Source: a virus (Duplodnaviria; Caudoviricetes). Taken from it: DNA of 25,834 nucleotides. The stretch covers positions 1 to 25,834 of IMG/VR virus record IMGVR_UViG_3300023283_000006, one strand, 5' to 3'. A program made the translations under genes and the position numbers. Shown one piece after another: positions 1-25,834 of this stretch (position 1 is its first letter; every line of letters begins with the position of its first letter). The notes under the pieces are model-generated. The model did no database searches. It saw only the letters and a program-made list of their open reading frames with translations, and was not told where the DNA came from.

Positions 1-245
1 TCTCCCTTCCACGCTCTCAACGCATCGCACAGCGTCGAGCCGGGACCATAGCCGACGATGAGTAGTATACAGCCGATTCCGACATAACCGAGCAGGTCCG
101 CTGCGGCATCCGAGACTGGATATATGATCGCAAGCGCGCCGACCGCGATCAGACCACCGATACCGATGTAGCTCTGGTAGCGTCGATGCCGCCACCACTT
201 GACCGGATCCGGCGGTACGTTCTGGCTGTCGTCTTTAGCGGCCAT
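1..245 (-). CDS. Putative two-TM holin (3' end off window; absent from ORF track)
   Basis: Hand translation from ATG at 245: MAAKDDSQNVPPDPVKWWRHRRYQSYIGIGGLIAVGALAIIYPVSDAAADLLGYVGIGCILLIVGYGPGSTLCDALRAWKG... with no stop before the edge. Basic WWRHRR patch followed by two hydrophobic segments; lies in the lysis region. Confidence 0.65.
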   Translation of the reverse strand, partial: MAAKDDSQNVPPDPVKWWRHRRYQSYIGIGGLIAVGALAIIYPVSDAAADLLGYVGIGCILLIVGYGPGSTLCDALRAWKG

Positions 246-618
246 CGAAACAGTGGTCCTTGTCCCAAATGTTGAGCAGTCGACACTGCAACTTCGCTAT
301 CCGCGAGCCTGCCCGTGCGTGGCGATCGAGCCGTGCGGTGTACAGCCACTCGCGTGGCGCCTCGCGAAAGACCATCGTGCCGACAATGACGTTGACTGTC
401 ACGTCGAGCGGCAACCCGATACCGAACACGGGCACGGCCCATACGTAGTGATACCAGCGCAGGCGTCCACGATCGCGCCGACTGATCAAGTGCATCGCCT
501 TGATGTACGCCAGCAACGTGACTGCAACAAGGCCGACCACCCCGAGGCCGAACGGCAGCAGGCCGATCTGGTCGATCAGGAGCGAGAATGCCCAGCCGAT
601 AAGTATCTCTTCGATCAC
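235..618 (-). CDS. Membrane protein of the lysis region (2-3 hydrophobic segments)
   Basis: ORF track 235..630. Preferred start is GTG at 618 (GGAG 6 nt upstream; GTGA overlap with the upstream stop). Hydrophobic segments LLPFGLGVVGLVAVTLLAYI and YVWAVPVFGIGLPLDVTVNVIVGTMVF; C-terminal C...DKDHC. Confidence 0.65.
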   Translation of the reverse strand: MIEEILIGWAFSLLIDQIGLLPFGLGVVGLVAVTLLAYIKAMHLISRRDRGRLRWYHYVWAVPVFGIGLPLDVTVNVIVGTMVFREAPREWLYTARLDRHARAGSRIAKLQCRLLNIWDKDHCFDGR

Positions 619-680
619 GATGGGCTCCACAGATAGATCATTATGATCACTGCGATCAGTATGACCGCAATCCAGATCAC
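615..680 (-). CDS. 21-aa single-TM micropeptide MIWIAVILIAVIIMIYLWSPS
   Basis: GTG at 680 overlaps the endolysin stop (GTGA), and its TGA (617-615) overlaps the GTG of the next gene. Almost entirely hydrophobic. Confidence 0.55.
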   Translation of the reverse strand: MIWIAVILIAVIIMIYLWSPS

Positions 681-1189
681 GTCACAACACCTGCATCCAG
701 CGATTCAAGTCGTGCCCGAACCCGCATGGTGAAGTCATACCACGGGAAACCCTGCCCCGGATCCACCTTGCGCTCCGGGTCGATATCCGAGTGCCGATCG
801 AGCTGCCCGCGCTTTGGCTCGATGCCGTATTCGCGACACCATCGAGCGACTTGATCGACCGTCGCCGTCAACTGCCGCAGACCGACCCAGGGCTCCTTGA
901 TACGCTCGACGAACGGCGTATAGCTGTAGACGTTGGGCGCCAGCACCTCGATGCCGAGACTGTCCGTGTTGTATCCCCTGGCGTGGTAGGCGCCCTCGCA
1001 GTCCTGACGGCAACGGATCAACGTGCCGTCCGGTGCGACGAGGACGTGAGCCGACAACCCGATCCGATCGAGGAACGTCGCGGCATACACGCGCTCGCCC
1101 TCGTCGTCGATCTGGTGGGCCATCGCATGCACCACGATGCGCCGGGGCGTCTGACTGGATGCACCGTGCGGTAGGGGCCGTTCAATCAT
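677..1189 (-). CDS. Endolysin, N-acetylmuramoyl-L-alanine amidase (Amidase_2 / T7 lysozyme-like)
   Basis: Motifs IVVHAM, SAHVLVAPDG, AYHARGYNTDSLGIE and HSDI...RKVDPG; position downstream of the tail genes. Confidence 0.92.
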   Translation of the reverse strand: MIERPLPHGASSQTPRRIVVHAMAHQIDDEGERVYAATFLDRIGLSAHVLVAPDGTLIRCRQDCEGAYHARGYNTDSLGIEVLAPNVYSYTPFVERIKEPWVGLRQLTATVDQVARWCREYGIEPKRGQLDRHSDIDPERKVDPGQGFPWYDFTMRVRARLESLDAGVVT

Positions 1190-1535
1190 CGTCGGACCAT
1201 TGGTGCCTCGTCGCCGTGTTGTAGGCGACCTCCATGAGGTGGCGGTCGATGGCTGCCAGGCGTTCGTTGATATGCCTCATCTCCCGGTCCATACGGTCGT
1301 GGAGTTGCTGCTCGATGCGCTGCACATTGCGCTCCTGTCGTGCCCACAAAATACCCGCGATCGAAAACAGGCCGAGCGTGACCACGCCGAACAGCCATCT
1401 AAGCGCTGGCGATAGCTGGACGAACAGCAGGTGCCAGACGTCGGGGGGTTGTCCGCCATCGGGACTCATGCCGCGTACTCGCTTGCGTCGCTCCGGGACA
1501 TGATCTGGTCTCGGATTGTGCTGGATCGTCTGCAT
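1182..1535 (-). CDS. Single-TM + coiled-coil protein, holin-like (start uncertain: 1535 or 1469)
   Basis: TM segment WLFGVVTLGLFSIAGILW followed by heptad-like RNVQRIEQQLHDRMDREMRHINERLAAIDRHL; immediately upstream of the amidase. Confidence 0.6.
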   Translation of the reverse strand: MQTIQHNPRPDHVPERRKRVRGMSPDGGQPPDVWHLLFVQLSPALRWLFGVVTLGLFSIAGILWARQERNVQRIEQQLHDRMDREMRHINERLAAIDRHLMEVAYNTATRHQWSDDD

Positions 1536-1557
1536 TGCATCAAACCACGGCCTTGGA

Positions 1558-2223
1558 TCAAGTCTTGACCATGCGCACATCGTCATAGGCGTTCGTGCTC
1601 GATTCACCACCGTTCCAGCCTCGACTTGTGGTGCCAAACGAACGGATTGCGAGGGTTTCGACACCTTGCGTCGAACGCAATGGCCGATCTACAGCAGCAT
1701 TGAAGGTTTCGCTTGTCGAGGGCTTCTCGATCGTCACATCGAACGTTCCTGCGACCCAGTCGAATGTAATGCGCACTCGAAGCCAGACACCGCTTTCCGC
1801 GCCGCCGTTGTCGTCAGCACTGCTCCAGCCGTTGGCATCCCATATTTCCCAGTCGGGATTGGAGCTTGCCCAGCCGCATACATCATCACCGTTGCCGTCG
1901 ATGACAGCCCAGCCCCCTCCATTCGAGCTGCTAAATTCCAAAACCCACATCTCGGCAAAATCGATCTGCACACCGCCGGATGTCTCGGCAGGCGCCCAGA
2001 CCGCGTAATCGACGGGATTACTACTGTCATTACCACCGATAAAGAGCGATTGTGTCCCAGAACGACTATCCGTCGTGTGGTCCGGGTCACTACTGGTACC
2101 GTTATTGTTGGTCCAAGCGGATGGAAAACCCGTGCCTTCCCAATCGGTGACGATATCAAACGTGCCACCACCACCGCCGCCACCAGATGGCCGATGGATA
2201 AAACCCAGCCTGTGTACACCCAT
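1558..2223 (-). CDS. Putative receptor-binding / fibre-tip protein with ConA/LamG-like beta-sandwich
   Basis: ATG at 2223, 2 nt after the fibre stop; short N-peptide plus Gly7 linker; Trp/Ser/Gly/Asp-rich; WLRVRITFDW...TFDVTI and terminal YDDVRM pattern typical of lectin-like folds. Confidence 0.6.
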   Translation of the reverse strand: MGVHRLGFIHRPSGGGGGGGTFDIVTDWEGTGFPSAWTNNNGTSSDPDHTTDSRSGTQSLFIGGNDSSNPVDYAVWAPAETSGGVQIDFAEMWVLEFSSSNGGGWAVIDGNGDDVCGWASSNPDWEIWDANGWSSADDNGGAESGVWLRVRITFDWVAGTFDVTIEKPSTSETFNAAVDRPLRSTQGVETLAIRSFGTTSRGWNGGESSTNAYDDVRMVKT

Positions 2224-2225
2224 GA

Positions 2226-3659
2226 TCACGACAGATCCCCCACCAGCACCCACTCGTCCGTGGCACGCTTGTACAGTGTTGCCGCCGACCACTGGCCGTT
2301 AGTGCTCAAAAGGCCGCCGCTGCTCTGAATCGTCACACCGCTTTGACCCGAGAAGGTGACCTTGTTCCCGTCCGCCTGTACCACACCGACGCTGTAGCCT
2401 ACCGGCAATGCAACATTGCTGTTTGACGGCACAGTGATCGTGAACGCCGACCCCGATGCGCAGTCCATGTTCTTTCCAGCATCAGCAGCAGCAAGCGTGA
2501 AATCGGCCGTCTGGAAATCAATCTTCTGCCCGTGTCCGAACAAGTTGCCGTCATCATCGATGAGAACCTTGCTGTTCTGGATCGTAGTGCCATCACTTCC
2601 TGAAAAGCGCGCGATGGCATTGTCGGTGCTTGATCCAGGTCCCGTGACATCACCAGCACCCGATCCGCTTGGCGTGATCTGACTCGCAACCGTCCGCCAC
2701 TTGGAGCCATCGCAGACGAGCAATACGCCGTCGCCTCCGGTTACTAAGTCCAGTGTTTCCGATCCGTCGATCAGCTCCGTGCCGTCTGCATCGATCGTGA
2801 CCTTGTTCGTCGCATCCTCTATATATACTGCAATGGTGAACCCATCGCCCGCCGTCGCTGCTGCCAGCAGTGTGATCGTGCGCGCGCTTGTCGTATCGGT
2901 GACCGCGATCTGCTGACCGTGATCAGACGACGCAACTGTATAGTTGCCGGTCTTTGCCTGCACCGGCATGCCAAGACCGACGAATTCGAGCGCGTCCTCC
3001 GAACTGTTAACCACGGCCATGCGCCTGGCACTGCCGGTATATCCAGATGGCGTATCGCCAAGACCTGTGAAATCGCTCGCACCGCCACCGCCGCCAGCAG
3101 TCGTTGCCCAGCTTGCGCCATCGAACCGGACCTCGACATCCTCGTCATTGACCCACAGCGGACCCATGCCCTCGATGGGCGTGACGAACGACCAGTCACC
3201 GCCGTAAAAGAACGCGACACTATTGCGCTGACCGTTAAATGCATCGTCGGCGTGCAACAAATTGCCATCGGCCGTCGCGTCCGTGATGTTCTCGTTGACC
3301 GTGATATCGGTCTCGTTGGCACCGGAGTCAAACAAGACCGAGGCGACCGTGTAGGTCCCATCGTTGCCCGTCGAGCCGTCGATCTCGATGGCATCGTTGG
3401 CACCGATGCGCCCGGTCTGGTCACCGCCGACGCTGACGATCTCGCCGCCGGTATCGACCGCAACGATCGCGAAAGACGCAGCATCGACGATATAGCTATC
3501 TCCGTCTACCGGCGAAAGGGTGCTCTCGTCGTCGACAGCACGCGACAGGACCCGGACGAGCACGGCCTCGATCTGGCGCAACGCCTCGTTGTGCGTGATG
3601 TGCTTGCTGCCCTGATTTTCCGCGATCTGTGGCAGCTTGAGAAGCGGCGTGGTCGTCAT
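2226..3659 (-). CDS. DUF2793-containing tail fibre protein
   Basis: N-terminus TPLLKLPQIAENQGSKHITHNEALRQIE...GDSYIV...GDWSFVTPIEG matches DUF2793. Fibre-like repeats follow; C-terminus WVLVGDL. Confidence 0.85.
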   Translation of the reverse strand: MTTTPLLKLPQIAENQGSKHITHNEALRQIEAVLVRVLSRAVDDESTLSPVDGDSYIVDAASFAIVAVDTGGEIVSVGGDQTGRIGANDAIEIDGSTGNDGTYTVASVLFDSGANETDITVNENITDATADGNLLHADDAFNGQRNSVAFFYGGDWSFVTPIEGMGPLWVNDEDVEVRFDGASWATTAGGGGGASDFTGLGDTPSGYTGSARRMAVVNSSEDALEFVGLGMPVQAKTGNYTVASSDHGQQIAVTDTTSARTITLLAAATAGDGFTIAVYIEDATNKVTIDADGTELIDGSETLDLVTGGDGVLLVCDGSKWRTVASQITPSGSGAGDVTGPGSSTDNAIARFSGSDGTTIQNSKVLIDDDGNLFGHGQKIDFQTADFTLAAADAGKNMDCASGSAFTITVPSNSNVALPVGYSVGVVQADGNKVTFSGQSGVTIQSSGGLLSTNGQWSAATLYKRATDEWVLVGDLS

Positions 3660-6600
3660 AGAGTGATCTCCGCCTTGGTGCCGCGTCCTACTGTAGCATT
3701 GATCTGGTAGACGCGCAGGGTGATGGAAAGCTGGACCGATCCGAAATCAGTCTGCTGATCGCTCGCGGTATAGGTCACGCTCGGCGTCGTCGATGTCAGC
3801 GTGCGAACGACCGTCGAGCCGTCCATGACATCGACCTCATAGGACTCTGACGCCTCGATGACGGGGGTCTCGATGAAGTCGCGCCAAGCACCGGCAATGC
3901 GCGCACGGCGCACCCATGTGACCGTCAGATTCCCGCTCGCATTGCGTGATCCTTGCAGATGCACCGGCGCGTAGGGCTTGAGCGATTGACCCTGCGCGGT
4001 GAACTGCTGAGAAGGCGAGCGACTGACAGGTCGACCGAACGACACGCCCTTATAGGCGCGCTGTGTTCCGATCGAGTCGGCGTCGATCGACTGACGGAAT
4101 ACGCCCACGTTGAGCCCGACGACATCGTCACCAGCCGCGTGCATGGCCGTGGTCCACTCGGTCCCCTTGCGCCCGCGTAACAGCGTCGAGATCGTCACCG
4201 ATCCATCGTCTTCAAGTGTGGCATCGACGAACTGGACGATCTCCCACGAGGTGCCGGCCCGGATTGCGAGCGCGTTTGATCCATCCAGTACATCACTCTC
4301 CGACACGCTGACCAGATCACCGGCCACCAGATCGAGATTGAGCGTGCTCGCTCGATCCCATATGCCGACAGGACCATCCGCAAGAGCCTCGGTCGCACGA
4401 CCGACCGTCGCGCTCTCCGTACTTGCCGTTACCGACGCGAACGCCTGACCATCGGGGGATCGGAATAGCTCGCCGCCCTGCCATCCATCCAGAACGCCTG
4501 CCAACGCGAAGTAGAAGCCGGGTCCGTCATCGCGATCACGCAGCGTTGGCAGATCCATGAGCACAAGCTCGGTCGGCCCCGGCAGGCCCAGTGTCTCGCT
4601 GTTGTCCTCGCCGCCGACGCCCTTTGCGCTGGAGTCGTAGACGGACTCTGCGACGAGAGCCAGGCGCCGGATGCCGGGGCGGCCGTCGTCGATTTGCTGG
4701 ATGCGCAACTGGCCAGCCAGTACCTCGGTGTCTAGCGTGATGACATCCGCCGGCGTGAGCTGCGCAAGCTGGATACTGACCGAACCCTCGGCCGTAAGCG
4801 CGCTGTTCCATTCCTCGCGAAGCAAATTGTCGGCGATCTGTGCGGCCTCGTCGGCACTGAGCACGATGGGCAGTTGCACATCACGCTCGCGCTCGGACTC
4901 CGTGACCAGCCGGCCAGCGTACTGCGAGCCCTGCTCGAACGATGCGTCGACATCGAAATACTGCACGCGCACGCGCCGATCCATCTCGGTCTCGAGCTTA
5001 CGCGTCGTCGCAACGCGCGCGGGCAGTTCCTCGCCAGGCTCGTGCGCTGCAAGGTCGTCGTCGGTGATCGTCGCAACCGATGATCCGCCGCGAGATACAG
5101 CGGAGAACGAATAACCTACCTGCGGCAGGTCGAACGGAAACGCCGTGCGCAATGGCTCGATCGCGCTTCGCACCGGCATAGGGCGGTCAATGCGATAGCC
5201 ACGGACATTCTGCGTTACACCCAATGTATCGACTGACACCCCTACGCGATCGGCAAGATCGTCGATGATCGATGCGAGGGTTTGCGATGTCTCGGGCAGG
5301 GACGCGTTCGCGCGCACGATACTGATGCGCGTGTGTTGATCTCCACCGCCAACACCTTCAGCCGTCATCTGGAAGCAGACACCATCATCGGCAATCGCAA
5401 TCGCTGATATATCTCCACTGACATTCACGCTGCCGATCAAGTCGAAATCACCGTCGATATTCAGCTCATACATGAATATCTTGTCAGGACGCACCGTCCA
5501 CAACCTCCGCCCACTGGATTCCATAGCGGGCCAATCCGCATTGATATCGGTGAATCGGCTATAACCAAACCGACGCGGCGCATTCAAAACTCGCCCGGTT
5601 TGAACAGCGCGCCCGCCCACGTCATAGCGTGTATAGTTGTGATGCAACAACACACCTGCGAAATCGAACACGGGATCGAAATGCCAGAAATGACGACGCC
5701 TCGGCTCGACCGCTGCTGCACCTACTGGTCCTGCGTCATCATCACGCGCCAGAACAAAGAACGAACTCTTGGAAGCTGCACCAACTGGATGCGATGCCAA
5801 TTGCCATTCCGAAGTCGAACTGATAAATCCCAAAGCAATCTCGGACGAATTGTCATCACCAAACACACCCAGGCGATAGTGCTGCACAATGTCATCGGAC
5901 TTGGCATAGCCGTTGAACTTGCGCCCGATAAAGTCGCCGCTCAACGTAAATCTATGATCAACCTGTTCCGATTTATCACTTGCGCTTTCCGGGTCCGGTA
6001 CACCCGGACGCGCATTGGCAATAACCAGATCGTCCTCTAGACGTATCCAGTCGGTCTGGCCGAGCGACCGATTTCCTTGTTGTAACGCCTCGACCACCGT
6101 CGTTTTCATCAACTCAGGCCTCGACCCCGAACTCTGCGTGACGACCTCGGCACGGATGTTGGGCAGTCTGTCGCCCCACTTTTCAAGCTGTAGATCACCA
6201 AACAACAGATAGACAGTGCCCCGATACGCGGGCACATTGCCCATGCCACGATCGGCCTCGATCGTCGGGTCCGGCCGCTGCGTCTCGGTGCCCTTGTAGA
6301 GGACAACACTGCCGATGTGCTCGTCGTCGGTCGTACCCTGCTCGACGTTGCCGGACTCACCATCAGCGAGTGATACGCCAGAGAGCAACGCTTCGGGGTC
6401 GGCATTATCGCGCCCATCGTAAAGCAACACGGCATCAGCCCATATACGGCGCACACCCGCAATAGGACCTTCACAGAGCGTGACGGCGAACGTCGCCGAA
6501 TAGGTGAAAGTCACGCGCGTTTGCTTCGGACCACCACCCTTGCCGCCACTCGTCTCTTCCTCGCGCGTTTCCTTGATCTCGTTGTTGTTCAACCAGATCA

Positions 6601-6835
6601 CAGTGCCCGGCACCATCACGGTGCCATAAGGTATTGCTATCGGCGCGCCGAACTCGCTCGGCGACACACTGAGATCATCGAGGCGCGGGCCGGTTACCGT
6701 CTGGTCGGGCGCGGTGAACGAGCCGACGAGTGCAGATCCGACGGCAAAGCCGAGCGACGTGCCAACGCCAGGGATGAAGGAAAACGCAGCAGCGCCGATC
6801 AGACCACCGGCCAGTGGGGCAAGACTGTCAGACAT
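3656..6835 (-). CDS. Tail tip / host-specificity protein (GTA megatron-like, Phage-tail_3)
   Basis: GPRLDDLSV..SEFGAPI...YGT, GGKGGGPK, YSATFAVTLCEGPI.GVRRIWAD, PAYRGTVY, LLRGRKGTE and WVRRARI motifs; follows the NlpC/P60 gene. Confidence 0.9.
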   Translation of the reverse strand: MSDSLAPLAGGLIGAAAFSFIPGVGTSLGFAVGSALVGSFTAPDQTVTGPRLDDLSVSPSEFGAPIAIPYGTVMVPGTVIWLNNNEIKETREEETSGGKGGGPKQTRVTFTYSATFAVTLCEGPIAGVRRIWADAVLLYDGRDNADPEALLSGVSLADGESGNVEQGTTDDEHIGSVVLYKGTETQRPDPTIEADRGMGNVPAYRGTVYLLFGDLQLEKWGDRLPNIRAEVVTQSSGSRPELMKTTVVEALQQGNRSLGQTDWIRLEDDLVIANARPGVPDPESASDKSEQVDHRFTLSGDFIGRKFNGYAKSDDIVQHYRLGVFGDDNSSEIALGFISSTSEWQLASHPVGAASKSSFFVLARDDDAGPVGAAAVEPRRRHFWHFDPVFDFAGVLLHHNYTRYDVGGRAVQTGRVLNAPRRFGYSRFTDINADWPAMESSGRRLWTVRPDKIFMYELNIDGDFDLIGSVNVSGDISAIAIADDGVCFQMTAEGVGGGDQHTRISIVRANASLPETSQTLASIIDDLADRVGVSVDTLGVTQNVRGYRIDRPMPVRSAIEPLRTAFPFDLPQVGYSFSAVSRGGSSVATITDDDLAAHEPGEELPARVATTRKLETEMDRRVRVQYFDVDASFEQGSQYAGRLVTESERERDVQLPIVLSADEAAQIADNLLREEWNSALTAEGSVSIQLAQLTPADVITLDTEVLAGQLRIQQIDDGRPGIRRLALVAESVYDSSAKGVGGEDNSETLGLPGPTELVLMDLPTLRDRDDGPGFYFALAGVLDGWQGGELFRSPDGQAFASVTASTESATVGRATEALADGPVGIWDRASTLNLDLVAGDLVSVSESDVLDGSNALAIRAGTSWEIVQFVDATLEDDGSVTISTLLRGRKGTEWTTAMHAAGDDVVGLNVGVFRQSIDADSIGTQRAYKGVSFGRPVSRSPSQQFTAQGQSLKPYAPVHLQGSRNASGNLTVTWVRRARIAGAWRDFIETPVIEASESYEVDVMDGSTVVRTLTSTTPSVTYTASDQQTDFGSVQLSITLRVYQINATVGRGTKAEITL

Positions 6836-7256
6836 CGCACCGATCCTTGTGCCGATAGGTCGTCACGATGCGCGACCGCCACGTGCCGTCGAGACCATGC
6901 TCGACCACCCCGCGCATGCGCAGGTAAGCGTGAATGATGCTGCTGCCCGTCCAGAGCGCGAGGTGCTGTGGCTCGCCGCCAAACCGCATATAAGCGACAT
7001 CGAGCACACGCGGCTCGCTCGTCCAGCCATCGCATATCGGCACAAAAACCTCGGCGAGCGCCGTGCGCATGATCGACGGATTCGGCTCGCGGGCATAGCG
7101 CTTACGATCGGTCATGCGATAGCCGCCGGCGACAAACGCATGGATGATGAGTCCAGCACAGTCCATCCCGATACCGCGCTGGCGGCCCTGGTGACGAAAG
7201 CGCGTGCCCTTGCACGATCGCGCCGCGTCGATCACGGCCTGCTCGCGACTGGTCAC
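6828..7256 (-). CDS. Tail-associated NlpC/P60 cell-wall peptidase
   Basis: GTRFRHQGR...GMDCAGL (catalytic Cys), PQHLALW, IIHAY. GTG at 7256 overlaps the hub stop (GTGA). Confidence 0.9.
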   Translation of the reverse strand: MTSREQAVIDAARSCKGTRFRHQGRQRGIGMDCAGLIIHAFVAGGYRMTDRKRYAREPNPSIMRTALAEVFVPICDGWTSEPRVLDVAYMRFGGEPQHLALWTGSSIIHAYLRMRGVVEHGLDGTWRSRIVTTYRHKDRCDV

Positions 7257-8308
7257 GTCTGGCCCCCGAACCGTGAGGTCACCTGCTTGCCTGGCAGATG
7301 AGGGAACGCACGATGATTGTGTGCGTTGTCGAATTTGGCAATGCAGTCCTGATCGAGCCTCTTGCGGCATCCAGCTTGTGCCGTGTACTGGTCGCCGGCC
7401 TCGATGTCGAAGGGAAATGCCACCCACAGCGTATAGGTGTCGCCGACATAGCCCGACACCTCGCGCTTGATACCGGCGTTGGCACCGCTCGTCATCTCGA
7501 CCGTGCCGCCGCCGAACCAGTCGTCGGGAAAGCCGATGTCGCCGGAAAACTGAGAGCGCGACGTGACACTGACCACCGCATCATCCTGATCCAGTGCGCG
7601 TATAGCCTCCCACTCAGCCGTGCCATCTGCGGTCACGTTGCCGATCGTGGTATCCCAAGCGGGCTCGCTTGACCCGCTCGTGCCGGGCGTCACGCACCGA
7701 AAATGCCGAGTGTTTTGCGTCGTAGGGCGAACGACCGCACCCTTTCCAGCATCCGATGCCGGGCGTTCCTCGTAGAATGTATCCGGCTGCCACTCGGGCG
7801 GTGCCAGTCGCACCTTGCAACGCCCGTCGCCGAGGTCGGCATCGCATGTCGAGCCGTGTACGCGACCCACGGTCTCGCCAAAACGCGTGGCGAGCGATCG
7901 CAGCTCCGCAACATAACGCTGTTCCTCGACGCGAGTCTCGCCGATAAATCCCGCAGCCATTTCCTCGTCGTCCTCGTGCGGATCATCCCATAGCGTTCTG
8001 AAAAGGAACACACGGGCGAAATCGAACAGACCCGCGATCACGTCCTCCCGGCTCACCCCGTTGTCGGTCAGCGCGCCTTCAAGGTCGATCGTCGCCGCCT
8101 CTGCATCCGAGCGCAGCGTGATGGCAGTTGCATCCGGGTCCGCCTCGTCGGGGTGGTAGATGACACCGTTGTTCATCATCAATTGCCGGTCATGCGATGT
8201 CACACGCAGAACAAAGCCGTCCGTGCGCTCGATGCGCAGGCAATAGGCGATCTTTGCCACACCCGACTCGATCGCAGACTGGTAGGCAGGGCGTAATGTC
8301 TTGCTCAC
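7253..8308 (-). CDS. Baseplate hub protein (DUF2163 / phage BR0599 family)
   Basis: CLRIERTDG...TSHDR, CDADLGDGRC and GCRKR...C..KFDN..N.RAFPHLPG (four conserved Cys). Confidence 0.9.
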   Translation of the reverse strand: MSKTLRPAYQSAIESGVAKIAYCLRIERTDGFVLRVTSHDRQLMMNNGVIYHPDEADPDATAITLRSDAEAATIDLEGALTDNGVSREDVIAGLFDFARVFLFRTLWDDPHEDDEEMAAGFIGETRVEEQRYVAELRSLATRFGETVGRVHGSTCDADLGDGRCKVRLAPPEWQPDTFYEERPASDAGKGAVVRPTTQNTRHFRCVTPGTSGSSEPAWDTTIGNVTADGTAEWEAIRALDQDDAVVSVTSRSQFSGDIGFPDDWFGGGTVEMTSGANAGIKREVSGYVGDTYTLWVAFPFDIEAGDQYTAQAGCRKRLDQDCIAKFDNAHNHRAFPHLPGKQVTSRFGGQT

Positions 8309-9141
8309 AGCCGCAACTCCACGACCGGCAGCGATGACAGTTCATAGACGAATTCGGTGCCATCACCACGCACGAACCGTGCCCGGAACTCGTCCGTGTC
8401 AAAACGCACGGGCACGTCGAAATCCCCCGACCACGTCAGCGTCTCGGTCGACTGGACATACTGCTCGACAAAACCATCAGTTGATCCGCCAGTCGCAGAC
8501 GTGTCCGAGCCATCGAGCGAGAACGAATCGGCATCGACCGTTGTAACAATCCACACCTGATCGTCGATCTCAGCCAATCCCGTCCCGGTAATCCAGATTT
8601 CCTCGCCATCGCTGAGACCGTGAGCGCTTGACGTGGTCACGACCGCCGGTGATGCAGCGGTCACGTCCGTGATATCCAGATCCACGTCCTTTGCCAGAGT
8701 GACAACCCCGGTCGTCGTGTCGATGGATGCGAACGTGTAAGCCGCGCCATCGCGCTGCATCGTCACTGTGCCGCCTACAGGCTTGTTGATGCGCCGGACT
8801 TGCTGCTCGGTCGCGAGCGCATACGTCTTGATCAGATCGACGGTCGGCGAGCCGTCCGTAACCAACACCTCGTTGACAGCCTGGTAATCCTGCCAGTCGC
8901 GAAAGCGAAAGCCGACTGACCGCCCCCGAACCGAGCGGAAGAACGCGAGCAGTTCATCGCGCGTGGTCTCGTCGATGAACGCCTCGCCGAGTTCCCATCG
9001 TCCGCGCGCGACATCCCATCGTGGCGAGCGGTGTTCATGGCCCGAGTTCAGAATGACGACATCCGTCGCGTGCGTCGGACCCCCGACCTCGCCGAAATCC
9101 TTGCGCAGGTCCAGCCGCTCTTCGATGAATGCGCTCATCAC
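8305..9141 (-). CDS. Distal tail protein (DUF2460 / TIGR02217) with inserted domain
   Basis: GGPTHATDVV...SGHEHR..RW, FF..VRGR..GFRFRDW.DY and FDVPVRFDTD; follows the tape measure gene. Confidence 0.9.
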   Translation of the reverse strand: MMSAFIEERLDLRKDFGEVGGPTHATDVVILNSGHEHRSPRWDVARGRWELGEAFIDETTRDELLAFFRSVRGRSVGFRFRDWQDYQAVNEVLVTDGSPTVDLIKTYALATEQQVRRINKPVGGTVTMQRDGAAYTFASIDTTTGVVTLAKDVDLDITDVTAASPAVVTTSSAHGLSDGEEIWITGTGLAEIDDQVWIVTTVDADSFSLDGSDTSATGGSTDGFVEQYVQSTETLTWSGDFDVPVRFDTDEFRARFVRGDGTEFVYELSSLPVVELRL

Positions 9142-10994
9142 TGGCCTCCCTGAATACCATCACGCGCATCACGTGCGATCGCCGCACGCGATCGGCGGAA
9201 CGATTGCACGTCCGGCGTCTGGATATTCTGCACGACGGTCACGTTACGGCCCATCGACTGTTCGTTTGGCAACACACTGCCCGACTGATCCGGCACAAAC
9301 ACCTCGGGGCCGCGCTCGCCGACGATCGACGGCACACCAACACGCGGTCGTCCGCCGTCCGCAAAGCCGGGCAGCAGGTCCGAGAATAATCCGCCGATGC
9401 CCGACTCGGATATGAGGCCGCCGCCACCGGACCCACCAAAAAGAGAGCCCAGCACGTTTTCAGCCGCGCTCTCGGCCGCCATCCTGCGAAGGGTTGTGAC
9501 GAACGAATCAAGCATGCCCGACAGTCCTTCGTCGAACGGATCGAACAGGAAGTCGGCGAACGCATCCTGCGTGTTGCGCGCTGCCTGCACGGCGAACTCG
9601 GACAGTTCGTCGCCCGTCTGCTGCGCCTGCTCGCCGGCATCTTCGAGGCGATTGCGCGCCTGCTCCATCGCACGATTGAACGTCTCGACGTCGATCGCGC
9701 CGGCTTCGAACAGCGTGCTCAGTGTCTCTGCCCGATCCTCGAACTGTTCGAGCGGCGTTCGCACCGCCTCAGTAATGCGCTCACCCTCGGCCTGCAACTG
9801 ACGCGCGATCTCGTCGCGTGCATCGCGCGCGGACTCGACCACATCCATGATGCCGAACAGGTCGGTCGGTGCTGTGCGTTCGGTCTCCGTTGCCTCTGCC
9901 TGATCGACTACGACAGGTGATGGTGCCTGTTCTGTCTCTACAGGCTCTGCGGCAGCGGCCGCAGCACCGCCACCCCTGTTCAGCTCCTTCGCTAGCTCGA
10001 TGCGTTCTTCGAGGATGGCGCGCTCTTCCCGCAGCCGCTGCGCCTGGCTCGACGTGAGCGCGCGGGGGTTCGCCAGTTGTTGATTGATGTCGTTGAGTCT
10101 TTCATTGAGCCGCACGAGATCATCAGCGGCGATTCCGTTGACGAACGCAGCCAGTTCCTCGCCGACAAAGCGCGTGACGTTGACAATGCCCGACCCCACC
10201 TTGGCCGCTGCGATCGCCACGTCCGTCAGTGCCGTCGCAAGCGTTGATAGCTGCTGCGCATTATTCGCCACGGTCTGTGCGAACTGCGCTGTCAATACCT
10301 CTTTCAGCGCCCGGAAATCACGCGCAGCCTCCGCCGAATCCCGCACCAGCTCGTCCGATACAACAGCTCCCGCCTCACGGGCCTCGCGGGCGAACCGCTC
10401 CAGCCCTTCTCCTCCCTGCGTAATCAGCGGGAGCAGACGCTGCCCGACCTCATCACCGAGAATGCGCACGGCCAGCGCGGTCCGACGCGCGGGGTCCTCG
10501 ATGCCGCTAAGTCTCTCGGCAAACAGCTCGAACAGCTCACCCGGGGCCTTACCCCGCAGCTCGTCGACCGCAATACCGGCCGCCTCAAAATCATCCTGGA
10601 ACGACTGCATGCCGCTGATCGCATCATCGGCACGATCGGACAGCGTGGCGAGTGCATCACTGACGTCGCGATTTTCAAGCCCGAACTGACGGAACGTGAA
10701 CGACAGTTCCTGAATGGTCTGACGTGATGCGCCGAGCGATTCGGCCTGCCGGTTGATCTGCTCGAAATTGTTGAGCGTTCCAGAGATCGCCCGCCCAACA
10801 CCGATCGCACCGAGGCCGACCAGCGCACCGCGCAGGCTGAATATCCCATCGGTCACGCGCCGTGCCGTACCCTCGACACGATCGAGCACACGACCAAAGC
10901 GCGATGTGCGCTGCTGCGCCTGATCCAGACCGCGATTAAAGCGTCGCGAGTCCGTGCGCAGTTCGAGTTCCGCGCTGCCGAGGTTTTCAGCCAT
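9138..10994 (-). CDS. Tail tape measure protein (618 aa)
   Basis: Ala/Glu/Arg-rich helical sequence; N-terminal LGSAELELRTD; C-terminal FADGG...VGERGPEVFVP motif; canonical position. Confidence 0.9.
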   Translation of the reverse strand: MAENLGSAELELRTDSRRFNRGLDQAQQRTSRFGRVLDRVEGTARRVTDGIFSLRGALVGLGAIGVGRAISGTLNNFEQINRQAESLGASRQTIQELSFTFRQFGLENRDVSDALATLSDRADDAISGMQSFQDDFEAAGIAVDELRGKAPGELFELFAERLSGIEDPARRTALAVRILGDEVGQRLLPLITQGGEGLERFAREAREAGAVVSDELVRDSAEAARDFRALKEVLTAQFAQTVANNAQQLSTLATALTDVAIAAAKVGSGIVNVTRFVGEELAAFVNGIAADDLVRLNERLNDINQQLANPRALTSSQAQRLREERAILEERIELAKELNRGGGAAAAAAEPVETEQAPSPVVVDQAEATETERTAPTDLFGIMDVVESARDARDEIARQLQAEGERITEAVRTPLEQFEDRAETLSTLFEAGAIDVETFNRAMEQARNRLEDAGEQAQQTGDELSEFAVQAARNTQDAFADFLFDPFDEGLSGMLDSFVTTLRRMAAESAAENVLGSLFGGSGGGGLISESGIGGLFSDLLPGFADGGRPRVGVPSIVGERGPEVFVPDQSGSVLPNEQSMGRNVTVVQNIQTPDVQSFRRSRAAIARDARDGIQGGQ

Positions 10995-11346
10995 CGCTCA
11001 CGACCTTGATGCCCATGGATTCCAGGTCCGCCTTTGTCGCCGGCCGGGCTCTTCGCCTGCCACGTGGATACGCACGCTGCTTGAGCTGGCGTATTGCACG
11101 ACTGGAAGCCTCGCGCTTGACCATGCCGGAACCGAGGCTTGCGTCATTGATCCGCTCCAGACTCTCGCGCGCGCTCAACCGGTCGATGGCGTGGATGTAG
11201 GATCGCACGAGCGCCATCGGAATCTTTAGCCAGCGTTCCGGGTCGCCTCCGTAGAACCGCTGGAGTCGTGCAATAACTTCTCCGGGGTCGTACTCTTCGT
11301 CTTCCCGCTGGCCTCCTGACCCTTCTGAGCCCAGCGGTTCGTAAAA
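10987..11346 (-). CDS. Tail assembly chaperone T-frame (C-terminal part of a G-T frameshift product)
   Basis: The -1 frame relative to the G gene is open from at least GCT TTT ACG (about 11346) through EYDPGEVIARLQRFYGGDPERWLKIPMALVRSY... to the stop at 10987. The ORF track only calls 10987..11217. Confidence 0.7.
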   Translation of the reverse strand, partial: FYEPLGSEGSGGQREDEEYDPGEVIARLQRFYGGDPERWLKIPMALVRSYIHAIDRLSARESLERINDASLGSGMVKREASSRAIRQLKQRAYPRGRRRARPATKADLESMGIKVVSDG

Positions 11347-11648
11347 GCACGGATGATCTGGACCCGCTGTCGTTCGCTCAGGCGGTCGACAACATCACTG
11401 CCGAGGTCGGGCAGGATGATGCCGAGGATTTCACGCTCTGTCGCGTCGATCTTCTCGGCCAGGTGTTCGTTGTTGCCATCAATCCGCTCGCTAAACAGTT
11501 TGTCGAGCACCTGCCCATCGGCATGCAGGCGATGCGAGTCGAGCAGCGTCAGCTCATCGGGGCTTCGGAAATAGTAAGACTCTCCGTCGATCGTGATGTA
11601 GTAATCACGACGACCGAGTGTGTCGAGATCGAGCAGGGATTCGGCCAT
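11226..11648 (-). CDS. Tail assembly chaperone (lambda G-like)
   Basis: Lies between tail tube and TMP; LLDLDTL...ITIDGESY.FRSPDEL. GGAG SD precedes ATG 11648 (alternative ATG 11660). Confidence 0.8.
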   Translation of the reverse strand: MAESLLDLDTLGRRDYYITIDGESYYFRSPDELTLLDSHRLHADGQVLDKLFSERIDGNNEHLAEKIDATEREILGIILPDLGSDVVDRLSERQRVQIIRAFTNRWAQKGQEASGKTKSTTPEKLLHDSSGSTEATRNAG

Positions 11649-11832
11649 GATGCTCTCCATCTTCGCCGCTGAATTTCAGGGGTATGCCGTGCTCTGCGTA
11701 CAGCTTGCGCAGTTGCTCGGCCTCGTGTTTTGCCGCCCGCAGGCGACGTCGATGACGCGCGATCGCGCTCTTGTGCGCCTTGGCCTCGGCCTCCAGCGCA
11801 TCAAGGCGTTCACGATCGCGCGCCGGGTCCAT
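11605..11832 (-). CDS. Small basic coiled-coil hypothetical protein
   Basis: ATG overlaps the tail tube stop (TGATG); helical pattern ERLDALEAEAKAHKSAIARHRRRLRAAKHEAEQLRK. Confidence 0.55.
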   Translation of the reverse strand: MDPARDRERLDALEAEAKAHKSAIARHRRRLRAAKHEAEQLRKLYAEHGIPLKFSGEDGEHHGRIPARSRHTRSS

Positions 11833-12425
11833 CAGGTGCCCGACTGTGCCGTAATCCGACCGAACCGCTCGGCATCCGACGCCGCGTTCAGGTCTTCCAT
11901 GGCGCGAAATTCGAGCGCCAGGCCCGCCGGCTCGCCCTTCTGGTACACCACCTCGGGCGATGCACCGGAGCGCACTTTCGGCACCTCATACTGCATCAGG
12001 CCACCGTCCATGTAGGGCGATGGACCGCGCACGAGCAGCGCCCGGAAGTTCACCTGCGGCCCACGATAGAACTCCAGCACCTTGTTCGGCGGCGTATCAC
12101 CGCTGTTGTCGACGATGGTGTTGAAGTTCAGTACACGCGCCTGTTCTTCAAGGCGCACGTCATGGATCGTGAGCGCGATGATCAAATCCTCCGACGTACG
12201 GAATGCCTTGATCGGCCCGACACTATCCAGCGTGCGGAAGTCGGATACCGATTCCTCGTGCGTGATCGAAACGCCATCCTCGCTGTAGCTGCGCGCGCCG
12301 TTTTTGCCGATCAGCACCCAGTTACCGCCCGGTGGCGTCGTGTCGATCGACGGAAACGGCTCGCCGACCGGCGCGCTATAAATCTCGAACGGAGCTGCGA
12401 TCACTTCAAATGGTTCGCTCGCCAT
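11832..12425 (-). CDS. Major tail (tube) protein
   Basis: Strong AGGAG SD; EIYSAPVGEPFP...WVLIG...SEDGVSITHEES and YQKGEPAGLALEFRAM; position after the tail terminator. Confidence 0.85.
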   Translation of the reverse strand: MASEPFEVIAAPFEIYSAPVGEPFPSIDTTPPGGNWVLIGKNGARSYSEDGVSITHEESVSDFRTLDSVGPIKAFRTSEDLIIALTIHDVRLEEQARVLNFNTIVDNSGDTPPNKVLEFYRGPQVNFRALLVRGPSPYMDGGLMQYEVPKVRSGASPEVVYQKGEPAGLALEFRAMEDLNAASDAERFGRITAQSGT

Positions 12426-12435
12426 GTCTTGTCTC

Positions 12436-12861
12436 CTATGTTACCGACCGCTCGTCGGCGAATACCTGATAGCTGCGTACCATGACCGGCCAGTCGGTCT
12501 GCGCATCGAACAGCGGCTGCGGACCGCCCGCAGGCTGAGCCCAGTGTAATACGGCATCACTGTGCACGCCACGCCCGAGCCTGCGCATTACGTCCCCGGC
12601 GGTACGCAATACGCGATCCGCCTCGTAGTGTGTCTCGCCGTAGCAGCGCAGGTCCACGCGGAATGCGTTGAATGGCGCAGACCCGCTCGCATACGATGGC
12701 GTCGCGCCGCCGCCATAGGCGATTACAAGCGCCTTGCGCGGCTGCCCTGCTGCCTCGTCGTCCGGCAGGCGCACGCCATACAGGCGCGAGCCTACCAGAT
12801 TGGTCACATCGGCATCGCCCGTGAGCACTGCGAGCAAGCCGGCGACGGGATCGACAATCAT
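12436..12861 (-). CDS. Tail terminator / completion protein (DUF3168-like)
   Basis: L..DADVTNLVGSRLY...LP and RVDLRCYG motifs; position. Confidence 0.8.
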   Translation of the reverse strand: MIVDPVAGLLAVLTGDADVTNLVGSRLYGVRLPDDEAAGQPRKALVIAYGGGATPSYASGSAPFNAFRVDLRCYGETHYEADRVLRTAGDVMRRLGRGVHSDAVLHWAQPAGGPQPLFDAQTDWPVMVRSYQVFADERSVT

Positions 12862-13220
12862 CGCACGAACCGCCGGATCTGACGTGCCAGCATCGGATAG
12901 GTCGCATCAGCCGCCGGGCGCAGGTACGGACGCGCGGGTATCGCCGCCGGCCCCGGGGCCATGCCCGGCGCACCGCCCAGCTCGTGGATGAGGGCATAGC
13001 GCACGTCCGTCGAGCCCCACAGGCCGCGCACGGTGTTGCCCTCGCGCGCGGCCGGCTGTGATGTCTTGATCGAGCCTTCGAGCGTACCGGTGCGGTTATT
13101 CCACGCGTGGTTGGACTTCGCCTGGATCACCGCCAGCGACATGGTCGAGTCCACGCCCTTGCGCGCTGCATCGCCGATGCGCGCCTTGACCTGTTTACCC
13201 CGCCACTTGACACCCATCAC
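12858..13220 (-). CDS. Neck protein, HK97 gp10-like
   Basis: RTGTLEGSI, YALIHELG and IPARPYLRPA. Confidence 0.85.
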   Translation of the reverse strand: MMGVKWRGKQVKARIGDAARKGVDSTMSLAVIQAKSNHAWNNRTGTLEGSIKTSQPAAREGNTVRGLWGSTDVRYALIHELGGAPGMAPGPAAIPARPYLRPAADATYPMLARQIRRFVR

Positions 13221-13579
13221 TCGACCCTCTGCAACATGGCCGTCAGGTGATCGCCCTTGAGCCGGATCGTTTCGATCGACAGTGGGCCGGAAAACACGAC
13301 ACGATCCCGGCGATCGGTAATCGCTGCGATGCGGTCGGCCTCGATCACATCGGCGTCGGCCGGGAAGATGGCGCGGATTTCCTCGATCGTGGCTGTGCGA
13401 TCGACGTCGACTGCAACCTTGCGACTGCTCGACCAGACACGGCAGGGGATCGTCGCGTGCGCGGCGTAGGACGACGCATCCGACTGTCCCCAGGGATCAG
13501 AAGTCGTCGTCTGATCACGCTCGACGGTGGCGCGCTGGGTCATCAGACTGCGCGTACGGGAGTCAACACGCGCGATCAT
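13217..13579 (-). CDS. Head closure / head-tail adaptor
   Basis: Size, position and pattern D.WGQ...IPCRVW...DVIEADRI; ATGA overlap with the upstream gene. Confidence 0.7.
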   Translation of the reverse strand: MIARVDSRTRSLMTQRATVERDQTTTSDPWGQSDASSYAAHATIPCRVWSSSRKVAVDVDRTATIEEIRAIFPADADVIEADRIAAITDRRDRVVFSGPLSIETIRLKGDHLTAMLQRVE

Positions 13580-14109
13580 GCAACCGGCCTCCGGGTCTTG
13601 CGTAGCGGCCGGATGGCCGCCTCATACTGATCACGCGGTACGCCGTGGCTGATGTTGATATCGCCATAGCGCTCACTAGTAAGGCCGGAGAACTGAACAG
13701 CGAGCTTGACCAGGTCGATCTGGACGCGATCACGCAGCGCCGTATCGACAACCGGTTGATAAGTAACCTCTGTGATGGGCGCGAATAGGCGCGCTGGATT
13801 GGGGCCATCACCCCGCCGTACGATCGTGCGGCTCAGCACCTGCTCATAGTCGGTCGCGTCGAGTGTCGTCGCAGTGCCGTCGTGGTCGTGGCGCTCGACG
13901 ATCGCGCTTATGCTGTCGATCTTGCGACGTGTCTGTACTTCCCGATACTTGCCGTGCGGGAAATGCGGCGAGCGAAAAACATCCGTTACCGGCCCGATTT
14001 CACCGGCAATATCCGTGATCTCGGATGCCGCCGCATCGGCCAGACGTGTCAATGCTGCATCACCGAGGTCGGTCTCGATGTGCTCACGCAGTTCGGCAAC
14101 CGTCAGCAT
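13576..14109 (-). CDS. Head-tail connector (adaptor)
   Basis: Start MLTVAELREHI at 14109; DAALTRLADAA..EI; C-terminal LTSERYGDINIS motif typical of gp6/gp15-like adaptors. Confidence 0.8.
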   Translation of the reverse strand: MLTVAELREHIETDLGDAALTRLADAAASEITDIAGEIGPVTDVFRSPHFPHGKYREVQTRRKIDSISAIVERHDHDGTATTLDATDYEQVLSRTIVRRGDGPNPARLFAPITEVTYQPVVDTALRDRVQIDLVKLAVQFSGLTSERYGDINISHGVPRDQYEAAIRPLRKTRRPVA

Positions 14110-14111
14110 GA

Positions 14112-14450
14112 CTACATCCGGAACGCGCCCAGCTCCATGCCGGTCGCATCGTCGAACGTGATCGAGAGCTTGTCCGCGCTGTCGTTGTAGATACCGGGCG
14201 GGAACGGACCAGCAAAAACCTCGGCACCTGCCGTAACGGTGATCGCCTGATCGGCTAGCGCCAGTCCACCACGACTGAGCGTGGACTCGATCATCACCGT
14301 ATGGTCCGACGCATCGGTGTTCTTGACCCACAGCATGACGCGTCCGTCATTGACGACGCGGTGCGTATCCGCCGTATTCAGACCGCTAGAGCGCGTCGGT
14401 GCGATGCCAGTCGGCGCGATGTTCTGCGTGTTGATGTCTACATCAGCCAT
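14112..14450 (-). CDS. Hypothetical virion protein (beta-rich, possible decoration protein)
   Basis: GGAG SD; NDGRVMLWVKN...GPFPPGIYN; lies in the post-capsid cluster. Confidence 0.6.
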   Translation of the reverse strand: MADVDINTQNIAPTGIAPTRSSGLNTADTHRVVNDGRVMLWVKNTDASDHTVMIESTLSRGGLALADQAITVTAGAEVFAGPFPPGIYNDSADKLSITFDDATGMELGAFRM

Positions 14451-14453
14451 TGA

Positions 14454-14717
14454 TCAGCTCCCGGACTTATCGTTGACGCGCTGTTTATGGCGCTTGTCCT
14501 TCCGCGTTCGCTTGTCACGCTTGATCGCACCGTCGACAAGCCCGCACGCATCGGCCTGCGACTGCGGGATGTCGCGTCCCTCGGGACCGAGCAGTGTCTG
14601 GCGCGACGGGTCATCCGCACAGACCGCTCGGCCTTGGTCATCGAGGTACGTACGTTGCTTGAGATTGACCATGTCTTCCTCGGCTTGGTCTCGTCGTGAC
14701 TCGACGGTGAGCGCCAC
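14454..14717 (-). CDS. Hypothetical protein with basic C-terminal tail
   Basis: Fills the gap between neighbours; C-terminus KRDKRTRKDKRHKQRVNDK resembles small post-capsid proteins. Confidence 0.6.
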   Translation of the reverse strand: MALTVESRRDQAEEDMVNLKQRTYLDDQGRAVCADDPSRQTLLGPEGRDIPQSQADACGLVDGAIKRDKRTRKDKRHKQRVNDKSGS

Positions 14718-14718
14718 G

Positions 14719-14997
14719 TCATTCCTCGCCCGTGATCAGCACACTGACTGTGGAGACCTGGCCCGCGTCGGCGATCGCGTAAAGCCCCTCGCCTGCTCGC
14801 AGATGAACGAGAAAGGCCGAGCCCACGTCGTTCGTCTTGATCAGCGGGAACCCTGCCCCGAAGGCGACACTCGATCCACCGACATCGACGTCCTGGCTGC
14901 CGGCGTTGAATACGTGGCAATCGACGCCGCGGCCCGACGTTAATCGGTGTAACAAGGTAACAGTCTCGTCCACGGTCACCTGTTTGCCCGTCGCCAT
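14719..14997 (-). CDS. Hypothetical virion protein (small beta-sandwich)
   Basis: TGATG coupling with GGAGG SD; VFNAGSQDVDVGGSSV...GFPL...GEGLYAIA pattern. Confidence 0.6.
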   Translation of the reverse strand: MATGKQVTVDETVTLLHRLTSGRGVDCHVFNAGSQDVDVGGSSVAFGAGFPLIKTNDVGSAFLVHLRAGEGLYAIADAGQVSTVSVLITGEE

Positions 14998-15248
14998 CAG
15001 TCCTCCTGCCAGGCCACCAGCAGAAAGTTGCCGTTGTCGCTCGTACCGCCGCCGTTGTTGATCACGCCGACGTCAGTGATCGAATACTCGGACGTCTTGT
15101 CATTGCGCGTGACCAGATCCGCACTGAACTCCGTAACCGTGATCAACGTGTTGCCGGTCTCGATACCGGGTACTACCTTGTCACCAGCCGCACCACCGAG
15201 CGCGACGGTCGACCCGACACCTTTAGCTGCATCCAGAATGGTCGCCAT
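14997..15248 (-). CDS. Hypothetical virion protein immediately after the capsid gene
   Basis: GGAGG SD before ATG 15248; Gly/Thr/Val-rich 83 aa. Confidence 0.65.
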   Translation of the reverse strand: MATILDAAKGVGSTVALGGAAGDKVVPGIETGNTLITVTEFSADLVTRNDKTSEYSITDVGVINNGGGTSDNGNFLLVAWQED

Positions 15249-15261
15249 GATTCCTCCCGAA

Positions 15262-15289
15262 GACCCCGGCGACCTATGCCGCCGGGGCC
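15262..15289 (-). terminator. GC-rich stem-loop after the capsid gene (weak terminator or mRNA stabiliser)
   Basis: GGCCCCGGCG-gcataggt-CGCCGGGGTC followed by only TT. Confidence 0.55.
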
Positions 15290-15308
15290 GTCGTTATTGC
15301 AGGCCCGA

Positions 15309-16604
15309 TCAGAGGCCGGTGACCTCGGCAAAAGCCGAAGGCCGGAACAGGACGAACGCCGCGCGCATGTCCGCACGCATGGTCCGCTTGCCCTCGACGA
15401 ACTGCGTGCCGACGAATCCGACCTGGATGTCGACACCGCGTCGCTCGTAGAGAGCGCCCATCTCCGGGGTGAACGCACCGAGATACGCGGTACCGGCCGC
15501 CATCGCATCCGACTGCACGATCGGCAGGCCCCAGATGCGGGGGTTGCCGGCATCGCTCGGATTGCCCCAGATGTACTGGTCCTCCGAGGTCCGCAGCAGC
15601 CGGATCGACTGCCAGTCGTTTGGGTGCATGATCACATGCGTGGTAGCCGCCCGACCGTTGAGCCGCACCAGCGTCATCGCCTTGTGAATCGCATCCGGGA
15701 TCGGATCAGTACCACGAGCCTGCGACTGAATGCCGGTCGTGTTCGCAATGCCGGTCAGGTTGGGTGCGACGCCATCGCCGATGACTACCTGCGCATCAAG
15801 CCGCTGGCGCAGACCGAACGTGAGGCGGTTGTTCAAGAATCCCTCGGCCTGAGCGACATCCTCGAGCTGCTCGTCGGTGACAGGAATCGACGTCGCGACC
15901 TTGCGCACCGGTGATGTCTGCTCGGTGAATGCGAACGCGGCCTCGGGATACGTCCCGCCTTCCGCCGTTTCAGCGGCTGCGTGCGTGCGGGTGGTCTCTT
16001 CCATGTAGACGATCTGGTCCTGGCCCGTCTGCGCCATCGGCACAATATCGAGCACCTGGATCGGCCGGGTGGTCGCCTCGACAAAGCCCGGAATCCGCGT
16101 GGACTCCGGCGCCCAGCCGGCACCCGTCTCGAACAGCGTCTTCTCGCGGATCGTGTTGGTACCGCCCGCCTTCGCCAGCATGTCCGAGGGATAGACCTCG
16201 TCCATACGGAACGACAAGCCGTTCTTGGCACCGTCCTTGACCCACTCGCGATAACGCTTCGAGCCCACGACCTCGGCACCGATCGACTTGCGGCTTCGAC
16301 CCTCGTCGCCGGTCGGATGCGGCAGGTCGTCGTGGACCTCATTGGCCCTGCGCCCCGCCTTCTCGACGGCTTCGAGGTTTTCGGCCTGCTTGCCGAGGTC
16401 ATTGCACTCGTCGTTGAGTTCTCTAACCTTTTCAGCAACTGCATTCTGAGAAAGGCCACTGCCAAAGACCCTGACCTTGTTGAGATCATATACCGATTCA
16501 CCGGAATCAGTTTGTGACTTGGCTTCCTCAAACGCCTTAGCAAGGAGATCCTGCTTCTCCTTCAGCTTCTCGTGCACCTCTTCGAGGTTTTTGACTGACA
16601 TCAT
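15309..16604 (-). CDS. Major capsid protein, HK97 fold with N-terminal delta domain
   Basis: Coiled-coil N-terminus; AAETAEGGTYPE, VRKVATSIPVTDEQLED, IGDGVAPNLTGI, MHPNDW..IRLL, RIWGLPIV and RPSAF; AGGAG SD. Confidence 0.95.
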   Translation of the reverse strand: MMSVKNLEEVHEKLKEKQDLLAKAFEEAKSQTDSGESVYDLNKVRVFGSGLSQNAVAEKVRELNDECNDLGKQAENLEAVEKAGRRANEVHDDLPHPTGDEGRSRKSIGAEVVGSKRYREWVKDGAKNGLSFRMDEVYPSDMLAKAGGTNTIREKTLFETGAGWAPESTRIPGFVEATTRPIQVLDIVPMAQTGQDQIVYMEETTRTHAAAETAEGGTYPEAAFAFTEQTSPVRKVATSIPVTDEQLEDVAQAEGFLNNRLTFGLRQRLDAQVVIGDGVAPNLTGIANTTGIQSQARGTDPIPDAIHKAMTLVRLNGRAATTHVIMHPNDWQSIRLLRTSEDQYIWGNPSDAGNPRIWGLPIVQSDAMAAGTAYLGAFTPEMGALYERRGVDIQVGFVGTQFVEGKRTMRADMRAAFVLFRPSAFAEVTGL

Positions 16605-16738
16605 ATTCTCCTGTTTGTCAACACTGGTTTAGTTAACTGCCAACAGGTCCTGCGCCTCGAAGAGCAGTATGGGCGGTCTGTTGTCTACAGTACCACTAAA
16701 TAGTCCGAGTCCTGCGCCCAGACGGCCTAGTCGTTTCC

Positions 16739-16767
16739 TCTATAACAGTGCGAATTCCGCGTGTCAA
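16739..16767 (-). promoter_or_regulatory. Sigma70-type promoter upstream of the capsid gene
   Basis: TTGACA (16767-16762), 17-bp spacer, TGn-extended TATAGA (16744-16739); AT-rich upstream sequence. Confidence 0.6.
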
Positions 16768-16783
16768 TAGAGAGATCGTGTTA

Positions 16784-18382
16784 TTAACGTTCTCCTGGCG
16801 GTCGTGTATCTTGTGGCTCTCCCTCACAGCCATCTCTCTGCATAGCATTGATGATATCATCACGCGACACACCACGGACAAGCGAGGCAAAAGCATTCAC
16901 CGGCCGTGCGGTCGGACAGTTGATACCGCCATTGAGGATTTGGTTGATCGTCGAAGACGTGAGATTCGCTTCTTGGGCGATCTCTTCGACGATATCGGAT
17001 CGAGATCGGTCATCGGTGACCATGTCTTCGATCGCATTTTCGAGCAACGACGCGAGATTTTCTCCCTTAATCCGCTTTCCATCGACGACACAAAACCGCA
17101 TGTGTTCTTTGTGATCCGGCTGTTGCGAGACTGTGCCGACGTGACCGTCAAGAACAGCCTTGCTATAAAGATAGTCACCAAGCAGCCGTTCAGTACGACC
17201 ATGATCGTTGACCTGTTTCATCTCTGTCTCCAGCTCTTTTGCAACTTGATAAAGGTGTTCCACCACTGTTTCAAGCTCGTTAAGTTCGCCGATCCGATCG
17301 TCTGACAGCTTCTTTACCTGACGTGCGCGCTCAAGAGCCGTTTCTGCATCCCATGTCGCAAACGTGATCTGATCAGAGAGCTTCATGGCGCACTCGTCGT
17401 AGGATCGCAGATCCGGCACTTCCTCACCCGCATCGCGTAGGTGTTGAGCGAGGTGGCGATAAACGCCCTTGCGATCAGCTTCGGGGATGGTCGTCCCACC
17501 CCGCGCACCATTGAGCACAGCGATACCTGTACGTGCAGCCCTGATGCTCGCCGCGCCCGCGTTACCGTCGTCATCGACGAAATGGTGAAGGAAACGCCAC
17601 GCCGTCTTGTTGCCCGTCTGACCCTCGGGATCGCGCCAGGCATAGATACCCTGGTAGTAGCTCGCCGACTGCTCTTCAAGCACGCGGCGTTCATTTCGTG
17701 GTCCATCCCACGGCGCGCTCGACGTCTTGGTGGTGTGCGTGCCGACCGCGCGCTTGTCGCTCTTGATCGCCACTGTACCCGTGCCCATACCGGCACCAAG
17801 AACGACCGGCGAGACCTCGTGGACATTGAGCGCCCTCAACACCTGCACCGCTTGTCCCTCGCGCGTTTCGTGGTCGGCCTCCTTGATCGAGAATCCGTAG
17901 GACCACTCCTGCAAGGGCTGGCCGTGTTCGAGGTCGAAGCGCAGCGCCGAGTGCCAGTCGCGCCCGGCTTGTGTGTCGAGGTTGAGCTGGAAGTCGACCA
18001 GCGCCTGATCGCCTTCCTCACGCGTGATGCCCTTGCCGAGCGGCACGCTCGACCAGTCATGCGTCGGCAGGATTTTGACGTGCTGCTCGCCGAACGCGCC
18101 CGGCTCGGTGATATCGCCGTCGCTGTCGACAACGCCGAATGTCGCGAACACGGCCGTGCCGTGGCCGCGCTCGTCCATCTGCTTGATCCGGGCAGGCTTC
18201 AGCGCCTTCGTATCGTCCGCCATGGTATTGGCCTCGCTGTCTACGATCGTCGGGTCCTCCCAGATTCGCTCGCACAACGCTCTCGCCTGCGAGCCGTTCT
18301 CGGCGCTGCCTTCCTCGATCACATCGGGGATGCAACGGTTGATGAAGTCGTCGTGCTCTTCGTTGGCTCTGGGTCTTGGCAT
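16784..18382 (-). CDS. HK97-type prohead protease with N- and C-terminal extra domains
   Basis: Core aa ~60-207: VDSDGDI..PGAF, HDW (His108), EWSYGF (Ser161), HEVSPV. Total 532 aa. Confidence 0.9.
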   Translation of the reverse strand: MPRPRANEEHDDFINRCIPDVIEEGSAENGSQARALCERIWEDPTIVDSEANTMADDTKALKPARIKQMDERGHGTAVFATFGVVDSDGDITEPGAFGEQHVKILPTHDWSSVPLGKGITREEGDQALVDFQLNLDTQAGRDWHSALRFDLEHGQPLQEWSYGFSIKEADHETREGQAVQVLRALNVHEVSPVVLGAGMGTGTVAIKSDKRAVGTHTTKTSSAPWDGPRNERRVLEEQSASYYQGIYAWRDPEGQTGNKTAWRFLHHFVDDDGNAGAASIRAARTGIAVLNGARGGTTIPEADRKGVYRHLAQHLRDAGEEVPDLRSYDECAMKLSDQITFATWDAETALERARQVKKLSDDRIGELNELETVVEHLYQVAKELETEMKQVNDHGRTERLLGDYLYSKAVLDGHVGTVSQQPDHKEHMRFCVVDGKRIKGENLASLLENAIEDMVTDDRSRSDIVEEIAQEANLTSSTINQILNGGINCPTARPVNAFASLVRGVSRDDIINAMQRDGCEGEPQDTRPPGER

Positions 18383-18387
18383 ATATG

Positions 18388-20514
18388 CTATTCGATGATG
18401 GGCACCGCGTCACGCGTGCCGTTCGGGTGTTCGAGCGCCATCAGCTCTTCCGCTTCCTCGACCGATACCACGCGACCGTCGAGGTCCTGGCAGATGTCGT
18501 GGCTTGGGTCCACTGAGCTAAAGCCGGTGCGGTCGTCGAAGATCCGCATGCGCACGGACCCCTGGGAGCGCGCCATCTCGATCGACGAGGCGCGCTGGGC
18601 GTGCTTGGTCTCCGTCCGCGCGATCGTGCGTGCGCGCAGTTCTGCACTCGACCAGCGCCCCGCCGGGATGTCGTCGCGGATACGGCGAACTATGGCATCA
18701 ACGCCCTCACCCTCGGCGCGTGCGGTCTCCAGCGCACGGAACAGGCGATCGCGCGTCTGTGCATTCAGGTCGACCAGTCCGGCACGCCGCCCGCCGGTCG
18801 CAAGGATCGCTCGCTGTACCGGGTCGGGCAGGTCGGTCGCAAGGCCGAGCATGTCCATGTGCGCGGCCGTCGCGTTGGCAACCTCGAGATAGACCGCCTC
18901 GTAGATCTGGCGGTGAGTCTCGATAATGCCCTCCATGGCCATCGCCTGCATGATGCGCTCGACGATCGACTCGTCCTCGGCGGTCTGCTTGAAGCGTTCT
19001 TCAAGCACCGGCCCTGACGCCTCTACGGCACGCGCGCCCAGCGTGTTGGTCAGAAAGTCCATCAAACGCTCGCGCATCATGTCTTCGAGCCCCGGCAGGT
19101 CGGACTCCTGCGCGACCATGAACCGGCGCTGGCCCTCGGTCGCCTCGCGCCTTTCGCGCTCGGTCATGCGGTGCTCGAACGGCGTGTGATCACAGTCCTT
19201 GCGCCGGGCCTTGCTCTTGTCCTCATCATCACCGCCGTCATCGTCGCTACCACCACCGGCGGGCGCAGGACGTGAAGTCGGCCCCGATCGACCGATTGGC
19301 ACTGACAGGATGTTGAGACCGCGCAAATAGACATCGTCGCCATTCTCCGGCTCGATGCCCATCTCGCGCTTGGCCGCTGCAACAGTCATCCATCCCCCCT
19401 GCACGGCAGTATTTAGGCGTGTGACGAGCGCATTGCGGTCATCGGCGAGTGCTGCAACATCGGAGCGATCAAAGCGCACGCGCAGATTGTTCGACCGCCT
19501 GAACAGCGGCAACAGTGCATTGTTGATCTCGCCCTGGATGTTCTCCTGGATCGGGATGATGCCGTTGAGCCACGCCAGCTCGCGCATCTCGCCCATCGTC
19601 GCGCCGACCTTGGTCTGCTGTAGACCGGCGGAGAAACCGACGACAGCAGCGGGGATGCCGAGCAGAGCACAGACGCGTTCCTCGAAGCGATCCGTCGCGG
19701 CGGTCAGGTCCATCTCGCGTGGGGACCAAGACACGCGATCGACCTTGGTCTTGGCTGACGCCACCAGCGGCTTACCCCGATTGCTGCCACCGAACTCACG
19801 CTCGATGTAGTTCTTGAACTCCTGCATATCGTCCTCGCCGACTTCGACATCACCATCGGGCGAGATCACGAGCCCGGGCATGCCCTGGTTGCGCAGCATG
19901 GAGGCAATGAACTCCTCGGCCTCCATGTCCGCCCATATCGCACGGATGGCCGAATGCACGGGCGAGACACCCTTGCGCGGGTTGTGCGGATTAACGCCGT
20001 GGCGGATGTGGACGACATCGTCGACCTCAAGGCGCTTCTTCTCGCCGCCGACGCGGTACTCGTAGTGGCTAATGAACTCCGAGCCACCGTCCGGCCACTT
20101 CGGCGTCACCAGCCAGTGCGGCAGCCACCACAGGCGCGCGGGCTGGCCGGCACCATTGCGCACGATCGCCCAGTAGGCGTTACCGTCCGTGAGGTAGGAG
20201 AACACCGTGGCGTGCAGGAGATGGGCGCCGGAATAGTGCGGGTTCGGCCGTTCCAGAAGCTTTGCCGCTGCATGCTCGGGTACGATCTCGGCCTCGTCCC
20301 CACGCAGGCGATCGACGATCAGTGGCGCCTCGATGATAGCACGCTGCACCCACTGGATCGGCGCCATGAGCACCGACGACGACACGCCCGTGCCAACGCG
20401 CGAATGGTAGTCGAACTCGCCGCTATCGTGATCGCCGCCAGCGTGGAACAGCCGATACAGGTGGTGAACAGCGGAACTGGGATGAACCATCTCGCGCAGG
20501 CGCTTGAATCTCAC
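18388..20514 (-). CDS. HK97-family portal protein fused to a MuF / SPP1 gp7-like head morphogenesis domain
   Basis: Portal motifs LLERPNPHYS, GNAYW, VVHIRHG..P...KGVSP and LGIPAAVVG; C-terminal RARTIARTET...HDICQDLDG...EHPNG. GTG at 20514 overlaps the terL stop with GGAG upstream. Confidence 0.9.
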   Translation of the reverse strand: MRFKRLREMVHPSSAVHHLYRLFHAGGDHDSGEFDYHSRVGTGVSSSVLMAPIQWVQRAIIEAPLIVDRLRGDEAEIVPEHAAAKLLERPNPHYSGAHLLHATVFSYLTDGNAYWAIVRNGAGQPARLWWLPHWLVTPKWPDGGSEFISHYEYRVGGEKKRLEVDDVVHIRHGVNPHNPRKGVSPVHSAIRAIWADMEAEEFIASMLRNQGMPGLVISPDGDVEVGEDDMQEFKNYIEREFGGSNRGKPLVASAKTKVDRVSWSPREMDLTAATDRFEERVCALLGIPAAVVGFSAGLQQTKVGATMGEMRELAWLNGIIPIQENIQGEINNALLPLFRRSNNLRVRFDRSDVAALADDRNALVTRLNTAVQGGWMTVAAAKREMGIEPENGDDVYLRGLNILSVPIGRSGPTSRPAPAGGGSDDDGGDDEDKSKARRKDCDHTPFEHRMTERERREATEGQRRFMVAQESDLPGLEDMMRERLMDFLTNTLGARAVEASGPVLEERFKQTAEDESIVERIMQAMAMEGIIETHRQIYEAVYLEVANATAAHMDMLGLATDLPDPVQRAILATGGRRAGLVDLNAQTRDRLFRALETARAEGEGVDAIVRRIRDDIPAGRWSSAELRARTIARTETKHAQRASSIEMARSQGSVRMRIFDDRTGFSSVDPSHDICQDLDGRVVSVEEAEELMALEHPNGTRDAVPIIE

Positions 20515-21794
20515 AGGGGTCTCCAGCGTTGCTTTTGCTGCACCATCAGGTCCGTCATCGCCCACACAAACGCATCAAGGCGGTCAGGGCTGTCGCCGCT
20601 GCCGTCGTACGTGCACAGCTCGTCCTCGAGTTCGGGGTGGCTGCCATAGTGATGAACGCGCCCTTGCTCGGACAGTGCCGACACCGGCTCGGCTCGCGCG
20701 ATCTTGCCACGGCTGGCATGCACCATGCGAATCGGCAGATCCTTCGCCTCGCTCCTGAGGGTGTGAGAGACCATCTCGCCGCCCTGGTTTTTCTCAGCGA
20801 TCACCCGATCCGCCTCCCAGTCGTCGAATGCGCGATGGACTGCACGCGCCCACTGTGCGGGTGTACCCCGCATACTGTAGTCCGCCAATACCACACCATT
20901 ATCCGACGTGTCCACCCCGCAGACGACGATGCCGGTATGGTCAGCAGTCTCGGACGAGCTGCCCGCCGGGTCAACGCCGACCACAATGCGCCGCAGATCG
21001 GGTAGGTCAGTAATGCGTGCAGCCTCGATCTGCGCACGCGACCAGAGTGCGCCCTCGACATCTTCGAGCAGCTCGGCATCGAGTTCCTGGCGCCCAACCC
21101 GCGTGCCTTCATAGCGCGACATGATCTCGCGGCGGAACGTCGAGGACAGGTTGTCCAGGTTGTCCGCAGTACGCCCACGCGTGAGCACGACGTCCTTGCC
21201 CTCGCGAGCAACGAGATCGCGGATCAGCTTGATCGGCTTCGGCGTCGTCGTCACCAGCGCCCGAGCACGGCCTAGGCGCAGGCCGAACATGAGGTTATCC
21301 CAGGCATCCTGAGCGTGACGCCACACAGCCAGCTCATCGCACCAGGCAAATGCGTGCTGGGGTCCACGCAGGCGATCGGGCTCGTCAGCAGAGAACAGAG
21401 TAGCGCTCGCACCGTTCGGCCACACGACACGGCGCTTGGACGGCTCGTAGTGCGGGCGCTCACGCTGCGGGTAGATCGACAGCAAGCCCGACTCGCCCTC
21501 GACCATGGTGTCGCGTGCGTCCGCTGCGGTCGGTGCTACCAGTGCCACCCTGCGCGCGCCGGCATCGACGCGCTCGCGTATCCATTCGGCGCCAACGCGT
21601 GTCTTGCCCCAGCCCCGGCCGGCCATCGCTAGCCAGATCGACCACCACTGTCCATCGGGCTCGACCTGTTCGGGACGTGCCCACTCGCGCCATGCGCAAA
21701 GCAGGGCCTCGGCCTGCGATTCGGTGAGTCCATCGATCGCGCGCTGAATCTCTGCGGGATTGGCACCAGCCAGATCACGCAGGGCGGTCGTCAC
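20511..21794 (-). CDS. terL: Terminase large subunit
   Basis: Walker A GRGWGKT, LRGPQ...WCDE Walker B, TTTP coupling motif, nuclease VGVDPA and SPDRLDA. Confidence 0.96.
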   Translation of the reverse strand: MTTALRDLAGANPAEIQRAIDGLTESQAEALLCAWREWARPEQVEPDGQWWSIWLAMAGRGWGKTRVGAEWIRERVDAGARRVALVAPTAADARDTMVEGESGLLSIYPQRERPHYEPSKRRVVWPNGASATLFSADEPDRLRGPQHAFAWCDELAVWRHAQDAWDNLMFGLRLGRARALVTTTPKPIKLIRDLVAREGKDVVLTRGRTADNLDNLSSTFRREIMSRYEGTRVGRQELDAELLEDVEGALWSRAQIEAARITDLPDLRRIVVGVDPAGSSSETADHTGIVVCGVDTSDNGVVLADYSMRGTPAQWARAVHRAFDDWEADRVIAEKNQGGEMVSHTLRSEAKDLPIRMVHASRGKIARAEPVSALSEQGRVHHYGSHPELEDELCTYDGSGDSPDRLDAFVWAMTDLMVQQKQRWRPL

Positions 21795-22204
21795 GCTTCG
21801 TCCTCATCAGGGTCGTTCGGCCCCCCCGTAAGTCGCTTGAGCAGTTCGCTCTTGGCACCAGCTATCTCGATCGGTCCGCCTTCTGGTCCGCTGATTTCGT
21901 GCGCCTGCGTCTCGCGCCACCCCGCCTTGGTCTTGAGCCAGAATATCTGCGCTGCGGTGGTGTTGTGCTCGACGGCGTTCTTGTACAGCGATTGCGCCAC
22001 CTTGGCGTTTGCCTCTGCCGCCGCTGTGTCGATCTCTTGCCGAAAGTGTTTGGACAGGGTTTTGCGGTCCACGCCGATCACCTTGGCGATGTCCTCCAGC
22101 GGAACGCCATAGGCGACCATCGCGCGCACGGTGCGGCGCTGCTCGTCCGTCGGCTCAAATTGGGGGCGTCCGCCTTTGTTAGGCGCTCTCGTTTGCGATG
22201 TCAT
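21791..22204 (-). CDS. terS: Terminase small subunit
   Basis: GGRP, HTH (PLEDIAKVIGVDRKTLSKHF), AQIFWLKTKAGWRE and EISGPEGGPI; directly upstream of terL. Confidence 0.85.
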   Translation of the reverse strand: MTSQTRAPNKGGRPQFEPTDEQRRTVRAMVAYGVPLEDIAKVIGVDRKTLSKHFRQEIDTAAAEANAKVAQSLYKNAVEHNTTAAQIFWLKTKAGWRETQAHEISGPEGGPIEIAGAKSELLKRLTGGPNDPDEDEA

Positions 22205-23426
22205 CGAATTTCCGTCCGTCGCCTTCTAGGCTCGCCTGCTTGCCGGTGAAGCCCTGCCACCGCTTCACTATCACGTCGCAGTATGCCGGATCAAGCTCCA
22301 TACCATATACAGGTCGCCCCTCCTTCTCACCCGCGATCAACGTGGTCCCGCTGCCGAGGAACGGGTCATAAACCGGCTGACCGGGTGCGGAGTTGTTGAC
22401 GATCGGGCGTCGCATGCACTCGACAGGCTTCTGGGTGCTGTGGCCTGTCTCGGACTTCACCGGCTTGTCGATCTGCCAAAGCGTGCTTTCCTTACGGCTA
22501 CCCTGCCAATGGCCATTGTTCTTTACCGCATACCAACAGGGTTCGTGCATCCAATGGTAATGCCCCCGCCCTGGAACTAGCTTATGTTTTGCCCAAATGA
22601 TCTGCGCCCGAAGATCGAATCCGCATGCCTCAAGATTCGAAGCGACCAGCGGTGCGTTCATTGCACCATGCCAAACGTAAGCAACGTCGCCGGGAAATAA
22701 CGACCAAGCATCCGTCCAGTCTGCTCGGTCATCATAAGTAACCTTGCCTGTTGCGCGGCTACCGCTACCAACGCCGCCCTTCCCTGATTTATCACCGTTG
22801 CGCCAGTCCGCATCATAGTTCACCCCATACGGCGGATCCGTCACCATCAGGTGCGGCTGCACCCCGTTCAGCAGCGCCGCCACGTCGTCCGCGCTTGTGC
22901 TATCCCCGCAGTGGACACGGTGGTTGCCGAGCAGCCAGGTATCGCCCACCTCCGTTGTGGCCTTCTCCTGCGCTTCCGGCGCGTCGTCCTCGTCCGTAAG
23001 CCCTTCGCTGGCATCATTGAGCGCCAGCAGGCGCTCGATCTCGTCGTCCTCGAAGCCCATGACGCCGAGGTCGAAACCCTCGTCATTCAACGCCCCGAGT
23101 TCTAGGCCAAGCAGGTTGCTGTCCCACCCCGCGTTCTCAGCCAGCTTGTTATCAGCGATGATATAGGCGCGCTTCTGCTGGTCCGTTAGGTGCGACAATT
23201 CGATGCAAGGCACTGTGTCCGCGCCCAGCTTGCGCGCCGCCAGCACCCGCCCGTGTCCCGCGATAATCCCGTTCGCCCCGTCCACAAGCACCGGATTGGT
23301 CCAGCCAAACTCGCGGATGCTCGCAGCAATCTGCGCCAACTGTTCGTCCGAATGCGTGCGGGCGTTGTTCGCGTATGGAATCAGATCCGCAATCGCCCGC
23401 TGCTCGATGGTTTCGGGCTCGGTCAT
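22179..23426 (-). CDS. ParB-like N-terminal domain + beta-class N6A/N4C DNA methyltransferase
   Basis: LIPYANNARTH, IIAGHGR and ADNKLAE (ParB-N); DPPY precedes HSTQKP and DPFLGSGTT. Start taken at MTEPE (23426). Confidence 0.93.
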   Translation of the reverse strand: MTEPETIEQRAIADLIPYANNARTHSDEQLAQIAASIREFGWTNPVLVDGANGIIAGHGRVLAARKLGADTVPCIELSHLTDQQKRAYIIADNKLAENAGWDSNLLGLELGALNDEGFDLGVMGFEDDEIERLLALNDASEGLTDEDDAPEAQEKATTEVGDTWLLGNHRVHCGDSTSADDVAALLNGVQPHLMVTDPPYGVNYDADWRNGDKSGKGGVGSGSRATGKVTYDDRADWTDAWSLFPGDVAYVWHGAMNAPLVASNLEACGFDLRAQIIWAKHKLVPGRGHYHWMHEPCWYAVKNNGHWQGSRKESTLWQIDKPVKSETGHSTQKPVECMRRPIVNNSAPGQPVYDPFLGSGTTLIAGEKEGRPVYGMELDPAYCDVIVKRWQGFTGKQASLEGDGRKFDDIANESA

Positions 23427-23470
23427 GTCTTTATAACGGGGAAAAAGGGACTCATCCCGCGATAGTAACC

Positions 23471-23499
23471 AAAAAAAAGCCCGACACCAATGGCCGGGC
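23471..23499 (-). terminator. Rho-independent terminator
   Basis: GCCCGGC-cattggt-GTCGGGC followed by T8. Confidence 0.75.
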
Positions 23500-23594
23500 G
23501 AAACCACCTGAAGGCGCCGCGCGTCAGCGGGGAGGGACCGACGCGCGGCTGGTGGGACCTGGCCGCCCACCTCGGCGTGCGATTCCAGTCTGCC

Positions 23595-23759
23595 CTAGGG
23601 CGATGGCTGACGCAAGGACAGCCGCCACACGGTACGCGCGTGGCGCCGTGCGGACTCGCGATAGGCCTCGGGCACGTCGGCGAGCCTGCGCTGTACCTCG
23701 TCGGCATCCAGGGCGGCGGCCGGCTCGGTGAGCCAGGCGTTGTACTCGGCCTGGGTCAT
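23595..23759 (-). CDS. Hypothetical 54-aa protein
   Basis: ATG at 23759 overlaps the stop of the PAPS-reductase-like gene (ATGA); MTQAEYNAWLTEP... Confidence 0.5.
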   Translation of the reverse strand: MTQAEYNAWLTEPAAALDADEVQRRLADVPEAYRESARRHARTVWRLSLRQPSP

Positions 23760-24610
23760 AACGTGCAAGTCCGACAGGTGGACTGGCGAAACAGATCCAT
23801 CTGATCGGCGCCCTTGGGCACGTAGCCCAACTCGAACATGCGGCGCATGTCGCGCAGATAGGCCGGCCACGAGTCGCGGTGACAGGCCACATAGGTAAAG
23901 CCTGCCTTTTGCTTGAGCACGTGCACCTTGTTGCCGTCATCATCAAATCCAAACACCGGCATCCGGTAGGTATGACCGATCCGTGCTTCCTCGGCCTCCG
24001 CAGCGGCGAAATGGTCGGGATGATACTTCCACAGACGCCACCATTCACTGATAGTCTGATAAAAGCAGCGCCCACAGTCTGTGCGCTCCGGGATCTCGAC
24101 GCCGCGCTCATAGAGATAATTCATCACGTCGCCAATGGTCCAGCCCCAATCCTGCATCGGGTAGCGTTGCGTAACCCCGCCGGGCGCTGCGAGCGCGACA
24201 TCCGATCCGTGCTTGGCGAAATCCATGCCCTCTCGCCCTTTTTCGTCGACACGTAGTCCCACATATGACACTGCTGGCATGCAGTTGGCCAGATGGCGCT
24301 TATAGGGCTCAAGCTTGAGCTTGCGGGTACAGTGGCGGCGCTGGAAGTTCGGCAAGCAGGCCTCCTGGGCATTCGACGCCTCAAGGGTCTGGGTAACCAG
24401 CGGCACGATCGGCTGTTCCAGCAGCTCGGCCAGTCGCCGCCAATGGTCAAACATCTCCGGCAGCTCGTCGCCCGTCGGGGTGCAAACAAACTGGTAAAAC
24501 ATATCGGGATAGAGCTCGCGTAGGCGTAGTGCCATCGCTGTCGAGTCCTTGCCACCGGACAGCGACACGATGTGGGCATAGCCATCTGCGTCTCGGGTTG
24601 GTTCAAGCAT
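23756..24610 (-). CDS. PAPS-reductase-family PP-loop protein (DndC/SspD-like)
   Basis: VSLSGGKDSTAM PP-loop, TGDE, RHCTRKLKLEP, GLRVDE..R, YPMQDWGW, RTDCGRC and terminal CRTC. Confidence 0.88.
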   Translation of the reverse strand: MLEPTRDADGYAHIVSLSGGKDSTAMALRLRELYPDMFYQFVCTPTGDELPEMFDHWRRLAELLEQPIVPLVTQTLEASNAQEACLPNFQRRHCTRKLKLEPYKRHLANCMPAVSYVGLRVDEKGREGMDFAKHGSDVALAAPGGVTQRYPMQDWGWTIGDVMNYLYERGVEIPERTDCGRCFYQTISEWWRLWKYHPDHFAAAEAEEARIGHTYRMPVFGFDDDGNKVHVLKQKAGFTYVACHRDSWPAYLRDMRRMFELGYVPKGADQMDLFRQSTCRTCTL

Positions 24611-24666
24611 TGTGTTCTCTCACTAAACGTTCCAGTGGCCTTGGGTCATGGTTGTTTTGCCCTGGG

Positions 24667-24855
24667 TCATGGCGCCCTGACAATCTCGATGACGCTATCG
24701 GCCCTGGCCCCGTCGACGGGCTCGACCGCGAGCGTATTGCCGAGGACGACGAGCGCATGGTCGAGTCCGGTATCGTCTGCCGCACGTTCGGCCCGTTGCA
24801 GCATCCAGAGGATGTGTTCGCGGGTGAGGTCGGTCATGGAGTGTCCGTCAGTCAC
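24667..24855 (-). CDS. Hypothetical 56-62 aa protein
   Basis: Overlaps the HTH gene stop; alternative ATG (MTDLTRE) has a GGA upstream. Confidence 0.5.
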   Translation of the reverse strand: MTDGHSMTDLTREHILWMLQRAERAADDTGLDHALVVLGNTLAVEPVDGARADSVIEIVRAP

Positions 24856-25081
24856 TGCGCTTGCTCTGTGTCTGCGCCATCACGCGATCGCGCTGCGCCC
24901 ACGGATCCTCGTCATACTCCGCCAGCCGCATCCGGATCAGGTCGGCCCGGTCGGCGGTGATCGAGCGCTCGCCGTTGAGCAACCGCCAGAGCATGGTGCG
25001 GTCGATGCGCAGAACGCGGGCCGAGTCTTTGGTGCGCAGGCCGCGCGCGTCGAGCAGGGATTGGAGGTCGCTGGGAGTCAT
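24848..25081 (-). CDS. Cro/XRE-like helix-turn-helix protein
   Basis: LDARGLRTKDSARVLRIDRTMLWRLLNGERSIT; ATGA coupling to the upstream ORF. Confidence 0.75.
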   Translation of the reverse strand: MTPSDLQSLLDARGLRTKDSARVLRIDRTMLWRLLNGERSITADRADLIRMRLAEYDEDPWAQRDRVMAQTQSKRSD

Positions 25082-25206
25082 TCTTCTTTTTCCGCCTTCT
25101 GGGCCAGTTCACGACACTCCGCTATCGTGTAACGCCGCCCGGTTGAGCCATCGCGCAACACTGTCGCATATCGGGATCGCCGACACTTTCCTCCAGCCGT
25201 CGCCAT
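25078..25206 (-). CDS. Hypothetical 42-aa protein (absent from ORF track)
   Basis: MATAGGKCRRSRYATVLRDGSTGRRYTIAECRELAQKAEKEE; starts 2 nt after the upstream stop, and its TGA overlaps the HTH start. Confidence 0.5.
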   Translation of the reverse strand: MATAGGKCRRSRYATVLRDGSTGRRYTIAECRELAQKAEKEE

Positions 25207-25208
25207 CA

Positions 25209-25427
25209 CTACCATTCACCGCGCTTGATCTGACGCTCGATCATTTCCTCGACCAGGTTGGACACTTCGAGCTCGACATCTTCCTCGGCCTCGGCGTGTT
25301 TTCCGGTAACCCGGCTGATGGTGTAGCCGCCAAATGGTGCGTTTTTATCCATCATGCGGCATGCGGCGCTGTAGATGGTGCGATGGCCGCGTTCATGTCC
25401 GCCTGCGATGTTGGTTGTGTAGATCAT
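25209..25427 (-). CDS. Hypothetical 72-aa protein
   Basis: ATG at 25427 with GGAGG SD, first gene after the promoter; acidic C-terminal helix. Confidence 0.65.
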   Translation of the reverse strand: MIYTTNIAGGHERGHRTIYSAACRMMDKNAPFGGYTISRVTGKHAEAEEDVELEVSNLVEEMIERQIKRGEW

Positions 25428-25465
25428 TTCCAGCCCTCCGGGTGCTTTCGTTGACTGCGGGGACC

Positions 25466-25493
25466 ATTCTACAGATGCAGTTGCCCGAGTCAA
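25466..25493 (-). promoter_or_regulatory. Sigma70-type promoter
   Basis: TTGACT (25493-25488), 16-bp spacer, TAGAAT (25471-25466), about 40 nt upstream of an SD-bearing ORF. Confidence 0.65.
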
Positions 25494-25511
25494 CCCCTGT
25501 CCAGCCCGATT

Positions 25512-25545
25512 TCTATTTACAAAATACTGATGTCGTGTAAATAGA
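25512..25545. repeat. 34-bp inverted repeat with 10-bp perfect arms
   Basis: TCTATTTACA-N14-TGTAAATAGA in AT-rich intergenic DNA. Confidence 0.85.
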
Positions 25546-25561
25546 GCGGCGGCCCTGAAAA

Positions 25562-25834
25562 CTACCGCACCTGCCGCCACGTCTCGTAGGTCGCCACCTT
25601 GTCGACGGTGCGCAGGTGGACGCCATAGTGCTCGGCCCAGCGCCAGCGCGGCCAGCCCTGGACGTTGGCGCGGATGGCGCGCACGGCGTCGGGTGTGAGG
25701 CGGGCCTGTGGTAGTGCATTGCCCCGCAGAGCCGTCTCTCGTGCTCTCTGCGCCCATTCTGCGCGTGACTGGTGGGTATACGAGGGGTGGGCGCGTTCGC
25801 GCCTGTGTGCGGCTGTGTGGCGGTTGGTGGGCAT
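25562..25834 (-). CDS. Small HTH DNA-binding protein resembling the C-terminal domain of phage HNH endonucleases
   Basis: RGNALPQARLTPDAVRAIR...WAEHYGVHLRTVDKVATYETWRQV; ATG lies at the window edge, so the true start may be further out. Confidence 0.65.
   Translation of the reverse strand: MPTNRHTAAHRRERAHPSYTHQSRAEWAQRARETALRGNALPQARLTPDAVRAIRANVQGWPRWRWAEHYGVHLRTVDKVATYETWRQVR

Follow-up and report, generated by a model that had tools for sequence, protein, structure and literature searches.

The window, by which we mean the whole stretch of 25,834 nucleotides that was analyzed, is an entire linear virus record of ~61% completeness, and its minus strand encodes at 23756-24610 a stand-alone PP-loop enzyme of 284 residues (P0001) whose clade, judged by profiles, alignments and trees, is the sister of SspD. 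We propose that P0001 would introduce phosphorothioate into phage DNA for counter-defense, fed with sulfur by the IscS of the host and tethered to the beta-clamp by a motif in its tail, and we give this chain as a whole a probability of about 0.5. By analogy, the P0001 clade is predicted to work like SspD and PptA. Viral "PAPS reductases" are routinely tallied as sulfur-metabolism genes, and this clade would be better read as a DNA-marking counter-defense. Because these nearest kin of SspD found here are without SspB and SspC, they also represent a minimal system for the entry of sulfur into the DNA backbone and for the role of the ATPase partner.

The general idea is already known, as it has been proposed (available sections of PMC13551039), is hinted at by a Vibrio PAPS-Dam fusion and is apparently realized in a PptA-IscS structure. 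New here are the placement of the phage clade as sister to SspD, the link to PptA-IscS, the counts of the clamp-type motif across clades and the observation that this motif was never found beside a phage polymerase.

The Gene Product and Its Conserved Motifs

P0001 contains the PP-loop SGGKDS (residues 18-23; 24542-24559, minus strand), a predicted ATP-pyrophosphatase site in which S18, D22, and S23 are retained in 120/120 aligned homologs. Its RxCT sequence (24326-24337, minus strand) holds C94, the sole cysteine of RHCTRKLK and a predicted cluster ligand, which aligns to the CC of APS reductase. The central CxxC (CGRC, C179/C182; 24065-24076, minus strand) is likewise predicted to provide cluster ligands and aligns with the CxxC of APS reductase, SspD, and PptA, so that three of the four cluster cysteine positions of APS reductase are retained. 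The protein ends in TCRTCTL, whose CxxC (C279/C282; 23765-23776, minus strand) is a predicted sulfur-relay or metal site that recurs in all 120 homologs; SspD also has CxxC at this end, and PptA has CxxxC. The beta-clamp-type sequence QMDLF (residues 270-274; 23789-23803, minus strand) lies shortly before it in a tail that is modeled with low confidence. These motifs had all been listed in an earlier note on this DNA, and each was confirmed in the ORF. The same is true of the reported absence of ECG(L/I)H, the C-terminal catalytic tail of CysH, as E. coli CysH and a Bosea APS-reductase-type protein both end in ECGLH in the same alignment.

The homolog set comprised 2,391 matches at E ≤ 0.001, and the alignment counts given here refer to the best 120 of these. 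All five cysteines (C94, C179, C182, C279, and C282) are invariant in the 120 aligned homologs. A beta-hairpin insertion of 25 residues (~220-244; 23879-23953, minus strand) is missing in ~106/120 and is dispensable across the family.

The AlphaFold model of P0001 (pLDDT 91.8 overall; 56 and 41 for residues 271-284) has the PP-loop fold, with reductases and Fe-S thiolases matching it about equally in Foldseek and VIA. The best matches by VIA were PAPS/APS reductases (Z 14.9 to PAPS reductase), and the tRNA thiolases NcsA and TtuA, together with LarE, matched the model about as well (TM ~0.4, Z 11-13). Fold searches thus do not separate reductases from thiolases.

Relationship to SspD, DndC, and CysH

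Database labels for P0001 are those of a reductase (Pfam PAPS_reduct, E 8e-10; PHROGs phrog_424). The top PADLOC family, however, was SspD (E 5e-39), although P0001 scored 133 bits against this profile vs. 304-388 bits for four proteins of the SspD clade, and neither the PADLOC DndC nor the NCBIfam CysH family matched P0001 at E ≤ 0.1. With HHalign, P0001 aligned over its full length to an operon-borne SspD (99.9%, E 1e-34) with all five cysteines aligned, to DndC at 97% through the N-terminal 160 residues only, and to an APS-reductase-type protein with 2.8% probability.

A careful tree had 41 rows, with DndC represented by only two, one of them partial, and BrxP and TdpC left out; a search for BrxP in 151 genomes found none. 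In this tree, monophyly is supported at 100/99 for both the phage clade and SspD and their sisterhood at 97/96, and the two together lie among further stand-alone phage clades (99/98). A branch of 100/98 parts the phage clades, SspD and DndC from CysH, APS reductase and CysD. DndC falls outside the group of phage proteins and SspD both here and in a second tree with PptA relatives added, in which the sisterhood of the phage clade and SspD decreases to 89/86. The P0001 clade is thus best placed as a sister to SspD, inside neither the SspD nor the PptA clade, and is the closest relative of SspD found here. The view of the earlier note that P0001 is a PP-loop, cysteine-rich relative of the phosphorothioation enzymes is therefore supported, with the DndC/SspD-like description narrowed to SspD, for which the profile and full-length alignments are strong, as against DndC; its contention that this is not a CysH of sulfate assimilation is borne out by the lack of ECG(L/I)H and of the CC, by the 100/98 branch and by the HHalign result.

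P0001 and SspD share a size class, SGGKDS, an RWCT-type cysteine, a central CxxC and a C-terminal CxxC. SspD differs in that it is operon-borne with an acidic tail that is without the clamp motif, whereas P0001 is stand-alone and carries QMDLF. DndC resembles P0001 in the PP-loop and N-terminal region, and is described as having RWCT, a three-cysteine [4Fe-4S] cluster and a sulfur-receiving cysteine pair (sections of PMC10853773); it is distinguished by its length of at least 409 residues and its need for DndD/E. CysH PAPS/APS reductases are similar in fold, Pfam family and the three shared cysteine positions, but have their own clade and gene context in addition to the catalytic tail and, in APS reductase, the CC.

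In GTDB genomes, a scan first gave 10 close matches of full-length type, followed by 70 loci (L092-L161), mostly true Ssp operons, with an SspC-like neighbor in 61/70, an SspB-like neighbor in 57/70 and a desulfurase in 45/70. As a separate observation, an IMG/VR contig labeled viral (L046) carries a true SspD with SspC-like and SspB-like neighbors, an apparently full Ssp module.

A Clamp-Type Motif in the C-Terminal Tail

The beta-clamp consensus QL(S/D)LF, a pentapeptide located near the C-terminus, is described as variable (PMC9690074, in part). We scored a strict pattern (Q-x-[S/D]-[L/M]-F) and a broad one (Qxx[LM][FL]) in the 22 residues that precede the last CxxC. The strict motif occurred in the tails of 46 of the 120 close homologs, compared to a mean of 0.12 (maximum 2) in shuffled tails, and the broad motif in 63, compared to 1.8 (maximum 8), while the strict pattern occurred 0 times in the remaining 26,916 residues of these homologs. 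Variants included QLDLF, QLSLF, QLELF, and QIDMF, with 4-8 residues between the end of the motif and the CxxC. The clamp-type motif is therefore real, above chance and repeatedly conserved. Even under the broad pattern, it is missing in 57/120 close homologs, and it occurred in 0/70 SspD proteins and 0/68 distinct relatives in the PptA clade.

The tail recurs beyond the close homologs. In a distant phage clade with a score of just 14.5 bits on the profile, a motif followed by CxxC was found in 22/34 tails by the strict pattern (0.04 in shuffles) and in 29/34 by the broad one, the 34 being counted after one locus with a frame break was dropped. Members of this clade (L178:1285-2154 and L316-L350) have ECMCG instead of CxxC and no equivalent of C94. 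As they share the same tail without this cysteine, the clamp-type tail does not fix the chemistry, and the clade possibly represents a different chemistry on the same tail. Another phage clade (L047, L049, L052, and L076) has no terminal CxxC, and these members end in the clamp-type pentapeptides QMSLF, QICLF, QLTIW, and QGDLF.

Among 50 IMG/VR virus records that carry the gene, the motif was present in 8 and missing in 42. Twenty of these records have a polymerase of their own (18 of family A and 2 of phrog_1252); PolB and DnaE searches of the 32 PolA-negative records gave no match over the cut-off, and phrog_1252 added the 2. The motif accompanied an own polymerase in 0/20 records vs. 8/30 records without one (Fisher p = 0.015, kinship ignored), and in records at least 85% complete the counts were 0/13 vs. 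5/15 (p = 0.044). Of the 30 polymerase-less records, 17 are less than 90% complete and 22 are also without the motif. Six metagenome loci with a polymerase nearby (five by BLAST, one by PHROGs) were likewise all without the motif. A test corrected for kinship had only 3-4 independent pairs, giving no signal and having no power. The relation between motif and polymerase is drawn from these other carriers, as the record of this phage has no recognized replication module.

The statement in the earlier note that QMDLF fits the clamp consensus thus stands, and is strengthened by its conservation above chance, but only with the qualification that the feature is variable: the terminal CxxC is universal in the close homologs and the QxDLF-type motif is found in a minority by the strict pattern. 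Since roughly half of the close homologs and most IMG/VR carriers do without the motif, coupling to the clamp is optional. Its distribution fits dependence on the host replisome, with docking on DnaN predicted from the motif. Modeling of residues 245-284 against E. coli DnaN scored 0.00 in two runs with no folded controls, a score that weighs neither for nor against binding. Clamp use by phage Mu has reportedly been the subject of one study, and our literature searches found none on a clamp motif in a sulfur enzyme of this kind.

These counts bear directly on the most durable alternative, that P0001 is a phosphorothioation-type enzyme which finds DNA unaided and that its clamp motif is incidental or serves some other partner. 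This would explain why so many close homologs, 42 carriers and the whole PptA clade do without the motif, and it accords with the lack of signal in the kinship-corrected pairs. It does not account well for variation that is exactly clamp-like and held at a short distance from the CxxC, for recurrence of the motif in a clade as remote as that at 14.5 bits, or for its absence from all of the 20 viral records and 6 metagenome loci that have a phage polymerase. We regard this alternative as unlikely, while allowing it some weight.

PptA as a Precedent

A profile of the phage clade matched PDB chain 21fy_C, which is named PptA, at E 1.7e-6, and for a broader family profile PptA (21fy) was the best PDB match (E 6.7e-23 vs. 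1.2e-10 for CysH). PptA was reached by profiles only: single-sequence PDB searches with P0001 and with two distant phage homologs gave 0 matches each, and 21fy was not among the Foldseek and VIA matches (copies ending April 2026). Entry 21fy also contains E. coli IscS. Relatives of PptA are frequent in viral contigs and in named phages; a search of 9 of the 64 parts of IMG/VR for the PptA motif yielded 120 viral stretches, and one viral PptA-like protein, at E 2e-76 to PptA, matched 31 phage records. We estimate ~900 stretches with the PptA-type clade (L351-L430), which has an FSCGAxS-type loop and a C-terminal CxxxC. Our literature search for PptA found no relevant paper, and it is from the name, partner and relatives of the protein that we infer PptA to be a phage phosphorothioation enzyme. 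Since 21fy holds IscS and the relatives of PptA are phage genes, a stand-alone, IscS-fed phage enzyme would already be on record. PptA is like P0001 in having the same domain, the same layout of five cysteines and phage-borne relatives, and unlike it in belonging to a separate long-branch clade, in its PP-loop type and in the spacing of its terminal cysteines.

The PptA relatives are also relevant to a second alternative, in which the enzyme uses ATP to modify DNA or RNA in some other way (by making a thio-base, by a stable adenylation or by thiolating tRNA) and makes no backbone phosphorothioate. Such an activity would be compatible with the equally good fold matches to NcsA, TtuA, and LarE and with the distant clade that shares the tail and lacks C94, and the methyltransferase-type neighborhoods described below would suit any DNA mark. 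Yet SspD is the nearest characterized kin of P0001 by both sequence and tree, and in the tree with PptA relatives added the PptA clade, SspD and the phage clades group apart from DndC and CysH (95/94), leading us to consider an activity other than phosphorothioation as doubtful, and somewhat more so than an incidental motif.

Partners and Genomic Neighborhoods of the Carriers

Dnd, Ssp, and BREX-4 systems are each described as requiring an ATPase/NTPase partner, and phosphorothioate as undetectable in gut isolates that carry a PAPS-reductase gene without the proper set of partners (both in the available sections of PMC12914056), which speaks against phosphorothioation by P0001 alone. The claim that P0001 is stand-alone agrees with our searches. 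PADLOC found no Dnd or Ssp gene among the 10 large proteins of the window, SspC was found neither in this record nor in any of the 50 carrier records (of which 26 reach 90% completeness or more), and in the same 50 records there was no cysteine desulfurase; as a positive control, the SspC search recovers known Ssp genomes. There was no fixed partner gene in 45 viral loci plus the window, the commonest real neighbor family occurring in 19/46, and SspB was not a recurring neighbor.

The genes around the carriers encode polymerase, primase, helicase, exonuclease, recombination, methyltransferase and terminase proteins, and in many carriers the gene overlaps that of the polymerase and precedes that of the primase. 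Methyltransferases were neighbors in 9/25 and 16/58 loci (hand-picked ORFs with no background control), and a motif-like stretch was seen in 1 of 12 methyltransferases checked. Some carriers have a second, different PAPS-reductase-like gene within 2 kb of the first (L193:5978-6772 and L286:7514-8884), which in L286 adjoins a ParB-like gene.

These neighborhoods and the known phage examples also bear on the possibility that P0001 modifies nothing and is an inhibitor, competing with host SspD or DndC for IscS or SspBC, or jamming the clamp. In favor of this, a two-gene region with a PAPS-Dam fusion enables a Vibrio phage to escape Dnd, with no measurement of modification in the available text (bioRxiv 10.1101/2021.05.05.442762), and the possible HTH-controlled early unit of our phage resembles anti-defense operons (PMC13551039, in part). 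The Vibrio protein (phage 44E38.1 p0018) resembles P0001 in being a phage-encoded PAPS-reductase-like domain, and has been associated with escape from phosphorothioate defense; it differs in being fused to Dam, and is likened here by description and not by sequence. A decoy, however, would not need a PP-loop and five cysteines that are invariant in 120/120 homologs, nor would it be expected inside replication operons, between polymerase and primase, as in many carriers, and we judge inhibition without modification to be improbable. A role as an auxiliary metabolic CysH (PAPS/APS reductase) enhancing sulfate assimilation in the host, which the Pfam and phrog_424 labels and the top fold matches would suggest, is highly improbable given the features that separate P0001 from CysH in motif, tree, HHalign and NCBIfam comparisons, and no sulfate-assimilation annotation was present among the PHROGs matches of the neighbors.

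A Proposed Mechanism

For the clamp-tethered, IscS-fed phosphorothioation that we favor, the following sequence of events can be envisaged. By analogy to DndC and TtuA-type thiolases, C94, C179, and C182 would bind a [4Fe-4S] cluster through three cysteines, leaving one iron open. Host IscS would give the sulfur, as suggested by the PptA-IscS entry, perhaps via the flexible C279/C282 pair. The PP-loop and ATP would adenylate a backbone phosphate, and sulfur would then displace AMP, as in Tdp, where the phosphate is reportedly adenylated before this displacement. QMDLF would dock on DnaN and, in phages whose DNA is replicated by the host replisome, take over the targeting role of SspB/SspC. The resulting sulfur mark would disguise phage DNA as self in the face of phosphorothioate-based defense, or would block nucleases. 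Through its clamp tail the enzyme would couple the mark to replication, and the literature searched gave no report of such coupling in phosphorothioation.

There is a precedent for phosphorothioation by a single gene: tdpC alone is described as enough for phosphorothioate, and an adenylated intermediate is reported (PMC12914056, in the sections available). TdpC differs from P0001 in being cellular and paired with TdpAB, and the two are likened by description, not by sequence. Phage PAPS reductases have been proposed as DndC/SspD homologs repurposed against restriction or phosphorothioate defense, and reductase-like genes have been seen in Aca-controlled anti-defense operons (both PMC13551039, in part). 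The Vibrio PAPS-Dam region, with its escape from Dnd, also counts toward phosphorothioation as counter-defense. Such genes are noted as frequent in mobile elements and unexplained (parts of PMC11437467), and general background is available in portions of PMC12707154, PMC8569181, and PMC12839542.

We also advance, more tentatively and at less than even odds, a wider scenario in which the phage clade is a one-protein phosphorothioation writer that uses host IscS and DnaN, its clamp tail being gained or dropped according to whether the phage relies on the host replisome or on its own polymerase. In this scenario, bacterial defense may have captured the same module as SspD and exchanged the clamp for SspB/SspC, and many viral genes now labeled "cysH auxiliary metabolic genes" would serve counter-defense by marking DNA.

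The Local Gene Unit and Its Surroundings

All of the features described in this section are on the minus strand. Downstream, a 54-residue ORF (23595-23759), for which no family was found, overlaps the stop codon of the P0001 gene (ATGA), and is followed by a terminator-like hairpin with a T run (23479-23499), a pattern match only, of a type whose count is at chance level. Upstream on the same strand is a 77-residue HTH protein (24848-25081) with weak similarity to HigA/HTH_31 (E 5e-4 to 4e-3), a possible regulator of the unit. A sigma70-like promoter (10/12), together with a perfect inverted repeat of 10 bp that immediately precedes its -35 box, lies at 25466-25545 (one such promoter found, 1.0 expected by chance) and would let host RNA polymerase transcribe the unit. 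A second repeat of 7 bp spans the -35 box, and the promoter is followed by a small ORF and then by the HTH gene. The region 24848-25545 resembles a self-regulated early unit, comparable to the Aca-controlled operons with reductase-like genes. If real, the segment from promoter to hairpin would stand as a short unit of its own, apart from the ParB-methyltransferase and terminase genes that follow.

The methyltransferase that had been pointed out two genes away is indeed there, on the downstream side, as a ParB-N plus N6/N4 methyltransferase fusion (phrog_498; 22179-23426), but its relevance is questionable, with the hairpin in between and the gene placed directly before that of the small terminase; it probably belongs to the packaging unit. 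A functional pairing with P0001 was rejected as weak, given this terminator-like site, the single motif-like stretch among 12 methyltransferases and the uncontrolled neighbor counts. Scans for tRNAs and repeats gave nothing relevant.

Pfam matches elsewhere in the window were to terminase, portal, prohead protease and lysis genes. The prohead protease (16784-18382) has its S78 domain at residues 89-203 and is unusually long, with ~330 extra residues and a weak HTH match near its end. The 725-residue portal protein (18388-20565) has a weak C-terminal match to the Mu gpF head-morphogenesis domain.
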